From: a virus | Lineage: Duplodnaviria > Heunggongvirae > Uroviricota > Caudoviricetes | Direction: 5' to 3' (one strand) | Length of the DNA stretch: 44,053 nt | IMG/VR virus record: IMGVR_UViG_2597489870_000002 | Location: 1-44,053 of that record | Part shown: positions 1 to 44,053 of the stretch, piece after piece | Position numbering within the stretch: the first letter of the stretch is position 1 | How the letters are laid out: every line of letters starts with the position of its first letter | The notes under the pieces: model-generated | Told to the model about the DNA's origin: nothing | Databases searched by the model: none | Seen by the model: only the letters and a program-made list of their open reading frames with translations | Program-made: the position numbers and the translations under genes

Positions 1-1257
1 GTGCTTACCGATACAAAATTAAAAAACCTCAAGCCACAGGACAAACTGTACAAAGTTTCCGATCGTGACGGGCTGTATGTAGCTGTGCTTACGTCAGGTA
101 CGGTCTCGTTTCGCTATGACTACCGTATCAACGGTCGCCGCGAAACACTGGTAATCGGGCAGTATGGGCGTGACGGTATCAGCCTGGCAGAAGCGCGAGA
201 AGAACTGATTGCTGCAAAGAAGCTGCTTAAAGCAGGCCAGTCGCCGGCTGCGGCTAAACGTGACGGTATCAAAAAGATTCGTGGTGCCGAGACGTTTGCG
301 GTACATACCGACAGTTATATGAAACACGTCATCCTGGCTGAAAGTACCCGTGCAATGAAGCAGGCGGTGATCGACCGTGACATACTTCCGGTTCTTGGCA
401 ACAAAATGATGGCTGAAATTACCACATCGATGGTTCGTGATTTGTGTGACCGGATTGTCGAACGCGGTGGTCGGGCAACAGCAGTACAGGCCAGGGAGAT
501 CATCAGCAGCGTATACCGTCACGCCAATGACCGTGGTCATGGTTTGTTTAATCCTGCTGCTGACATTAAACCTTCGTCTATCGCCATATTTAAACCACGA
601 GAGCGAACACTGACACCAGAAGAAATTGGTCTGTTCTTCCGCACGCTGGATGCCATTGGTGCTATGGGCACTATGAAAATGGCTTTAAAGCTGGTGCTTA
701 TCACTATGGTTCGTAAAGGCGAATTCACCAATGCAACGTGGGATGAAATAGATTTTAAAAAATGGACATGGACAATTCCTTCAGACCGCATGAAGGGAAG
801 CCGGGCGCATGTTATTTACCTGCCTAAACAGGCTCAGGATATATTGGTCGGGTTGCAGATGTGCGCTGGTGGAAGTGAATATCTGGTTCCTGGTCGTTAC
901 AATTTCAGGAAGCCATTATCTAATGCCGCGCTGAACTCTCTGATCGACAGAACGGTGAAAATAATAAATGAAGATGGTGAGCATATTCAGGACTTCACCG
1001 TACACGATATGCGCCGTACAGCCAGTACGTTGTTGCATGAGGCTGGTTATCCTTCAGACTGGATTGAAAAGGCTCTGGCACATGAGCAGAAAGGTGTGCG
1101 CGCCGTATATAACAAAGCGGAATACGCCAGACAGCGCGCCTACATGTTGCAGCAGTGGTCCGATATGATTGATTCCTGGATTAACGGGGAGCATACGGAT
1201 CTGATTCCGTTCTCCCCGTCGAAGTTTGAGAGGTGGATGGAAGGCAGTAATAAATAA
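1..1257 (+). CDS. int: Tyrosine integrase (P4/IntS-like phage integrase)
   Basis: 418-aa ORF from GTG at nt 1; C-terminal catalytic region with conserved R...HxxR...Y layout (VHDMRRTASTLLHEAGY, LAHEQKGVRAVYNKAEY); at prophage edge next to an excisionase. Confidence 0.9.
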   Translation: MLTDTKLKNLKPQDKLYKVSDRDGLYVAVLTSGTVSFRYDYRINGRRETLVIGQYGRDGISLAEAREELIAAKKLLKAGQSPAAAKRDGIKKIRGAETFAVHTDSYMKHVILAESTRAMKQAVIDRDILPVLGNKMMAEITTSMVRDLCDRIVERGGRATAVQAREIISSVYRHANDRGHGLFNPAADIKPSSIAIFKPRERTLTPEEIGLFFRTLDAIGAMGTMKMALKLVLITMVRKGEFTNATWDEIDFKKWTWTIPSDRMKGSRAHVIYLPKQAQDILVGLQMCAGGSEYLVPGRYNFRKPLSNAALNSLIDRTVKIINEDGEHIQDFTVHDMRRTASTLLHEAGYPSDWIEKALAHEQKGVRAVYNKAEYARQRAYMLQQWSDMIDSWINGEHTDLIPFSPSKFERWMEGSNK

Positions 1258-1259
1258 TT

Positions 1260-1919
1260 CTATCCTTCCTGGACTTTGGTAAGCGTCAGATTTCCGCAGA
1301 ACACTGCGCCGGTGTCGATGTACATCTGGTTTGCATACACCAGTGGGTGATGTGCTGGCGTATGACCGAAGATGAACAAATCGGCACCGGTTATCTCCGA
1401 GACAATACCGTCCTGCGCGTCGCTAACCCGCTCACGATTCCATATCACCATTTCTTCCGGTACTGGCTTATCGAATGCGTATTCGTTGTGCGGGTAGTCT
1501 GCGTGGCAGATGACGACCTTCTTATTGCCGGTAACCAGTTCGATAATCATCGGGAGGTTGGTAATCTTTGGCAGAAGGTATTTGAGTTGCACATCCTGCT
1601 CAGAATCAAGTTGGTGCCACCATCCACCGCCGTTTGACATCCAATGTCCGAAACTTCCGCCGTTGACCAGTGCATCCAGCATCATCTGCTCATGGTTGCC
1701 ACGAACAGCTCGGAACCACGGCATAGTAATCAAATCCAGGCATTCGACGTTTTCAGCGCCGCGGTCAACAAGGTCACCAACGGAAATAAGCAAATCTCGC
1801 GCCGGGTCGAATGAAACTTTGTCGAGTTCGTTCATCAGCAGCGTGTAGCACCCATGCAGATCGCCGACGACGAAGATATTGCACCAGTCATCGCCATTGA
1901 TGCGTTGATATAGGTTCAT
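1260..1919 (-). CDS. Ser/Thr protein phosphatase, lambda PPase-like metallophosphoesterase
   Basis: Start moved to internal ATG ([11 protein letters not shown]); metallophosphatase motifs GDLHG, GDLVDRG and GNHE present; its ATG overlaps the upstream gene stop (ATGA). Confidence 0.85.
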
Positions 1920-2566
1920 GCTACACGCTCCCGCCCCTGGTTGTCTGTTGGTGACAGCGGAGCATTGCTGAATGCATTTGTTAATCTGGCAATATCCAAC
2001 GCGTATCCAGGGTGTAGTTGCACTGCTGGGTCTTCGCACTGATTACCCCAAACATCGAAGCCATGAGACGACTGGCGGGCGAACAGTTCAATGCGAGAAA
2101 CATCGCCTAACAATTGCACAAGTTTTTCACGAACGACATCTGGTTTTCTTGAATGCTCAAGCCGCGGTGCGGTAAATGACTGAACGATACCTGCATTAAT
2201 GCGCGGAGGTAGTTTTCCCTTTACTGCAAACAGGCAATCTTCACTATTGGCGCGAGTCATGTGACCCATACCCATAACCAGTTTATCTGGTTGTCGACTA
2301 CCACATTTTATCCACGTGAATCCCTTCATGGTCATCAGACGGAATCCCCAGGCTTCAACAACTTTTAGTGCTTCGAGTGGTTGTGTTGGCACCCACCACA
2401 TGGCCAACAGACAGTTTTCATCGGCCAAATCCCACACAGGAAGGCGGCAGATATCCAGCACACTCATAACCGGATATTTAAAACCGGCACCGCGATTACC
2501 ATCTGCGGCTTTGTCCCGGTATACCCAGGGTGGATCTGCATAGATTAGTGTGTATTTCTTAGTCAT
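1916..2566 (-). CDS. MT-A70-family DNA N6-adenine methyltransferase
   Basis: Catalytic DPPW motif (YADPPWVY) near N-terminus; ATG at 2564-2566 preceded by GGTGG; alternative GTG start at 2578. Confidence 0.8.
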
Positions 2567-2825
2567 AAACCACCCCACAACATCCTATGCCGCTATAGTC
2601 GCCACGGCGAAGGCCGTTACCTTTTGTGATACATTGGTCCCTGCGAACCGCGATCCTTGCACGCTCAACATCACCAGAAGCAACATCCATACACTGAAGC
2701 CAAAGGTGGGCGGCAATGCGGAACTGCCCTTTTTTCTCTCTTTCAATCGCGCGTTTTTCGATCTCTATCGCCGCAGGAGAAACGGCAACAACCTTTGAAG
2801 GGCTGCGCATTGAAACCTTGTTCAT
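2559..2825 (-). CDS. Hypothetical small protein
   Basis: ORF overlaps the methylase start; ATG at 2825 or GTG at 2858; weak ribosome-binding site, no recognisable motif. Confidence 0.35.
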   Translation of the reverse strand: MNKVSMRSPSKVVAVSPAAIEIEKRAIEREKKGQFRIAAHLWLQCMDVASGDVERARIAVRRDQCITKGNGLRRGDYSGIGCCGVVYD

Positions 2826-2967
2826 GTGATATTTTTCAAGTCTGCTTAACTTTCTCACTTAATCCAACCCTCTCTGAAAATTAATGCCAGCAGATAAAGC
2901 CATGCTGAAACAGAGGCCAGGAATAAGTACCATCATGACCATTTGCTCCAGTGCCTTAGCAGCGCAC

Positions 2968-3216
2968 TCATGCAGCGTTGCTCACAGGACGATAGACACG
3001 TTGCTGAACAGGAGGTTTTTTACCCTGGAACTCTGCCGGGCTTGCTGCCTGACGTTCATCAAGCCAACGCTCAACTTCATCACGGTTCCATGCGCAGCGT
3101 TTATCGGTGATATACCAGCGTTTAGGAAATTCCCCTGCGCGCTCCATACGGTCGATAGTGCTCCATGACAGTGGAACCACCGCCAGGAGTTCCTTCTTAC
3201 CTAATGCACCTTTCAT
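2968..3216 (-). CDS. xis: AlpA-family excisionase / transcriptional regulator
   Basis: 82 aa; AlpA-type HTH (LLAVVPLSWSTIDRMERAGEFPK...DEVERWL); integrase-proximal position. Confidence 0.75.
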   Translation of the reverse strand: MKGALGKKELLAVVPLSWSTIDRMERAGEFPKRWYITDKRCAWNRDEVERWLDERQAASPAEFQGKKPPVQQRVYRPVSNAA

Positions 3217-3265
3217 AAATACCTCTCTTGGTTGCAGTGCGGCGCGCGTGGCGCCGCGGTGGTGG

Positions 3266-4207
3266 TTACATAGATGTTTCGTTTAATTCTTCCCGACGAA
3301 CGCTGTAAACGTCGGTGGCTTTTGCCAGCAGTTCGTCATCATCTGAAAGTTTTTGTGCAATGTATTTGTAAGCCTTATCCAGTTCGGAGACAGTGCTGTA
3401 ATTCATCGCTGCGCTGGTAAAGGCCATCAGCATTTCTTCTGGATCACGGCTATCCGATTTACGCGTTTGCTCATCAGGCTTTTTCGCTGGTTTAGCGTTG
3501 ATCAGACTGTTCATTCCCGCAGCAGTGGTCGTTTGCGGAGTAATGTCTCGCTCAACGCGCGGTGCCGTTTCCTGTAATTCGTCTGGGGTGTAGACGCCCA
3601 TGATTACGTCAGGACAGTGCAGGCGAGACCAGCGTTTTGTCGCAAGGTATGCGAGTTGTTGTTTCGGATCACTGGCCCAAAGTGTGGAGTTTCTTACCTG
3701 TGCTTGAGACAGCATTAACTCAAGCACTCGAGGTTGATCCTCGCCCTTCATGGTTGCCCATACGCGAACACCGCAGCCTTCTTCGTCTTTTAGAGTCCAG
3801 CCTGGTGCGATATATGGATTGCCGTTTTTGGATGTTTTCTCAACAAACTTACCGATCACGCGTTCCCACGGCCCAAACCACTCGTAGTTGATGCGATCTT
3901 TTGTTGGCGACATCGTTGAGATAACTGCGTTTACTAATTGGGCTTCATAACCTAGCGTGCCGTTCACAACATGGGTTTTCTGAGCCACGGCAAACGGGTT
4001 CATTCCCCACTGCGCAGCCTGCATTGCCACGGCCATGCAATCAGCTGATTTCCCGGCGAGGTGCGCCGGTACCGTTACGCGGCTTTGCGCCATTACCTCG
4101 GCGAATTTCATCAGTTGGTTCAAGCCGTCTGGGCTGAAAATAGTTGCAGCAGTTCCAGCGATTGCTGTGTCTACTGGTGCGTTGATGTTTGCGATGTCGT
4201 TGCTCAT
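3266..4207 (-). CDS. recT: RecT-family single-strand annealing recombinase
   Basis: Start at ATG 4205-4207 (MSNDIANINAP) with AGGA 9 nt upstream; RecT-like core; ATG overlaps upstream exonuclease stop (ATGA). Confidence 0.85.
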   Translation of the reverse strand: MSNDIANINAPVDTAIAGTAATIFSPDGLNQLMKFAEVMAQSRVTVPAHLAGKSADCMAVAMQAAQWGMNPFAVAQKTHVVNGTLGYEAQLVNAVISTMSPTKDRINYEWFGPWERVIGKFVEKTSKNGNPYIAPGWTLKDEEGCGVRVWATMKGEDQPRVLELMLSQAQVRNSTLWASDPKQQLAYLATKRWSRLHCPDVIMGVYTPDELQETAPRVERDITPQTTTAAGMNSLINAKPAKKPDEQTRKSDSRDPEEMLMAFTSAAMNYSTVSELDKAYKYIAQKLSDDDELLAKATDVYSVRREELNETSM

Positions 4208-5025
4208 ATGTACATATCCTGTTTGCGTGCCCACTCAGGGCGTTTAATGATTTCCACACCGCCCCATTCATCATTGATGCGGCATTCGTGATAGGTATTC
4301 AGATCCCGGCGGAACAGAGCGTGCCCGGCATCGACATCCTGCGCATCCAGCTCGAACACGCGTACCGGATACCGACCACAATCAATGCTTTCGCTCACGG
4401 CAAGAAAGAAAAAACCATGCGGCTGACCAGTAACCCTCATTGCGCCTTCGCGGTACATTGCGTCCTGCACGTGGTAGCGGAATTCCTCGATGTGGCGTGC
4501 AAAACGGTCCATATCTGCAACCTTTTTCACGTCGACGATCACGTTGTGCTCGTTCAGCCATTTGTCTGGACGAATTCGGCACAACTCACCCGTCTCTTCA
4601 TCGTTCCAGTACATTGATGCTTCGCAGTAACCAGGTGCTTCCAACATCCAGCGTGCCGCCGGGTGAGCCATTGCGCTATCACGCATCAGCTCCAGTTTCC
4701 GCCACTGCTCGGCATCAAGTACCGTAATCCCCATATCCGCCACATCACGAAGAAATGCCTCTTCGTCAGCTTTACCTTGTTTCGTCCGACGATCGAATTT
4801 CGGTGAAACAATGAAGCGTTTGTCGAACTCTCTAGGCTCCAGAAGCAGACAGTGCAATGCGGTTCCCATATCCAGTGCAGACTTTTTCTCTTCGTCTTCT
4901 GGTGCTGCCTGAACCCATTTAAGAAGCGCCGGATTCTTGGCAACCATGTCCAGTTGCGACTTACTCACGCCGTCACCGGCGTGGTAGTCCTCATTGCTGA
5001 TGTCGAAATAGATGCCAGTATTCAT
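4204..5025 (-). CDS. RecE-like exonuclease (PD-(D/E)XK nuclease domain), partner of RecT
   Basis: 273 aa; N-terminal IYFDISNEDYHAG motif typical of prophage exonuclease VIII-like nucleases; translationally coupled upstream of recT. Confidence 0.75.
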   Translation of the reverse strand: MNTGIYFDISNEDYHAGDGVSKSQLDMVAKNPALLKWVQAAPEDEEKKSALDMGTALHCLLLEPREFDKRFIVSPKFDRRTKQGKADEEAFLRDVADMGITVLDAEQWRKLELMRDSAMAHPAARWMLEAPGYCEASMYWNDEETGELCRIRPDKWLNEHNVIVDVKKVADMDRFARHIEEFRYHVQDAMYREGAMRVTGQPHGFFFLAVSESIDCGRYPVRVFELDAQDVDAGHALFRRDLNTYHECRINDEWGGVEIIKRPEWARKQDMYI

Positions 5026-5228
5026 AACTTAACCTTGTATTCGTTCTGCTTGTTGGAACGGGTTCCATCGTGGAAATATATTGCGCTCCTGGTTACCTCT
5101 ACCCATTTGCGACGTTCAAGCTCAGCGATGAACCAAGAAACCTTCGATCTTGAGATACCAAGAATCTTTGCCATATCTCGGATGCTGTGTTTTCCACCTC
5201 GCAGCAATGAGAGGAGTGTTGGTTTCAT
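5022..5228 (-). CDS. Small HTH DNA-binding protein
   Basis: 68 aa with HTH-like segment (IRDMAKILGISRSKVSWFIAEL); ATGA overlap with exonuclease gene. Confidence 0.5.
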   Translation of the reverse strand: MKPTLLSLLRGGKHSIRDMAKILGISRSKVSWFIAELERRKWVEVTRSAIYFHDGTRSNKQNEYKVKL

Positions 5229-5524
5229 GCCGCGTCCCTCTGCCCATCAAGCTGATCAGCCAGATCCCAGCGGGCGATAATTGCCATTGCCTCGCGCCGG
5301 TAGGCATCCATTAGTTCTTCGAACTCAGGGCTGTCTTTAGCGGCCTCCAGTACTTCCTGGCGAACGCCTTTAACTGTTACAACGTCGAAAGTTGATGCCA
5401 GTTGATGAAGCCGGATACTCTCAATCAGTTCGACTTGTCGGTCATATAGCTGTTCTGACAGGCGGTAGTCCTTGTCGAATTCCAGCATGATTTTTTGAAG
5501 ATTTTTCTGCTGATTAACGTTCAT
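5225..5524 (-). CDS. Hypothetical early protein
   Basis: Start placed at ATG 5522-5524 (MNVNQQ) with GGAGG 7 nt upstream; alternative ATG at 5539. Confidence 0.5.
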   Translation of the reverse strand: MNVNQQKNLQKIMLEFDKDYRLSEQLYDRQVELIESIRLHQLASTFDVVTVKGVRQEVLEAAKDSPEFEELMDAYRREAMAIIARWDLADQLDGQRDAA

Positions 5525-5527
5525 TAT

Positions 5528-5679
5528 CAGCCCTCCCATATCTCGTTATCGTTGGCCACATCGCGAGCTTCTTTGCTGACGAAAGCCCACTTAATGCCTT
5601 CCTGTAAGGTGCGGAACTTCCAGCTCATGAATCCGCATGCAGTAACGCAGTACCAACCGTTGATGATTTTCCACTGCAT
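5528..5679 (-). CDS. Small hypothetical protein (50 aa), first gene of leftward early operon
   Basis: Below the ORF-track cutoff; ATG 5677-5679 with GAGGT 8 nt upstream; lies just downstream of the OL-like promoter. Confidence 0.3.
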
Positions 5680-5698
5680 AACTTGTTACCTCGGTCTG

Positions 5699-5776
5699 TT
5701 ACCGTTGAGGTAATGATTATGCGTATTTGGTTTGGTGTCAATAGATATGAGTTAAAAAAATTACCCTTAAGGTAAT
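5699..5776 (-). promoter_or_regulatory. Leftward early promoter with two operator palindromes (OL-like)
   Basis: Sites TTACCGTTGAGGTAAT (5699-5714) and TTACCCTTAAGGTAAT (5761-5776) flank a minus-strand TTGACA -35 (rc of 5736-5741) and TAATCA -10. Confidence 0.6.
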
Positions 5777-5788
5777 TGTGCAGGCAAT

Positions 5789-5810
5789 AAAAAAGCCGCC
5801 AGAAGGCGGC
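5789..5810 (-). terminator. Rho-independent terminator after repressor gene
   Basis: GCCGCC-AGAA-GGCGGC hairpin followed on minus strand by a 6-U tract. Confidence 0.7.
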
Positions 5811-5832
5811 TTACTTACTGAAAAATATGATT

Positions 5833-6417
5833 TTATTGTTTGTTTTTTTCGTTCTGGTTGATGACAAATTCAATGTAACTTTCGATCTTTGCTTTCTCGG
5901 TTTCGGGTAACAATGCGTAGCGCGAGCGGTCATAGTTGATGGTCGCAGGGTCGTGCGGGTGAATCAGTAATTCATAGCCGTGACGCCCGAATGCGGATGC
6001 AACATTCTCCAGGGTGGAAATGGAAACGCTGACCTCATTGTTTAACAGGCGGCTGATTGTCACCTGGGCGACGCCGGATGCGCGGTGAAGTTTTCCCTGT
6101 GTTGAAAGGTCGCGGCTTTCGCTCATCCAGCGTTCCAGGTTGTGAGCCGCCAGCTGACCTATATCGCTCGGGCCGACAGGCTGAAAACCTTCCTGAGAAA
6201 GCGAGCGATCGATATCAAGCCAGTTACGGGGTTTATTGGCGGCAGCTTCAATTTTTCGCGCAACCTGGTCGCCGATAACCTTCTTGCCAAGAGCCCAGCG
6301 GTTTACCAGATTTGCCTGAGTTCCAAGTTTTTCTGCCATCCGCGTCTGAACACCATTGAATTCACGGTCGATCAAGTCGTTGAGATTTTGCCTGCGGACG
6401 TCCTGGATACTTTTCAT
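5833..6417 (-). CDS. CI-like prophage repressor (HTH-XRE), no peptidase domain evident
   Basis: 194 aa; N-terminal HTH (GVQTRMAEKLGTQANLVNRWALGKK) and a second HTH-like segment (ASGVAQVTISRLLNNE); divergent from a cro-like gene across an operator region; no S24 Ser/Lys peptidase motifs seen. Confidence 0.75.
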   Translation of the reverse strand: MKSIQDVRRQNLNDLIDREFNGVQTRMAEKLGTQANLVNRWALGKKVIGDQVARKIEAAANKPRNWLDIDRSLSQEGFQPVGPSDIGQLAAHNLERWMSESRDLSTQGKLHRASGVAQVTISRLLNNEVSVSISTLENVASAFGRHGYELLIHPHDPATINYDRSRYALLPETEKAKIESYIEFVINQNEKNKQ

Positions 6418-6472
6418 TTTCTGGAAAATCGCCTCATATATGAATCAGTAGATGATTCAATTTAAAGCAATA

Positions 6473-6536
6473 TTACCCAACAGGTAAATGCACCCCATAG
6501 GTAACTATCCTTGATTTTTGTTACCTTATGGGTGAA
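6473..6536. promoter_or_regulatory. Immunity-region operator cluster (OR-like) between repressor and cro-like genes
   Basis: Three spaced sites: TTACCCAACAGGTAAA (6473-6488), degenerate GCACCCCATAGGTAAC (6490-6505), TTACCTTATGGGTGAA (6521-6536); TTGATT -35-like hexamer at 6511-6516. Confidence 0.65.
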
Positions 6537-6571
6537 TATTTATTATCTGAAATAAATATCAGGCAATAGCT

Positions 6572-6802
6572 ATGAGCGATAACGGACATTTCGATTTCAA
6601 AAAGCACTGGCTTGCACTTACTCCGGATGAGCGTGAAGCCTTCGCACAGGAAGCCGGAACGACGAGTCACTATATCCAGACTCACTTAACAGGTAAGCGC
6701 AAAATGCCAGGTAAGGTATTGATGAATGGGCTTTTTAAAGCCTGTAAAACAAGACAATGGCTGCGCTCAAAAGCAGAACTGGCATACTTCTTCTACTCAT
6801 GA
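6572..6802 (+). CDS. Cro-like small DNA-binding regulator
   Basis: 76 aa, divergent from repressor; HTH-like segment; position equivalent to lambda cro. Confidence 0.55.
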   Translation: MSDNGHFDFKKHWLALTPDEREAFAQEAGTTSHYIQTHLTGKRKMPGKVLMNGLFKACKTRQWLRSKAELAYFFYS

Positions 6803-6823
6803 TATCCAGCCACAACCCTCTGT

Positions 6824-6847
6824 AGACCGCCATCCGGCGGTCTTTTC
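6824..6847 (+). terminator. Rho-independent terminator after cro-like gene
   Basis: AGACCGCC-ATCC-GGCGGTCT hairpin followed by TTTT. Confidence 0.65.
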
Positions 6848-6857
6848 ATATCTATTC

Positions 6858-6873
6858 GTACCTCAAAGGTAAT
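6858..6873. promoter_or_regulatory. Operator palindrome upstream of replication operon
   Basis: GTACCTCAAAGGTAAT; ATGTGGTT element at 6884-6891. Confidence 0.5.
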
Positions 6874-6952
6874 AAAAAACCAAATGTGGTTGATCTTTTT
6901 TTTGTGTCAGCACAAAATAACCGTAATCCCAATACTAATAACAGGGCTTACC

Positions 6953-7153
6953 ATGGAAATCATTACACGTATTGATGCCGCAAAGCGCGGACTTAAACGC
7001 TATTACACCGGAAAACAATGTAAGCACGGACATGACAGTGAACGCTGGGTTTACAACGGACACTGTGTTGAGTGCACCATGGAATCAAACCGTCGCATCA
7101 GGGCAGAGATTAAGCAGATCATGATTAATTCCTCCCCACAACACTCAAGCTGA
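6953..7153 (+). CDS. Small zinc-ribbon protein, possible regulator
   Basis: Start at ATG 6953; Cys/His cluster CKHGH...HCVEC; first gene after the cro terminator. Confidence 0.45.
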   Translation: MEIITRIDAAKRGLKRYYTGKQCKHGHDSERWVYNGHCVECTMESNRRIRAEIKQIMINSSPQHSS

Positions 7154-7168
7154 TAGCGGAGATTAATC

Positions 7169-7984
7169 ATGAGCAGACATGCAACAGATTGGGCTTGGGA
7201 GACAGATCCAGGCAGCTCATCATTAAAGCTCATACTGCTCTCGATGGCTGACAGAGCCGATGAATATAACCTCTGCTACCCCAGCATAGAACGCCTCGTT
7301 AAAGACACTTGCCTGAATAAAAAAACCGTGCAGGCCGGGCTTATATCGCTCATGAAAATGGGGCTTATTTCAGATACCGGAGAGAGAAAGGGAGCGACAA
7401 AAAGAGTGCGGGTTTTCTCTCTTAATATAACCAAAAACGGGAACATTAAAGGCAACCGAGAGGGGGTCAATGAACCCGAAAACGGTAATGTTACCGAAAA
7501 CGGGAATATACCCAAAAACGGGATGTTGAATGATCCCAAAAACGGGATGTTGAATGATCCCAAAAACGGGATCCAGAACCAGTCATATAACCAGTCATTT
7601 AACCAAGAGAGGGAGAGCAGGACAAAAAACGGGGATTCTGTGCATCATGACCCCGGCGCAAACAACGCCGTGATGAATAACTTTGTTCCTCTTGGTGGGC
7701 CAGGGCAATTAGGCAAATTTGTCATGCATGAACAATGGCAGCCATCAGATGACTTTCTTCGGAAAAGCTCATTGCAGGGGATCTACCTGGACAGTCTGCC
7801 AACGGCACAGGAACTTGCAGAGTTCAGAATTTACTGGATGGCTGAGGGTAAGGCATACCATCAGGCACAGTGGGAGCAGAAGCTGGCAAGGCGGCTGCAG
7901 ATTAGCAGACAGAAGCAATCAACATTACCTGATAACAACGTTCCGCACTGGAACAGCCCTGAAGCATGGGAGGATTTCTTGTGA
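7169..7984 (+). CDS. Replication initiator (lambda O-like) with internal origin iterons
   Basis: N-terminal HTH-like region; central Asn/Gly-rich repeats encoded by DNA iterons; followed by, and overlapping, a lambda P-like gene. Confidence 0.7.
   Translation: MSRHATDWAWETDPGSSSLKLILLSMADRADEYNLCYPSIERLVKDTCLNKKTVQAGLISLMKMGLISDTGERKGATKRVRVFSLNITKNGNIKGNREGVNEPENGNVTENGNIPKNGMLNDPKNGMLNDPKNGIQNQSYNQSFNQERESRTKNGDSVHHDPGANNAVMNNFVPLGGPGQLGKFVMHEQWQPSDDFLRKSSLQGIYLDSLPTAQELAEFRIYWMAEGKAYHQAQWEQKLARRLQISRQKQSTLPDNNVPHWNSPEAWEDFL
7431..7570. repeat. Origin-like iterons inside initiator gene
   Basis: Six copies of CC(C/G)AAAACGG(G) starting at 7431, 7475, 7494, 7511, 7535, 7559; the last three are near-identical 24-bp units. 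Confidence 0.65.
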
Positions 7985-8766
7985 ACAACGTTTTTACCGC
8001 GATACAAAACCGTGACGGAGAAGCCCTTTCTCGCATGTCAGGTTATGAGCATCAGTACACCAACAATGACAACGTGGTGAACATGTCAGCAGAGAGGCTT
8101 GTTGATGCCCTTTTCAAACAGCTGAAACAACTGTTTCCGGCGGCAGTGGTAACCAACCTGAAGACGCCAGAGCAGGAAGTTGCTGCAAAACAGCAGTGGA
8201 TTGCTGCGTTTGCCGAAGGGGGGATCCGAACCCGTGAACAGGTTTCTGCTGGTATGCGCCACGCCCGCGCCAGCGAATCTCCGTTCTGGCCGTCGCCAGG
8301 GCAATTTATCAAGTGGTGCAAAGACAGCAAGATGGTTCTTGGCGTCACCATTGACGATGTGATGGCGGAGTTTCACCGGTACAGCAAGGAAAAAAGTTTA
8401 TATCCTGGTGGTCCCGAAAGATTCCCGTGGCGGCATCCGGTTATGTACTGGGTCGTATGTGATACCCGCCGTGCAATGTATCAGCGCCAGCTTAGCGAGA
8501 TTGAGGTTGAGAAACACGCGCGCAGGCTGCTCGATGATTGGGCGAAAAAGGTGGCTTCCGGACAGCAGATACCCGATCCGGTGATCAGCATACAGGCAAA
8601 GCCAGAGCCCATGAGTACACCTCCGGACACAGGGAGAGACGTTTACCACCCGCCAGGGCGAAGTTTCGGGTGCATGCCTAACGCCGCCACCCTGGGGGGA
8701 ATAACACCGGCGCAGTGGCTGATGGAGGAATACAGGCGGGGAAAGGCGGCAGGATTTATCAAGTAA
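7981..8766 (+). CDS. Replication protein P-like (helicase loader)
   Basis: Clear similarity to the lambda P core (QQWIAAFAEGGIRTREQVSAGMRHAR...PFWPSPGQFIKWCKD); GTG 7981 preceded by GGGAGGA and overlapping the O stop (GTGA); alternative ATG at 7966. Confidence 0.8.
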   Translation: MNNVFTAIQNRDGEALSRMSGYEHQYTNNDNVVNMSAERLVDALFKQLKQLFPAAVVTNLKTPEQEVAAKQQWIAAFAEGGIRTREQVSAGMRHARASESPFWPSPGQFIKWCKDSKMVLGVTIDDVMAEFHRYSKEKSLYPGGPERFPWRHPVMYWVVCDTRRAMYQRQLSEIEVEKHARRLLDDWAKKVASGQQIPDPVISIQAKPEPMSTPPDTGRDVYHPPGRSFGCMPNAATLGGITPAQWLMEEYRRGKAAGFIK

Positions 8767-8771
8767 TACCA

Positions 8772-8791
8772 GCGCGATAGCGCATTTTTTT
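8772..8791 (+). terminator. Weak intrinsic terminator after replication operon
   Basis: Short GCGC-GATA-GCGC stem followed by 7 T. Confidence 0.4.
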
Positions 8792-8803
8792 ACGTCTCAA
8801 TAA

Positions 8804-8881
8804 TTACCTATGAGGTAATAAAATATTCTAAAATCTATTGATTTCGTGTCTTATGTGGTTTTTAATTACCTCAGGGGTAAA
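8804..8881. promoter_or_regulatory. Promoter region with two operator palindromes
   Basis: TTACCTATGAGGTAAT (8804-8819), TTGATT -35-like, ATGTGGTT (8853-8860), TTACCTCAGGGGTAAA (8866-8881) abutting the start codon at 8884. Confidence 0.55.
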
Positions 8882-8883
8882 TC

Positions 8884-9228
8884 ATGAGAAAACAGATACA
8901 GGCTCTTGGTCGACTCAAAACAGGCCAGATGAACAAAACAGAATCTGCGTATTGTCAGCACCTTGAGATGCGTAAACGTGCAGGAGAAATCGTCTGGTAT
9001 CGATTTGAGGGTATCAAGCTGCGGTTAGCTGACAACACGTTCTATACGCCAGATTTCGCTGTGATGCTCGCCACCGGAGAGATGGAACTGCACGAAGTGA
9101 AAGGTTTCTGGACCGACGACGCCAGGGTGAAAACCAAAGTCGCAGCAGACCAGTACCCGTTTCGCATTATCGGGGTAACGGTTAAGCCAAAGAAAGCGGG
9201 TGGCGGGTGGAACGTCGAAGAGTTCTAA
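8884..9228 (+). CDS. DUF1064-like phage protein (putative nuclease fold)
   Basis: 114 aa; pattern MRKQ...GRLKTGQMNKTE...YCQHLE...YTPDF recalled from lambdoid replication-adjacent genes. Confidence 0.5.
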   Translation: MRKQIQALGRLKTGQMNKTESAYCQHLEMRKRAGEIVWYRFEGIKLRLADNTFYTPDFAVMLATGEMELHEVKGFWTDDARVKTKVAADQYPFRIIGVTVKPKKAGGGWNVEEF

Positions 9229-9289
9229 ATCGACGATCCTTTTTGATATCAACGTAATCAATAACTTATACGGGTAAGCGAGGGTAAAT

Positions 9290-9403
9290 GTGAAGAAGAA
9301 ATATACGGTTGGCGCAAAGGTAATGCTGGCAATCATATTCATAGCCAACATAGTTTCCGTTGCTGCGCTGGTTTGGTACATGGCTAAGGAGCTATCAGCA
9401 TGA
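9290..9403 (+). CDS. Small membrane protein (37 aa)
   Basis: GTG start after GAGGG; single hydrophobic helix; stop overlaps next ATG (ATGA). Confidence 0.3.
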   Translation: MKKKYTVGAKVMLAIIFIANIVSVAALVWYMAKELSA

Positions 9404-9873
9404 AACCAACATACGAAGAACTTGAAGCCAAGTGCGCGGCTCTGGCTGCGGAGAACGCGGGGCTGAAGGCTAAGGGCCGCGAGCTTCTGGGTGAAGCGTG
9501 CGCCGTGTACGCAAAGTTCAATAAACTGATCGACCCGGCGATCGGGGATTTTATCGATGGTCAGACGCTTCATGAATTCCAGTATGTGCTCGACTGCGAA
9601 ACCCCGGCGACGGACGCTTTCCTGGCTGAAGTGCGGGCAAGTGCGCGTAATGAGGGCATCAACTATGCCGCCAGTCGTCTCGCAGCTGCATTCAATCATG
9701 GTTTCGTTGATAAGCCGCTGGCTGAAGTCTGCGACGTGGTACGCATGATTCTGGACACCAAAGAAGAACTGGCAAACTCCACGCTGCCAGCTGCTGATGG
9801 GATATCTGGCGAGTACGCAGAGAAGTTTCTCGCAGAGTTCGCCGCCCAACTTCGCAAAGGCGGTGAGGCATGA
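9400..9873 (+). CDS. Hypothetical protein
   Basis: 157-aa ORF in a chain of start/stop-overlapping plus-strand genes. Confidence 0.5.
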   Translation: MKPTYEELEAKCAALAAENAGLKAKGRELLGEACAVYAKFNKLIDPAIGDFIDGQTLHEFQYVLDCETPATDAFLAEVRASARNEGINYAASRLAAAFNHGFVDKPLAEVCDVVRMILDTKEELANSTLPAADGISGEYAEKFLAEFAAQLRKGGEA

Positions 9874-10067
9874 GCGACAACACCAAAGAGCTGAATTATA
9901 ACCCGGAAGACCCTGAAAAAATGCAACTCCCGAATGGTAAGACCTGCGGCGACTGCGCCCATATCCGTCGCTGTAAGGCAATTTTCGGGCATACAGAAAC
10001 GGATACCTATTGCGACTGGTCGCCATCTCGTTTCATTCCCGTGAAGACTGAAGGAGCCGCGCTATGA
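9870..10067 (+). CDS. Small Cys-rich protein
   Basis: 65 aa with CGDC...C...C motif; coupled to neighbours. Confidence 0.45.
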   Translation: MSDNTKELNYNPEDPEKMQLPNGKTCGDCAHIRRCKAIFGHTETDTYCDWSPSRFIPVKTEGAAL

Positions 10068-10378
10068 GTCTATTCCAGTGCGAAAACTGCGGGTGCTGTG
10101 AAAACACGGCGCTCTCATCACAAGGGTGCGTCGGGTTCTTCGAAAAACTATTTGATTGGTCTTATGCGCCAGAGCGAAAAGGAATGCGTTTATGTAGCGC
10201 GTGTGCGCCGGTTAAATACCGCGATGGTAACTCGACGAGATTTGGTGAATGGCATGATGTATTCCCACGGGTATACCTGCCGAAAGGGATGTTCGTAACC
10301 AACGGTGTTGTTAACTTAGCCCATCGAGATACCGGAGATGAAGACTATATGAAATACGCTCTGGAGGTATCCCAATGA
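10064..10378 (+). CDS. Hypothetical Cys-rich protein
   Basis: 104 aa, CENCGCC and CSAC motifs. Confidence 0.45.
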   Translation: MSLFQCENCGCCENTALSSQGCVGFFEKLFDWSYAPERKGMRLCSACAPVKYRDGNSTRFGEWHDVFPRVYLPKGMFVTNGVVNLAHRDTGDEDYMKYALEVSQ

Positions 10379-10761
10379 CAGCACTCAACAAACAGGCGCT
10401 GCTAATCGAAAACGGTCAACTTGTTGCCGATACTCTACGCCACTTAGCCGATAACGAAATCGACTCTGATTATTTTGCTATCACCTCAACGAGTGAGAAC
10501 GGCACTGAAATTGAGCATGAACTGGTTATAACTGATTATGCTCTACAGGCTGCAGGAACAGTAGACGAATTGGTTAGAGCGCTAGAAGCCGCAGAGAAGC
10601 GCATAGCAGAACTGGAAGCGGTGCGTGAAGTGTTTTTACGTGCAAAGGCTCTGATGTATCAATCTGGCGGTGCGCCCATCGAAAACTCGCTGAATCCGAT
10701 TGATGCGTGGTTGTATGACGCAGAACGCGCTGCCGCTGGCATTGGCGTGAAGGGGGAGTGA
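10375..10761 (+). CDS. Hypothetical protein
   Basis: 128-aa ORF, overlap-coupled. Confidence 0.45.
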   Translation: MTALNKQALLIENGQLVADTLRHLADNEIDSDYFAITSTSENGTEIEHELVITDYALQAAGTVDELVRALEAAEKRIAELEAVREVFLRAKALMYQSGGAPIENSLNPIDAWLYDAERAAAGIGVKGE

Positions 10762-10762
10762 G

Positions 10763-11128
10763 ATGGCGCTGACGAAAAAACAACGCGCAGAGCTACGCAT
10801 GAAGTTTGGCGGTCGCTGTGCTTATTGCGGGTGCGAGCTTGGTGATAAGTGGCATGCCGACCACGTTAAGCCTGTCATTCGTTTTGATGGGAATATGCTT
10901 CACCAGGAACGTGACGATATATCAAACATGGTTCCAGCATGCCACCCATGCAATCTGCACAAGCATTGCAGTAGCCTGGAAGATTACCGGCGAATTATCG
11001 GCGATGGTCGTCGCGAGTTCCTTGTATCCGGGAAAGGAAAAGCGCTGGTTCGTATGGGATTGGTTGAAATGAAATCTGACCCAGTGGTGTTCTGGTTTGA
11101 AAAATATCAAGAAGGGGCTACGGCATGA
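10763..11128 (+). CDS. HNH endonuclease
   Basis: HNH signature (CAYCGC...HADHVKP...PACHPCN); position upstream of terminase typical of cos/HNH-assisted packaging. Confidence 0.8.
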   Translation: MALTKKQRAELRMKFGGRCAYCGCELGDKWHADHVKPVIRFDGNMLHQERDDISNMVPACHPCNLHKHCSSLEDYRRIIGDGRREFLVSGKGKALVRMGLVEMKSDPVVFWFEKYQEGATA

Positions 11129-11979
11129 CAACTAACCACCCGGCGCACGGTCCTGTATCACTCGATCGCCTGCGCCAGATAAGCGAAATACTCAGCAAAG
11201 CAGCAGCACAAAGCGACGGCGGCAATCTTGGCTACGCAATGGCTGATGCTGTGAAGGTGATTGAAGGGGTGATTGCAGCGTTTGGTGCCGAGCCTGTGCT
11301 TTATGCCGCGGAGGAAACTCTTGCTTATGCCAGGATGGGTGAGCTTCACCTTAAGTGCCTGTCTCAGCCAATGGGATATGCGGTAATTCCACTCTACACT
11401 ACCCCGCCAGCGCAGGTAGTGCCGGAGAATTGCGTAACAGCAGAACACCGTCGCGTTATTGAAATGCTGCTCAATGTTTGCGGGGCCGCATTCGAACTCG
11501 CAGATGATAGCTGTCAGCAAGATGTTGATGGCGAAGAGTGCCACGTTGTTCCAGACGACGCATTTCAGAAGCTAAGTGATGCGCTGGACGAAATAGAAAA
11601 CACTCTCCCGACAGAAGATGTCGACAGGCCAGACGTATTTCTTGCCTGGTCGGCAATGCCAAGGGCAGCGCTGAAATCTATTCTCCAGGCTGGCAACTCT
11701 CCGGTAACTCCGGATGACGTACTCCGCATGGACTGGCTGGTATCTAAAACCGTTGATGTTCGTGAGCCTATGGTTTACGGAAGCCATAGCATTTTCTGGT
11801 CGCAGACCATCACGGATGAAGATGACGATTATCACGCGACCAAATTACGTGAGCAAATCGATGCAGCTATGGCAGCTGAGCAGGCAGCAGCCCCGCAGCA
11901 GGGCGTGAAGTCAGCGCTTGAGCATGGAATGCAGCGTTACGCCGGGGCTATGCAAAAACTGTCAGAAGGAGATAAGTGA
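11125..11979 (+). CDS. Hypothetical protein
   Basis: 284-aa acidic ORF, overlap-coupled. Confidence 0.5.
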   Translation: MTTNHPAHGPVSLDRLRQISEILSKAAAQSDGGNLGYAMADAVKVIEGVIAAFGAEPVLYAAEETLAYARMGELHLKCLSQPMGYAVIPLYTTPPAQVVPENCVTAEHRRVIEMLLNVCGAAFELADDSCQQDVDGEECHVVPDDAFQKLSDALDEIENTLPTEDVDRPDVFLAWSAMPRAALKSILQAGNSPVTPDDVLRMDWLVSKTVDVREPMVYGSHSIFWSQTITDEDDDYHATKLREQIDAAMAAEQAAAPQQGVKSALEHGMQRYAGAMQKLSEGDK

Positions 11980-12176
11980 TGGATAAATGTCGCGGAGTTT
12001 TAGGCTTTCTGTTCGGTCATTCATATCGTCATGCAATTACCAGAGGCTATCCTTCCGCAAAACTTGGGGAAGTGAAAGGTAGCAGCTCGTTCATCATCAG
12101 TTTGATAGATAAAACAAGGCCAGAGACATTTCATGGCATCTACTGCAAGCGATGCGGGAAGGTGATCAATGGCTAA
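11976..12176 (+). CDS. Hypothetical small protein
   Basis: 66-aa ORF. Confidence 0.35.
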   Translation: MMDKCRGVLGFLFGHSYRHAITRGYPSAKLGEVKGSSSFIISLIDKTRPETFHGIYCKRCGKVING

Positions 12177-12507
12177 ATCCGCAGCAGAACGCAAAAAAGC
12201 GCAGCGGACCCGCCAGGCAGAAGCCGGTAACCGCAAGCTGGAACTGGTGCTCGACGAGCAGGAAATGGAGATGCTGGCGCTAAACTGCGCCGCCCGTCGC
12301 CCTGGTCGTGCGCCGTATGACATGAACGAGTACATCGCGTTGCTTATCCGCCAGGACGATGCGCGAGTGCGTGGCCGTATCAAGTCAATCAGTGCCAACA
12401 AGTGCGGGAAGTGCGGCGATGCGCTGCCAGTTGAGTCGTGTCCGTGCGATGGTGATTCTCAGTGCTGGGTGACACGTGGCTGGCATGAGACTAAATTATC
12501 AGTGTGA
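12169..12507 (+). CDS. Hypothetical protein
   Basis: 112 aa; C-terminal Cys cluster (CGKCGD...CPCDGDSQC). Confidence 0.45.
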   Translation: MAKSAAERKKAQRTRQAEAGNRKLELVLDEQEMEMLALNCAARRPGRAPYDMNEYIALLIRQDDARVRGRIKSISANKCGKCGDALPVESCPCDGDSQCWVTRGWHETKLSV

Positions 12508-12537
12508 CAGTCACGCTAGCGACAATAAATTGCAATG

Positions 12538-12563
12538 GCCGCCGACTATGGCGGCTTTGTTTT
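12538..12563 (+). terminator. Rho-independent terminator
   Basis: GCCGCC-GACTAT-GGCGGC hairpin plus TTTGTTTT. Confidence 0.6.
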
Positions 12564-12574
12564 GCGTGTTACTA

Positions 12575-12590
12575 TTACCAAAACGGTAAT
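12575..12590. promoter_or_regulatory. Operator palindrome upstream of terminase operon
   Basis: TTACCAAAACGGTAAT between terminator and terminase small subunit start. Confidence 0.5.
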
Positions 12591-12609
12591 TATTACTTTG
12601 GTGGTAACA

Positions 12610-13206
12610 ATGCCCGCAGAACCAAAGGCACCAAAACGCAAATCAACGCAGTACAAGCCACTGACAGCGATGCAGGAGGCTTACGCGCAGGAATATACCA
12701 AATGCCCAGAGAATCAGACGCAGGCAGCGATTAACGCAGGATTCTCACCTAATACGGCAGCGGTCAAAGCCAGCGTCATGATGCGTGATGAGCGCATTCA
12801 GAAACGAATAGCTGAACTGATGGAAGAGCGCAACAAGCGACTGCGCGTCAGTGCTGATTACGTGCTACTCCGTCTGGTGGAAATTGACCAGATGGATGTG
12901 ATGGATATCCTGAACGACGATATGAGCATCAAGCCGGTTTCAGAATGGCCCAAGGTCTGGCGGCAGTACCTGACAGGGTTCGAGCTTGCCGACATGTTCG
13001 AAGGTCGTGGCGACGAGAAAGAATTGGTTGGCATCCTCAAAAAAATAAAATGGCCGGACAAGGTGAAGAACCTTGAGCTTATCGGTAAGCACGTCGACGT
13101 CAACGCGTTCAAAGAGCGCCTTGAGGTATCCGGTACCGTCACCATTGCCGACCGCATGGCGAAGGCCCGCCGTCGTGTGAAAGAGCAGGCTGGTGGTGAA
13201 GAATGA
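12610..13206 (+). CDS. Terminase small subunit
   Basis: Start moved to ATG 12610 (MPAEPKAPKRK) because the longer ORF would span a terminator and an operator site; GGTGG ribosome-binding site; overlaps large subunit start. Confidence 0.7.
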   Translation: MPAEPKAPKRKSTQYKPLTAMQEAYAQEYTKCPENQTQAAINAGFSPNTAAVKASVMMRDERIQKRIAELMEERNKRLRVSADYVLLRLVEIDQMDVMDILNDDMSIKPVSEWPKVWRQYLTGFELADMFEGRGDEKELVGILKKIKWPDKVKNLELIGKHVDVNAFKERLEVSGTVTIADRMAKARRRVKEQAGGEE

Positions 13207-14684
13207 CAGCTGCAGCCATGTCGCCGGAAGAGCAACTCGTCGAGGATATCGCAGGGTTCACGTATGACCCGCTGGGCTATGCGTTGTATGCGTTCCCGTG
13301 GGGAGAAGAGGGCACTGAGCTGGCACATGCCACCGGTCCCCGAAAATGGCAGGCCGACGCATTCCGCGAGATACGCGATCACCTCCAGAATCCGGCAACA
13401 CGTCACCAGCCGATAATGCTGGCTCGCGCATCCGGTCATGGCATCGGTAAATCTGCGTTCATCTCGATGCTGATTAACTGGGGCATGTCGACCTGTGAAG
13501 ACTGCAAGGTAGTGGTGACAGCCAACACCGACAACCAGTTACGCACCAAAACATGGCCGGAAATCATCAAATGGTCGAACCTGGCTATCACAAAAGAATG
13601 GTTTACCTGCACCGCCACGGCGATGTACAGCAACGATCCGGGTCACGACAAACGCTGGCGCGCTGACGCAATCCCATGGTCTGAGCATAACACCGAGGCA
13701 TTTGCCGGACTGCACAACGAGCGAAAGCGCATCATCGTCGTATTCGACGAAGCGTCCAACATTGCCGATCTGGTGTGGGAAGTAGCAGAGGGTGCTCTGA
13801 CGGACGAGGACACCGAGATTATCTGGGTGGCGTTCGGAAACCCGACGCGTAACACCGGGCGTTTCCGCGAATGCTTCCGCAAGTACAAGCACCGCTGGAA
13901 GTGCGCGCAGATTGACAGCCGCACCGTGGAAGGAACCAACAAGGAGCAACTGCAAAAATGGGTGGACGACTACGGCGAGGATAGCGACTTCGTGAAAGTC
14001 CGTGTACGCGGGATCTTCCCTGATGCGTCTGAAAACCAGTTCATCCCATCCGGACTGACGCAACCAGCTGTTGGCAGGGTTATTACTCCGGCACAGGTCC
14101 AGCATGCTGCTGTAGTTCTTGGAGTCGACCCGTCTCACCAGGGTAAAGACCCCGCAGTTATCTACCTGAGGCAGGGGCTGCACTGCAAAAAACTCGGGGA
14201 GTGGCAGCGTACCACTGACGATGTGCTGTTTGCGAAAGTGATTGCCGACTTCGAGGATCAGTACCAGGCTGACGCTGTGTTTATCGATTACGGCTATGGC
14301 ACAGGTCTTAAATCTGTTGGCGATAACTGGGGGCGCAACTGGACGCTGATAATGTTCGGCAGCGGTACGGCAGATCCCGAGATGGGCAACAAACGCGGCG
14401 AGATGTATAAATCCGCCCGTGACGCGCTGAAGCTTGGTGCGCAACTGGATAGCCAGGAACTTGCCGACGAACTGAGCGCACCTGAATACAAAGTCAGGCT
14501 GAAGGACAGCAGGAAGATTTTACAGGACAAGGACGAGGTGAAAGAATTGCTTGGCCGGTCACCGAACAATGCCGACGCCTATGTGCTGACTTATGCCGCT
14601 CCTGTTACCAAAAAACAGTTCAACTATGGGCAGCAGCAAAGCCAGCAGGGTAAGGCTCTCACAGAGTACGATCCCTATGCTTGA
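13203..14684 (+). CDS. Terminase large subunit
   Basis: 493 aa; Walker A-like GHGIGKS; follows the small subunit with a 4-nt overlap. Confidence 0.85.
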   Translation: MTAAAMSPEEQLVEDIAGFTYDPLGYALYAFPWGEEGTELAHATGPRKWQADAFREIRDHLQNPATRHQPIMLARASGHGIGKSAFISMLINWGMSTCEDCKVVVTANTDNQLRTKTWPEIIKWSNLAITKEWFTCTATAMYSNDPGHDKRWRADAIPWSEHNTEAFAGLHNERKRIIVVFDEASNIADLVWEVAEGALTDEDTEIIWVAFGNPTRNTGRFRECFRKYKHRWKCAQIDSRTVEGTNKEQLQKWVDDYGEDSDFVKVRVRGIFPDASENQFIPSGLTQPAVGRVITPAQVQHAAVVLGVDPSHQGKDPAVIYLRQGLHCKKLGEWQRTTDDVLFAKVIADFEDQYQADAVFIDYGYGTGLKSVGDNWGRNWTLIMFGSGTADPEMGNKRGEMYKSARDALKLGAQLDSQELADELSAPEYKVRLKDSRKILQDKDEVKELLGRSPNNADAYVLTYAAPVTKKQFNYGQQQSQQGKALTEYDPYA

Positions 14685-14707
14685 AAAAGCCCGCGAATCG
14701 GCGGGCT
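14684..14707 (-). terminator. Intrinsic terminator for minus-strand moron gene
   Basis: AGCCCGC-GAATCG-GCGGGCT hairpin; U-tract on minus strand overlaps the terminase stop codon. Confidence 0.55.
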
Positions 14708-14727
14708 AGTTGTGACATGTCACGGCT

Positions 14728-15333
14728 TTAGTCCTGTAAATATTCTTCGGTGCTCACAGCCAGCCGGCCTTCTAACAGTTCAGCGTGAGTGCTATCAATG
14801 ATAACCGAATGATGCGGGTGAACATTTTGAGCCAGCCATTTAATTACTGGTCTTGTCACTTCTTCGAATGAGTCAGCTAAGGCTTTGTTTGTGTCTGTGA
14901 TATTGCAATCACCAAGATTAATGGCATCAAATCCAGCGTTGATGGCTTCCGCAATATTGGTGGCATTGGTTTTATCGAATTGCCCATTCTGAATAAGCGC
15001 CGCATGCAGACATTGTAACTTCATGTTGTATAAGTGTTCTCGCATGTAATCATCATCACTTTTTTCTTTAGCGTAAACAGCGCGAGAAATATCAAATACA
15101 TTACCTTTTTCCATTTCCGTCCGCTGGGCTGCAATCCAGTCATGACTTGTAACGCTAGTCCCATGGTCTTCACTAAGCGGTAACCCGGCCAGTCGTTCAC
15201 CAGGAATTACCTCGTAATGCATTTCGTTACCGGCAAAAACACCATAAAAAATAGAGTCATCAGCTTGAACGATGCGGGAATATTTTAAAGGCCATTCATT
15301 TAGATATTTAGCCAACATATCAACTGTTTTCAT
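14728..15333 (-). CDS. Hypothetical protein (opposite-strand moron, unknown function)
   Basis: 201 aa, no transmembrane segment or recognisable motif; AAGGTGAG ribosome-binding site; embedded antisense in the late region. Confidence 0.6.
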   Translation of the reverse strand: MKTVDMLAKYLNEWPLKYSRIVQADDSIFYGVFAGNEMHYEVIPGERLAGLPLSEDHGTSVTSHDWIAAQRTEMEKGNVFDISRAVYAKEKSDDDYMREHLYNMKLQCLHAALIQNGQFDKTNATNIAEAINAGFDAINLGDCNITDTNKALADSFEEVTRPVIKWLAQNVHPHHSVIIDSTHAELLEGRLAVSTEEYLQD

Positions 15334-15344
15334 AATCTCACCTT

Positions 15345-15368
15345 AAAAAAATGCCCACCGGAGTGGGC
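15345..15368 (-). terminator. Intrinsic terminator whose U-tract abuts the moron ribosome-binding site
   Basis: GCCCAC-TCCG-GTGGGC hairpin plus 7 U on minus strand, immediately followed by AAGGUGAGAUU-AUG. Confidence 0.6.
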
Positions 15369-15541
15369 GAACTGGAAGCAAGGATGCCTTCCATGGCAGT
15401 TACGGGTTTACAGCGCAACGTCATCGCAATGGCGTTCTGCTGTAAAAGTGACGGTGGTCAGCATCAAGGGAAACTGCCACCGCCAATAGCTACACAGCAT
15501 CGTTCTTATGGGCGCTTCATCACGGTCCTAAGGCGTGATTC

Positions 15542-15618
15542 TGGTGCGGCATGCAGGATTCGAACCTGCGGCCAACCGCTTAGAAGGCGGTTGCTCTATC
15601 CAACTGAGCTAATGCCAC
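15542..15618 (-). tRNA. tRNA-Arg (anticodon UCU)
   Basis: 77-nt cloverleaf ending in CCA; anticodon loop CUUCUAA; T-loop GGTTCGAATCC; 7-bp acceptor stem with one G-U pair. Confidence 0.85.
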
Positions 15619-15882
15619 AACGCTGAGAGCACTCCCATCTTTGCTAATGGGCTTCAAGAGCGGCAGGCCTACCACTTGGAATGCTCTCATCGTTGCATCC
15701 TCGTCTATTCCGAGGTGTCACACCGTATCGCCACGATGGTGAGTCGTCATGTCCGTGCTTACCTGACACTGGCTTGCACATTCCGGCTACCCGGCTGGGG
15801 AAGTAGCATCAAGTGAACCCATCCGGACCGCTGCGGCACATGTGCCATATACCGTACATCCACTGCGTCACATCAACATCAA

Positions 15883-15898
15883 TTACCTAAAAGGTAAT
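15883..15898. promoter_or_regulatory. Operator palindrome upstream of virion operon
   Basis: TTACCTAAAAGGTAAT; ATGTGGTT at 15942-15949. Confidence 0.5.
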
Positions 15899-15987
15899 AT
15901 CTGATGTTATAGGTGTCAATAGCCTACGCTAAATAAATCATATGTGGTTAAATTGGTAATAATTTAATTGCGTACGGAGCTATTGCT

Positions 15988-16194
15988 ATGTGTATCGGCA
16001 GCAAGCCATCAGTGCCAGCAGCACCAGAAGTACAGGCCGCGCCACAGGAGCAGGATGCAGCAGTTGTCAGTTCTCGTGACGACGAAGAGCGCCGCCGCCG
16101 TGCAGCCGCTGGCCGCAGTTCCACTCTGCTGACTGGTGCACAGGGCGACACCTCAACCGCAAACACCAGCGGTAAAACGCTGCTCGGTCAGTAA
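15988..16194 (+). CDS. Hypothetical small protein
   Basis: 68 aa, Ala/Arg-rich; GGAG ribosome-binding site; precedes portal. Confidence 0.4.
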   Translation: MCIGSKPSVPAAPEVQAAPQEQDAAVVSSRDDEERRRRAAAGRSSTLLTGAQGDTSTANTSGKTLLGQ

Positions 16195-16208
16195 CGGAGT
16201 AGGCAGAG

Positions 16209-17888
16209 ATGGCGGAAACCGAAAAAGAGCGTCTGCTGAAGCAGCTCGCACAGCTGAAGAGTGAGCGCACATCGTTCGAGTCACACTGGCGTGACCTGAG
16301 CGATTTTATCAATCCGCGCGGTTCCCGCTTTCTGACGTCTGATGTAAACCGTGATGATCGTCGTAACACTAAGATTATTGATCCTACCGGTTCAATGGCT
16401 CAGCGCATTCTGTCCAGCGGCATGATGTCCGGCATCACCAGTCCGGCCCGCCCATGGTTCAAACTGGCAACGCCTGACCCTGACATGATGGATTATGGTC
16501 CGGTTAAGGTGTGGCTTGAAGTCGTGCAGCGCCGTATGAACGAAGTGTTCAACAAGTCGAACCTGTATCAGTCATTGCCTGTCATGTACGCCAGCCTGGG
16601 TACTTTCGGTACCGCTGCAATGGCTGTGCTCGAAGATGACCAGGACGTGATTCGCACAATGCCTTTCCCGATTGGCTGCTACTACCTGGCTAACAGCCCG
16701 CGCGGCAGCGTCGACACATCCTTCCGTCAGTTCTCCATGACTGTTCGTCAACTGGTGCAGGAATTTGGGCTGGATAACGTCAGCTCATCGGTGCAGGGGA
16801 TGTGGCAAAACGGCACGTATGAAACGTGGATCGAAGTTAACCACTGCATCACGCCAAACGTTAACCGCGACACCGGGAAGATGGACAGCAAGAACAAGCC
16901 ATTCCGCTCTGTCTACTTCGAGACTGGCGGCGACGCTGACAAGCTGCTGCGTGAATCCGGCTTTGATGAATTCCCGATCCTTGCTCCGCGCTGGGAAGTG
17001 AACGGCGAAGACGTTTACGCCTCATCCTGCCCTGGCATGCTGGCACTCGGTCAGGTTAAAGCCCTTCAGGTTGAGCAGAAACGTAAAGCGCAACTGATCG
17101 ATAAGGCTACCAACCCGCCAATGGTTGCACCTACCTCGCTAAAAACACAGCGTGTTTCCCTGCTGCCTGGTGATGTGACGTACCTCGACGTGTTGAGCGG
17201 TCAGGACGGTTTCAAACCTGCATATCTGGTAAACCCGAATACTGCAGATCTTCTGGCTGACATTCAGGATACCCGCCAGACCATCAACAGCGCCTACTTC
17301 GTCGACCTCTTCATGATGCTGCAAAACATCAACACCCGCTCGATGCCTGTTGAAGCGGTGATCGAAATGAAAGAAGAAAAACTTCTGATGTTGGGGCCGG
17401 TTCTGGAGCGTCTGAACGACGAATGTCTTAATCCTCTCATTGACCGCGCTTTCTCGATGATGGTGCGTAAAAACATGCTGCCGCCACCGCCTGACGCGAT
17501 GGAAGGCATGCCCCTGAAGGTCGAATACATTTCCGTCATGGCTCAGGCGCAGAAGTCTATCGGCCTGTCCAGTCTGGCGTCCACGGTTAACTTCATTGGT
17601 CAACTTGCGCAAGCGAAACCAGAAGCTCTCGACAAACTCAACGTTGATCAGGCGATCGATGCATTCGCTGATATGTCCGGAGTGTCTCCAACCGTTATTG
17701 TTCCGCAGGAACAGGTTGAGCAGGCCCGCCAGCAACGGGCACAGCAGCAACAGCAGCAACAAATGATGGCGATGGGGATGGCGGCGGCACAGGGTGCCAA
17801 GACGCTAAGCGAAGCTAAAACTTCGGATCCGAGTGTTTTGTCAGCTATGGCGAATGCAGTTAGTGGTCAGGGTGGGCAATCACAATGA
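16209..17888 (+). CDS. Portal protein (podovirus-type)
   Basis: 559 aa; Gln/Ala/Met-rich C-terminal tail resembling T7-type portal C-termini; position after terminase. Confidence 0.75.
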   Translation: MAETEKERLLKQLAQLKSERTSFESHWRDLSDFINPRGSRFLTSDVNRDDRRNTKIIDPTGSMAQRILSSGMMSGITSPARPWFKLATPDPDMMDYGPVKVWLEVVQRRMNEVFNKSNLYQSLPVMYASLGTFGTAAMAVLEDDQDVIRTMPFPIGCYYLANSPRGSVDTSFRQFSMTVRQLVQEFGLDNVSSSVQGMWQNGTYETWIEVNHCITPNVNRDTGKMDSKNKPFRSVYFETGGDADKLLRESGFDEFPILAPRWEVNGEDVYASSCPGMLALGQVKALQVEQKRKAQLIDKATNPPMVAPTSLKTQRVSLLPGDVTYLDVLSGQDGFKPAYLVNPNTADLLADIQDTRQTINSAYFVDLFMMLQNINTRSMPVEAVIEMKEEKLLMLGPVLERLNDECLNPLIDRAFSMMVRKNMLPPPPDAMEGMPLKVEYISVMAQAQKSIGLSSLASTVNFIGQLAQAKPEALDKLNVDQAIDAFADMSGVSPTVIVPQEQVEQARQQRAQQQQQQQMMAMGMAAAQGAKTLSEAKTSDPSVLSAMANAVSGQGGQSQ

Positions 17889-18181
17889 CAGATTACGAAG
17901 ACGATCAACTGAAAGAAGAAAACGCCCGTAAGCAACGTGACATGGCGCAGCGTGAAATTGATGACATTCGCTTTGTCATGAGCAGTGAACAGGGGCGTCG
18001 CGTTGTCTGGTCGGTGCTGGAGAAAGGCCGTGTGTTTTCCGCTATCTCACCGATGGACGCTATGGCAATGGCATTTAATGAGGGGCAACGCAATCTGGCG
18101 CTGGAACTGTTTCAGCGCGTTATGGCGCATTGCCCTGAACAGTATTTGAAGATGGCCAAAGAGGCCAGTGAACAGGAGTGA
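17885..18181 (+). CDS. Hypothetical head-module protein
   Basis: 98-aa ORF coupled between portal and scaffold. Confidence 0.45.
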   Translation: MTDYEDDQLKEENARKQRDMAQREIDDIRFVMSSEQGRRVVWSVLEKGRVFSAISPMDAMAMAFNEGQRNLALELFQRVMAHCPEQYLKMAKEASEQE

Positions 18182-18879
18182 TCATGAGTTTATTTGAGCG
18201 TTTGCTGTATCGCCGTCTTTGCAATGAGCAACCAGTCGATGGTGGAGCAGCTCCGGCTGCGTCAGAACCGTCAGCGCCTGCAGGTGATAACCCTGCTCCA
18301 GTTGGTGATCCATCACAACTGGAAGGTGATAAGCCACAACCTGTTGCTGATGGCGATAAACCTGCTGATGACAAAAAGCCTGAAAACGATAAGCAGGATG
18401 AAAAAAAGGACGGCGATAAACCAGAGGGTGCGCCTGAGAAGTACGAGTTTCAGGCTGCCGAAGGCGTAGAGCTGGATACAGAAGCGTTGAAGGAATTCGA
18501 GCCGGTGGCGCGAGAACTTAACCTGACCAACGAGCAAGCGCAAAAGCTGGTTGATGCTTATCCGAAGATTCTGGCAGGTGTTCAGCAGCGCCAGGCAGAA
18601 GCCTGGCAGAAAACAACCGAGCAGTGGGCTGCGGATGTAAAAGCTGACAAAGAAATCGGTGGCGACAAGTTGATTTCTAACCTTAGCGCCGCACAGCGTG
18701 CGCTTGACCAGTTCGGGACACCTGAACTCAAAGAATATCTGAACACCACCGGACTGGGTAATCACCCTGATCTGGTCAAAACGTTCGTGAAAATCGGAAA
18801 GGCGATGTCTGAAGATGGCATGGTCACCGGTGGTAATGAAGGCCAGCGTAGTGCGGCCGAAGTGCTCTATGGCAAATAA
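18178..18879 (+). CDS. Scaffolding protein
   Basis: 233 aa, acidic, low-complexity and helical; immediately upstream of major capsid gene. Confidence 0.6.
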   Translation: MIMSLFERLLYRRLCNEQPVDGGAAPAASEPSAPAGDNPAPVGDPSQLEGDKPQPVADGDKPADDKKPENDKQDEKKDGDKPEGAPEKYEFQAAEGVELDTEALKEFEPVARELNLTNEQAQKLVDAYPKILAGVQQRQAEAWQKTTEQWAADVKADKEIGGDKLISNLSAAQRALDQFGTPELKEYLNTTGLGNHPDLVKTFVKIGKAMSEDGMVTGGNEGQRSAAEVLYGK

Positions 18880-18887
18880 GAGAGGAA

Positions 18888-19880
18888 ATGACAATGGCTG
18901 TTAAAGGCTTAACTGCGCTAACGCTGGCTGACTGGGGTAAGCGCGTCGATCCAAACGGGAAAGTCGATAAGATTATCGAGCTTCTCGGTCAAACTAACCC
19001 GATCCTTCAGGATATGCCTTTTGTCGAAGGGAACCTTCCTACGGGACACCGAACCACCATTCGTTCTGGTTTACCTTCAGCTACCTGGCGTTTGCTGAAC
19101 TATGGCGTACAGCCAAGCAAATCAACCACAGTGCAGGTCACCGATTCCGTTGGCATGCTGGAAACCTATGCTGAAGTCGATAAGTCACTGGCTGATCTGA
19201 ACGGCAATACCGCCGAATTCCGCCTGTCTGAAGACCGAGCATTTATTGAAGCGATGAATCAGCAGATGGCGCAGACGCTGTTTTATGGTGATTCCAGCGT
19301 TAACCCTCAGCAGTTTATGGGACTGTCCTCCCGCTATTCCAGCCTGTCTGCGGGTAATGCTCAGAACATCATTGATGCTGGTGGCACGGGTACAGATAAC
19401 ACCTCAATCTGGTTAGTGGTGTGGGGCGAAAACACCGTGCATGGCATCTTCCCGAAAGGGCAGAAGGCTGGCATCCAGATGGAAGATAAAGGCCAGGTGA
19501 CACTGGAAGATGCTAATGGCGGCAAGTACGAAGGCTACCGTACCCATTACAAATGGGACAACGGACTTGCTCTGCGTGACTGGCGTTATGTTGTTCGCAT
19601 TGCAAACATCGATGTCAGCAATCTTTCAGAACCTTCCTCTGCCGCAAATATTGCGAAGTTGATGGTTAAAGCACTACATCGCATTCCAAACCGTGGCATG
19701 GGCCGCCCGGTGTTCTACATGAACCGCACTGTAGGCCAGACTCTTGATCTGCAGTCTCTGGAGAAAACATCCCTGGCTATCAGCGTAAAAGAGACAGAAG
19801 GCGAGTGGTGGACTTCATTCCGTGGTGTACCAATCCGTGAAACTGATGCGCTTCTGGAAACAGAAGCCCGCGTGGTGTAA
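18888..19880 (+). CDS. Major capsid protein
   Basis: 330 aa, strong GAGG ribosome-binding site, position after scaffold, followed by a stem-loop. Confidence 0.75.
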   Translation: MTMAVKGLTALTLADWGKRVDPNGKVDKIIELLGQTNPILQDMPFVEGNLPTGHRTTIRSGLPSATWRLLNYGVQPSKSTTVQVTDSVGMLETYAEVDKSLADLNGNTAEFRLSEDRAFIEAMNQQMAQTLFYGDSSVNPQQFMGLSSRYSSLSAGNAQNIIDAGGTGTDNTSIWLVVWGENTVHGIFPKGQKAGIQMEDKGQVTLEDANGGKYEGYRTHYKWDNGLALRDWRYVVRIANIDVSNLSEPSSAANIAKLMVKALHRIPNRGMGRPVFYMNRTVGQTLDLQSLEKTSLAISVKETEGEWWTSFRGVPIRETDALLETEARVV

Positions 19881-19896
19881 CGCCTGTTATTAACCT

Positions 19897-19916
19897 GTGG
19901 GTCGTAACAGACCCAC
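19897..19916 (+). other. Stem-loop after capsid gene (no U-tract)
   Basis: GTGGGTC-GTAACA-GACCCAC perfect 7-bp hairpin. Confidence 0.4.
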
Positions 19917-19931
19917 TAATGGAGAAAGAAG

Positions 19932-20369
19932 ATGATCACCGACAAACTGTTGATGTTCTCCGAAGCACAGGCGGTAACTGATACCGCGGCTTCTACTGAC
20001 GTAATCGATCTCGGTCCAATTGATGGGAAACGTCGTGATATCGGCGTGGGTTACCCGCTTGAGTTTTGGGCGCTGGTTAACACAGCCGCCGCAGCAAGCG
20101 GTGATGCAACTGTAAACATCCAGTTGCAGACGAGTGAGGATAACAGCTCATGGACCACTATTTATGATAGTGGTGCACTGGCAAAGACCGCCCTGACAGC
20201 AGGTAAACGAGTTGTTTCTGCAAAGGTGCCTGCCGGTGTTCAGCGATATCTGCGTGTTAACTACTCCGTCGCAACTGGCCCACTAACGGCTGGCGAATTC
20301 ACTGCTGGTATCAGTCTTGATGTTGATGCCAATACGCCGTATCCGATCCGCTCAAAAGTAACTGGTTAA
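19932..20369 (+). CDS. Virion protein, possible capsid decoration
   Basis: 145 aa, Thr/Ala/Gly-rich beta-type composition; placement after capsid gene. Confidence 0.4.
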   Translation: MITDKLLMFSEAQAVTDTAASTDVIDLGPIDGKRRDIGVGYPLEFWALVNTAAAASGDATVNIQLQTSEDNSSWTTIYDSGALAKTALTAGKRVVSAKVPAGVQRYLRVNYSVATGPLTAGEFTAGISLDVDANTPYPIRSKVTG

Positions 20370-20370
20370 G

Positions 20371-20715
20371 GTGATATCGATGTCAGGTGAGCAACCAAGA
20401 TACCGCGTTCTGCGCCTCTCTCATATCCATAACACTCTGTGGCCGGAGGGGGCAGAAATCGAATACGAAGGTGAGCCTGGTAGCGCACTGGAACCTGTTA
20501 ACGATGCAGCCAGACAGGCAAAAGCAAAAGTTGCAGGAAAGGTGTCAATGGCAGCAACCAGCACCAAAATCATCAACGATGTGTCAGATGATGGTGAACT
20601 GGATAAGCTCCGTGAAGAGTACGAATTGCTCTTTAACGAGAAGCCACACCATAACGCTAAAGCCGAAACGCTCCGCGAGAAGATCGCAGATAAGCGTAAA
20701 GAACTAGGCGTGTAA
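20371..20715 (+). CDS. Hypothetical virion-module protein
   Basis: 114-aa ORF. Confidence 0.45.
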   Translation: MISMSGEQPRYRVLRLSHIHNTLWPEGAEIEYEGEPGSALEPVNDAARQAKAKVAGKVSMAATSTKIINDVSDDGELDKLREEYELLFNEKPHHNAKAETLREKIADKRKELGV

Positions 20716-20732
20716 GCCTCGCGAATCCGACA

Positions 20733-20753
20733 AGGGGCTTCGGCCCCTTTATT
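20733..20753 (+). terminator. Rho-independent terminator (UUCG tetraloop)
   Basis: AGGGGC-TTCG-GCCCCT followed by TTTATT. Confidence 0.75.
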
Positions 20754-20759
20754 GCAGGA

Positions 20760-21089
20760 GTGTATATGGAACTCGTAAACCTCAAAACCGGCACTGACAG
20801 CTACCAGGATGAGAGCGGAGAAACCAGAACTCGCGATGAATACCCGTGGGGGCTGTGCATCACTCTTAATAACGACACATTGAATAAGCTGAAGGCGCAA
20901 CCTAAGGGCGTCGGAACGGAAGTGATGATAACTGCAAAGGCTGTTATTCGAGGCCTGTCTGCCAGAGAAACTGACGATGGCGTTAATCGCAGCGCCGATC
21001 TGCAGATCACTGATATGGCGATCGCTCCTGTTTCCGGGGATGTAGAAAAATCAGCGGCTGAAACTCTGTACGGTAACGGAGGTGAGTGA
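20760..21089 (+). CDS. Hypothetical virion protein
   Basis: 109-aa ORF at start of tail operon. Confidence 0.45.
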   Translation: MYMELVNLKTGTDSYQDESGETRTRDEYPWGLCITLNNDTLNKLKAQPKGVGTEVMITAKAVIRGLSARETDDGVNRSADLQITDMAIAPVSGDVEKSAAETLYGNGGE

Positions 21090-21694
21090 TGGCCTCTGTA
21101 GTAGAGATCTGTAATCGTGCGCTGTCCAATATTGGCAACAGCCGCAGCATTAACAGCCTGACGGAAGCCAGCAAGGAAGCGGGGGAATGTTCGCTGCACT
21201 TTGAGGCCTGCCGTGATGCTGTGCTTTCTGATTTTGACTGGAACTTTGCTACCAAACGCGTGGCGCTTGCAGATACGAGCAATCCACCGCCTGACTGGGA
21301 ATATGCGTACCAGTACCCGTCAGATTGTCTGCGCATTACTGAAATTATGCTTCCTGGTGTACGCAATCCAACAGCAGCAATGCGCGTTCAGTACGAAGTT
21401 GGTGCAGACACCAACGGAACAGGAAAGTTGATCTACACAGACCAGCCTCAGGCATGGCTCAAGTATGTCTCTCGCGTTACAGATGTGAACATGTTTGATG
21501 CCATTTTTATGGAGGCGTTGGCCTGGCGTCTTGCGGCAGCTATTAACATGGCGCTGACTGGGAATACAGACCTCGGTACGTTTGCCCTCAATATGTACAA
21601 TCGCGTGATTCTTAGTGCTGGCTCGCATAGCCAGAATGAATCACAGGAACCACAGCCACCGGTTGATGAGTTTACCATTGCGAGGTTGTCCTGA
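21086..21694 (+). CDS. Tail tubular protein A-like (adaptor)
   Basis: 202 aa; N-terminal pattern (ICNRALSNIGNSRSINSLTE) resembles T7 gp11-type proteins; size and position fit. Confidence 0.55.
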   Translation: MMASVVEICNRALSNIGNSRSINSLTEASKEAGECSLHFEACRDAVLSDFDWNFATKRVALADTSNPPPDWEYAYQYPSDCLRITEIMLPGVRNPTAAMRVQYEVGADTNGTGKLIYTDQPQAWLKYVSRVTDVNMFDAIFMEALAWRLAAAINMALTGNTDLGTFALNMYNRVILSAGSHSQNESQEPQPPVDEFTIARLS

Positions 21695-24171
21695 TGGCTA
21701 TCAGTTGGATCCAGCCCAGCTTTGCCGGTGGTGAGATTGGACCGTCGTTGTACGGGCGTATTGACATGGCGAAGTACCAGGTGGCATTGCGCAAGTGCGA
21801 TAACTTTATCGTGCGGCAGTATGGCGGCGTTGAGAATCGCCCGGGAACGCGCTTCGTCGGCGAAGCCAAATACCCGACGCGCAAATGCCGTCTTATTCCT
21901 TTCCAGTTCTCGACCGTCCAGACTTATGCGCTGGAGTTCGGGCACAACTACATGCGCGTTATCAAAGATGGTGCGTATGTGCTGAACAGCAGCAATGTGA
22001 TTTATGAGCTGGCGATGCCATATGCTGATACCGACCTTTTCCGCATAAAATTCACGCAGAGCGCTGACGTTCTGACGCTGGTGCATCCTGCATACCCGCC
22101 GAAAGAACTGCGCCGCTACGCGCACGACAACTGGCAGATCGTCGACGTAACCACCAAAAACGGACCGTTCGAAGATATTAACGTTGACGAAACAGTGAAG
22201 GTATACGCCAGCGCCAGCACCGGAACCATTACGTTGACGGCAAGTTCTGCCATCTTCGGTGCTGAGCAGGTCGGAAAACTGTTCTATCTCGAGCAGCCTG
22301 CTATTGATTCCGTACCGGTATGGGAAACCAGCAAGACCACAGCAATCAACGATGTCCGCCGTGCAGACAGCAACTACTACCGTGCCAATACTTCCGGCAA
22401 GACCGGGACCCTGCGCCCTTCTCACACAGAAGGGATGTCGTGGGATGGGTGGGGCGGAACCGGTGATAGTGATACCGGAATCCAGTGGGAATACCTGCAC
22501 AGCGGTTTCGGCATTGCGCGCATCACTGCGGTATCCAGCGACGGCCTGACCGCCACTGCTACGGTGGTTAGCTACATCCCGTCCCAGGTTGTAGGATCGG
22601 CGAATGGCAGCTACAAGTGGGCACGGTACGCATGGAACAGTGTCAACGGCTACCCGAGCACGGTTGTTTACTATCAGCAGCGCCTGTATTTCGCCGCGTC
22701 CACCGCGTATCCACAAACGATCTGGGCGAGCCGGACCGGAGACTATAAGGACTTCGGCAAGAATAACCCTATTCAGGATGACGATCGCATCATCTACACC
22801 TACGCCGGGCGACAGGTGAATGAGATCCGCCATCTTATTGACGTCGGCAACCTGGTCGCGCTGACATCCGGCGGGGAATATACGATATCCGGAGACCAGA
22901 ATAAGGTCCTCACGCCGTCGGCGTTTTCGTTCAGTTCGCAGGGTAACAACGGCTCCAGCAATGTGCCGCCGATCGCGGTGGCAAACATCGCGCTGTTCAT
23001 CCAGGAAAAGGGGAGCGTGGTGCGCGATCTGGCCTATTCCTTCGACGTCGACGGATACCAAGGTACTGACCTGACCATACTGGCAAACCACCTCTTTCAG
23101 AAGCGCAGCATTGTCGACTGGTCATTCTGCATCGTGCCGTACAGCAGCGCGTTCTGCATTCGTGATGACGGCAAACTGCTGGTGCTGACCTATCTGCGCG
23201 ATCAGCAGGTGTTCGCATGGGCGCCGCAGTCCAGCACCGGAAAGTACGAAAGCACCTGCTCCATCAGCGAAGGCAGCGAGGACGCTGTTTATTTCGTGGT
23301 TAACCGGACCATCAATGGGCAGACGAAACGTTACATCGAGCGCCTGTCCAGCCGCCTGTTTACCAGTGATGAAGATGCATTCTTTGTCGACTGCGGTCTG
23401 AGCTATGACGGACGCAATACCTCAACACGTACTATGACCATCAGCGGAGGCAGTGGTGACTGGAGCTATCAGGTTGACTACCCGGTGACGATAAGCGGCG
23501 GGGCGTATTTCGTTGGCACCGACGTTGGCGCGCAGATCCAGTTCCCGTACTCAGAAACGGATCCTGATACCGGCGAAGTGGTGGCGAAAGAATTGCGTGG
23601 CGACATCATCTCCGTAACGAGTAATACCGCCGTGGTTGTTCGCTTCAACCGTAACGTACCCGCGTTACTGCGCACTGCGGCCACAACTAACTGGCAGATG
23701 GCCCGCCAGACTTTCAGCGGCCTGTCACACCTCGAAGGCCAGACAGTCAACATCCTCTCCGATGCCAGCGTAGAGCCACAGAAAATCGTAACCGGTGGCG
23801 CTGTCACGCTGGAGTCACCTGGCGCGGTGGTGCATATCGGGTTGCCGATCACCGCTGAATTCGAAACGCTGGACATCAACATTAACGGGCAGGAAACGCT
23901 GCTGGATAAAAAGCAGGTGATACCCACTGTCACGATGGTGGTCAACGCCAGCCGAGGCATCTGGGCAACCACACCAGGTGGTGAGTGGTACGAGTATCCG
24001 CAGCGGGAATTCGAGTTCTACGACGATCCGGTTGATGACGCTACCGGGAAGGTGGAAGTGAAGCTCGACAGCAACTGGGACAAGAACGGACGCGTTAAGG
24101 TGCGCCAGCTCGACCCACTGCCGCTTTCTGTTCTGGCGGTCCTGCCGCGATTGACTGTCGGGGGATTCTGA
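21694..24171 (+). CDS. Tail tubular protein B-like (nozzle)
   Basis: 825 aa, beta-rich; follows tubular A-like gene; size fits gp12-type proteins. Confidence 0.55.
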   Translation: MAISWIQPSFAGGEIGPSLYGRIDMAKYQVALRKCDNFIVRQYGGVENRPGTRFVGEAKYPTRKCRLIPFQFSTVQTYALEFGHNYMRVIKDGAYVLNSSNVIYELAMPYADTDLFRIKFTQSADVLTLVHPAYPPKELRRYAHDNWQIVDVTTKNGPFEDINVDETVKVYASASTGTITLTASSAIFGAEQVGKLFYLEQPAIDSVPVWETSKTTAINDVRRADSNYYRANTSGKTGTLRPSHTEGMSWDGWGGTGDSDTGIQWEYLHSGFGIARITAVSSDGLTATATVVSYIPSQVVGSANGSYKWARYAWNSVNGYPSTVVYYQQRLYFAASTAYPQTIWASRTGDYKDFGKNNPIQDDDRIIYTYAGRQVNEIRHLIDVGNLVALTSGGEYTISGDQNKVLTPSAFSFSSQGNNGSSNVPPIAVANIALFIQEKGSVVRDLAYSFDVDGYQGTDLTILANHLFQKRSIVDWSFCIVPYSSAFCIRDDGKLLVLTYLRDQQVFAWAPQSSTGKYESTCSISEGSEDAVYFVVNRTINGQTKRYIERLSSRLFTSDEDAFFVDCGLSYDGRNTSTRTMTISGGSGDWSYQVDYPVTISGGAYFVGTDVGAQIQFPYSETDPDTGEVVAKELRGDIISVTSNTAVVVRFNRNVPALLRTAATTNWQMARQTFSGLSHLEGQTVNILSDASVEPQKIVTGGAVTLESPGAVVHIGLPITAEFETLDININGQETLLDKKQVIPTVTMVVNASRGIWATTPGGEWYEYPQREFEFYDDPVDDATGKVEVKLDSNWDKNGRVKVRQLDPLPLSVLAVLPRLTVGGF

Positions 24172-24635
24172 TGATTAAAGCTCAGATCGTACCGGCCACC
24201 GCAGCGCATATCGAAGCCATGCTGCCGCATGTCCGCCAGGCTGACGTTGATGAATTTCTGGCAACAAACGGGTGGAGCCCGCGCCGCGTTCTGGAAACCG
24301 GTCTGCGCACGTCAACTTTCTCCTGCGCCGGGCTTATCAACGGGGAAGTGGTGACCATCTTCGGCGTGGCCCCGGCATCAATGATCGGCGGCAACGGTAT
24401 CCCGTGGATGGTGGGCACCGATGCGCTGGAGATATACCAGCGCACTTTCCTGCGCCGCTGCGGGAAAGTGGTCAATGCAATGCTGGCTGTTTACCCGTAT
24501 CTTGAAAACTATGTTGATGCCCGCAACCACACAGCGCGTATCTGGCTGCACTGGCTGGGATTCACCATTGAAGAACCACAGCCGTACGGCATTAACAACC
24601 TACCGTTTCACCGATTCCACATGGAGAGAAAATAA
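24171..24635 (+). CDS. Virion-associated protein
   Basis: 154-aa ORF coupled to tail genes. Confidence 0.4.
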   Translation: MIKAQIVPATAAHIEAMLPHVRQADVDEFLATNGWSPRRVLETGLRTSTFSCAGLINGEVVTIFGVAPASMIGGNGIPWMVGTDALEIYQRTFLRRCGKVVNAMLAVYPYLENYVDARNHTARIWLHWLGFTIEEPQPYGINNLPFHRFHMERK

Positions 24636-25177
24636 TGTGTAGCCCGGCTATAGCAATGGTTGCAGTCACAGTGGCATCAACTGCCGCATCAATGTACAGC
24701 CAAAATCAGCAGGCAAAATACACTTCTGCGGTAGCAGAGAAAAATGCCGATGTGGCAGAGGCTCAGGCTCAGGATTCCATAAACAGAGGTAACGCAGAGG
24801 CAGATCAGCGTCGTAGAGAAATGCGCCAACGACAAGGGACGCAGGCGGCAACCATGGCGGCAACTGGCGCAGAATTGGGCAGCGGTTCATCCCTGGACAT
24901 CTTCGGAGATACTGCGCAATTCGGTGCGCTAGATGCGTTGACTACTGTGAATAATGCCCAGAGAGAGGCCTATGGTTTTCGTGTTCAGGGGGCAAATTAT
25001 CAGTCTCAGGCAGATTCAGCGCGCAGTGCAGGAAGTGCAGGCTTGACTCAGACATTACTAACCGCGCCACTGAAGGCATATGGGGCTTATCAGATGGGCG
25101 GTGGCACTTGGAATCCTTTTTCGCAAAGTAAATCGGCCCCTATATCTGCCGCAATAGGCACGCCAACCGGTCGATAA
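24635..25177 (+). CDS. Internal virion protein (gp14-like)
   Basis: 180 aa; N-terminal hydrophobic segment, Gln/Ala-rich. Confidence 0.45.
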   Translation: MCSPAIAMVAVTVASTAASMYSQNQQAKYTSAVAEKNADVAEAQAQDSINRGNAEADQRRREMRQRQGTQAATMAATGAELGSGSSLDIFGDTAQFGALDALTTVNNAQREAYGFRVQGANYQSQADSARSAGSAGLTQTLLTAPLKAYGAYQMGGGTWNPFSQSKSAPISAAIGTPTGR

Positions 25178-25189
25178 GGAGATACCGAA

Positions 25190-27700
25190 ATGCCAACAGT
25201 ACCAACAGTCACTGGTCGTCAGGTTGAAAGTCGCGGGTTTCAGTCTCCAGGGCTACAAACATTTAATACTCCACAGATGGGCGATGTTTTAGGAGGGGTT
25301 GCTGATAAATATGTCGATGTTTTTGCACAGGCAAAGCAGCGCGCTGATGTTGCTCAGGCTCAGGATGCATCATTGCAACTCAGCCAGATTTCCAGTGATC
25401 TGCTGACTAACCCGGATACTGGGCTGCTGAATCTCCAGGGTAAAAATGCGCTCGGCAAAGGTCAGGAGTACACCCAGCAGTTCGATGCTCAGGCAGAGCA
25501 GATCGCGATGACACTGCCGGAAGGTGCCAGGGCTGGTTTTATGCAGCAGGCGCAGCAGCAACGCATTCAGTTCACAACCCAGGCTGGTCGACATGAGATT
25601 AGCCAACTTAATGCCTATGAAGAAGGTCAGTTCCAGGCGACGCTGGCGAACAACGGAAAATTAGCCGCATCTGCCTACGGCGACAATGCTAACTATGTAC
25701 TCTACAACCAGCAGACTTTCCAGCAGATTGAAGATTACGGCGCTGCACATGGCTGGAGTTCTGAACAGATTCAAGCCAAAAAAATTGAGTTCAAAGAGAA
25801 GGTTGCTGATGCGTCACTGTCGCAGTGGTCGGCTAACAACTCCATTGAGTTCATTCAGAGCAATGGCGAGTTAAGCGATACGGTTACCGGCTCCCGCCGT
25901 GCAGTATCAGAAGGTGGTTCTGGTGATAGCGCTCGTGGCATTCGCAACAATAACCCCGGCAACCTCGAGTACAGCAAAACCAATCCGTGGGTAGGCCAGA
26001 CCGGTGATGATGGTCGCTTTGCCAAATTCGAAACGCCAGAGCACGGCATTCGCGCGCTAGGGCGCAACCTGCTTTCGTACCAACGCCAGGGGATTGATAC
26101 CGTCAACGACATCATTAACCGCTGGGCGCCGCCGTCTGACAATAACAACACCGACACCTATATCCAGGCAGTATGTGCGCAGCTCGGCGTGACTCCTGAC
26201 CAGCCTCTTGATGCATCAAACCCTGACACACTAAAGGCTTTGTGTGCCTCAATTATCCAGCATGAGAACGGCAGCCAGCCATACAGCGATCAGCAACTTG
26301 CTACTGGTGTTAGCGCGGCTATTGGCCTCTCTCAGCTTCCAACCAGCACAAAACGTTACACAGGTAATGCGGCATTCGATGCTGCATCTCCGGAGGCGCA
26401 GGCGACATTCCTTCGCCAGGCTGATCAGATCCGCAAACAGCAGCAGGCTGAATACCGCACCAATATCGACAGCCGTGTACGTGATGCCAGCGCGGCATAC
26501 ATGCGCGGCGTCGATTTCCCCAATGCGCCTACGCAGAACGACTTTATGGCGGCGTACGGCGTGCGTGAAGGAAACCTGCGTTACACCGAGTTCAGGAATA
26601 CGCAGATCGCCGGGCAATACATTGGTTCATTCCGTAATATGCCGACCAGTAGCATTCAGGCGGCAGTAGAAAACCTGAAGCCAGACACCGGTGAAACTGG
26701 TGAAGGATATGCAGCGCGCGCCCAAACCTATGATGCCGTTGTCTCTGCTGCCAGTACTGTTCTTGCGCAACGTAAAGCAGACCCAATTCAGTTTTCACTT
26801 TCTTCCGGGCAAACAAAGCCTATCGATATGACCAACCAGAACAATTTCAGCCAGACGATTGCCCTTCGTGCCTCTCAGGCTGCAGAACTGGCTAAATCAT
26901 ACGGCACGCCGCTGACATTCTTTTCCAAAGATGAAGCTAATCAGATCGGTGCTTTCTTCCGTGATGCACCAGTTTCTCAGCAGTCTGCATACCTCGACAC
27001 CATTCGGCAGAGTACTGGCGGTGGTCAGGTATATATGTCGGCGCTTCAGCAGATCAGCACCAATGCCCCATCGGCAGCTGTCGCCGGGATCCTTATGGAT
27101 AAGCCTGGCGGTGTTGTGGCTGAGAAAAACTGGTTTAACCCTGATGTTTCTGTATCACCTGAATCGGCAGCACAAACAATCCTTTCTGGTGCTGCAGCTC
27201 GCAAAGGTACAGGTGATGTGAAAGGCATACCAATGCCGAAAGATAACGATCTTCGTCTTGAGTTCTCTGACATGGTGAAGGATGCGTTTGCCGGTGACGC
27301 GCATGGCGCATCAATGGCCTACGAAATAGCGAAGGACTATTACGCTGGCGTGATGGCGAAGAAGGGCGTTGTATCAGGTGAGATTGACAGTGACACATGG
27401 AAGCAGGCTGTTAACGTAGCTACTGGCGGCGTACATGACTATAACGGCATGGGAAGCGTGCTGTTACCGTGGGGTATGTCTGCCGAGCAATTTGATAAAC
27501 AAGTTGATCAGGCCTGGAAAACACAGGTGACTGATGCAGGAATAAAAGCCCCACCAGGGCAGTATGGGCTGCAAAGCTATGGAGATAGCCAGTATCTGGT
27601 GAAGCTCGGCACCGGGTATTTGCTGAAAGATGATGGAACTCCTGTCGTTATCGATCTCACACAACAGCGCCAGAGGTTCTCAGGGGGGATCCCGCAATGA
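25190..27700 (+). CDS. Internal virion / ejection protein with putative peptidoglycan-hydrolase segment
   Basis: 836 aa; segment GIRNNNPGNLEYS...FAKFETPEHGIRA resembles cell-wall hydrolase motifs of phage injection proteins. Confidence 0.5.
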   Translation: MPTVPTVTGRQVESRGFQSPGLQTFNTPQMGDVLGGVADKYVDVFAQAKQRADVAQAQDASLQLSQISSDLLTNPDTGLLNLQGKNALGKGQEYTQQFDAQAEQIAMTLPEGARAGFMQQAQQQRIQFTTQAGRHEISQLNAYEEGQFQATLANNGKLAASAYGDNANYVLYNQQTFQQIEDYGAAHGWSSEQIQAKKIEFKEKVADASLSQWSANNSIEFIQSNGELSDTVTGSRRAVSEGGSGDSARGIRNNNPGNLEYSKTNPWVGQTGDDGRFAKFETPEHGIRALGRNLLSYQRQGIDTVNDIINRWAPPSDNNNTDTYIQAVCAQLGVTPDQPLDASNPDTLKALCASIIQHENGSQPYSDQQLATGVSAAIGLSQLPTSTKRYTGNAAFDAASPEAQATFLRQADQIRKQQQAEYRTNIDSRVRDASAAYMRGVDFPNAPTQNDFMAAYGVREGNLRYTEFRNTQIAGQYIGSFRNMPTSSIQAAVENLKPDTGETGEGYAARAQTYDAVVSAASTVLAQRKADPIQFSLSSGQTKPIDMTNQNNFSQTIALRASQAAELAKSYGTPLTFFSKDEANQIGAFFRDAPVSQQSAYLDTIRQSTGGGQVYMSALQQISTNAPSAAVAGILMDKPGGVVAEKNWFNPDVSVSPESAAQTILSGAAARKGTGDVKGIPMPKDNDLRLEFSDMVKDAFAGDAHGASMAYEIAKDYYAGVMAKKGVVSGEIDSDTWKQAVNVATGGVHDYNGMGSVLLPWGMSAEQFDKQVDQAWKTQVTDAGIKAPPGQYGLQSYGDSQYLVKLGTGYLLKDDGTPVVIDLTQQRQRFSGGIPQ

Positions 27701-29499
27701 GTTACTTTGGTCTTAACGCTGTTAACCAGAATCAGCAACTGGATGAAGCAGCGTCTAACCCAGCAGGATTTAATACCGATGTCGGCTTCTTCGATAACTC
27801 AGGTACCGCTGCGGTATCAGGTCTGTATTCTGGACTGGTTGCCAAACCTGACCAGCTTCTATGGGCTGGAATGGATAAGATCGTCTCGCCCATCGCGAAG
27901 TTCGTTAACGAAAATACTTCCATTAACGACACTTCTGCCGAGTACATTGCGGAACAGCGTAAGCTCGCAGAGCAACAGGTTAAACGCCTGACGCCTGACG
28001 CAGCAACAACAGGCACCGCTGGTCAGGTTCTTCATGGTCTGTTCGACATGGGCGGGCAGGCGGTCGTTGGTACACTGCTTTCTGGTCCTGCCGGCGGGGC
28101 TGCCGCCGTCACTGCGTTGCAGGGTTTCTCTGAGTTTGAACGCTTGACTGCTCAGGGAGTAGATTTCAGGACTGCTCAGGAAGCTGGTCTGGTGCAGGGT
28201 GTCACTGCTGGCGCTGGCACATTGATCCCTATGAGCCTAGGTCTACGCGCTGGTGGTGCGCTGGCAGAAAGTGTTGGCGCACAACTGGCGAGAACAGGTG
28301 AAAGTGCTGTGCGTAATGTTGCAGCTACTGCTGTTCGCGCCGCTCCAGACATCGCATATGCAGCCGGAACTAACATTGCCTTTGGCATGGCGCAGCGTGG
28401 TCTAACAGCAAAGACACTGCGTGATGGCGGTTATAACGAAATGGCGAATCAATATGATGTATTTGATCGCCAGTCTATCGCCATTGATGCTGTTCTTGGT
28501 GTGGCGTTTGGTGGTGTAGGTCGGTTCCTTAACGCCCGCGGTGAGAGCGCTGCAGCTCCTGAATTTTCCCCGGCTGAGGTGGATGCTGCGCTGGCGGCTA
28601 ATGCCTCACATCACGCTGAGATTGATGTAGCCCCTGGCGTTCCTGTTAATGTCCTGTCACGTGATGCGCATATCCAGGCACTACAGAAGGCTATGAATGA
28701 CGTAAGCCAGGGCCGTGCAGTTGATGTGACCAGCATTGCCGAACCAGCATCATTTAGTGATATTCCAGGTCGGAGAAACCTTATTTCTCAGGCTATCGAT
28801 GAAACCTTGTATCGTACTGAAGAGGGAAGCACACAAGTTGCGGTTGATACCAGAGCGCTGGAACAGCAAGCGGCTCAGGCTTTAGATGTTGAGCAAGTTA
28901 ATCAATTGCAGTCTGATATCACTGGCATCGAGAGATCCATTGAAACTCTCAACCAGGAGCGTGCTGGAGTGCTGAACGAACAACCATCTGGTAGCGGGAA
29001 AGAGTTGTCACGTGCACGTTCAGCGCGTCAGGAAAGACTGCGTGATATTGACCAGCGAATCAATGACGAGTCGGTCAGGCTACAGACTGCAAAAGATAAT
29101 CTGGCGGCGAATGTAGAGGGTGGCGTTAACTTCGAGGCGCGGGCAGAACTTGTACGGCGTCAGCAGGCAGAAAGCGATCTGAACGCACAGGCCATGTCAT
29201 TCTATAAAACAGCAGAAGTGCGCACTTCTGATGAAACAGCACCTTTTGAACCAAGCGCCGTATTGCGACAGGCAGAGCAAAGGCCAACGGCGGAACAGGC
29301 CGGGGATATGGATCTTCGTATCGCTGAAGATTCACTGGTTGAGTCTCCGGACATGATGATCACCGTCCTTGATGATGAAGGAAACCCGCAGTCGCGAAGC
29401 GCTCGGGAAGTGCTGGACGAAGCAAGCAGAGAGAACGAACAGGCAATACAGGATTCCAGCCTCTTTGATGTGGCTGTCTCGTGTTTCTTGAGAGGGTAA
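27697..29499 (+). CDS. Internal virion / ejection protein
   Basis: 600 aa, Ala/Gly-rich with coiled-coil segment. Confidence 0.5.
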   Translation: MSYFGLNAVNQNQQLDEAASNPAGFNTDVGFFDNSGTAAVSGLYSGLVAKPDQLLWAGMDKIVSPIAKFVNENTSINDTSAEYIAEQRKLAEQQVKRLTPDAATTGTAGQVLHGLFDMGGQAVVGTLLSGPAGGAAAVTALQGFSEFERLTAQGVDFRTAQEAGLVQGVTAGAGTLIPMSLGLRAGGALAESVGAQLARTGESAVRNVAATAVRAAPDIAYAAGTNIAFGMAQRGLTAKTLRDGGYNEMANQYDVFDRQSIAIDAVLGVAFGGVGRFLNARGESAAAPEFSPAEVDAALAANASHHAEIDVAPGVPVNVLSRDAHIQALQKAMNDVSQGRAVDVTSIAEPASFSDIPGRRNLISQAIDETLYRTEEGSTQVAVDTRALEQQAAQALDVEQVNQLQSDITGIERSIETLNQERAGVLNEQPSGSGKELSRARSARQERLRDIDQRINDESVRLQTAKDNLAANVEGGVNFEARAELVRRQQAESDLNAQAMSFYKTAEVRTSDETAPFEPSAVLRQAEQRPTAEQAGDMDLRIAEDSLVESPDMMITVLDDEGNPQSRSAREVLDEASRENEQAIQDSSLFDVAVSCFLRG

Positions 29500-29500
29500 T

Positions 29501-31978
29501 TTGATGAGACAGGAATGTATTCAGGCAGTACAGCAGGCAGCTAAGCGCACACTGACAGCGCGCGAGATTCAGGATATTGAAGATCGTATCTACCGCAACA
29601 TGCGTTCACTTGCCAGAGATGACCCAGCGTCGTGGCGTCAGCTTACTGATGCTGAGAGATTACGCCGCGCCGGGCAACTGGCATCCGATGAACTTCAGCG
29701 AGAGGCTGCTCTCAAAAAACGCCGTGTCGCTTTGACCATTTCTGCCAGACAGCGCTTGGACAACTTCATTAACAACTATCAAGGCGCAGATGGAAAATTG
29801 GGTGCGCTCAATCGAACTATCGCTTTCAGTGCTGATGGTAAATCGAATTTTTTGTCTGTTGAGTCGCGTACGAAAGCTACCCGTGATTACGCATTAAGCC
29901 AGTTACAGGAGGCTTTCGAAGCTGTTGACCCTCGTTTCTTTGGCCTGTTTGAAGATGAAGCAGGCGTGCGCGATCTGGTGTTCGAGATGCGTGGGCAGAA
30001 TACCGGCAATGCTAAGGCCAGAAAAGGGGCGAAAGCGTGGGGAGAAGTTACTGAACTGCTGCGACGTCGGTTCAATGATGCTGGTGGTGATATCGGGTAC
30101 CTGGAAAACTGGGGTATTCCACAACATCACTCGATGGAAAAGGTTGGTGCAGTAACAAAGGATAAATGGGTCAGTGACGTGATCGGAAAACTTGACCGAA
30201 AATATTACACCCGCTCCGACGGTCAGTTGATGAGTGATTCTGAGCTTACTGCCTTTCTTGGCGAAGCATATAACACCATCGCCACTGGTGGGCTGAATAA
30301 GCTTACTGATACTGGAATGCGAATTTCCGGTGCACGTGCTAACCGTGGTAATGCATCACGACAGATACATTTCAAAGATGCAGATTCCTATCTGCAATAT
30401 CAGCAACTTTATGGCGATCGCTCTCTATGGGAAATCATGGTCGGTCACCTTGAAGGTATCAGTAAAGATATTGCACTGGTGGAAACATATGGCCCAAACC
30501 CCGATCATGTTTTCCGCTCTCTTCTTGATCAGGTGAAGGCAGAAACGGCAACAGCTAACCCGAGTAAAACCGGTAAAGTCGAGCGGCTGGCGAACAACAC
30601 AGAGAATCTGTACAACTTTATTTCCGGAAAGACACAGCCTGTAGCGAATCCGCACATCGCGCGATGGTCTGACAATATCCGCAACTGGCTGGTTGCCAGC
30701 AGACTCGGATCCGCGTTGCTGTCATCGTTCTCTGATCTTGGAACCATGTATCTGTCTGCGAAGGTTACCAACCTTCCAATGAACCAGTTATTCCGCAACC
30801 AGCTTGAAGCTATGGACCCAACGAACCGTACAGAACTTGCGCTGGCGCGCCGCGCTGGTCTGGCGATGGAATCTCTACTTGGCAGCGTTAACCGCTGGGC
30901 GATGGATAATATGGGGCCGTCTGTGTCTCGTTGGGCGGCAACGGCGGTAATGCGTGCCAGTGGGCTTACAGCATGGTCAGATGCGCACAAGCGCGCCTAT
31001 GGCGTAACTATGATGGGAAGCCTGGGAGAAGTAGTGTCACGGACACCAGACCTTCGTAGCCTCGATGACTCTGATTTTCGTATCCTTAAAAGCAAAGGGA
31101 TTACTGACACAGACTGGAGCGTATGGAAGCTGGCGCAACAGGAGGACTGGGGGAACGGTAATAATACGATGCTGACACCGGAAAGCATTATGCGTATCCC
31201 TGATTCAGCAGTTAAACATCTTGGTGAGCCTGAACGTGTGAAATTTGAGGCAATGCGTAAACTGCTCGGTGCCGTAACTGAAGAAGTTGATATGGCTGTT
31301 ATTACACCGGGCGCACGTGAACAGATGTTCGTAGGGTCTGGTCTTCAGCGTGGAACATGGAAAGGTGAATTAACGAGAAGTGTTTTCCTGTTTAAATCGT
31401 TCCCTATCTCGGTTGTTATGCGTCACTGGTCACGCGCTATGGGTATGCCGTCTGCTGGTGGGCGTGCAGCATATATAGCAACGTTTTTAGCAAGCACAAC
31501 CATGCTTGGTGCTCTTTCCATGCAGATTACTGATCTTATTAATGGGAGAAATCCAAAGGAAATGACCGGTGACCACATGGTTAAATTCTGGATAAATGCA
31601 TTTTTAAAAGGTGGTGGAGCTGGGTTGTACGGTGATTTTCTTTTCTCTGACCACACTAGGTACGGGAGCGGCGCGCTGGCGTCGATGCTTGGCCCGGTAG
31701 CTGGTCTGGTTGATGACGTAGTGAAGATAGCTCAGGGCATACCTCTAAATGCTGTGGAAGGGAAGAACGAGCAGACTGGTGGTGATCTGGTTAAGCTGGG
31801 GAAGGGTCTGATGCCAGGTGCGAATCTCTGGTACTTGAAGGCGGCTCTCGATCACATGATCTTTAACCAGATGCAGGAGTATTTTTCACCAGGCTATTTG
31901 CGTAAAATGGAGCAACGTTCGAAGAAAGAGTTTAATCAGACATACTGGTGGCGACCTCAGGATGTCACTCCGCAATAA
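29501..31978 (+). CDS. Internal virion / ejection protein (large core protein)
   Basis: 825-aa ORF ending the ejection-protein run. Confidence 0.5.
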   Translation: MMRQECIQAVQQAAKRTLTAREIQDIEDRIYRNMRSLARDDPASWRQLTDAERLRRAGQLASDELQREAALKKRRVALTISARQRLDNFINNYQGADGKLGALNRTIAFSADGKSNFLSVESRTKATRDYALSQLQEAFEAVDPRFFGLFEDEAGVRDLVFEMRGQNTGNAKARKGAKAWGEVTELLRRRFNDAGGDIGYLENWGIPQHHSMEKVGAVTKDKWVSDVIGKLDRKYYTRSDGQLMSDSELTAFLGEAYNTIATGGLNKLTDTGMRISGARANRGNASRQIHFKDADSYLQYQQLYGDRSLWEIMVGHLEGISKDIALVETYGPNPDHVFRSLLDQVKAETATANPSKTGKVERLANNTENLYNFISGKTQPVANPHIARWSDNIRNWLVASRLGSALLSSFSDLGTMYLSAKVTNLPMNQLFRNQLEAMDPTNRTELALARRAGLAMESLLGSVNRWAMDNMGPSVSRWAATAVMRASGLTAWSDAHKRAYGVTMMGSLGEVVSRTPDLRSLDDSDFRILKSKGITDTDWSVWKLAQQEDWGNGNNTMLTPESIMRIPDSAVKHLGEPERVKFEAMRKLLGAVTEEVDMAVITPGAREQMFVGSGLQRGTWKGELTRSVFLFKSFPISVVMRHWSRAMGMPSAGGRAAYIATFLASTTMLGALSMQITDLINGRNPKEMTGDHMVKFWINAFLKGGGAGLYGDFLFSDHTRYGSGALASMLGPVAGLVDDVVKIAQGIPLNAVEGKNEQTGGDLVKLGKGLMPGANLWYLKAALDHMIFNQMQEYFSPGYLRKMEQRSKKEFNQTYWWRPQDVTPQ

Positions 31979-31987
31979 GGAAGTGTT

Positions 31988-32161
31988 GTGTTTTTAATTA
32001 TTTTGAGTGTGATAATTTCTGGTGGGTTGTTATTTATTGACCGCTACAAATATTTTCTTAACCCTCAGACTCAAGCTATTTGCTGGTTCATCTTTGTTGT
32101 GCAGGGAATAGTTCTTGTTGCAAGCCTTATTGAGGGGAGGCCTCTGATTTTTACTGGGTAA
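31988..32161 (+). CDS. Small membrane protein (57 aa)
   Basis: Below the ORF-track cutoff; GTG start after AAGGAAG; two hydrophobic helices. Confidence 0.3.
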   Translation: MFLIILSVIISGGLLFIDRYKYFLNPQTQAICWFIFVVQGIVLVASLIEGRPLIFTG

Positions 32162-32173
32162 ATAGGTGACTAC

Positions 32174-32470
32174 ATGCAAGCGATAGGATTCATTGTTTAT
32201 ATCGTCGTTGGCCTTTTTCAGTTGGCAGCAATTATGGCTGGGCTTGAATCATGGTGGGGATTGCATTGGATAATTGCAGCCCCCATTGCTTTCATCGTGA
32301 GCTATATTCCATTTGTTGGAGCGATTGTTGGTATGGTTGGTGCTGTGGATGTATGGCGGTGGGAGTGGTGGCAGGCTGGCCTTCTCTTCTTTGGTGGGAT
32401 CATCTTTGCTATTGTCTGCGGTGGAATGTCATCATTTTTCGAATGGCTATCATTCAGAAAAAGAGTGTGA
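32174..32470 (+). CDS. Membrane protein (3 predicted helices)
   Basis: 98 aa, AGGTGA ribosome-binding site, strongly hydrophobic; followed by a terminator. Confidence 0.5.
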   Translation: MQAIGFIVYIVVGLFQLAAIMAGLESWWGLHWIIAAPIAFIVSYIPFVGAIVGMVGAVDVWRWEWWQAGLLFFGGIIFAIVCGGMSSFFEWLSFRKRV

Positions 32471-32478
32471 CATGTCAC

Positions 32479-32503
32479 AGGCCGCTTTCGCGGCCTTGTT
32501 TTT
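32479..32503 (+). terminator. Rho-independent terminator
   Basis: AGGCCGC-TTTC-GCGGCCT plus TTGTTTTT. Confidence 0.75.
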
Positions 32504-32663
32504 AACGAATGCCACCGCCGCCCGGGCGGGAATCCGCAGAACGCCCACCGCAGCGGGAGCCGTCAGCGGCAGTATCGCTGTCGTGCTGACAACGACCGGC
32601 AAAGGCCTGAGTTGAAGCTACCAGAGACAACAAAACGAACAGTGCAGCAAATGCTTTTTTCAT
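32502..32663 (-). CDS. Possible small secreted peptide
   Basis: Signal-peptide-like N-terminus (MKKAFAALFVLLSLVASTQAFA) then about 30 residues with 2 Cys; weak ribosome-binding site; lies between two terminators. Confidence 0.25.
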   Translation of the reverse strand: MKKAFAALFVLLSLVASTQAFAGRCQHDSDTAADGSRCGGRSADSRPGGGGIR

Positions 32664-32735
32664 TGTGAAATTTCCATCTATAAGCCACCTCAATGTGGCG
32701 TCAATGAGTGTAGCACTGACTTTTGTTTCGTCCAC

Positions 32736-32757
32736 AAAAAAGCCCGCGGCGCGGGCT
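32736..32757 (-). terminator. Rho-independent terminator of minus-strand two-gene operon
   Basis: GCCCGC-GGC-GCGGGC hairpin plus 6 U on minus strand, adjacent to the stop codon. Confidence 0.7.
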
Positions 32758-33134
32758 TAATTAACTTCGAGGATAATAGAATCTTTAGACTTGAATCCCA
32801 CTTTCCTCATGGCTGTAATGACGTTTTGGATAATCCACGTTTTCCCAAACTCTCTTTCGTGTACAATGGCGCAAGGAAAATGAAGGGCGCTTTTGTTGCA
32901 CTTTATGGTGAAAGTTGTACCTTCGGCAAAATCCAAAACAGTCTGCAGATGTGCAGATATAAACGATTTAAACACATCTTCAAGCTCAGCAAGAGTAATT
33001 GGCGGTTTGTTCCTCTCGTCGTTCAGGCGTTCATATGCTGCATGAAATGAAAAGTGAATTCTTGCCGCATCTTCTTGCAAGATCTCGTTAATCTCATCCT
33101 CAAGATCAATGAGTTGTTGTTCTGTTATAGACAT
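32757..33134 (-). CDS. Hypothetical acidic protein (second gene of overlapping pair)
   Basis: 125 aa; 10-nt overlap with upstream gene; no recognisable motif. Confidence 0.5.
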   Translation of the reverse strand: MSITEQQLIDLEDEINEILQEDAARIHFSFHAAYERLNDERNKPPITLAELEDVFKSFISAHLQTVLDFAEGTTFTIKCNKSALHFPCAIVHEREFGKTWIIQNVITAMRKVGFKSKDSIILEVN

Positions 33135-33343
33135 AGATAACGGGATGTCGCCTCACTTATTTTTTGATTTAATTCATCATCATTGGATGCGCGTACAGTA
33201 GCAACATGCTTACTTTGGCGTAGGGTCCCAATTCTGATATCAAATTCTTCATTATCGAAAGAGTCAACGAAAACAGCTTTACCAGTTTCTGGATGGTAAA
33301 AAGAGGCATAGTTTTGGTTGAGTTGCATATCAAATTTAAACAT
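33125..33343 (-). CDS. Hypothetical small protein (first gene of overlapping pair)
   Basis: 72 aa; GGGAGGATGAT ribosome-binding site; operator-bearing promoter upstream. Confidence 0.5.
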   Translation of the reverse strand: MFKFDMQLNQNYASFYHPETGKAVFVDSFDNEEFDIRIGTLRQSKHVATVRASNDDELNQKISEATSRYLCL

Positions 33344-33460
33344 ATCATCCTCCCATACGGGAACAGACGTGACTTACATACGGTGTGATTTTGACTAGTT
33401 AACTTTCTGCAGCAAAACCATCACGGTAACTACAAACTAAAATGTTACAAATCAACTTTC

Positions 33461-33476
33461 TTACCTTTGGGGTAAT
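33461..33476. promoter_or_regulatory. Operator palindrome upstream of the two-gene operon
   Basis: TTACCTTTGGGGTAAT, with a minus-strand TTGATT hexamer just downstream. Confidence 0.5.
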
Positions 33477-33540
33477 AGTACGCTATTCACCTGCAATCTG
33501 TACAGAATTATTTAAAGGCACATCCCTGTGCCGCCGCCCG

Positions 33541-34233
33541 TCAGAAGAACCCTGCCTTGTCGTTGATGTACTCCGCGTGCGTCTGGATATCACGCAGGCA
33601 TTTGCTCACACCGACGATGTAGCAGAACATGGTGGTCAGTTCCGCCGCCGCGCCCGATACATCATGCCCGTCGTCCTGCAACTGGTTTAGCAGATTCATC
33701 AGCAGTGAGTTCTCCGTCAGGCCGAGAACACCAGACGGCGAGTGAATCAGGCTACGGTAGCCTGGCTTCAGTGGGGCACTGTAGGTTTTGTTCTCTATCT
33801 TCATTGCCTGCATCACTGCTGATGCTGTGGCGTTGGCTACCTGGTCGGCAACCATCTTTATGCGCTCTTCCTGCGGGAGCGAGTTTTTAATGTAGCTTCC
33901 GGTGCGGCGGATCTGAGGAAGAACCTCACCTGTAACCCATTCAAGAAATCTGAATGCTCTCGTTCCCTCAGTCATTGCCTCTTTGCAACGCAGAATAAGG
34001 ATGTAGAGACCTGATTCTGAAACGATGGATAGTTCTTGTATTCCACCAGGGGTCTGTATTGAATACAGCCCCTTTTTGTTCCAGCCTTTTTTATCAAGTT
34101 TTCTCGCTTGTGTAACATCAATATTCAAAGCATTGCACACATCTTTGGTGACAAACCAAGGTTCTCCGTCAATCATGAACATACGGATCTGGCAGGATGA
34201 CTCAAAGGAAAAGATGGAAGGTTTGGTATTCAT
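33541..34233 (-). CDS. Antirepressor (Bro-N domain plus Ant C-terminal domain)
   Basis: Start at ATG 34231-34233 with AAGGTGA; Bro-N-type N-terminus (FESSCQIRMFMIDGEPWFVTKDVCNAL); C-terminal domain paralogous to ORF 35379-35654. Confidence 0.7.
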   Translation of the reverse strand: MNTKPSIFSFESSCQIRMFMIDGEPWFVTKDVCNALNIDVTQARKLDKKGWNKKGLYSIQTPGGIQELSIVSESGLYILILRCKEAMTEGTRAFRFLEWVTGEVLPQIRRTGSYIKNSLPQEERIKMVADQVANATASAVMQAMKIENKTYSAPLKPGYRSLIHSPSGVLGLTENSLLMNLLNQLQDDGHDVSGAAAELTTMFCYIVGVSKCLRDIQTHAEYINDKAGFF

Positions 34234-34387
34234 GGCGATCACCTTTGTAGTTAGGTTAATCACCACCGCTGAGACCAATCAGATGGTGGTGAACTGTGCA
34301 GAGTTGGTCTTACCGGCTACAAAGGAACCCGGCGCACCTTTCGGTGCCCCCACACAGCCCACCATAGAATAGGTGCGCTTTACACAT

Positions 34388-34406
34388 AAAAAAACCGCTT
34401 ATGCGG
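34388..34406 (-). terminator. Short intrinsic terminator in the ant leader
   Basis: CCGC-TTAT-GCGG stem plus 7 U on minus strand, preceded by two further stem-loops. Confidence 0.4.
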
Positions 34407-34500
34407 CGTATGTGCCTCTGTAGTAATCCGGGAGACCAATCCCGGCACTGGATTTTGCCAGTGCCTGATTACTATGGCACAAGAGGAGTGCGATGTAAAT

Positions 34501-34609
34501 TTACCGCAAAGGTAATGATAAGCGAGGAGAAATATCAAAATCAACCGTATTTGGTTGATGGAGTTTAACGCTTGATCACCTGAAAGCAAGATATTACCTT
34601 TAAGGTAAT
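34501..34609. promoter_or_regulatory. Divergent promoter region with two operator palindromes
   Basis: TTACCGCAAAGGTAAT (34501-34516) and TTACCTTTAAGGTAAT (34594-34609). Confidence 0.55.
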
Positions 34610-34628
34610 GTTATTGTGAGGAAAAGCA

Positions 34629-35357
34629 ATGGAAGTTTTCTGGATAGTTGTTGGTGTGGTTGCGGTGATTATTTACGTTATCAACCAGAACAAGACTAAG
34701 ATCTCTGATCGTACGGTCGTTAATCAGAACAAAACGATAAAGACCGAAGATGGGGAGATAACGATTAATCGTACACAGGTGATAGACCGCACCTCCACTC
34801 AGTTTCACAAAGCTGGAGGTGATGCGCCTAATATTTCCGTACCTCCTGATTATGATAGTGCGGTAATCCAGACATATTATAAACAGCAGGAGTTAGCAAA
34901 AGAGAGGCAACTGATTCAGCCAAAGCCATTTACAGCAGAGCTGCCACCTGGTGTGTCAACGCGTCCGACATATCATGGAAGATTCCCTGGTGATGACATA
35001 TCGTCTCAGTCACCTAAAAAAGCACTTCAGGTAGTATCAGAGCCAGCAAGAATACCTTCTGTGTCGCCGCCAAAAGAAGAATCAGCTAACAGAGTTTCAA
35101 GTGGTAGCAAGCAGTGTTTGCGATGCAGAATAAACCTTCCATATGAAAAATTCAGGAAATCTTCAAAAAATCCAGATGGATTGACTAAGTGGTGTGCAAG
35201 GTGTCTCGATGGCCCAAAGAATACACGCCATATGAAGTGGTGCCCAATTTGTAATGTCCGCAGAAAACGAACCAGCTTTTACCCTAATAATCAAAATGCG
35301 GATGGCTTAATGGCATGGTGCAAAACGTGCTGGGACGAGCACAAAGCGAAACGATAG
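34629..35357 (+). CDS. Membrane-anchored protein with tandem zinc-ribbon repeats
   Basis: 242 aa; N-terminal hydrophobic helix; C-terminus has two copies of C-x2-C...DGL-x2-WC-x2-C. Confidence 0.55.
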   Translation: MEVFWIVVGVVAVIIYVINQNKTKISDRTVVNQNKTIKTEDGEITINRTQVIDRTSTQFHKAGGDAPNISVPPDYDSAVIQTYYKQQELAKERQLIQPKPFTAELPPGVSTRPTYHGRFPGDDISSQSPKKALQVVSEPARIPSVSPPKEESANRVSSGSKQCLRCRINLPYEKFRKSSKNPDGLTKWCARCLDGPKNTRHMKWCPICNVRRKRTSFYPNNQNADGLMAWCKTCWDEHKAKR

Positions 35358-35378
35358 GCCGCTCTTGCGGCCTTTTCT

Positions 35379-35654
35379 TTATGTGGTTTGTTTTCGTAAT
35401 TGTTCAGCACAATAGTCGAGATGTGTTTGCAGATCCTGCATAGACATCTGTGAGCTGGTGACGTAGTTAATCAGTGCAGTCAGTTCGGCAAGTGGGCCAT
35501 CGACATTAAATCCATCCTTATCGAGATCCCGGAGTAATTTCATCAAGTGCGATCCCTCCACCAGTGACCTGACGCCTCCCGGCGTGTGAATCCTTTCGGT
35601 AAATCCGTCTTCCAGTGGATAGTGATACTGCTGCATCTTATCTTCCCCATGCAA
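35379..35654 (-). CDS. Stand-alone antirepressor C-terminal-domain paralog
   Basis: 91 aa; roughly 45 percent identical by eye over about 64 residues to the C-terminus of the 33541-34233 antirepressor. Confidence 0.5.
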   Translation of the reverse strand: MHGEDKMQQYHYPLEDGFTERIHTPGGVRSLVEGSHLMKLLRDLDKDGFNVDGPLAELTALINYVTSSQMSMQDLQTHLDYCAEQLRKQTT

Positions 35655-35712
35655 TAACTGTATATTTATACAGTATCAAATAATTTGTTTGCTATCCAGC
35701 ACGTTTTGCGAA

Positions 35713-35728
35713 TCACCTGAAAGGTAAT
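35713..35728. promoter_or_regulatory. Operator palindrome upstream of tailspike gene
   Basis: TCACCTGAAAGGTAAT; ATGTGGTT at 35759-35766. Confidence 0.5.
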
Positions 35729-35831
35729 ATCTGTTCGTATTTATGGGTTATCTATCCATATGTGGTTTTTCAGGTAATAGAATAACCGGATATGCGGCGC
35801 AACGGGTGCTGCGACTATCTGGAGATTTAAC

Positions 35832-36647
35832 ATGACGGTCTCAACCGAAGTTGACCACAACGAATACACAGGTAACGGCGTTACGACATCATTTCCTTAT
35901 ACCTTTAGGGTTTTCAATAAATCTGATCTGGTAGTGCAGGTGATTGACCCTGACGAGAATATCACTGTGCTGGCTCTTGATACTGATTACACGGTGACGG
36001 GGGCTGGAGGATATACTGGCGGGAATGTCATCCTCACAACTGCTCTGGAGAATGGATTTCGTATTTCGATAGCACGTGAACTCCCAGTTACGCAGGAAAC
36101 CGATCTGCGCAATCAAGGCAAGTTCTTTGCAGAGGTGCATGAGGATGCTTTTGATAAGTTAACTATGCTGCTTCAACAGGTTAGAAGTTGGTTTAGTCTG
36201 GCGCTGCGCAAGCCGTCGTTTGTCGCAAACTACTATGATGCTCTTGGTAACTACATCCGCAATCTTCGTGACCCGTCACGTCCTCAGGATGCGGCCACCA
36301 AGAATTATGTCGACTCACTGGCAAGCATTAATCTGTCTAAAACGCTGAGAATGCCAGAGGCAGTACCAGAGCTTCCAAGCGCTGAGCTGAGAAAAAACAA
36401 AATTGTAGCAATGGATGATTCAGGAAATCCTATCATGGTTCTGCCTGAATCTGGTTCCGCTTCAGATGTAATGATTCAACTTGCATCAAGCAATGGTTTA
36501 AAGTTTATAGGTGATGTTCAGTCTGTTATAAAATTAAATGATGCTATCGGAAACATAGGTGATAAGATTTTTTTAAAGTCTTATGTTGAAGGTGAGAATA
36601 AAGGTGGTGGGATTCTTGTTGCTGTTGATAACTCACTATTAGCGTAA
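35832..36647 (+). pseudogene. Tailspike/tail fibre, N-terminal fragment truncated by IS insertion
   Basis: N-terminus of podovirus tail-fibre anchor type (NEYTGNGVTTSFPYTF); reading frame runs into the IS left end and stops at TAA inside the inverted repeat. Confidence 0.7.
36636..36643. repeat. Target-site duplication, left copy (CTATTAGC)
   Basis: Identical 8-mer at 39343-39350 directly outside the IS termini. Confidence 0.8.

Positions 36648-44053: not shown

Follow-up and report, generated by a model that had tools for sequence, protein, structure and literature searches.

The 201-aa open reading frame (ORF) opposite the late genes between the terminase and portal genes appears, by comparison with related loci, to be one of many swappable passengers carried as variable cargo of a fixed expression slot. 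It probably belongs to a single minus-strand unit, in which the promoterless cargo would be made by read-through from a repressor-controlled leader promoter. Within the window, i.e., the whole stretch of 44,053 nucleotides analysed, which derives from a Uetakevirus prophage (epsilon15/phiV10/SPN1S-like) of ETEC H10407, this unit would consist of a promoter with its operator, a leader of ~517 nt containing tRNA-Arg(UCU), the terminator T2, a U-tract followed by a Shine-Dalgarno sequence (U7 + AAGGUGA), the cargo ORF, and the terminator T3 (Table 1). The leader is a real, conserved, and structured RNA, unannotated so far and absent from Rfam, and is a more interesting object than the ORF.

Table 1 Features of the minus-strand unit and of the genes bordering it, as positions in the window.
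Feature	Position	Strand	Evidence or composition
Large terminase gene (terL), left slot border	13203-14684	+	Terminase large subunit annotation in SPN9TCW, phiV10, and epsilon15
Terminator T3, cargo end	14684-14707	-	Hairpin AGCCCGC...GCGGGCU + U5, predicted -13.1 kcal/mol
Cargo ORF, 201 aa, WP_000859350	14728-15333	-	PHROG matches, homologues, dN/dS
Module A, aa 1-93	15333-15055	-	
Module B, aa 94-139	15054-14917	-	
Linker and module D, aa 140-201	14916-14731	-	
Shine-Dalgarno sequence and start codon	15331-15344	-	AAGGUGA 15344-15338, spacer GAUU, AUG 15333-15331
Intrinsic terminator T2, closing the RNA gene and bordering the cargo slot on its 5' side	15345-15368	-	Scan and conservation
Structured leader RNA, ~517 nt	15345-15861	-	Alignment A4, RNAalifold, covariation
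Internal terminator-like hairpin T1	15444-15484	-	GGCGGUGG...CCACCGUC then ACUUUU, predicted -19.6 kcal/mol
tRNA-Arg(UCU), embedded in the leader RNA	15542-15618	-	ARAGORN; Rfam RF00005, 71 bits
Candidate promoter of the minus-strand unit	15883-15919	-	TTGACA 15919-15914, 17-nt spacer, TACCTT 15896-15891
Right slot border, whole	15988-17888	+	Small ORF and portal gene
Small conserved ORF	15988-16194	+	phrog_831
Portal gene	16209-17888	+	Pfam Head-tail_con 7e-186 and PHROGs

The slot and its cargo

Across 83 related loci, the slot between terL and the phrog_831 and portal genes measures 477-1986 nt and holds at least 11 cargo families unrelated by BLAST, and this variable occupancy bears out the opposite-strand accessory slot proposed in a first-pass annotation of the window. 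The occupants include Phage_gp49_66, Tad2-like, and HNH_3 proteins, most slot-mates being without assigned function. That annotation had also expected host-interaction or defence/anti-defence cargo at this position, in agreement with the Tad2-like protein (Pfam, 1.4e-23) found as one alternative occupant. Since the same junction of terminator and ribosome-binding site precedes at least 11 unrelated ORF families, the 201-aa ORF is variable cargo, and what looked like an odd gene with an odd ribosome-binding site becomes one of the passengers that a defined cassette slot can carry. This gain is modest; with at least 11 families in a single expression context, the slot itself readily supplies candidates for early, anti-defence, or host-takeover genes. 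An integron-like cassette system was considered because of the hairpin-bounded cassettes, and was rejected as no integrase lies nearby and the borders are ordinary terminators. A contig scan with the 68-aa neighbour protein gave no match, and a DNA-motif scan returned 7 species.

The ORF itself is a real gene under purifying selection, with dN/dS of 0.13-0.37 against six homologues. It has 101 homologues, its 139-140-aa form is found on hundreds of contigs, and the N-terminal 139 aa are present in hundreds of prophages. The protein is a rare three-module mosaic, acidic (pI 4.9) and soluble, for which the AF2 model (pLDDT 80) has three domains. Residues 1-139 match phrog_4846 (5e-86) and residues 154-201 match phrog_16206 (8e-18), and module shuffling is visible in alignment A1 of the ORF relatives. 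A word-indexed search with module D alone found 8 proteins, and stand-alone D-module proteins occupy classical accessory positions of lambdoid phages, one between N and erf and another between the lysis genes and terminase.

As noted in the first-pass annotation, the protein has no recognisable motif: a Pfam search gave no match, and no informative sequence or fold relative was found, including in a PDB sequence search that gave no meaningful match. The ORF matches none of the known defence or anti-defence profile families in Pfam, PADLOC (just a 17-bit match to a Cas3 fragment), or NCBIfam (nothing near cut-offs), nor, by profile or fold, any virion-structural family (capsid, tail, scaffold). 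Most likely, it may act as an early host-takeover or anti-defence factor, judging from its context. For the anti-defence role, this context is the association with a single Tad2-like slot-mate.

The terminator/Shine-Dalgarno junction and its upstream promoter

The T2 hairpin GCCCAC-UCCG-GUGGGC (15368-15353), with a 6-bp stem, a 4-nt loop, and a predicted energy of -11.6 kcal/mol, is followed by an A (15352) and U7 (15351-15345). The element positions on the minus strand given in the first-pass annotation all stand, save that it omitted this A between hairpin and U-tract. T2 is terminator-like by consensus scan and would qualify as an intrinsic terminator, i.e., a GC-rich stem-loop followed by a U-tract. 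The scan found one terminator-like site in 2 kb, which does not exceed the 2.0 expected from shuffling; the significance of the junction comes from comparison with related loci rather than from scan counts. In this comparison, hairpin and T-run are found in 79 of the 83 slots, with AAGGTG directly after the T-run and ATG 2-9 nt further on in 67 of the 79. The stem occurs as GCCCAC/GTGGGC in 31 loci and as GCCCGG/CCGGGC in 46, two compensatory pair changes separating these alleles (77 loci). The two hairpin alleles may reflect just one or two evolutionary events.

Judged by this conservation, the junction is not due to chance. The fusion of terminator and ribosome-binding site is not special to the 201-aa gene: at least 11 cargo genes unrelated to one another are joined to the terminator in this way, and the junction therefore belongs to the phage backbone. 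Eight further loci carry a promoter after T2 instead of the Shine-Dalgarno sequence, in the form GCCTGGTGAC...TACC-N5-GGTA-TAnnnT, read as a promoter with an operator that belong to another cargo gene (~262 aa), and these loci suggest that T2 behaves as a true unit end.

Only 11 nt separate the U-tract of T2 from the AUG, and a consensus scan for sigma-70-like promoters on the minus strand found none between 14400 and 16400. With neither room for a promoter nor a detectable one ahead of the AUG, transcription of the cargo must pass through T2, and the first-pass annotation was right both that the U-tract runs into the Shine-Dalgarno sequence without promoter space and that cargo transcription would depend on terminator read-through. 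At the other end of the cargo, the U-run of T3 abuts the terL stop at 14684. Using a strict perfect-stem test, an AGCCCG/CGGGCT hairpin with a T-run was found at most 95 nt from the terL stop in 28 of the 83 slots, and the phiV10 record annotates T3 as a terminator.

The cassette does not begin at 15880, as first proposed, since the unit starts further upstream with its candidate promoter and operator. The candidate promoter (TTGACA-17-TACCTT) is kept in all aligned loci, and we infer promoter activity at this site. Its -10 element TACCTT is weak, and the site was missed by the consensus scan. A palindrome, TTACCTTTTAGGTAA (15897-15883), overlaps this -10 and recurs on the plus strand, within a promoter-like site that diverges from the candidate promoter towards the portal operon. 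The window contains 16 palindromes of the form TTACC-N5-GGTAA, where 0.78 would be expected; four of these flank an HTH repressor gene (5833-6417), and the epsilon15 record AY150271 annotates the homologous site as 'repressor / lysogeny'. Taken together, this identifies TTACCTTTTAGGTAA as the operator of the phage repressor. Because the annotated operator overlaps the candidate -10, the minus-strand unit is probably repressor-controlled and early, and not expressed in the lysogen.

A structured leader RNA

The leader RNA comprises, in order, a 5' hairpin, the conserved core, a long stem, an insert position that here holds the tRNA, and a 3' domain base-paired to the 5' core. In alignment A4 of 55 distinct copies, RNAalifold predicted 83 pairs, 25 of them with compensatory changes; 96.6% of the cells are paired, whereas sliding the partners lowers this to 33-45%, and covariation scores 0.182 versus at most 0.061 in the slid controls. 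The 173 nt between tRNA and T2 hairpin (15541-15369), previously regarded as a spacer, are part of this conserved RNA, whose long-range helices enclose the tRNA. T2 is the 3' end of the ~517-nt RNA gene, which the first-pass annotation had missed. The tRNA-Arg(UCU) insert is found in 30 of the 83 slots, and elsewhere its place is taken by unrelated inserts of 90-230 nt that preserve the closing stem (A4 columns 352:624, CG 27 / UA 25). Cargo and insert assort independently, and at one locus an identical 201-aa protein is encoded downstream of a leader whose insert is not a tRNA; the leader RNA itself is mosaic.

The helix of T1 covaries (A4 columns 695-702/726-739; 702:726 GC 33 / AU 15), and since the sequence 3' of T1 pairs with the 5' core, T1 must be read through for the RNA to fold. 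Covariation is also seen in the hairpin CCUCG-GAAGAGA-CGAGG, which has a purine loop, and in the long stem, where UGCUCUUU or UGCUCUCA pairs with AAGAGCA (A4 columns 209:340, GC 36 / AU 16), and the 3' domain holds the invariant blocks TTGCGATGAC and GCTGTAAACC. In six of the 83 loci, including epsilon15, most of the leader RNA is lost and the terminator, Shine-Dalgarno sequence, and cargo are kept, showing that the RNA core is not required for a viable phage. A coding leader was considered, as the block conserved best translates into the arginine-rich and N-like-looking GVTPRKRRG, and was dropped because the distances from block ATGTGCAAG to block GGTGTGAC are spread evenly over the three frames (19/25/29) and the gap lengths are not multiples of three. 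Rfam searches at E up to 1-5 identified only the tRNA in the window region and 11 further loci, with no match to group I/II introns, tmRNA, RNase P, ROOL, GOLLD, or C4. One alternative insert gave weak matches to Methylophilales-1 (28-30 bits; gathering score 79.9).

Of 5426 complete E. coli genomes, 2009 contain the leader RNA, and its carriers include Uetakevirus, lambdoid, P1-like, Klebsiella, and Stenotrophomonas phages; the conserved core accounts for ~170 nt of a total length of 330-520 nt or more. In lambdoid copies, the 5' core follows the CI gene (HTH plus S24) and a PL-like promoter, i.e., it takes the nutL/N position, and precedes early genes for RdgC and ParB-like proteins; these loci contain no N-like ORF. 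In the P1-like phage P7, nhmmer (9e-33) places the core in the C1-controlled ban operon, with tRNA-Ile on one side and ban on the other. The RNA appears always to be located directly behind a repressor-controlled early promoter. A literature search covering Uetakevirus morons, the phiV10 tRNA, the P1 ban operon, put-like RNAs, and structured RNAs of prophages found no published description of it, which is not proof of novelty. The leader RNA represents a larger gain than the ORF: if it controls elongation, it would explain early transcription in N-less lambdoid phages and in the P1 ban operon and provide a simple design rule for promoterless cargo; otherwise, whether it is a stable RNA, serves as a platform for processing, or carries decoys, it would still be among the commonest unrecognised enterobacterial RNA genes.

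Cargo expression and related systems

In the proposed unit, the cargo would be transcribed only by polymerases from the leader promoter that read past the terminator(s), its expression would be tied to derepression upon infection or induction, and its output would be set at a fraction of that of the leader RNA. The U-tract followed by a strong Shine-Dalgarno sequence would allow efficient ribosome loading. In addition, the conserved hairpin/U7/Shine-Dalgarno segment and the terminator close to terL could serve as homology arms flanking the cargo, letting unrelated cargo genes swap precisely at the start codon. T2 looks efficient, with its GC stem, near-canonical tetraloop, and U7, and read-through could for that reason be very low unless helped. 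A comparable arrangement is the thrU-tyrU-glyT-thrT-tufB unit of E. coli, in which a promoterless protein gene is transcribed from a stable-RNA promoter through tRNAs. The slot cargo would likewise be read from a stable-RNA promoter through an upstream tRNA, but while no terminator separates the tRNAs from the mRNA in the tufB unit, a canonical terminator here abuts the Shine-Dalgarno sequence.

It is very unlikely that the cargo transcript starts at or just before the hairpin, from an unrecognised promoter within the RNA's 3' domain (15440-15370): the invariant blocks TTGCGATGAC and GCTGTAAACC could in principle be promoter elements, but no properly spaced -35/-10 pair was found by eye or by scan, the blocks pair with the 5' core in long-range helices that covary or are invariant, and a transcript from the 3' domain would still meet T2. 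We also find it improbable that the hairpin acts on translation or mRNA stability and thereby tunes a toxic product, as suggested in the first-pass annotation. Lying 8 nt from the Shine-Dalgarno sequence, the stem-loop could, once at the 5' end after processing, stabilise the cargo mRNA or modulate access to the Shine-Dalgarno sequence, and such processing is conceivable, as the epsilon15 annotation predicts an RNase III processing site within the leader and a tRNA within a transcript guarantees processing by RNases P and E. However, in the predicted local fold the hairpin pairs with neither the Shine-Dalgarno sequence nor the AUG, the same hairpin serves unrelated cargos and is thus not tuned to one product, and nothing points to a toxic or dose-sensitive protein, the product being acidic and soluble and lacking both membrane segments and nuclease motifs. 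Also unlikely is the notion that the cargo has no functional connection with the RNA/tRNA gene, T2 merely ending a stable-RNA gene, the junction being a recombination joint, and the cargo being expressed by passive leak or barely at all. This would fit with the junction being the exact boundary of conserved and variable DNA in 67 loci, with the independent assortment of insert and cargo, with the mosaic leader, and with the promoter brought by the next gene in eight loci. Yet purifying selection on the cargo and the conserved strong Shine-Dalgarno sequence at optimal spacing argue for translation, and the retention of at least 11 promoterless families implies that read-through is sufficient and selected.

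The read-through unit would be refined, rather than replaced, if the leader RNA were a cis-acting processive antitermination element, a possibility that we raise tentatively. Polymerases that had transcribed the leader would then ignore T1 and T2 and stray transcription would be stopped, so that only operator-controlled transcripts would reach the cargo. The 5' core is always promoter-proximal in repressor-controlled early operons, including the nutL/N position of lambdoid phages with no N-like ORF and the P7 ban operon, and T1 inside the RNA must be passed before the 3' strands can pair with the 5' core. Moreover, the hairpin CCUCG-GAAGAGA-CGAGG and UGCUCUUU resemble lambda nutL boxB and boxA, respectively. 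As in lambda nut and rrn leaders, the boxB-like element precedes the boxA-like one and has a GAAGA-type purine loop, and, as in rrn spacers, the RNA adjoins tRNA genes and its flanks pair in a way resembling rRNA processing stems. This resemblance is by eye only, and unlike nut sites the leader is far larger, more ornate, and has no N-like protein, while its boxA-like bases (UGCUCUUU/UGCUCUCA), expected to be single-stranded and GCUCUUUA-like, are paired in the consensus fold; the boxB-like hairpin covaries. Phage mEp390, from a collection isolated as Nus-dependent phages (PMC11893012), also carries the RNA. The put RNA of HK022, a cis-acting antiterminator of about 73 nt with two stem-loops (PMC9378689), is similar in being a promoter-proximal structured RNA of repressor-controlled early operons in N-less phages with terminators downstream, and this placement is found at the lambdoid loci, in mEp390, and in the P7 ban operon. 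However, the leader is several times the size of put, and homology to putL was rejected, as the full RNA profile matched the HK022 PL-nun region with an nhmmer E of 0.5 or worse and no shared motif on inspection. Also, among 25 non-Uetakevirus copies scanned with a strict test, a clear terminator in or after the RNA was found in only 5, so a universal terminator 3' of the RNA in lambdoid copies was rejected and antitermination is not strongly supported by downstream terminators; further, the epsilon15-type deletion variants retain T2 and cargo with no core.

GOLLD RNAs may even contain tRNAs. Like these and ROOL, both in Rfam, the leader is a large, ornate, non-coding prophage RNA adjoining tRNAs, but it differs in its Enterobacterales hosts, in its fixed promoter-proximal position, and in giving no covariance-model match at E up to 5. 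It could be speculated, with considerable reservation, that the ~170-nt core, with its variable 3' modules, defines a new and very common class of phage leader RNA acting jointly as an N-free antiterminator, a tRNA carrier, and a licensing gate. If so, processive antitermination would be achieved by the RNA alone or with the help of Nus factors, without sequence relationship to put, the tRNAs and tRNA-like inserts could be decoys or replacements against host anticodon nucleases, and only leader-modified polymerases would express anti-defence cargo past the T2/RBS gate, which would account for a dozen unrelated promoterless genes living in the slot.

The slot gene resembles phage morons, a concept of Hendrix and Juhala reviewed in 'The moron comes of age' (PMC3594210), in lying between conserved virion genes, varying among relatives, having its own terminator, and being dispensable for the virion. 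In contrast to a classical moron, which is autonomous with its own promoter, the slot cargo is promoterless and docked behind the terminator of another gene, and the operator on the upstream promoter makes its expression in the lysogen doubtful. The locus is the same as the gene-3 slot of epsilon15 and phiV10 in GenBank (AY150271, DQ126339), although the cargo there differs (Phage_gp49_66 / Sf6 gp66-like) and the epsilon15 leader is deleted to 160 nt. The epsilon15 record annotates repressor, IHF, and RNase III sites, a rho-independent terminator, and an opposite-strand ORF, the terminator ahead of the slot ORF thus being already annotated, and the phiV10 record annotates the slot ORF and its 3' terminator; both miss the structured RNA, the variability of the slot, and the absence of a promoter. 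Finally, several deposited records (e.g., SPN9TCW_003) begin the slot ORF too far upstream, thereby translating the hairpin, and the present analysis corrects gene starts in several deposited phage genomes.

The junction and its exchangeable cargo

The 1651-nt region around the cassette is 100% identical to the E. coli ETEC H10407 chromosome, where the 201-aa ORF is annotated as WP_000859350, "hypothetical protein", and is flanked by a terL-like gene (the large terminase in related phages) on one side and by tRNA-Arg, a 68-aa ORF and the portal gene on the other. The nearest phages are Salmonella phages SPN1S, SPN9TCW and SPC32H, followed by phiV10, TL-2011b and epsilon15, all of the genus Uetakevirus. 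The first-pass annotation had placed the tRNA, the first hairpin, the Shine-Dalgarno (SD) sequence, the ORF and the second terminator correctly, its single slip being a missing A between stem and U-tract. While the arrangement was thereby confirmed, its interpretation as a moron expressed by terminator read-through or hairpin-modulated translation is supported in part only. The first hairpin was rated terminator-like by a simple consensus scan; since such sites, one in 2 kb, are not above shuffle expectation, the case against chance must rest on the comparison of loci.

Features of the minus-strand cassette and of its leader RNA
Feature	Position	Strand	Details
5' hairpin of leader RNA			CGGyrUAU-GGCAC-AUGyryCG
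Conserved core of leader RNA			contains GGUAGCCGGAAUGUGCAAGCC and CACCAUCGUGGCGAUACGGUGUGACACCUCG-GAAGAGA-CGAGG
Long stem of leader RNA			CAAC..AGAGCA / UGCUCU..GUUG
Insert position of leader RNA			closed by GUGGy/rCCAC; one pair CG 27 / UA 25
tRNA-Arg(UCU)	15618-15542	minus	followed by 173 nt
Hairpin after insert			AUCACG/CGUGAU
Terminator-like hairpin T1			GGCGGUGG/CCACCGCC + U4-5
3' strands pairing with 5' core			AGCGGUC with GAC..GCUGU; GGCG + GGUGUGA with UUACAGC..CGCC
Hairpin of terminator T2, last element of leader RNA	15368-15353	minus	GCCCAC-UCCG-GUGGGC, then A + U7 ending at 15345
Shine-Dalgarno sequence	15344-15338	minus	AAGGUGA; AUG at 15333
201-aa ORF	15333-14728	minus	
Second hairpin + U5	14707-14684	minus	touches terL stop

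The slot was compared across the window, four phage records and 80 IMG/VR loci fetched via the conserved 68-aa neighbour protein. Between 477 and 1986 nt separate the terL stop from the small ORF. A 6-bp GC hairpin, mostly with a UUCG loop and followed by A and U6-8, is present in 79 of 83 slots, and in 67 of the 79 AAGGTG follows directly after the T-run, with an ATG 2-9 nt further on. The stem occurs as GCCCAC/GTGGGC (n = 31 loci) or GCCCGG/CCGGGC (n = 46), which amounts to two compensatory pair changes. In 8 loci the U-tract is followed not by the SD but by GCCTGGTGAC...TACC-N5-GGTA-TAnnnT, a predicted promoter with operator for a different protein of ~262 aa that has a membrane segment and a coiled coil; as this promoter stands directly behind the hairpin, the latter would serve as a genuine unit end. 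At least 11 ORF families without mutual BLAST similarity lie behind the identical junction. Most frequent is the Phage_gp49_66 (N4 gp49 / Sf6 gp66) family, as in phiV10p03 and epsilon15, and further cargos include a 143-aa Cys-rich protein (PAT1), a small membrane protein (SPN9TCW), an HNH_3 endonuclease and a Pfam Tad2-like protein (PF11195, 1.4e-23), while several others match no family. Judged from the aligned loci, the junction belongs to the conserved phage backbone, whereas the ORF behind it is exchangeable cargo.

The architecture around the 201-aa ORF is a variation on a known accessory-locus theme. The slot resembles a phage moron, but its cargo lacks a promoter of its own. The epsilon15 record already marks the slot ORF and a terminator before it, plus repressor, IHF and RNase III sites, but not the slot variability, the missing promoter or the RNA described below. 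In several slot ORF annotations, SPN9TCW_003 and many metagenomic calls included, the start is set too far upstream, so that the hairpin and SD are translated as "...FAHFGGHFFKVKIM"; such over-extended ORFs are found at L002 2190-2696, in the slot loci L004, L013, L015 and L029-L031 and in protein P0091, the true start being the ATG after AAGGTGA. Another type of cargo, in loci L026, L037, L055-L057, L066, L070, L072, L076, L077 and L085, encodes proteins (201-305 aa) that combine an N-terminal membrane segment with a long coiled coil and match PHROGs without assigned function. Behind the terminator these cargos carry a promoter of their own, GTGACy-17-TAnnnT, with an operator palindrome within, and they could be genes of the superinfection-exclusion or abortive-infection type.

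A structured leader RNA and its distribution

The 173 nt behind the tRNA, read as a spacer in the first-pass annotation, turned out by leader alignment and covariation to belong to a large structured RNA. This leader RNA, found while checking the ORF, merits attention in its own right. It measures ~517 nt in the window, including a 5' core of ~170 nt, and its position is always directly behind a putative early promoter under repressor control (loci L006-L085 and L095-L214). On either side of the tRNA, long invariant blocks alternate with variable hairpins in the aligned leaders. For 55 distinct copies (alignment A4; window 15861-15345), the RNAalifold consensus contains 83 pairs, 25 with compensatory changes. 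In a lightly curated structure, derived from the same alignment on which it was tested, 96.6% of cells are paired, and sliding the 3' partners by 1-3 columns lowers this to 33-45%; double changes are seen at 25 pairs (4-9 in the slid controls), and the covariation score is 0.182, against at most 0.061 in these controls, with the observed values reached by 0 of 500 shuffles. Rfam 15 gave no match in the leader region apart from the tRNA, leaving the leader RNA matched to no Rfam family, and literature searches of incomplete coverage found no published description, though an earlier one may exist.

The invariant 5'-hairpin loop GGCAC (15846-15838, minus) is complementary to an invariant GUGC in GGAAUGUGCAAG (15779-15771), ~65 nt downstream, and in a wider alignment GGCACAU/AUGUGC is even the pairing that RNAalifold favours. 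The two segments could form a pseudoknot or alternative fold; with both partners invariant, it lies outside the reach of covariation. A coding leader was considered and rejected, as gap lengths show no bias to multiples of three and the distance between two invariant blocks is spread evenly over the frames (19/25/29). In many loci the most conserved block, GGTGTGACACCTCGGAAGAGACGAGG (15719-15693, minus), falls within a short ORF (45-226 aa) and can be translated as the N-like arginine-rich GVTPRKRRG, yet the frame is not conserved, making this a coincidence of a purine-rich hairpin.

The tRNA occupies the insert position in only 30 of 83 slots, with unrelated inserts of 90-230 nt elsewhere. 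The alternative inserts keep the closing stem (A4 columns 350-626; loci L009, L012, L017, L047, L049, L067), and some contain a canonical T-arm sequence (GGTTCGAATCC), yet are not called as tRNAs. A 127-nt insert in one lambdoid copy (L151 8173-8299) reaches 42 bits against the Rfam tRNA model, and one insert type has weak full-length matches to Rfam Methylophilales-1 (28-30 bits). Such inserts could be tRNA-like decoys. Six Uetakevirus loci (L005, L010, L013, L020, L021 and L215, the last being epsilon15) lack leader positions ~185-516 (~330 nt). The endpoints of this deletion are two copies of CCCTTGATGCT, one situated in the loop of a 5' hairpin, the second in that of T1, and T2, SD and cargo are intact.

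Using motif scans and nhmmer, the 5' core, with unchanged spacing of its three blocks, was detected in ~30 viral contigs without Uetakevirus terminase or portal. These share one order: genes for CII (CP76) and a Cro-like protein on one strand precede a CI-type repressor gene (HTH + Peptidase_S24), which is followed by a terminator, a promoter bearing operator-like repeats, the RNA and finally RdgC or ParB-HTH genes. By this gene order, the RNA sits at the nutL/N position of the left operon, where no N-like ORF is present on those lambdoid contigs. In several lambdoid copies no more than ~10 nt separate the predicted start from the 5' hairpin, and the smallest form consists of the core and the long stem (~330 nt), with the tRNA-like insert and the 3' domain as optional modules. 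Named phages carrying the core include mEp390 (nhmmer 2e-36), phage cdtI, and Stx2c-converting, Klebsiella and Stenotrophomonas phages. It is also found in the P1-like P7, D6 and SJ46; in P7 (9e-33) it is flanked by tRNA-Ile and ban, within the ban operon under C1 control. Hairpin covariation persists over 78 representatives (CCUCG/CGAGG, CCCGG/CCGGG, GCCGG/CCGGC). Of 5426 complete E. coli genomes, 2009 contain the 126-nt core; it was located at 2630 places in all, 259 being plasmid-borne, and none of the 2630 sites has an annotated feature. H10407 (NC_017633) has another core copy in its chromosome, outside the window, and some prophages have tandem cores with an ORF between them (in L100, two copies ~800 nt apart).

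Promoter and expression of the cargo

Upstream of the RNA, all loci contain TTGACA-17 nt-TACCTT (15919-15891 in the window), part of which is shared with the palindrome TTACCTTTTAGGTAA (15897-15883). For the palindrome TTACC-N5-GGTAA, 16 copies were counted in the window where 0.78 would be expected (positions 5699, 5761, 6473, 6521, 6858, 8804, 8866, 10216, 12575, 12593, 15883, 33461, 34501, 34594, 35713 and 40850). Two copies lie on each side of an HTH_3 repressor-like gene (5833-6417), with further ones before several operons and also within the virion-gene region; this spread hints at a repressor acting directly on many promoters and not at one early/late cascade. The corresponding palindrome in epsilon15 is annotated as a repressor binding site. 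Given this annotation and the overlap of promoter and operator, the minus-strand unit is most likely transcribed from a repressor-controlled promoter, its transcript being early rather than lysogen-expressed.

That terminator and SD leave no room for a promoter holds: only 11 nt lie between the U-tract and the AUG, and a consensus scan of the minus strand detected no sigma-70-like site; a hidden promoter driving the cargo is a less likely source of its mRNA. As the cargo has no promoter and begins 11 nt behind a canonical terminator, its mRNA must be read-through of the leader transcript. Cargo expression would then be tied to the operator-controlled promoter, at a lower level than the RNA. 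The U-tract beside a strong SD at optimal spacing should provide good ribosome loading, U-rich leaders being S1-dependent enhancers; control of translation or stability by the hairpin itself is less likely. The two terminators and the SD would further act as conserved arms for exchanging cargo exactly at the start codon, while a junction that is purely a recombination joint, with cargo expressed by passive leak, is again a less likely reading. From the observed anatomy we infer promoter activity, read-through and timing, and we consider the combination of leader-promoter transcript, terminator read-through and exchange arms reasonably probable.

It is also conceivable, if rather unlikely, that the leader RNA itself renders polymerase terminator-resistant. 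The leader is invariably promoter-proximal in early operons, occupies a nutL-like site in N-less lambdoids, has boxB-like and boxA-like motifs, and includes an internal terminator-like hairpin that needs passing; in addition, the mEp phages are of Nus-dependent origin (PMC11893012). However, the leader has no similarity to HK022 put, its boxA-like bases are paired in the consensus fold, most lambdoid copies lack clear terminators, and viable deletion variants exist. The RNA takes the place of put or nut, yet the tests run do not assign it to either family.

The 201-aa protein

The 201-aa protein has no Pfam, NCBIfam or meaningful PADLOC match and no PDB relative by sequence. In PHROGs, residues 1-139 match phrog_4846 (5e-86) and residues 154-201 the C-terminus of phrog_16206 (8e-18), neither with known function. 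Most of its 101 homologues have 139-140 aa, ending after residue 139, and this form occurs on hundreds of contigs from E. coli, Salmonella, Citrobacter and Klebsiella. The longer form of 201-204 aa is rare, and of the 5426 complete E. coli genomes just 3 cover at least 80% of the locus. Alignment resolves four recombining modules, A (residues 1-93), B (94-139), C, missing from the window protein, and D (~140-201). Relatives display the architectures A-B, C-B, A-B-C-D, B-C-D and x-C-D, several of which occupy the same slot. A profile search of 1.84 billion representatives returned 1012 proteins, with module D alone common to most, either as stand-alone proteins of 53-82 aa or as a C-terminus behind varied N-termini, including the Phage_gp49_66 domain. 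Stand-alone D proteins are found in classical lambdoid accessory sites, in the PL operon between N and erf and between lysis genes and terminase.

AlphaFold with a deep alignment (pLDDT 80) predicted three independent domains, of which the first is alpha/beta, the second a helical hairpin and the third a helix with a beta-hairpin, and structural searches returned nothing informative. The protein is acidic (pI 4.9), without hydrophobic segments. As dN/dS is 0.13-0.37 against six slot homologues, the ORF is a real gene under purifying selection, an ordinary accessory gene, though mosaic and rare. An anti-defence role is an idea drawn from genomic context only.

Module D, ~50 aa with the consensus ..PxIKWLxxNxxPHxxxIxxxTxAELxxG....TxEFLKD, occurs in more than 1000 clusters at 50% identity and has no Pfam family. 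Small phage proteins are varied combinations of A, B, C, D and the Phage_gp49_66 domain (proteins P0008, P0094, P0097, P0099 and P0112-P0159), and in an unrelated podovirus an x-C-B protein is encoded between a scaffold-like gene and the capsid gene (L223 4001-4573).

Follow-up and report, generated by a model that had tools for sequence, protein, structure and literature searches.

Two overlapping genes of an epsilon15-like prophage of E. coli, here called orfA and orfB, may represent a new toxin-antitoxin-like family built on the BECR fold, in which orfB would be an endoribonuclease toxin and orfA its protein inhibitor. Based on sequence comparison and structural modelling, we give this reading a probability of about 55%; RNase activity, toxicity, inhibition by orfA and the trigger are alike things that we infer. 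The original prediction had seen in the pair a self-contained operon of the kind used for toxin-antitoxin, abortive-infection or superinfection-exclusion modules. The functional part of that guess gains from the strict pairing of the genes, their mobility, their position in a cargo slot and the RelE/RegB type of fold, whereas the notion of a self-contained operator and terminator had to be given up. Neither the toxin family nor its partner nor the link to multidomain phage proteins seems to have been described before: a search with both accessions and the PHROG numbers, outside the literature on the epsilon15 genome and the 2026 BECR classification, found no paper.

Two overlapping genes in an epsilon15-like prophage

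The window, by which we mean the whole stretch of 44,053 nt that was analysed, is an epsilon15/phiV10-like (Uetakevirus-like) prophage of E. coli ETEC H10407. The H10407 chromosome carries the region at 100% identity, and DNA matches to phiV10, TL-2011b, phiv142-3 and vB_EcoP_ZX5 agree with the epsilon15/phiV10 type. In the RefSeq annotation, the integrase comes first, followed by genes for recombination, the cI-like repressor (5833-6417) and replication, and then by those for the terminase, the portal, the capsid and the large ejection proteins, among them a member of the T7 gp14 family. Downstream of these lie the accessory region with the pair, the tailspike and the lysis genes, and the virion genes occupy the plus strand.

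As originally predicted, the two genes run opposite to the virion genes, on the minus strand. orfA (33125-33343) encodes 72 aa and orfB (32757-33134) encodes 125 aa, with an overlap of 10 nt between the orfA stop and the orfB start (33125-33134); an ORF check recovered both frames and the overlap exactly as first described. orfB is indeed acidic, and so is orfA, with a pI of 5.16 each. RefSeq labels both products as hypothetical proteins. A GGAGG Shine-Dalgarno sequence precedes orfA (33349-33353, minus strand), and most of the 13 loci listed have a GGAG-type sequence at this place. At a useful distance from the orfB start there is no good Shine-Dalgarno sequence, which makes translational coupling likely; orfB is probably translated by coupling to orfA.

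Are these genuine genes? Compared with homologues of 45-73% identity, both ORFs show dN values of 0.16-0.57, and dS is saturated in seven of the eight comparisons (in the eighth, dS is 2.05 and dN/dS 0.13). Homologues of both ORFs are kept across Proteobacteria. Judged by these patterns of substitution, orfA and orfB are real genes under strong purifying selection. The tailspike gene downstream (~35832-39310 of the window, plus strand) is a RefSeq pseudogene that lacks its C-terminus and is interrupted by an IS66-family element, ISCro1 (tnpA, tnpB and transposase); because of this break, the H10407 prophage is probably incapable of forming infectious particles. The interrupted tailspike would suit the idea that the pair is a functionless remnant, hitch-hiking in a defective prophage. 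We consider this extremely improbable, since both ORFs are intact, 100% identical in two records and about 98-99% identical in others, dN lies far below dS, and the conserved motifs of the pair span Gamma- and Betaproteobacteria.

orfA and orfB are inherited as a unit

At high identity, the orfB family comprises 67 clusters in Escherichia, Enterobacter, Salmonella, Pantoea and Klebsiella, and the orfA family is present in the same contigs. Scanning a genome collection with a narrow orfB alignment yielded 14 loci (Klebsiella, Pantoea, Erwinia, Proteus, Rahnella, Marinomonas, Thioploca, Pontibacterium, Pseudoduganella, a Pseudomonas plasmid and others). In all 14 genomes an orfA homologue lies directly upstream, at orfB identities down to 35%. 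Approached from the orfA side, the three organisms checked (Burkholderia, Simiduia and a marine MAG) each carry a 125-aa orfB directly downstream. The distance from orfA stop to orfB start is between -41 and +10 nt in all homologous loci; six Klebsiella prophage variants encode a 70-aa orfA and a 125-aa orfB that overlap by 4 nt, directly after a Bro-N gene. The original prediction had called for a survey of the pair's conservation as a unit across prophages and had named lack of co-occurrence as the outcome that would speak against it. What the survey returned was adjacency, in 14 of 14 genomes and in the three further organisms.

The surroundings of the pair differ from locus to locus. Apart from the epsilon15-like prophages of E. 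coli and Klebsiella, it is found in a lambda-like tail gene cluster, in a cI/cro region beside a cI-like repressor, in integrase-bounded islands, beside an AHH nuclease/Imm11 pair, in a chromosomal islet after deoBD and at plain chromosomal sites. In Pantoea allii it stands by itself among metabolic genes, and the two ORFs are all that shares DNA homology with the window. Read from these genomes, the pair is strictly co-inherited and probably translationally coupled, and both genes travel together between prophage types and chromosomal islets. We picture it as an autonomous, horizontally mobile toxin-antidote module with the layout of a type II toxin-antitoxin system: it is bicistronic, its small partner is adjacent and probably translationally coupled, and this partner co-occurs strictly with the gene in the toxin position. 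Membership in a recognised toxin family, and an antitoxin with a DNA-binding domain that autoregulates at its own promoter, are type II traits that the pair does not display. One Klebsiella orfB sequence is indexed in 3,112 assembly blocks, and a pair this common may, in a major pathogen, influence how stable prophages are or how susceptible the cells are to phages.

Two decayed copies were encountered. In one (L024) an internal deletion affects orfB but leaves orfA intact; in the other (L016) both genes are broken. Among the loci examined, a small sample, no intact orfB was seen next to a broken orfA, which fits the toxin-antidote view. A candidate fusion of orfA with orfB, P0098, was rejected: it consists of a frameshifted orfA and a C-terminally truncated orfB, and is the decaying copy L016.

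A predicted RegB/RelE-type fold for orfB

To which family does orfB belong? Pfam offered no match to orfB at E <= 1 and no family common to 43 of its relatives, and searching Pfam, NCBIfam and PADLOC with both proteins brought no useful match. PHROGs list both under families of 'unknown function' only, the sole PADLOC 2.0 result for the two was a chance-level match to Cas8b (E 0.009, 13 bits), and a sequence profile search of the PDB with orfB returned nothing, with 2hx6 (see below) not found at E <= 10. An exhaustive profile search with orfB retrieved 648 representative proteins at E <= 1e-3. The common domain of ~115 aa occurs alone, or as an N-terminal, C-terminal or internal part of proteins of 200-5,704 aa, and the protein of 5,704 aa carries nine copies of it. 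Its typical partner domains are CTP_transf_like (cytidylyltransferase-like), DUF5824 and the Zeta_toxin/AAA_33 kinase. A degenerate DNA pattern for the core motif matched at least 120 viral contigs, all of which encode the domain; the longest of the proteins has 1,915 aa. The domain is widespread in aquatic phage contigs (proteins P0113-P0246; viral loci L025-L144). The earlier statement that neither protein matches a family thus stands for orfA, but not for orfB, which is a member of a large domain family, so far unnamed, in multidomain proteins of phages.

In 43 diverse members of this family (23-90% identity), H31, R36, R41, E50, T107 and R110 are invariant, and N38, D39, N42, P87, M109, K111 and F114 nearly so; the family motif reads H-F-x-D-R-x-N-D-x-R-N ... 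T-I-M-R-K-x-x-F. AlphaFold modelled orfB at a pLDDT of 50 from a shallow alignment of 17 sequences, and at 94.5 from an alignment deepened with the remote relatives of the exhaustive profile search. The model displays the BECR core, with one or more N-terminal helices on a four- to five-stranded antiparallel sheet; H31 lies in helix 30-36 and T107 just after the last core strand (98-105 by DSSP in the model). The closest solved structural relative is the T4 mRNA endonuclease RegB (PDB 2hx6). Searched against viral models, Foldseek matched a 602-aa protein of Sinorhizobium phage phiM12 (E 2.6e-10) and a T4-like 'site-specific RNA endonuclease', the annotation of RegB (E 5.9e-6). Given the confident model, the Foldseek match to RegB and the pattern of His plus Thr/Ser, orfB is best described as a RegB/RelE-fold, PBECR-like predicted endoribonuclease whose family is unnamed. 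We propose that it would act as a metal-independent enzyme of the barnase-EndoU-colicin-RelE (BECR) fold, with a predicted active site made of H31 in the short helix, T107 in the last core strand, R36, R41 and R110. Endoribonucleases of this superfamily cut RNA in a metal-independent manner and leave 2',3'-cyclic phosphate and 5'-OH ends. A zinc site composed of H31, C79, C88 and H92, all invariant in close homologues, was also considered and rejected, as the cysteines and H92 are not conserved more widely.

How close is the relationship to RegB? The similarity is weak: with an alignment of eight RegB members, hhalign reports a probability of 5.7% and an E value of 0.0067 over 37 columns. It places H31, R36 and R41 of orfB on H48, R52 and R56 of RegB. 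The catalytic residues of RegB are H48 and H68 (PMC3014915); the position of H68 is variable in the orfB family (K, R, E, N and others), which has the invariant T107 and R110 instead. Two hallmarks of the RegB family, detectable sequence homology and the pair of catalytic histidines H48 and H68, are accordingly missing from orfB, and both the weak similarity and the lack of a conserved His68 equivalent count against the toxin-antidote reading. The RegB family is further marked by GGAG-specific cleavage under stimulation by ribosomal protein S1.

By layout and fold, the pair belongs to the BECR-fold two-gene toxin systems. In the type II modules of RelE/ParE type (RelBE, HigBA, YefM-YoeB, DinJ-YafQ, YafNO), BECR toxins fall into 13 Pfam families (PMC11980606), and orfB matches none of these. 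Its place outside all Pfam BECR toxin families speaks against the toxin-antidote reading, as does the finding that neither protein has a real PADLOC defence match. Could the pair be a toxin and its antidote all the same, with an orfB that is not an RNase and acts by ParE-like poisoning, for example of DNA gyrase, or by binding RNA or the ribosome only? This seems quite unlikely to us. Proteins of the ParE type are devoid of catalytic residues (PMC11980606), whereas orfB keeps its His, Arg, Arg, Thr and Arg throughout the family, and the structure that matches it best is that of an RNase, which has a His/Arg pair where the two align.

Another comparison is with the PBECR RNase domains of phage and plasmid polyvalent proteins which, as characterised in those parts of Iyer et al. 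(2017, PMC5512222) that we draw on, combine a His in the N-terminal helix with a Ser/Thr in strand 4. orfB has the same predicted fold and the same signature of His (helix) and Thr/Ser (strand 4), and both kinds of domain come as solo copies and as copies within large multidomain phage proteins. The Pfam models PBECR1-5 and MuF_C did not match orfB; one relative, P0126, has a sub-threshold MuF_C match (E 0.006) that is out of register with the orfB-type domain. The orfA-paired clade is not described in the same parts of PMC5512222. There, related BECR domains of multidomain phage proteins are proposed to act against RNA-based defences of the host, and the orfB-type domain, too, occurs in large phage proteins alongside Zeta-toxin-like kinase and nucleotidyltransferase domains. 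One might conclude that the pair serves counter-defence or warfare between phages, with orfB destroying RNA of the host or of a rival (CRISPR, retron), or orfA neutralising injected RNases of the orfB type. We judge this very unlikely: the one-to-one linkage of orfA and orfB, which extends to loci outside phages, is more simply understood as self-protection.

orfA as a putative inhibitor

A profile search places orfA in a family of ~280 proteins of ~70 aa. F4, M6, N11, A13, F15, V26, S28, F29, N31, F34, L58 and N59 are invariant and form the core N-x-A-x-F ... V-D-S-F-D-N-x-E-F ... L-N. Searches of Pfam, NCBIfam, PADLOC and the PDB gave no match to orfA, and no DNA-binding family was found in orfA or in 23 of its relatives. 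Within the same distant genomes, orfA is better conserved than orfB (41-52% versus 35-40% identity). Classical type II antitoxins evolve faster than their toxins. Measured against the antitoxins of RelE/ParE modules, orfA has no DNA-binding domain of the RHH, HTH, AbrB or Phd type and is unusually well conserved, and both points weigh against the toxin-antidote reading.

The charge of orfB weighs on the same side. RelE-type toxins are typically basic. RegB is basic as well (PMC3014915) and has no known adjacent inhibitor gene; orfB is acidic (pI 5.2) and always follows orfA.

How might orfA work? We envisage that it would be translated first from the common mRNA and that this small, folded, acidic protein would bind orfB and block its basic catalytic cleft. 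We propose the segment V-D-S-F-D-N-x-E-F as the plug. The model for this comes from barnase-barstar and colicin E5/D-immunity pairs, where the basic active site of a BECR-type RNase is stopped up by a small, folded, acidic protein, be it barstar or a colicin immunity protein. The likeness of orfA to these proteins is a proposed functional analogy, and their immunity gene usually follows the toxin gene, whereas orfA precedes orfB. Should orfA be lost or outpaced, for instance when a phage attacks, when host gene expression is shut off or when the element is lost, unbound orfB would cleave RNA and halt growth.

orfA is absent from all 120 viral contigs with the orfB domain, as expected if orfA is needed only where a cell keeps the enzyme for long. 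Wild-type RegB is hard to clone owing to its toxicity. The structure of RegB was solved as the H48A mutant. Given that wild-type RegB is toxic, a resident copy of such an enzyme would need an inhibitor. A more speculative version, and to our mind a long shot, is that orfA is an immunity protein against the whole class of phage-injected RNases, so that the pair would be an abortive-infection switch and, by way of orfA, a shield. The prophage would then keep a domesticated copy of the RegB-like effector domain that is found in hundreds of phage multidomain proteins, and an arms race of effector and anti-effector would be visible in a single cassette.

If orfB is active and held in check by orfA, the BECR/RelE world would gain a new toxin family together with a new kind of antidote: a RegB-like toxin missing from Pfam, PADLOC and NCBIfam, and an antidote that is well conserved and does not bind DNA. 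It would also open a way to the function of an unnamed domain that environmental phages carry in at least 648 protein clusters, and supply a natural protein inhibitor for RegB-type nucleases; one for T4 RegB itself has been suggested and never found (PMC3014915).

Cargo slot, shared terminator and phage-wide operator

The pair occupies an exchangeable slot just downstream of the antirepressor (immI-like) operon. Junctions were aligned with prophages that carry a YafO-like gene or a gene for a 210-aa protein as cargo. Downstream of the pair, homology with E. coli prophages that carry other cargo extends through a terminator hairpin and stops exactly there; upstream, it extends through ...TACTATTACC-N5-GGTAA and then ends. 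These breaks delimit a cargo cassette of about 32760-33460 (minus strand), made of a 117-nt leader, orfA and orfB, and by the same alignment everything outside it is prophage backbone. Among 5,426 complete genomes of E. coli, 548 match the flanks of the region. In other E. coli prophages the slot holds a YafO-family toxin-like gene (L002), a gene for a 210-aa hypothetical protein (L003), one for a DUF4760 protein, or others.

In the L002 prophage, of E. coli S1-CAM-04-C, an unannotated ORF for a basic protein of 59 aa (2378-2557, minus strand) overlaps the start of the YafO-family gene, whose match to YafO lies below the Pfam threshold (23.4 versus 25 bits). This ORF may be the missing antitoxin of that cargo, in the same layout of small ORF plus toxin as in our pair. 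A YafO-family toxin gene with an overlapping small ORF as a slot neighbour counts in favour of the toxin-antidote reading.

At the downstream end, the original prediction had placed a strong terminator at the stop codon of orfB. An intrinsic terminator is present (32736-32758, minus strand), and its stem begins within the TAA that ends orfB. The hairpin AAGCCCGCG-C-CGCGGGCTT (32758-32740) has a perfect, G+C-rich stem of 9 bp and is followed by a T run to 32736; for the 48 nt around it, the folding energy is -18.1 kcal/mol (z = -2.9). The terminator is not the pair's own, though: prophages with other cargo have the same hairpin, which makes it an element of the backbone.

The palindrome announced upstream of the pair shares this fate. 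It was found at 33461-33475 (on the minus strand TTACCCCAAAGGTAA, 33475-33461), belongs to the backbone, and has the form TTACC-N5-GGTAA, of which the window holds 16 sites, 11 of them exact, against 0.78 expected; none of 100 shuffles came near this number. The 15-bp sites start at 5699, 5761, 6473, 6521, 6858, 8804, 8866, 10216, 12575, 12593, 15883, 33461, 34501, 34594, 35713 and 40850. Two flank a leftward TTGACA promoter beside the cI-like gene, two occupy the gap between this gene and the cro-like one, and two flank the promoter CTATTGATT-N17-TTTAAT after the replication genes (8804-8880); further sites lie ahead of the terminase and head genes, the antirepressor operon, the tailspike and the holin. 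The sites are often paired, 46-62 bp apart, on either side of a promoter, and mark nearly every transcription-unit boundary. From this excess and from its presence at most promoter regions, we conclude that TTACC-N5-GGTAA is probably the operator of the main repressor of the prophage, a protein with two helix-turn-helix domains. In phage P1, repressor operators are likewise spread across the genome. The palindrome is kept ahead of other cargo and in the Klebsiella relatives (L004-L009), which have a copy with one mismatch ~126 nt upstream of their orfA, and among the loci compared it is absent wherever the pair sits outside epsilon15-like phages. Its role as an autoregulatory operator of the pair, of the kind known from RelE/ParE modules, was therefore rejected, and with terminator and palindrome both assigned to the backbone, the description of the pair as self-contained is wrong. 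The module would rather be cargo that borrows the backbone terminator and sits beside a repressor-type operator of the backbone.

Where would transcription of the cassette start? The TTGATT hexamer of the original prediction is there (33455-33450), 5 nt past the operator. With a 17-nt spacer and TAGTTA (33432-33427) it makes a candidate promoter (33427-33455, minus strand), by analogy with the promoter at 8804-8880. The TAGTTA -10 element is weak and overlaps a degenerate copy of the palindrome with two mismatches (33429-33415), and a consensus promoter scan called no promoter at TTGATT/TAGTTA. YafO-type cargo has TTGGTT at the same place and a good TGTAAT at 17 nt; by this comparison TTGATT may be a real -35 element. 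The 117-nt leader shows no unusual structure (z = -0.35), and an Rfam search of the cassette found no known RNA.

The neighbouring Bro-N antirepressor gene is preceded by a C4 antisense RNA, an isrK-like RNA and C4 a1/b1 target sites (34282-34477, minus strand). Rfam scores are 78.6 bits for the C4 antisense RNA and 73 bits for the isrK-like RNA, and two of the three elements exceed their thresholds. This is the P1/P7-type immI control arrangement, here in an epsilon15-like podophage.

Between the antirepressor gene and the cassette there is no strong terminator, and the cassette may be silent in the lysogen and switched on together with the antirepressor operon. Silence in the lysogen, as the adjacent repressor-type operator suggests, would fit poorly with addiction or standing defence in this prophage, and joint activation with the antirepressor operon favours a role at induction or infection over plasmid-style addiction. 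Does orfB then serve the lytic programme of the phage? As a RegB-like mRNA processor that comes on with the antirepressor operon upon removal of the repressor, it could cut host or early phage mRNAs, and orfA would be a timer, a chaperone or a specificity subunit. T4 RegB is the closest fold, the orfB domain is abundant in lytic and environmental phages, and the C4-RNA/antirepressor operon directly precedes the cassette, which also has a repressor-type operator beside it. We nevertheless regard this role as unlikely. The pair is accessory, being present in just 4 of the 548 E. coli genomes with such a prophage region, and the slot is empty in phiV10; the pair also occurs in chromosomal islets with no phage genes nearby; and the phages that deploy the domain do so without orfA. 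The toxin-antidote reading remains our preferred one.

Several other genes of the region deserve mention. The Klebsiella prophages L004-L009 have a second variable slot (~5200-6500) between the tailspike and the Bro-N gene, which holds, strain by strain, DUF4760, DUF2335, DUF6236, Phage_ASH or a 495-aa reverse transcriptase, and this suggests a defence or accessory hotspot adjoining the pair. In the window, a 242-aa protein with repeated CxxC pairs and a weak Stc1-like match is encoded between two operator copies (34629-35357, plus strand); adjoining it is a gene (35379-35654, minus strand) for a protein of ~85-91 aa that resembles the C-terminal part of the Bro-N antirepressor. Just past the shared terminator lies a backbone gene (32505-32666, minus strand) with its own TTGACG promoter-like sequence. 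Its 53-aa product has a signal-peptide-like N-terminus and falls into a PHROG described as 'membrane associated protein', in the moron category.

Follow-up and report, generated by a model that had tools for sequence, protein, structure and literature searches.

Two antirepressors with a homologous module, probably under separate LexA and C4 RNA control, in an epsilon15-like prophage

Organization of the locus

The DNA analyzed here (the window) is the whole 44,053-nucleotide stretch of IMG/VR virus record IMGVR_UViG_2597489870_000002 (Caudoviricetes), which matches E. coli ETEC H10407. The locus occupies the interval that separates the injection-protein genes from the tailspike gene, and it contains a short gene (ant), a cargo open reading frame (ORF), an RNA leader, and a gene for a protein with a Bro-N domain (Table 1). 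The order tailspike, ant, optional cargo, leader, Bro-N gene is kept in E. coli and Klebsiella, and the region was found in 543 of 5426 complete E. coli genomes (~10%). An IS66-family element interrupts the tailspike gene of the window, which makes selection on the circuit in this strain uncertain.

The 242-aa cargo ORF encodes an N-terminal hydrophobic segment and two zinc-ribbon-like CxxC pairs, and gave weak endonuclease VII/HNH zinc-ribbon matches. It was not found at the same position in phiV10, ZX5, or L007. The slot downstream of the Bro-N gene is also variable, and is occupied in other loci by other genes (e.g., YafO-like). A PADLOC search of the cargo ORFs and the Bro-N protein returned no defence-system match.

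The presumed target of both antirepressors is the prophage repressor Rep. The window Rep matches 5d50_A over its full length (E 4e-42), and its C-terminal part matches 5d4z_A (E 4e-20), as for a repressor with an HTH at the N-terminus and a tetramerisation/Ant-binding domain at the C-terminus. It is 100% identical to phiV10 p40 and 42% identical to SPC32H Rep. Clusters of the palindrome listed in Table 1 flank rep, at 5699 and 5761 on one side and at 6473 and 6521 on the other; in all, 16 palindromes are candidate Rep operators.

Table 1. Features of the antirepressor locus and of rep, with positions in the window.
Feature	Position	Strand	Basis or comment
rep, prophage repressor, presumed target of both antirepressors	5833..6417	-	phmmer vs PDB 5d50_A 'Repressor'
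Two small cargo ORFs (72 aa and 125 aa)	32757..33343	-	phrog_14630, phrog_14518; downstream of Bro-N gene
TTACC-N5-GGTAA palindrome	33461..33475	.	Upstream of downstream cargo genes
Bro-N::Ant-like antirepressor, 230 aa (predicted)	33541..34233	-	Pfam Bro-N, 5d50_E match, family conservation
Bro-N domain	~33916-34188	-	Followed by low-confidence linker, then Ant-like module (~33559-33789)
C4 target a2 in mRNA leader	34242-34250	-	CUACAAAGG; 9-nt perfect complement of a'
C4 target b2 in mRNA leader	34272-34278	-	UUGGUCU; 7-nt perfect complement of b'
C4 antisense RNA	34282..34369	-	Rfam RF01695, 78.6 bits (gathering 45), E 5.8e-15, full model 1-87
C4 b' loop	34304-34310	-	AGACCAA
C4 a' loop	34318-34326	-	CCUUUGUAG
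IsrK-like RNA	34388..34464	-	Rfam RF01394 isrK, 73 bits (gathering 50), E 5.7e-15
Intrinsic terminator of IsrK-like RNA	34394-34407	-	
Putative b1 / a1 C4-target copies in IsrK-like RNA	34433-34439 / 34415-34423	-	
Promoter-like element	34471..34499	-	-35 TTTACA (34499-34494), 17-nt spacer, TG-extended -10 CATAGT (34476-34471)
TTACC-N5-GGTAA palindrome	34501..34515	.	Abuts leader-promoter -35; centre ~-44 from IsrK-like 5' end
TTACC-N5-GGTAA palindrome	34594..34608	.	20 nt upstream of 242-aa ORF start
242-aa cargo ORF	34629..35357	+	Between ant and Bro-N leader; phrog_6762, E 2.5e-147
Hairpin terminator after 242-aa ORF	35356-35373	.	
ant, 85-aa stand-alone antirepressor (predicted)	35379..35636	-	SPC32H Ant ortholog by phmmer, tblastn, phrog_450
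LexA (SOS) box	35656..35675	.	AACTGTATATTTATACAGTA; 2 mismatches to 20-nt consensus
TCACC-N5-GGTAA palindrome, 1 mismatch	35713..35727	.	Between ant and divergent tailspike gene; candidate Rep operator

The stand-alone antirepressor gene ant

The short gene was initially delimited as a mechanical ORF of 91 aa, which is present at 35379-35654(-). The true start is probably the ATG at 35636; this codon is preceded by a Shine-Dalgarno sequence, and stand-alone homologs are single-domain proteins of 85-86 aa. The TTG at 35654 was dropped on the basis of these two observations. When searched with phmmer, the short ORF aligned to PDB 5d50_E with residues 8-91 on residues 3-86 of 86 (E 1.7e-47). By tblastn it is ~88% identical to the SPC32H gene annotated as 'ant: anti-repressor protein', and it matches phrog_450 (E 7.5e-48). 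As judged by these homologies, the short ORF is the SPC32H-type Ant, the known SOS-triggered antirepressor of epsilon15-like phages, whose SPC32H form was crystallised together with Rep (PDB 5D50).

Short Ant was found in all 35 epsilon15-like phage records (35/35), among them phages that lack the Bro-N gene, namely SPC32H, epsilon15, and SPN1S. Close homologs at 95-99% identity are numerous. No Bro-N domain was found in a Pfam search of the short ORF, as the first-pass annotation had supposed, and no Pfam or NCBIfam model covers short Ant. A DUF724 match (17.4 bits against a cut-off of 38.4) was dismissed as noise. The phrog_450 family is labelled 'unknown function', and RefSeq E. coli genomes and most phage records still call short Ant a 'hypothetical protein'.

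Upstream of ant lies a LexA box, AACTGTATATTTATACAGTA, the sole site in the window with at most 2 consensus mismatches, where 0 would be expected. The CTGT-N8-ACAG core is exact and ends 21 nt from the ant ATG, and the box overlaps the likely core promoter. It is found at the equivalent place in SPC32H, phiV10, and the E. coli loci; in Klebsiella there is one core mismatch. From this box, ant is predicted to be under LexA/SOS control via its own promoter. A scan for another LexA box ahead of the Bro-N gene found none. The palindrome between ant and the tailspike gene is kept in position in SPC32H (20013-20027) and phiV10 (20877-20891).

The Bro-N fusion and its C-terminal module

The second gene was found as a mechanical ORF of 245 aa at 33541-34278(-). 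It carries a Pfam Bro-N domain (PF02498, 51.2 bits against a cut-off of 25.6) at residues 31-121, which is confined to this longer ORF. Its start is probably the ATG at 34233, giving 230 aa. The TTG at 34278 was dropped because homologs are 227-236 aa long, a Shine-Dalgarno sequence precedes the ATG, and RNA targets fill 34242-34278. Given these C4 targets and the homolog lengths, 34234-34278 is predicted to be an RNA-target leader rather than coding sequence. A homolog search with the Bro-N protein returned 967 matches. Among the best 120 of these, query coverage was 92-100% and nearly all were 227-236 aa, with some called longer and a few shorter or partial. The top match is 99% identical and stands for a cluster of 355 member sequences. 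On these alignments, the Bro-N protein belongs to a family conserved over its full length. The distribution of the fusion marks it as an accessory, lineage-restricted gene. In the phiV10 reference, the gene contains a frameshift inside the C-terminal module, so that at least one viable phage can do without the fusion.

The first-pass annotation had noticed by eye that the short ORF resembles the last 64 residues of the Bro-N ORF. Formal pairwise alignment confirmed this resemblance and extended it: BLASTP aligned residues 164-237 of the 245-aa ORF with residues 8-81 of the 91-aa ORF without gaps, with 31 of 74 identities (42%) and an E-value of 2e-19. The module common to both ORFs thus spans ~74-77 residues. 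The proposed motif, IH.P.GV..L.E.S.LM.LL..L..DG..V.G..AELT...Y...D.QTH..Y, is real, with 22 columns invariant over the fused module and nine stand-alone homologs; the fused module keeps all 22. Chance similarity and a decaying fragment can both be discarded, in view of the E-value and the universal conservation of the short form.

Structural comparison points to the same relationship. The C-terminus of the Bro-N protein matches 5d50_E (E 1.8e-13), and the module modelled alone reached a pLDDT of 90.8. A Foldseek search with this model matched 5d50_E/G/H only (TM 0.71-0.81, RMSD 1.3-1.9 Å), a match that is not fully independent of the prediction, as the 5D50 entry is older than the AlphaFold training. 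The full-length Bro-N model has a pLDDT of 64; a fold search with it gave matches to the Bro-N part alone, namely to APSES/Mbp1 folds and to the N-domain of baculovirus Orf22, and none to 5D50.

Further searches placed the module in a wider set of proteins. A word-indexed homolog search with short Ant yielded close stand-alone relatives only, and the fusions emerged only in an exhaustive profile search. The module follows four N-terminal domains, AntA, Phage_pRha, Bro-N, and P22_AR_N, and was always C-terminal. Stand-alone Ant is present in 14 of the 14 viral loci whose C4-controlled gene has the module, and fusion and Ant occur together only in phages of this Rep family.

C4 and IsrK-like leader RNAs

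On the evidence of RNA family matches and loop-target complementarity, the Bro-N gene sits behind a P1-type C4 antisense RNA. The leader opens with a promoter-like element that is fully conserved in a multi-locus alignment, and the palindrome next to it is invariant in position in the E. coli, phiV10, and Klebsiella loci. The IsrK-like RNA follows. The overlapping c4-a1b1 model (RF03163) scored 38.4 bits, below its gathering score of 46.7. Within the IsrK-like RNA, b1 is a perfect 7-nt match to b', so that b' pairs over 7 nt with b1 and b2 alike. The a1 copy of the window has one mismatch and a 5-nt perfect run, compared with 8 nt in relatives. The a2 target covers the Shine-Dalgarno sequence of the Bro-N gene, with 8 nt from the end of a2 to the ATG. 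No separate ORF of the icd or orf45 type was found between C4 and the Bro-N gene, where the gap is 48 nt (34282 to the ATG at 34233), and no sar RNA was found in the window at the Rfam gathering score.

Loops and targets were found to covary, with compensatory changes over 19 a' types and 3 b' types. Across 58 C4 units, pairing with the own leader averaged 8.35 nt and reached at least 7 nt in 21 of 23; mismatched C4-leader pairs averaged 4.5 nt, and 4.4% reached at least 7 nt. Each of the 3 b' types is perfectly complementary to the b1 and b2 of its own locus. The phiV10-type a' loop reads CCUUUUAG.

Comparison with known systems

The closest counterpart of the ant half of the locus is the Rep-Ant-LexA system of SPC32H (PDB 5D50, 5D4Z; Kim and Ryu, 2013; Kim et al., 2016). 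In addition to the similarity of Ant, which has the same length, SPC32H shares the divergent arrangement of ant and tailspike, the upstream LexA box, and a homologous two-domain Rep. Unlike the window, SPC32H has a Rep that is only 42% identical and lacks the Bro-N gene, C4, and isrK; in the window, additional genes spanning ~2.9 kb separate the membrane-protein gene from ant. In SPC32H, the Ant tetramer is reported to bind two Rep dimers and thereby break the Rep tetramer (PMC9638917), and the Ant-binding part of Rep is described as its C-terminal tetramerisation domain, CAD/TetDloop (PMC9986798). Inactivation of the repressor through SOS/LexA and Ant is summarized for this phage in PMC7380047, citing Kim and Ryu (2013).

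For the Bro-N half, the nearest studied relative is ORF4 ('anti-repressor') of vB_EcoP_ZX5, an E. coli Uetakevirus. ORF4 is 80% identical to the Bro-N protein of the window; linker and module differ at one residue, whereas the Bro-N domains are ~35% different. ZX5 likewise has isrK and C4 upstream of ORF4, but lacks the 242-aa cargo ORF. Its Rep is stated to be that of phiV10 (PMC9782041). When GST-tagged ORF4 was overexpressed in the same study, the titre of lysogens fell from 1e9 to 1e6 and transcription of rep by 75% (PMC9782041); such an assay of an overexpressed, tagged protein reads out lysogeny and rep transcription rather than direct Rep binding. The ZX5 paper makes no mention of short Ant, LexA, SPC32H, or the C4/IsrK RNAs (PMC9782041). 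In the ZX5 record, a CDS for an 'ash family protein' is annotated over the C4 RNA.

The leader resembles the immI region of P1/P7 (c4, icd, ant). Both have a C4-family RNA, the order a1/b1 (putative in the window), C4 (a', b'), a2/b2, and an a2 that occludes a ribosome-binding site upstream of the antirepressor; in P1/P7, c4 blocks the ant ribosome-binding site (PMC12197685). The C4 loops of the locus are hypervariable, comparable to the heteroimmunity of P1 and P7. In contrast to P1/P7, the window has no icd-like ORF and a2 covers the antirepressor's own Shine-Dalgarno sequence. It further differs in the Bro-N plus SPC32H-Ant-like architecture, in belonging to an epsilon15-like podovirus, and in a presumed target that is Rep and not C1.

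A related layout is found in isrK-orf45-anrP of Gifsy-1, with an IsrK-family RNA and terminator, an RNA at the C4 position (processed in Gifsy-1), and then an antirepressor-like gene. There, IsrK read-through carries the antirepressor-like anrP, and IsrK in trans activates translation of the downstream gene (PMC4825925). The window lacks an orf45 equivalent, the likeness is one of locus layout, and the AntQ-mediated growth arrest of Gifsy-1 has no known counterpart in the window. Finally, the slot between injection-protein genes and tailspike is that of P22 immI (mnt, arc, sar, ant), although arc, mnt, and sar are all absent from the window. In the relative TL-2011b, an Arc-like repressor and a sar RNA accompany a P22_AR_N antirepressor with the Ant-like module at its C-terminus.

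Two antirepressors probably under separate control

Taken together, the locus probably encodes two antirepressors built on one homologous, helical repressor-binding module, one under SOS/LexA control and the other under C4 RNA control, in an immI-equivalent slot. The homologies, module fold, LexA box, RNA family matches, loop-target complementarity and covariation, and synteny were computed here; the literature supplies the binding of Rep by Ant, the control of SPC32H ant by LexA, the action of c4 in P1/P7, and the effect of overexpressing ZX5 ORF4. In a lysogen, LexA would occupy the box overlapping the ant promoter. DNA damage would remove LexA and allow Ant to be made. According to the SPC32H structure, an Ant tetramer would then engage the C-terminal tetramerisation domain of Rep and split the Rep tetramer, the resulting dimers would leave their operators, and the prophage would be induced.

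In the Bro-N protein, the related module follows the Bro-N domain and a flexible linker. The mRNA for this protein is predicted to begin with the IsrK-like RNA (a1/b1 and terminator), followed by the C4 RNA. As a' and b' can pair with a2 and b2, and a2 covers the Shine-Dalgarno sequence, resident C4 would block Bro-N translation in the manner of c4 on ant in P1/P7. We infer an anti-immunity role of the immI type for the Bro-N protein, which would be produced chiefly when C4 is absent, is outnumbered by the IsrK-like decoy, or is of another specificity, for example during infection or superinfection. The division of labour between the two genes and the binding of the fused module to this Rep are the inferred parts of this model, which is probable as a whole; the fused module may instead bind another repressor or be an oligomerisation domain only.

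The first-pass annotation had offered a different role for the short protein, as a truncated paralog next to an intact gene that could compete with or modulate the Bro-N antirepressor. Such an effect could arise from a dominant-negative form or from mixed oligomers. Paralogy over the C-terminal module was borne out, and ant and the Bro-N gene are adjacent and co-occur wherever the fusion exists. Since Ant is reported to act as a tetramer (PMC9638917), mixed tetramers are physically conceivable and with them some mutual modulation. However, the short protein is not a truncated derivative, because it is the ortholog of SPC32H Ant, is present in phages without the Bro-N gene, and has a predicted LexA-box promoter of its own. 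The short form alone is the crystallised, functional antirepressor and is universal among the epsilon15-like records, whereas the fusion is lineage-restricted. Moreover, the paralogs are 42% identical while each is highly conserved in its own clade, which suggests a long period of independent function. A dedicated competitor is therefore quite improbable.

A separate question is whether the Bro-N protein acts on the resident Rep. The module might be tuned to repressors of other, heteroimmune epsilon15-like prophages and serve solely in cross-induction or anti-immunity; antirepressors acting in trans on other prophages have been documented (PMC3121763, as summarized in PMC7380047). Alternatively, it might serve to tetramerise a Bro-N DNA-binding regulator with a direct action on transcription. 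The Bro-N fold is of the DNA-binding type, the module is joined to four different N-terminal domains, and its identity to Ant is modest; in Gifsy-1, AnrP raises antQ transcription without a demonstrated repressor target (PMC4825925). Nevertheless, ZX5 ORF4, which has a near-identical module and is paired with the same Rep, lowered both rep transcription and the lysogeny of the phage that encodes it (PMC9782041), the fused module retains every invariant position of the Ant family, and co-occurrence of fusion and Ant is limited to phages of this Rep family. Action elsewhere than on Rep is thus unlikely. It is very improbable that one or both genes are relics of an old duplication in a defective prophage, with no present role. 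The interrupted tailspike gene and the frameshifted phiV10 copy would fit such decay, but ant and Bro-N ORFs are both intact in the window, close homologs of each abound, the C4 and isrK matches exceed their gathering scores and evolve in compensation with their targets, the ant LexA box is near-consensus, and the region is carried by many E. coli genomes.

Implications

The components of the proposed two-antirepressor circuit are already known, and most of it is described biology that extends known systems rather than a new kind of system. No description of the module homology link or of the dual wiring was found in the literature open to search. Recognition of the module at the C-terminus of a Bro-N 'antirepressor' family of ~1000 members provides a testable structural mechanism, and the short Ant remains an annotation gap despite its crystal structure and mechanism.

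More tentatively, the Ant-fold module may have been wired repeatedly, within one lineage, into LexA/SOS, C4/IsrK, and (in TL-2011b) Arc/sar circuits, such that independent inputs switch off the same master repressor; this wider claim is still somewhat doubtful. If it is true, the hypervariable C4 a'/b' loops would add to heteroimmunity among epsilon15-like podoviruses a second layer that is based on RNA, and 'antirepressors' of the Bro-N, AntA, Rha, and P22_AR_N types would gain a mechanism, namely tetramer binding to the Rep C-terminal domain. The arrangement suggests that, in epsilon15-like prophages, two or three independent signals may converge on a single repressor, which is of relevance to the induction of prophages and the cross-talk between them in ETEC and STEC strains.

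Identity of the short ORF

The short and long ORFs described in the first-pass annotation both lie on the minus strand, and the similarity seen there by eye was recovered by BLASTP (42% identity over 74 residues without gaps, E 2e-19). The short ORF was correctly described as lacking Bro-N, since the Pfam domain was detected in the long ORF only (51.2 bits; cut-off 25.6). The mechanical TTG starts of both ORFs are probably not real, as homologs measure 85-86 aa (short) and 227-236 aa (long). A Shine-Dalgarno sequence precedes ATG 35636 (ant) and ATG 34233 (Bro-N gene), and the sequence upstream of 34233 is the RNA-target leader of the Bro-N gene.

Compared with all PDB chains, the short protein matched a single sequence at full length (E 1.7e-47): 5d50_E, 'Anti-repressor protein' (86 aa), from the Ant-Rep complex of phage SPC32H. 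Its SPC32H counterpart is 88% identical (tblastn) and is labelled 'ant: anti-repressor protein' (SPC32H_020). The gene is conserved in relatives, being found in 35/35 epsilon15-like phage records in the collection, where it always adjoins the tailspike gene in divergent orientation. The candidate LexA box upstream of ant departs from the 20-nt LexA consensus at two positions and is the sole such site in the window, with 0 expected by chance. A CTGT-N8-ACAG box occupies the same position in SPC32H and phiV10; in the alignment it recurs in other E. coli loci, and Klebsiella loci have it with a single core mismatch. Papers that cite the SPC32H work describe Ant as being made upon SOS induction and LexA self-cleavage and as inactivating the repressor through protein-protein contact (PMC7380047), with the C-terminal tetramerisation domain of Rep as the Ant-binding surface (PMC9986798).

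The short gene thus belongs to the SPC32H Ant family, all testable defining features of which it shows. It had been taken for a truncated paralog of the Bro-N antirepressor; because of its Ant homology, its universality, the LexA box and the published mechanism, it is instead the primary, ancestral antirepressor of the lineage. The window Rep is 100% identical to phiV10 p40 and only 42% identical to SPC32H Rep, so that Ant is far more conserved than Rep between the window and SPC32H (L005 in our locus set, 19676-19936 and 33739-34335). This conservation of Ant far beyond its presumed target suggests that a conserved Rep surface is recognized, or that modules have recombined.

The Bro-N fusion

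Residues 164-240 (of 245) of the long ORF also match 5d50_E (E 1.8e-13), and its C-terminus retains 22/22 columns invariant in the stand-alone Ant family. The full-length AlphaFold model is mediocre (pLDDT 64): a linker of low confidence joins the Bro-N domain to a helical C-domain. A fold search with this model returned only Bro-N-type folds. The module modelled alone reached pLDDT 90.8 and matched only the three 5D50 Ant chains in the PDB (TM 0.71-0.81, RMSD 1.3-1.9 A, probability 1.00), further matches being noise; this is supportive and not fully independent evidence, because 5D50 is older than AlphaFold training.

The fusion is a genuine conserved family, with 967 matches in E. coli, Salmonella, Klebsiella, Citrobacter and Enterobacter; nearly all of the best 120 are 227-236 aa long at 92-100% query coverage. 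When 1.84 billion representative proteins were searched exhaustively with a profile, the module turned up in only 59 clusters, most of them stand-alone (about 80-95 aa). In the longer proteins it is always C-terminal, preceded by Bro-N, AntA or Phage_pRha, and in phage TL-2011b by P22_AR_N. The module is thus an effector unit shuffled among modular phage antirepressors.

The long gene encodes a Bro-N-type antirepressor closely related to the experimentally tested ORF4 of vB_EcoP_ZX5, a Bro-domain 'anti-repressor' with 80% identity to the window protein and one differing residue from linker to C-terminus. When ZX5 ORF4 was overexpressed, the lysogen titre fell from 1e9 to 1e6 and repressor transcription by 75% (PMC9782041). 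The same paper reports identical ZX5 and phiV10 repressor sequences, and phiV10 Rep in turn is identical to the window Rep. The ZX5 paper mentions neither the short Ant nor LexA, SPC32H or a regulatory RNA. The phiV10 reference Bro-N gene (L002, NC_007804.2 19551-20230) is frameshifted within the module (frame -2 to -1 near residue 181), by either sequencing error or natural knockout, and its annotation is consequently split into p23 (194 aa) and p22 (29 aa).

The C4/IsrK leader

Conservation between E. coli and Klebsiella is unusually high over roughly 300 nt 5' of the Bro-N ATG, where Rfam models for isrK and C4 RNA both score above gathering. The c4-a1b1 target model overlaps isrK at 38.4 bits, under its 46.7 threshold (Rfam). 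The isrK-C4 pair also occurs in phiV10, TL-2011b, ZX5 and one Klebsiella prophage; Rfam models did not detect it in SPC32H. As a2 ends so close to the ATG, it covers the Shine-Dalgarno sequence of the Bro-N gene. In ZX5 (L132, MW722083.1), an 'ash family protein' CDS (1779-1892) overlaps the C4 RNA (1821-1906, 77.7 bits) and is probably a mis-annotated non-coding RNA.

Across five loci, a' pairs over 8-9 nt with its own leader and over 0-6 nt with those of others. Among 58 C4 units from viral contigs, the a' loop takes 19 distinct forms and the b' core 3. Own-leader pairing of a' averaged 8.35 nt (at least 7 nt in 21/23), against 4.5 nt (at least 7 nt in 4.4%) for mismatched pairs. The distance from the a2 end to the ATG is 7-11 nt in most a' types, and all 3 b' types match their own b1 and b2 perfectly. 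Loop-target complementarity therefore covaries.

The window leader follows the logic described for P1/P7, where c4 RNA prevents translation of ant by acting at its ribosome-binding site and underlies their heteroimmunity (PMC12197685). It also matches the Gifsy-1 layout, where the antirepressor-like anrP is reached by read-through from IsrK, with a processed RNA immediately 3' of IsrK, and IsrK activates translation in trans (PMC4825925). Whereas P1 (icd) and Gifsy-1 (orf45) have a coupled small ORF, none lies between C4 and the Bro-N gene, making this leader a C4/IsrK family member without one.

Features of the window and of one related locus
Feature	Position	Strand	Remarks
rep	5833-6417	-	homolog of other 5D50 chain, 'Repressor', E 4e-42
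tRNA gene	15545-15618	-	Rfam tRNA, 71 bits
Two cargo ORFs (72 aa, 125 aa)	32757-33343	-	slot downstream of Bro-N gene
Bro-N gene	33541-34278	-	245 aa mechanical, 230 aa from ATG
a2 CUACAAAGG	34250-34242	-	ends 8 nt before Bro-N ATG
b2 UUGGUCU	34278-34272	-	3' of C4
C4 antisense RNA (RF01695)	34369-34282	-	78.6 bits, gathering 45
C4 loops a' CCUUUGUAG, b' AGACCAA		-	after IsrK-like RNA
IsrK-like RNA with b1 + a1		-	intrinsic terminator 34407-34394
isrK (RF01394)	34464-34388	-	73 bits, gathering 50
Candidate promoter	34499-34471	-	-35 TTTACA, TG-extended -10 CATAGT; after palindrome
Palindrome TTACC-N5-GGTAA	34515-34501	-	first leader element
242-aa ORF	34629-35357	+	between ant and C4 leader; phrog_6762
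ant	35379-35654	-	91 aa mechanical, 85 aa from ATG
Candidate LexA box AACTGTATATTTATACAGTA	35656-35675		core ends 21 nt upstream of ant ATG
IS66-family element	about 36650-39380		ORFs 36697-37374, 37374-37721, 37741-39312
Palindromes 1-8	5699, 5761, 6473, 6521, 6858, 8804, 8866, 10216
Palindromes 9-16	12575, 12593, 15883, 33461, 34501, 34594, 35713, 40850
TL-2011b P22-type immI unit	L001, NC_019445.1 31060-32244		Arc-like repressor, sar RNA, P22_AR_N antirepressor

Genomic context

The window is an epsilon15/phiV10-like (Uetakevirus-type) podovirus prophage, 100% identical to a region of E. coli ETEC H10407 (NC_017633.1); full or partial matches are present in 543/5426 complete E. coli genomes. 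The tailspike gene is interrupted by an IS66-family element (HTH_Tnp_1 protein, TnpB_IS66, DDE_Tnp_IS66), leaving pieces of 271 aa (35832-36647) and 484 aa (39382-40836), and the prophage probably yields no infectious particles in this strain; its regulatory genes are intact despite the split. The tRNA gene sits where the SPC32H record annotates tRNA-Arg.

In SPC32H, an injection-protein gene is followed by a membrane-protein gene, ant and the tailspike gene. The window has about 2.9 kb more, comprising two small ORFs, the Bro-N gene and leader, and the opposite-strand 242-aa ORF. E. coli and Klebsiella prophages conserve the order tailspike, ant, optional cargo, leader, Bro-N gene, variable small genes. 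Stand-alone Ant was found in 14/14 viral loci with the module in a C4-controlled gene and in none where C4 controls other genes. In TL-2011b, a LexA-box Ant and a Bro-N fusion under C4 control are joined by a P22_AR_N fusion, which follows an Arc-like repressor and a sar RNA (RF00262, 44.8 bits vs 43); as the P22_AR_N antirepressor ends in the same module, this phage has three copies under three controls.

The 242-aa ORF has an N-terminal hydrophobic segment, two CxxC...CxxC zinc-ribbon-like units and weak matches to endonuclease VII/HNH-type zinc fingers, with a palindrome 20 nt ahead of its start. The equivalent position in phiV10, ZX5 and several E. coli loci lacks the ORF, and PADLOC gave no match for it. 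The slot downstream of the Bro-N gene varies by prophage (YafO-like toxin or others in L001, the TL-2011b locus, and the related loci L007-L012); it resembles a variable cassette of the moron type and has a palindrome of its own at 33461.

The TTACC-N5-GGTAA palindrome (at most 1 mismatch, 15 nt) occurs 16 times in the window against 0.78 expected, almost always in intergenic or promoter positions, with clusters flanking rep on either side. Syntenic copies are kept in SPC32H (3+3 around rep) and phiV10, and the 42%-identical Reps of the window and SPC32H have the N-terminal HTH motif NLVNRW in common. The palindrome is probably a genome-wide Rep (or Rep/Cro) operator, used in the manner of P1 C1 sites or mycobacteriophage stoperators.

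Proposed circuit and alternatives

In the likeliest reading, two antirepressors would be aimed at Rep through one common binding module with separate inputs. Ant would respond to DNA damage via LexA. C4 RNA would hold the Bro-N fusion off, and the fusion would be made where C4 is absent, has a non-matching specificity or is titrated by the IsrK-like a1/b1 RNA, providing an immI-type anti-immunity function upon infection or superinfection. The present analysis itself establishes the homologies, the RNA matches and their covariation, the LexA box and the synteny; Ant-Rep binding, LexA control and c4 action are here carried over from literature on relatives. That the fused module binds the window Rep and that the two genes divide the labour are our inferences, which the ZX5 experiment supports indirectly.

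The fusion might instead target other repressors, or its module serve oligomerisation only; we regard this as unlikely, set beside the 22 retained columns and the effect of ZX5 ORF4 on the lysogen. The first-pass suggestion that the short form modulates the long one, perhaps as a competitor, fits their homology and is less probable still for a gene present in all 35 records. That these are relic genes is the most improbable reading.

In the literature searched, the homology of the two genes, the SPC32H Ant fold as C-terminus of the Bro-N family, and the connection of one module, within a single lineage, to two or three classical circuits are unreported. Rather than a new kind of system, the link between Ant and Bro-N provides a useful connection and a correction of annotation.

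Follow-up and report, generated by a model that had tools for sequence, protein, structure and literature searches.

A probable IsrK-C4 RNA immunity module upstream of the antirepressor gene in the phiV10-like prophage of Escherichia coli ETEC H10407

C4 is the RNA repressor of the immI operon of phages P1 and P7, and the c4 and c4-a1b1 RNA motifs were described in 2010 (PMC2864571). The c4 antisense RNA and the immI operon are the subject of Citron and Schuster (1990), as cited in PMC2864571 and PMC7313666. In the GenBank record of P1, the elements are arranged in the order C1 operator, two promoters, 'putative a1', 'putative b1', the 77-nt c4 RNA, a2, b2, icd and ant1/2, and a2/b2 carries the annotation 'repression of icd ant translation'. 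P1, P7 and N15 use systems similar to the IsrK-C4 pair (PMC3632133), an equation that is also made in PMC2864571, and IsrK and C4 are structural homologues of seqA and the CI RNA of P4 (PMC3632133, PMC4825925). In P4, seqA is needed for establishing immunity (PMC3632133). That both RNAs occur together is also reflected in the records of the APSE phages, where they are annotated along with the a' and b' regions (PMC7313666).

The function of IsrK has been studied in Gifsy-1 by Hershko-Shalev et al. (2016; PMC4825925). In this prophage, the isrK promoter drives the antirepressor gene anrP, and part of the transcripts pass the IsrK terminator. The resulting long read-through RNA is translationally silent, and IsrK supplied in trans raises the translation of anrP 139-fold. 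A stable RNA encoded downstream, STnc1160, depends on the isrK promoter, and the authors explain activation by a 45-codon open reading frame (ORF) coupled to anrP (PMC4825925). With the Rfam models, we find isrK, c4-a1b1 (48.1 bits) and C4 upstream of anrP in Gifsy-1.

Here, we have analysed a stretch of 44,053 nt of phage DNA (IMG/VR record IMGVR_UViG_2597489870_000002; hereafter the window), which is 100% identical to E. coli ETEC H10407 (NC_017633.1) and comes from a phiV10/epsilon15-like prophage. Similar sequence is present in 482 of 5,426 complete E. coli genomes. The gene of interest, ant (33541-34233, minus strand), encodes a 230-residue protein of the antirepressor family with a Bro-N domain (Pfam, 1.8e-13) that matches PHROG 130, 'anti-repressor Ant' (2.1e-50). 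An initial annotation of the window had noticed three consecutive hairpins on the minus strand upstream of ant and had interpreted them as a terminator-capped RNA of about 100 nt that gates the expression of the antirepressor.

The minus-strand sequence from 34464 to 34388, GCACUGGCAAAAUCCAGUGCCGGGAUUGGUCUCCCGGAUUACUACAGAGGCACAUACGCCGCAUAAGCGGUUUUUUU, is a full-length match to the Rfam family isrK (RF01394; 73.0 bits against a gathering threshold of 50, E = 7e-14, model positions 1-77 of 77). Its minimum free energy (MFE) fold consists of two adjacent hairpins, a 21-nt open linker, a 5-bp hairpin and a U run, and is the structure of the isrK model. Folding had been proposed as a check of the three hairpins, and the outcome was positive: the fold has an energy of -26.5 kcal/mol (z = -2.56; none of 200 shuffled sequences was as good) and contains exactly these three, namely hairpin 1 (GCACUGG-CAAAAU-CCAGUGC, 34464-34445), hairpin 2 (CGGGA-UUGGUC-UCCCG, 34444-34429) and an intrinsic terminator (GCCGC-AUAA-GCGGU followed by U7, 34407-34388). 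Hairpins 1 and 2 both exist, but not at the full lengths first quoted, which share a CC and so cannot both form. A consensus terminator scan also recovered the site at 34407-34388. The RNA thus has the architecture of the family, with hairpin loops GCAAAAUC and UUGGnnn, an open linker and an intrinsic terminator, and both the hairpin-1 loop and the CGGG..UUGG part of hairpin 2 are those of the Rfam isrK consensus. Together, the isrK match, the fold and the terminator scan bear out the idea of a discrete, terminator-capped small RNA heading toward the antirepressor gene. Its predicted length is about 77 nt rather than 100, as positions 34465-34500 make up the promoter.

In a permissive scan, the 5' part of the same RNA (34477-34425) also matched RF03163, c4-a1b1, the description of which is 'a1, b1 targets of C4 antisense RNA' (38.4 bits, E = 3e-8). 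Since this score lies below the cut-off of 46.7, we did not assign the RNA to the c4-a1b1 family. The same RNA passes the isrK model, and IsrK is the equivalent of the c4-a1b1 element. At gathering thresholds, the Rfam scan of the whole window returned three matches: a tRNA, isrK and C4. A tRNA-like or tmRNA-like element was rejected, as ARAGORN found only the tRNA-Arg gene (anticodon TCT) at 15542-15618 on the minus strand. Judged by its sequence, the hairpin RNA reproduces IsrK, a small RNA already known from prophages, and is an ordinary member of that family. A full-length match to the model, together with pairs of hairpin 1 that are changed on both sides among homologues (see below), places it far beyond chance.

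The isrK-C4-ant transcript is predicted to start from a sigma-70 promoter at 34471-34499 on the minus strand (9 of 12 consensus matches, TG present), with the -35 element TTTACA at 34499-34494, a 17-nt spacer and a TG-extended -10 element CATAGT at 34476-34471. The predicted start, G34464, is 7 nt past the -10 element, the same spacing as in Gifsy-1 isrK, and the promoter sequence is kept in all 57 upstream variants. A further promoter-like site is found at 34544-34515. A discrete Hfq-associated RNA of ~77 nt is a property known only for IsrK of Gifsy-1 (PMC4825925), and we infer the transcription start and Hfq binding in the H10407 prophage. The promoter scan found no promoter-like site between IsrK and ant. 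As neither C4 nor ant was seen to have a separate promoter, the IsrK terminator is unlikely to be a full stop; in Gifsy-1, the two are dependent on read-through from isrK (PMC4825925). Of the proposal that leftward transcripts are terminated before they reach ant, the intrinsic terminator therefore stands, but probably not the complete block.

One nucleotide upstream of the -35 element lies the operator-like palindrome TTACC-N5-GGTAA (34501-34515), and a second one, TTACCTTTAAGGTAA, is located at 34594-34608, ~20 nt upstream of a rightward ORF (34629-35357). The palindrome occurs 11 times in the window, against 0.06 copies expected, with 15-bp sites starting at 5699, 5761, 6473, 8804, 8866, 12575, 15883, 33461, 34501, 34594 and 40850. 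The copy at 6473 is flanked by a repressor-like gene (5833-6417, minus strand) on one side and by a Cro-like gene (6572-6802, plus strand) on the other; two pairs of copies are 62 bp apart, and two copies flank the isrK promoter region. As in P1, the palindromes have the look of operators for the prophage repressor that are dispersed over the genome, and 34501-34515 would be a candidate binding site.

The 155 nt between the terminator and the start of ant had been overlooked in the initial annotation, and it is here that the C4 antisense RNA lies (34282-34369, minus strand), which matches RF01695 over model positions 1-87 of 87 with 78.6 bits (cut-off 45). It folds with -43.6 kcal/mol (z = -4.48). 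By homology to the annotated 77-nt c4 RNA of P1, mature C4 would span about 34363-34285. Box b' of C4 (CCUUUGUAG, 34317-34325) is displayed in the loop of hairpin II, and box a' (AGACCAA, 34304-34310) is in an unpaired junction. In the leader of ant, box a2 (UUGGUCU, 34278-34272) is complementary to a', and box b2 (CUACAAAGG, 34242-34250) is the exact complement of b' and overlaps the Shine-Dalgarno sequence of ant, AAGGUGA at 34245-34239, whose end is separated from the AUG at 34233 by 5 nt. A second copy of both targets is found upstream in IsrK: box a1 (UUGGUCU, 34433-34439) forms the loop of hairpin 2 and is identical to a2 and complementary to a', while box b1 (CUACAGAGG, 34415-34423) lies in the single-stranded linker and can form eight Watson-Crick pairs and one G-U pair with b'. 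All six boxes are on the minus strand. The two boxes are separated by 9 nt in IsrK and by 21 nt in the ant leader. The locus thus has the elements of an immI module of the P1/P7 type, namely a' and b' complementary to a2 and b2, b2 at the ribosome site and an upstream a1/b1 copy.

The predicted duplex energies are -14.3 kcal/mol for a'-a1, -14.4 for b'-b1 and -13.8 for b'-b2, and cognate box duplexes range from -11.0 to -14.4 kcal/mol, against -3.6 to -5.7 for non-cognate ones. We set aside the whole-molecule duplex predictions of C4 with IsrK and with the leader (-54.2 and -39.9 kcal/mol), as they beat shuffled sequences modestly and ignore intramolecular structure. When the whole read-through RNA is folded, a1/b1 of IsrK pairs with a'/b' of C4. 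The leader of ant can also form a hairpin that displays a2 in its loop (34260-34292, minus strand) and whose outer stem, UCACCACC/GGUGGUGA, is built with the 3' arm of the closing stem of C4. Because this arm is shared, an unprocessed transcript could adopt either the C4 fold or the a2 hairpin but not both at once. The a2 hairpin is the MFE fold in representatives of nearly all of the 53 types of module described below, and its outer stems change in a compensatory manner.

A search of that strand of the 44-kb window for further targets of C4 returned only a1b1 and a2b2, plus one imperfect pair at 6883/6825 (minus strand; one mismatch and a gap of 51 nt) that we judged to be a chance occurrence and not a C4 target. 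Extra copies of the b-box sequence CTACAGAGG are present at 6817 (minus), 21093 (minus) and 42929 (plus), and the pattern CTACARAGG has six matches in the window against 0.49 expected. No proper a box was found near the three extra copies, the nearest being one with a single mismatch 51 nt from the copy at 6817.

We examined 80 IMG/VR loci that encode relatives of the Ant protein, all of which have the module upstream, and a scan with an IsrK-core pattern added more than 100 further loci; the set used for covariation contains 130 distinct related modules from IMG/VR. The variable three nucleotides of the a boxes agree between a1, a' and a2 in 124 of the 130 modules, with at least seven a types, and the b boxes match in all three places in 123 of 128, with 53 b types and 58 a/b combinations. 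When each locus was paired with its own C4, all three sites matched over 7 nt or more in 79% of the types; with the C4 of another type, this fell to 0.5%. Among 35 diverse homologues, six of the seven base pairs of IsrK hairpin 1 are changed on both sides while the loop GCAAAAUC is kept. The hairpin-1 loop, the CGGG stem of hairpin 2 and the UUGG of the a box were fixed by the search pattern, so that the invariance of the latter two within the set is no evidence. Of the 53 specificity types, 51 have a terminator hairpin plus U run, with differing stem sequences. The covariation indicates that the three sites must match, and it is neutral as to the direction of the effect of IsrK.

The locus has the same layout as the immI region of P1, with a repressor operator (a candidate site in the window), promoter(s) (predicted in the window), a1, b1, a hairpin with a U run, c4, a2, b2 over a ribosome site and then the regulated gene. 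The gaps between the a and b boxes are 7 and 22 nt in P1 and 9 and 21 nt in the window, and C4 scores ~69 bits in P1 and 78.6 bits in the window. The two differ in the gene that is regulated: in P1 it is icd, with ant1/ant2 downstream, whereas no icd-like ORF lies between b2 and ant in the window, where the ant AUG directly follows b2 and b2 is on the Shine-Dalgarno sequence of ant itself. They also differ in the type of antirepressor, Ant1/2 in P1 and a Bro-N protein in the window, and in how the upstream RNA is recognized, as P1 scores 51 bits with c4-a1b1 and has no isrK match at the gathering threshold, the reverse of the window. The layout without icd is a variant common to phiV10 and Gifsy-type modules. 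In phiV10, the box type is UUGGCGU / CUAAAAGG, and in its record the terminator is annotated and the gene product is named 'putative anti-immunity protein'.

The likeness to Gifsy-1 extends to the order of promoter, IsrK, terminator, C4 (STnc1160) and a Bro-type antirepressor gene, with the same logic of a1/b1, a'/b' and a2/b2. It includes the 77-nt length of the RNA, its three hairpins, the loop GCAAAAUC and the distance from promoter to start, and the fold of the read-through RNA here matches the inactive 'structure A' of Gifsy-1 (PMC4825925). The boxes, on the other hand, are UUGGCGU and UCACCG in Gifsy-1 but UUGGUCU and CUACARAGG in the window, and the window belongs to a phiV10-like podovirus and not to a lambdoid phage, with no antQ gene upstream. 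Another difference is that the ORF is uncoupled here, and ant has its own Shine-Dalgarno sequence, which is directly covered by b2. According to the literature, P4 (seqA - CI RNA - seqC) and N15 share the principle of a single transcript in which a processed small RNA lies between an upstream and a downstream copy of its target; in P4 this leads to premature transcription termination of replication genes (PMC4825925) and not to masking of the ribosome site of an antirepressor.

The ORF that starts at the 5' AUG of C4 (34365; 34282-34365, minus strand) is the counterpart of the 'orf45' of Gifsy-1. It has 28 codons and is in frame with ant, but stops at a UGA, 45 nt short of the ant start codon. 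Across the 53 types of module, the length of this ORF varies from 3 to more than 70 codons and its frame shifts, and it overlaps the downstream start codon in only three of them. As length and frame vary between types, we rejected the idea of a conserved leader peptide or of coupling through 'orf45', which is probably not a coding feature that is conserved. Its N-terminal residues, 'MVGCVGA...', are conserved because the RNA stem is conserved. Since the 45-codon ORF is not conserved, the mechanism described for Gifsy-1 is not transferable in detail.

How, then, could the two RNAs control ant? We argue, with a probability of about 80%, that the locus is an immI module of the P1 type, in which C4 masks the ribosome site of ant and IsrK acts as a target mimic that counteracts C4. 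One leftward promoter, with a start at ~34464, would give two products. The majority of the transcripts would end at the IsrK terminator and yield the 77-nt IsrK, and the fraction that reads through would carry C4, the ant leader and ant. C4 would probably be excised from the read-through transcript, as it is in P1, and the hairpin-II loop (b') and the junction (a') could then pair with b2 and a2 in the leader. Since b2 overlaps the Shine-Dalgarno sequence, ant would remain untranslated and the prophage repressor would be safe. IsrK, which offers a1 in the loop of a hairpin and b1 in its open linker, would compete with the ant leader for C4, either in cis within the long transcript or in trans as a free small RNA; once IsrK exceeds C4, the ribosome site would be freed and the antirepressor made. 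Repression by C4, its processing, read-through of the terminator and the activating role of IsrK are here modelled on P1/P7 and Gifsy-1. The actual repressor of ant is most likely C4 at 34369-34282, and ant is best explained as the gene controlled by the module. The RNA first noticed does belong to a circuit that gates the antirepressor, but it carries copies of the C4 target, and would thus be a target mimic rather than the repressor.

The main rival explanation, though we consider it unlikely, is that IsrK mainly aids C4, as proposed for seqA of P4, so that pairing of the nascent a1/b1 with C4 enforces termination and strengthens immunity. The IsrK-like seqA is essential for establishing lysogeny of P4, IsrK-like elements are required in P4-like prophages of S. 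Typhi (PMC3632133), and the a1/b1 boxes are just upstream of the terminator; the authors of the Gifsy-1 study raised the possibility for STnc1160 (PMC4825925). The role of seqA, being of the opposite sign, counts against a pure decoy. However, excess IsrK in Gifsy-1 activates anrP and induces the prophage, co-expression of STnc1160 left the effect of IsrK unrelieved (PMC4825925), and the terminator hairpin is intrinsic and folds unaided. There is rather little to be said for a simple transcription attenuator, in which the hairpins do no more than end transcription ahead of ant and the short RNA is without a function of its own. A canonical intrinsic terminator does lie between the promoter and ant, and no other promoter was detected downstream of it, but a bare terminator would not need a1/b1 boxes that covary with C4 and the ant leader over 53 types. 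The hairpin-1 loop, GCAAAAUC, is kept while its stem covaries. That IsrK of Gifsy-1 acts in trans (PMC4825925) also argues against it.

In P22, sar is a cis-antisense RNA, encoded opposite its target and complementary to it throughout, and the antirepressor gene of the P22 immI region adjoins the tailspike gene. The analogy to antisense control of ant in P22 had been drawn for the present locus, where a small RNA would likewise limit the synthesis of an antirepressor in an immI region next to a tailspike gene, the N-terminus of the tailspike being encoded from 35832. A sar-like mechanism, with an RNA from the opposite strand pairing with the 5' region of ant, is nevertheless scarcely credible here. 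Its only candidate promoter, a weak plus-strand promoter-like site within ant (34148-34176), belongs to a class found at chance level (four sites against 3.2 expected) and is followed by no plus-strand terminator, and the Rfam sar model has no match in the window. Unlike sar, both conserved RNAs are on the ant strand, that is, the sense strand, and they would act through two short dispersed boxes and have no continuous overlap with the target; the P22 analogy is thus to be dropped. It is also highly improbable that IsrK is chiefly an Hfq-dependent, trans-acting small RNA with host mRNA targets, whose location upstream of ant is incidental. Such a role would fit the name of the Rfam family, 'Hfq binding RNA', and an architecture typical of small RNAs, with an open linker ahead of a terminator that has a U tail. 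What varies in IsrK, however, tracks the adjacent C4 and ant leader and not a fixed host target, with 53 b types, and the module and antirepressor genes travel together as one unit.

The surroundings of the module deserve a few remarks. A 91-residue ORF (35379-35654, minus strand) resembles only the C-terminal part of Ant (PHROG 450, 7.5e-48; it is also matched by Ant residues 147-228), and could encode a protein made of this domain alone or be what is left of a second antirepressor gene; the Rfam scan of the window found neither IsrK nor C4 upstream of it. The divergent neighbour of the module (34629-35357, plus strand) encodes 242 residues with a hydrophobic N-terminal segment and C-terminal CxxC repeats, and matches PHROG 6762, a family of unknown function (2.5e-147), and, weakly, endonuclease VII and Lar-like zinc modules. 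The epsilon15/phiV10-type tailspike gene (35832-40836, plus strand) is apparently split by an IS66-like ISCro1 element with tnpA, tnpB and transposase genes at ~36697-39312, and the H10407 prophage can probably not produce a complete tailspike.

One IMG/VR contig, L001, carries two divergent IsrK-C4-ant modules, at 271-560 (minus) and 1215-1514 (plus). In one of them, a1 of IsrK is UUGGCGU, while its own C4 and ant leader are of the UCU type, and the a1 matches the other module. From its sequence, this module is an apparent recombinant with a mismatched box. The boxes have diversified into at least 58 combinations in phage contigs, and recombinant modules with a mismatched key, such as that in L001, exist. 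It is conceivable, if rather speculative, that the boxes give each prophage an RNA lock and key of its own, in which a diffusible IsrK key titrates only a C4 lock with matching a and b. If true, co-resident or incoming phages could engage in cross-talk or cross-induction.

The IsrK-C4 module is of a kind that is already known, curated and experimentally studied, and that the phiV10-like prophage of ETEC H10407 carries a classical RNA immunity module of this kind adds little new biology. The practical gain is better annotation, since in RefSeq the entries for this region of H10407 are limited to the two flanking proteins, with neither IsrK nor C4 among them. The scale of the box repertoire and the non-conserved nature of 'orf45' may be unreported, and the many covarying box specificities, together with the non-conserved 'orf45', could help studies of RNA-based heteroimmunity and prophage induction.

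Follow-up and report, generated by a model that had tools for sequence, protein, structure and literature searches.

The immunity regions of temperate phages were the first source of exclusion and abortive-infection genes, among them rexAB of lambda and sieA of P22, the exclusion genes of the immC and immI regions, respectively; most of the small accessory genes in such regions are unannotated. One of these small genes is the subject of the present work. It encodes a 242-aa protein with a predicted membrane anchor and two Cys4 zinc fingers, and it is located between an antirepressor gene and a gene related to a part of it. The stretch of DNA analysed, 44,053 nucleotides in full and referred to as the window, is an E. 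coli prophage of the epsilon15/phiV10-like type. What might a protein of this design do for the prophage that carries it? The features on which our answer is based are collected in Table 1.

Table 1. Coordinates of the zinc-finger gene, its encoded domains and its neighbours within the window
Feature	Position	Strand	Basis
Bro-N antirepressor	33541..34278	-	Pfam Bro-N E 2e-13; PHROG 130 anti-repressor Ant E 2.7e-51
Antirepressor-operon leader	34282..34477	-	c4 a1/b1 targets 34425-34477; isrK-like RNA 34388-34464; C4 antisense RNA 34282-34369
Antirepressor-operon promoter	34500..34544	-	-35 TTGATT (34544-34539), -10 TATCAT (34520-34515); promoter scan
Cassette (promoter region + CDS), missing in phiV10-type relatives	34522..35355	.	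Flank-only matches; GC
Putative sigma-70 promoter of zinc-finger gene	34572..34600	+	-35 TTGATC (34572-34577), 17-nt spacer, -10 TACCTT (34595-34600)
Perfect 17-bp operator palindrome ATTACCTTTAAGGTAAT	34593..34609	.	Overlaps putative -10 of zinc-finger gene promoter
Shine-Dalgarno GAGGA	34618..34622	+	6 nt upstream of ATG; read from sequence
CDS, 242 aa, membrane-anchored tandem zinc-finger protein (PHROG 6762 family)	34629..35357	+	ORF call, RefSeq, homologues, PHROG
Single N-terminal transmembrane helix, residues 3-20, predicted N-out/C-in	34635..34688	+	AF2 pLDDT ~90; flank charges
Juxtamembrane beta-hairpin, conserved, residues 25-56	34701..34796	+	AF2 strands 25-39 and 42-56; conserved columns
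Disordered Pro/Ser/Gln-rich variable linker, residues 57-156	34797..35096	+	pLDDT <50 over most
Zinc finger 1, residues 160-194 (C163, C166, C189, C192)	35106..35210	+	Invariant Cys; pLDDT >90
Zinc finger 2, residues 202-241 (C205, C208, C231, C234), basic RRKR knuckle	35232..35351	+	
Rho-independent terminator hairpin AGGCCGCTCTTGCGGCCT, then T-run	35356..35383	.	Terminator scan; between convergent zinc-finger and gp19-like genes
epsilon15 gp19-like small protein	35379..35654	-	PHROG 450; phiV10 p24 annotation

The gene, its family and its cassette

The open reading frame opens at the first start codon downstream of a stop, and RefSeq lists a CDS of identical coordinates as a hypothetical protein. 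The product and PHROG 6762, a family annotated as 'unknown function', aligned over their whole length (E 2.5e-147, residues 1-242 against all 242 profile positions). No NCBIfam model scored above threshold, and a search of PADLOC-DB v2 (5027 defence models) with the query and four diverse family members returned no match at E values up to 0.1. We collected 33 homologues with identities of 38-93%, and the full architecture of transmembrane (TM) helix, hairpin and exactly two fingers was kept down to approximately 26% identity across the Gammaproteobacteria, with family members in prophages of Serratia, Yersinia, Acinetobacter, Aeromonas, Haemophilus and marine Gammaproteobacteria. The full-length gene was present in 129 of 5426 complete E. 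coli genomes (~2%), which is about a third of the related prophages when only the 362 genomes having the flanks are counted. A lack of conservation and expression had been named as grounds for refuting the original prediction; the gene is real and conserved. Only six of 50,697 phage records contained it; among these phages, TL-2011b matches the integrated prophage of the window and phiARM81mr encodes a CI repressor.

The gene is carried by an insert of approximately 830 bp with a GC content of 0.43, as compared with 0.505 for the window, and phiV10 and other relatives align to the flanks of this cassette only. The terminator directly 3' of the stop codon lies outside the insert and is common to phiV10, in which the equivalent site carries a terminator annotation; a similar hairpin was observed downstream of the Providencia homologue. 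Together, the insert, the putative promoter, the terminator, the deviant GC and the patchy distribution mark the gene as an accessory gene of the moron type. The paper on phage vB_EcoP_ZX5, which is without the zinc-finger gene, confirmed the roles of repressor and antirepressor in this phage genus and makes no mention of the gene.

Membrane anchor, linker and tandem Cys4 module

The original prediction of one N-terminal transmembrane helix was supported by hydrophobicity and by the AF2 model alike; residues 3-21 form the sole strongly hydrophobic stretch of the protein (Kyte-Doolittle 17-residue mean 2.7; 15-residue mean 3.0). The flank N-terminal to the helix consists of two residues with a charge of -1, and the C-terminal flank is net positive in 33 of the 34 family members (mean +2.8). 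Because of the positive-inside rule, and because Cys4 zinc sites need a reducing compartment, we infer an N-out/C-in topology, which fits the charge distribution over the 34 members. A Sec signal peptide was excluded, since the protein has neither a basic n-region (residue 2 is Glu) nor a cleavage motif and its Cys4 domain suits the cytoplasm.

Within the hairpin that follows the helix, T39, G42 and E43 are invariant or nearly so in homologue alignments; its AF2 model is of low confidence, with a pLDDT of only ~45-65. The low-complexity linker described earlier was recovered as the disordered segment of Table 1. Its length varies among homologues, the distance from the TM helix to the first Cys being 85-141 aa over the family, and its dN/dS relative to TL-2011b was ~1.2, a figure that has few substitutions behind it.

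The C-terminal tandem Cys repeat was likewise confirmed. Finger 1 and finger 2 share 35% identity across a stretch of 37 residues (E 2e-7, single comparison), and all eight Cys, arranged as C163-x2-C166-x22-C189-x2-C192-x12-C205-x2-C208-x22-C231-x2-C234, were invariant in 29 homologues and in 34 more distant ones; cysteines other than these eight are absent from most family members. The domain has a net charge of +14 in the window and of +10 to +19 in 34 of 34 family members. AF2 produced a compact and confident tandem fold (pLDDT 88-95), in which the fingers were modelled as knuckle-plus-helix units of the treble-clef, Stc1-like kind and not as classical zinc ribbons. Of the 'duplicated zinc-ribbon' first described, the duplication stands and the ribbon fold is replaced in the model. 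The eight conserved Cys are predicted to make up two consecutive zinc sites within one small domain, as in Stc1. When PDB sequences were searched with the domain, nothing better than a RING match at chance level (E 0.97) came up. Phage zinc fingers of the Ogr/Delta and TraR/DksA types were rejected, as there was no Pfam match and the last Cys pair is spaced differently.

Several lines of evidence link the module to Stc1. The sole Pfam model with a match, Stc1 (PF12898), was matched weakly and over its second half only (19.5 bits, E 0.0015), below the gathering threshold of 24.8 bits, which three relatives found by profile search exceeded (P0034, P0084 and P0051, with 33.9, 31.1 and 25.4 bits). 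The best PDB match in Foldseek was the tandem finger of Stc1 (2LUY, E 3e-3, prob 0.90), and BFVD relatives bear the label 'Stc1 domain'. Also among the best structural matches were viral endonucleases of the HNH and EndoVII kinds and the beta-beta-alpha-Me enzymes Hpy99I and PacI, through their zinc-stabilised cores, and relatives retrieved by profile search are fused to HNH, EndoVII, SF1-helicase or DnaJ domains. The module is an Stc1-like finger of the kind repeated N-terminally in phage and giant-virus HNH and EndoVII nucleases (PHROGs 1035, 2633 and 2255). Unlike these nucleases, the protein of the window has no nuclease domain, and its finger units, exactly two in number, are C-terminal and follow a membrane anchor. 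Pfam HNH and Endonuclease_7 gave no match to the 242-aa protein at E values up to 1, and in two homologue alignments no catalytic His or metal-binding Asn/His was conserved at the corresponding positions; the likeness to Hpy99I and PacI is confined to the zinc scaffold. A published account of zinc-ribbon HNH nickases deals with other zinc-ribbon types. The statement that the architecture was not recognised thus requires qualification: it holds for the whole protein, which has no described function and whose matching family, PHROG 6762, has none either, and it does not hold for the zinc module, even though the query itself falls below the Stc1 threshold.

Kinship with nuclease-linked fingers raised the question of whether the gene is a degenerate HNH/EndoVII homing-endonuclease remnant that kept its fingers, lost its nuclease and has no phage function. 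The finger units are indeed the same as those preceding HNH and EndoVII domains, and the gene sits on a discrete low-GC insert. However, the full architecture and the eight invariant Cys persist across the Gammaproteobacteria, the dN/dS of 0.15 for the zinc domain indicates purifying selection, and decay would not be expected to keep a Shine-Dalgarno sequence of its own, an operator-controlled putative promoter and a downstream terminator. This conservation pattern largely refutes the remnant, which we regard as highly improbable.

What the fingers might bind was approached through the same relatives. Since the HNH, EndoVII and SF1-helicase fusions act on nucleic acids, they support a nucleic-acid ligand for the module; charge and domain co-occurrence are the grounds on which we infer that the zinc-finger domain may bind nucleic acid. 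For two of the fusions, P0106 with a helicase and P0146 with DnaJ, the surrounding genes were uninformative. Stc1 of fission yeast shares with the protein of the window the two consecutive Cys4 fingers in one small domain. It differs in being a soluble eukaryotic adaptor that binds Ago1, with no membrane anchor, no prophage context and a charge very different from +14. To our knowledge it is the sole characterised Stc1-domain protein, and its tandem finger contacts Ago1, i.e., a protein and not a nucleic acid.

Operators, promoters and the immunity neighbourhood

The operator that had been announced ahead of the gene was found. The palindrome ATTACCTTTAAGGTAAT corresponds to the consensus of a cluster of sites that separates the repressor gene (5833-6417) from the cro-like gene, where three copies of the motif are located. 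Allowing up to three mismatches, the motif had 17 matches at 11 places (0.09 expected), and its core had 16 sites (1.1 expected); a literature search on this motif in epsilon15 returned nothing relevant. The accompanying claim, that the gene is transcribed from a promoter shared with the antirepressor, had to be abandoned. Instead, we recognise in the sequence two back-to-back promoters separated by approximately 30 bp, and a separate operator copy accompanies each of them (34500-34516 and 34593-34609). The putative sigma-70 promoter assigned to the zinc-finger gene was read by eye and was not called by the consensus promoter scan; the Serratia, Pectobacterium and Providencia homologues have a matching upstream geometry, with a -35 element, 16-17 nt and an operator-embedded -10. 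Promoters 3' of the operator were excluded, as no space would be left for a 5' UTR and the Shine-Dalgarno sequence. Since this promoter carries the repressor's operator, the gene would belong to the immunity regulon, and since its -10 lies inside a perfect operator, we predict that it is silent in the lysogen. For the present prophage, it is thus reasonable to expect co-regulation with induction, as first proposed.

The divergent antirepressor operon, in which RefSeq places the start of the Bro-N antirepressor at 34233, includes an isrK-like leader and a C4 antisense RNA of the P1 type, as judged by Rfam scores of 78.6 bits for C4 (gathering score 45) and 73 bits for isrK (gathering score 50); c4-a1b1 scored 38.4 bits, under its gathering score of 46.7. 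Neither RNA had been noticed when the locus was first read, nor had the conserved hairpin at residues 25-56. The gene had also been described as flanked by antirepressor paralogs, which is correct for the Bro-N antirepressor on the left. On the right, the gp19-like protein is only a stand-alone paralogue of the Ant C-terminal domain (42% identity over 74 aa, Ant residues 164-237).

The neighbourhood was then compared over 22 non-redundant loci of Gammaproteobacteria. Eight of the 22 have a repressor gene as immediate neighbour, an antirepressor-type gene is no more than four genes away in 12, and 18 have one or the other or both. In Marinobacterium, Neptunomonas and the Aeromonas phage phiARM81mr, the homologue begins 15-18 nt downstream of cI with a Shine-Dalgarno sequence in the gap, an arrangement that implies expression in the lysogen and with which the predicted silence of the gene in the present prophage is in conflict. 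Elsewhere, homologues were located between the ejection-protein genes and the ant region, beside the tailspike gene.

Such a position invites the view that the product modulates the immunity switch itself. The finger would serve as a protein adaptor of the Stc1 or LIM kind that tethers or sequesters a regulator at the membrane, thereby tuning lysis-lysogeny or induction frequency; possible targets include the repressor, the antirepressor and its gp19-like C-domain paralogue, as well as host factors, for instance a protease. Such a role would agree with the frequency of repressor and antirepressor neighbours, with the placement between Ant and its domain paralogue in the window and with the repressor operator in the promoter; moreover, the best solved structural match is a protein-protein adaptor, and the DnaJ fusion suggests a protein client. 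Against it, no conserved partner gene was found across the loci, some having Ant only, some cI only and four neither, while the conserved positive charge and the nuclease and helicase fusions favour nucleic acid. Furthermore, the same c4/ant circuit operates in phiV10-type phages, which lack the gene; the gene is consequently not a core part of the switch. On balance we consider a switch modulator possible but rather unlikely. A related and still less probable proposal is a membrane-tethered component of the immunity circuit, whose fingers would capture a regulator or a regulatory RNA (for example, the antirepressor, the stand-alone C-domain paralogue or the c4/isrK-ant transcript) and so couple the switch to the state of the cell envelope. 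We know of no envelope-coupled layer of prophage control; if the proposal were true, such control would be common to cI-linked and ant-linked phages across the Gammaproteobacteria.

Expression timing also bears on a role in tethering the phage's own replicating or entering DNA to the membrane. The early protein p16.7 of Bacillus phage phi29 is anchored by an N-terminal TM segment and binds DNA through its C-terminal domain, a design matched here by the N-terminal anchor and basic cytoplasmic domain, and repressor-operator control predicts early lytic expression in this prophage. In contrast to p16.7, which has a dimeric helical DNA-binding domain and is needed for membrane-associated replication, the gene of the window is immunity-linked and dispensable, being absent from approximately two-thirds of related E. 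coli prophages and from phiV10. In addition, replication genes were never adjacent in the loci examined, and in the three lineages with a cI operon the product would be made while phage DNA is not replicating. A genome tether is accordingly an explanation to which we assign little weight.

A candidate exclusion or abortive-infection factor

In the reading that we prefer, with a probability of roughly 0.35, the protein is tethered to the membrane, binds nucleic acid and acts in exclusion or abortive infection, as an analogue but not a homologue of AbiP and PdpSau. The N-terminal helix would act as an inner-membrane anchor with only about two residues outside, leaving the conserved beta-hairpin, the long flexible linker and the compact, very basic tandem Cys4 domain on the cytoplasmic side. 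At the inner surface of the membrane, the zinc-finger domain would bind nucleic acid or else a nucleoprotein of a phage, the TM helix and hairpin would serve as anchor or effector, and an incoming or competing phage would be hindered by superinfection exclusion or abortive infection. With the repressor operator covering the -10 of the gene's own promoter, absence or inactivation of the repressor would turn the gene on together with the divergent antirepressor operon.

The analogy is with two proteins of Gram-positive hosts. PdpSau, encoded by a S. aureus prophage, combines an N-terminal TM helix with a cytoplasmic, positively charged domain of DNA-binding type, and causes abortive infection (PMC10127798). 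In AbiP of Lactococcus, the TM and nucleic-acid-binding parts are both apparently essential for the phenotype (PMC13064643, PMC10127798). The arrangement of an N-terminal TM helix followed by a basic cytoplasmic domain, a prediction in the present case, is shared with both; there is no kinship in sequence or fold, as OB-fold or other domains take the place of zinc fingers, and the defence phenotype demonstrated for those proteins is a candidate role here.

Position provides a second, circumstantial parallel, immunity-adjacent slots being occupied by regulators as well. The slots held by homologues, after cI and near ant and the tailspike gene, match those of lambda rexAB, which lies just after cI, and of P22 sieA. 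No homology is involved, and the polytopic membrane proteins RexB and SieA lack zinc fingers. The predicted silence in the lysogen speaks against the exclusion reading: classical prophage exclusion genes such as rexAB and sieA are co-expressed with the repressor, whereas the zinc-finger gene of the window is predicted to be repressed by it.

What can be said with most assurance is that this prophage gene is real and conserved; for the blocking of other phages it is a plausible candidate. The family represents a compact single-gene candidate of clearly modular build, in which a membrane anchor and its hairpin are paired with a portable basic zinc module that elsewhere is fused to nucleases, a helicase or a J-domain. 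If the protein does exclude phages, it would be a new, non-homologous member of the AbiP/PdpSau design and would give a function to a zinc-finger module that is widespread among viral genomes; an action on the switch would instead make it a regulator of a new kind.

Anatomy of the protein and identity of its zinc module

The zinc-finger gene (PHROG 6762) has a GAGGA Shine-Dalgarno sequence 6 nt upstream and encodes a protein of 242 aa; in RefSeq this ORF is listed as a hypothetical protein. The original prediction of a membrane-anchored protein with one N-terminal transmembrane (TM) helix, a low-complexity linker and a C-terminal tandem repeat was borne out: the sole hydrophobic helix spans residues 3-20, the linker is predicted to be disordered and is rich in Pro, Ser and Gln, and the repeat consists of two Cys4 units, 35% identical to each other, in which all eight Cys are invariant across homologues. 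The conserved Thr-rich hairpin stretch behind the helix was absent from that description. Among 34 family members, the charge ahead of the TM helix is typically -1, over a 2-residue segment, the 15 residues behind it have a mean charge of +2.8, the net charge of the zinc domain is +10 to +19 in all 34, and 29 possess exactly eight Cys. Based on the positive-inside rule, and since zinc sites of the Cys4 type require a reducing environment, the protein's C-terminal part should be cytoplasmic.

The predicted structure (AF2) of the zinc domain has a confidence (pLDDT) of >90 in the full-length model and of 88 when the domain is modelled alone. In this model a knuckle is followed by a helix starting at the second Cys pair, which suggests a treble-clef-like finger and not the classical zinc-ribbon originally proposed. 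Foldseek returned as its top solved structure the tandem zinc finger of Stc1 (2LUY; E 3e-3, probability 0.90), while matches in BFVD, with E down to 3e-7, included HNH, EndoVII and beta-beta-alpha-Me endonucleases, "Stc1 domain" proteins and giant-virus zinc-finger proteins. The Pfam Stc1 match was below threshold (19.5 against 24.8 bits). Each finger unit was matched by the PHROG profiles "endonuclease VII", "HNH endonuclease" and "Lar-like" (E 2.5e-11 to 2e-5), the nuclease-profile matches being confined to the parts ahead of the nuclease, and family alignments revealed no conserved candidates for catalytic His or Asn residues in the fingers.

A profile search with the zinc domain among 1.84 billion cluster representatives identified 3097 proteins at E up to 0.001. 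One class, of about 150-240 aa, shares the TM helix, hairpin, linker and two fingers; a second consists of arrays of 4-10 finger units, which end C-terminally in HNH (P0051, P0122) or EndoVII (P0117). Further fusions pair the two-finger module with an SF1 helicase (P0106) and with a DnaJ domain (P0146), and several of the fusion and array relatives pass the Pfam Stc1 threshold. Given this recurrence in other proteins and the lack of such conserved His or Asn candidates, the zinc module is a known, portable, non-catalytic finger. The architecture had at first not been recognised; this no longer holds for the module, a finger of the Stc1/HNH/EndoVII type, and it stands for the whole architecture, which represents an uncharacterised, widespread family tied to prophage immunity regions.

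A cassette in prophage immunity regions

E. coli SEC470 (NZ_CP007594.1, reverse strand) carries a prophage identical to the window, and the temperate phage TL-2011b is 95% identical to the window in the region of the zinc-finger gene. The gene order of the window is that of the epsilon15/phiV10-type podoviruses.

Features of the window and of the zinc-finger protein
Feature	Position	Strand	Remarks
Integrase and recombination genes			start of the gene order
HTH repressor gene	5833-6417	-	
cro-like gene	6572-6802	+	
Replication genes, terminase, head genes			after the cro-like gene
Ejection-protein genes	up to 31978		
Small accessory gene block			between ejection-protein genes and ant
Bro-N antirepressor gene (ant)	33541-34278	-	
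C4 antisense RNA	34282-34369	-	Rfam 78.6 bits (gathering score 45)
isrK-like RNA	34388-34464	-	Rfam 73 bits; terminator-like hairpin and T-run 34407-34394
c4 a1/b1 target sites	34425-34477	-	Rfam 38.4 bits, below gathering score
ant promoter-like site	-35 34544-34539; -10 34520-34515	-	
Candidate promoter of the zinc-finger gene	34572-34600		TTGATC, 17-nt spacer, TACCTT; -10 inside operator
Perfect palindrome ATTACCTTTAAGGTAAT	34593-34609		20 nt before ATG of the zinc-finger gene
Zinc-finger gene	34629-35357	+	between ant and the gp19-like gene
TM helix	residues 3-20		sole hydrophobic helix
Beta-hairpin	residues 25-56		conserved, Thr-rich; long hairpin in AF2, low confidence
Linker	residues 57-156		
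Tandem finger domain	residues 160-242		two C-x2-C-x22-C-x2-C units, 12 residues between
gp19-like gene	35379-35654	-	
Tail-fibre gene			after the gp19-like gene; IS66-interrupted
Lysis genes			after the tail-fibre gene
15-nt operator core starts, first half	5699, 5761, 6473, 6521, 6858, 8804, 8866, 10216		
15-nt operator core starts, second half	12575, 12593, 15883, 33461, 34501, 34594, 35713, 40850		

Both neighbours had been described as antirepressor paralogs; the left one is indeed a complete Bro-N Ant, while the right one, the gp19-like protein, is a copy of the Ant C-terminal domain alone (42% identity over 74 residues). Among the products of the accessory genes between the ejection-protein genes and ant, at 32174-32470 (+), 32502-32663 (-) and 32757-33343 (-), are a polytopic membrane protein of 98 aa (PHROG 3075), a lipoprotein-like "membrane associated protein" of the moron type, 53 aa long (PHROG 14503), and two small proteins with no function known. 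RefSeq places a tRNA-Arg gene at 15542-15618 (-), upstream of the head-gene operon, and labels the fibre gene an incomplete pseudogene. Since an IS66-family element (tnpA, tnpB, ISCro1-like transposase) cuts that gene short, the two together lying at 35832-36647 and 36697-39312, the prophage copy in the window can probably no longer form infectious particles.

The zinc-finger gene is a cassette: only its flanks align with phiV10 and several more relatives, the alignment breaking at about 34521 and resuming at the terminator past the stop codon, a hairpin at 35356-35373 that also serves the convergent gp19-like gene; the GC content of the insert is 0.43, versus 0.505 for the window. The full gene is found in 129 of 5426 complete E. 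coli genomes and its flanks in 362, and only 6 of 50,697 deposited phage genomes carry it (TL-2011b, Yersinia YeP4-6 and phiARM81mr). Enterobacterales hold 33 homologues of 38-93% identity; the family also occurs in Edwardsiella, Acinetobacter, Marinobacterium, Haemophilus, Pseudoalteromonas, Oceanobacter, Neptunomonas, a Neisseria MAG and many IMG/VR contigs, with a truncated copy in Aggregatibacter. Compared with TL-2011b, dN/dS is 0.15 for the zinc domain and about 1.2 for the linker, both calculated from few substitutions. The conservation pattern essentially excludes a decaying homing-endonuclease remnant.

The most informative result is the context in other genomes, for which the loci were reduced to 22 non-redundant family members. 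In 8 of the loci a repressor gene (CI-type HTH with S24, HTH regulator or Arc-like protein) is the direct neighbour, in 12 an antirepressor-type gene (Bro-N, KilA-N, Rha or Ant C-domain paralogue) lies within four genes, and 18 of the 22 show at least one of the two. The start of the gene lies 15-18 nt past the cI stop codon, with a Shine-Dalgarno sequence in the gap, in Marinobacterium, Neptunomonas and Aeromonas phage phiARM81mr; the depositors of phiARM81mr labelled the neighbouring genes "Cro" and "CI repressor". In an Acinetobacter epsilon15-like prophage it follows an Arc-like gene divergent from a KilA-N antirepressor gene, an arrangement mirroring P22 mnt/ant. A tether for the phage's own DNA, like p16.7 of phi29, is improbable, as the gene is dispensable and the linkage to cI fits such a role poorly.

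No partner gene is conserved across the family loci. Two Acinetobacter-type loci (L019 1046-1342 and L101 5567-5878) encode a related membrane protein of ~100 aa between or beside the cI-type repressor and the zinc-finger gene, which could be a lineage-specific partner. Directly upstream of the Pectobacterium homologue (L012, 6446-6892) lies a HicA/HicB-type toxin-antitoxin pair (Pfam DUF1902, HicA_toxin), and the Superficieibacter locus (L014, 5419-5883) has two candidate ORFs that match the pair in size and position; this supports a slot that collects accessory or defence cargo. In Marinobacterium the product of the downstream gene (L020, 6654-7307) is a staphylococcal-nuclease-like, secreted protein that has an Excalibur domain.

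Control region between ant and the zinc-finger gene

The gap of 350 bp holds more than a simple shared promoter. The C4 and isrK-like RNAs and the c4 target sites constitute a P1/P7-type immI leader of ant (34282-34477, -), and the ant promoter-like site is overlapped by TTACCGCAAAGGTAA at 34501-34515; this epsilon15-like prophage thus joins P1-style antisense control of ant to a repressor operator at the same promoter. With up to 3 mismatches allowed, the palindrome motif is present at 11 places of the window (0.09 matches expected), and its core, TTACC-N5-GGTAA, at 16 sites with at most 1 mismatch (1.1 expected). Since the stretch from the repressor gene to the cro-like gene has three copies between them and two more lie ahead of the early-left genes, the motif is the operator used by the immunity repressor or by Cro. 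Most other copies precede operons (replication-region genes, head, tail fibre, lysis). Because most of the 16 core copies are intergenic and ahead of operons, namely early-left, replication region, head, ant, tail fibre and lysis, the repressor seems to silence each operon directly, in the manner of P1 C1, and not through a lambda-like cascade.

The candidate promoter of the zinc-finger gene is our own reading, the TTGATC/TACCTT site not having been called by the promoter scan. Three homologues likewise have, in their upstream regions, a -35 hexamer 16-17 nt ahead of an operator-embedded -10. For those of Serratia and Pectobacterium the operator varies the window's palindrome, and for that of Providencia it is a different palindrome, as expected if each copy obeys the resident repressor. 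The original prediction of an operator-bearing promoter region holds, with a perfect palindrome at the gene, but not that of a divergent promoter shared with ant: the candidate promoters are separate, each overlapped by the operator motif. Under this promoter reading the lysogen would keep the zinc-finger gene repressed, and the gene would come on at the same time as ant.

The repressor (194 aa) matched HTH-type regulator families only, and no S24 peptidase family, in NCBIfam and PHROG scans. Should the repressor lack a domain for self-cleavage, induction would presumably rely on the antirepressor, as in the related phage vB_EcoP_ZX5, where this was demonstrated by overexpression (PMC9782041).

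Proposed function

We propose, with a probability of about 0.35, that the protein is a membrane-tethered nucleic-acid-binding exclusion or abortive-infection factor. The design would combine an anchor, a flexible tether and a strongly basic finger module, in which the zinc module may act as sensor or binder, and the TM helix with the hairpin as anchor or possibly oligomerising effector. This reading draws on that design, on the enzymes acting on nucleic acids that the module accompanies elsewhere, and on the position of the gene in the immunity region, where lambda houses rexAB and P22 sieA. It also draws on two proven abortive-infection factors of the same design, although unrelated proteins: AbiP, whose N-terminal TM domain and non-specific nucleic-acid-binding domain are apparently both essential (PMC13064643), and the prophage-encoded PdpSau, which has a TM helix at its N-terminus and a positively charged C-terminal domain of DNA-binding type (PMC10127798). 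A weak point is that the protein matched none of the PADLOC defence models. Stc1 itself, moreover, is a protein-binding adaptor, and the repression in the lysogen predicted here conflicts with the co-transcription with cI elsewhere. The main rival, in which the protein would modulate the immunity switch by binding a regulator at the membrane, we consider rather unlikely.

The zinc-finger gene is a good and cheap experimental target and only moderately surprising. If the exclusion or abortive-infection function is true, its product would be a membrane-anchored nucleic-acid-binding accessory protein of prophages.
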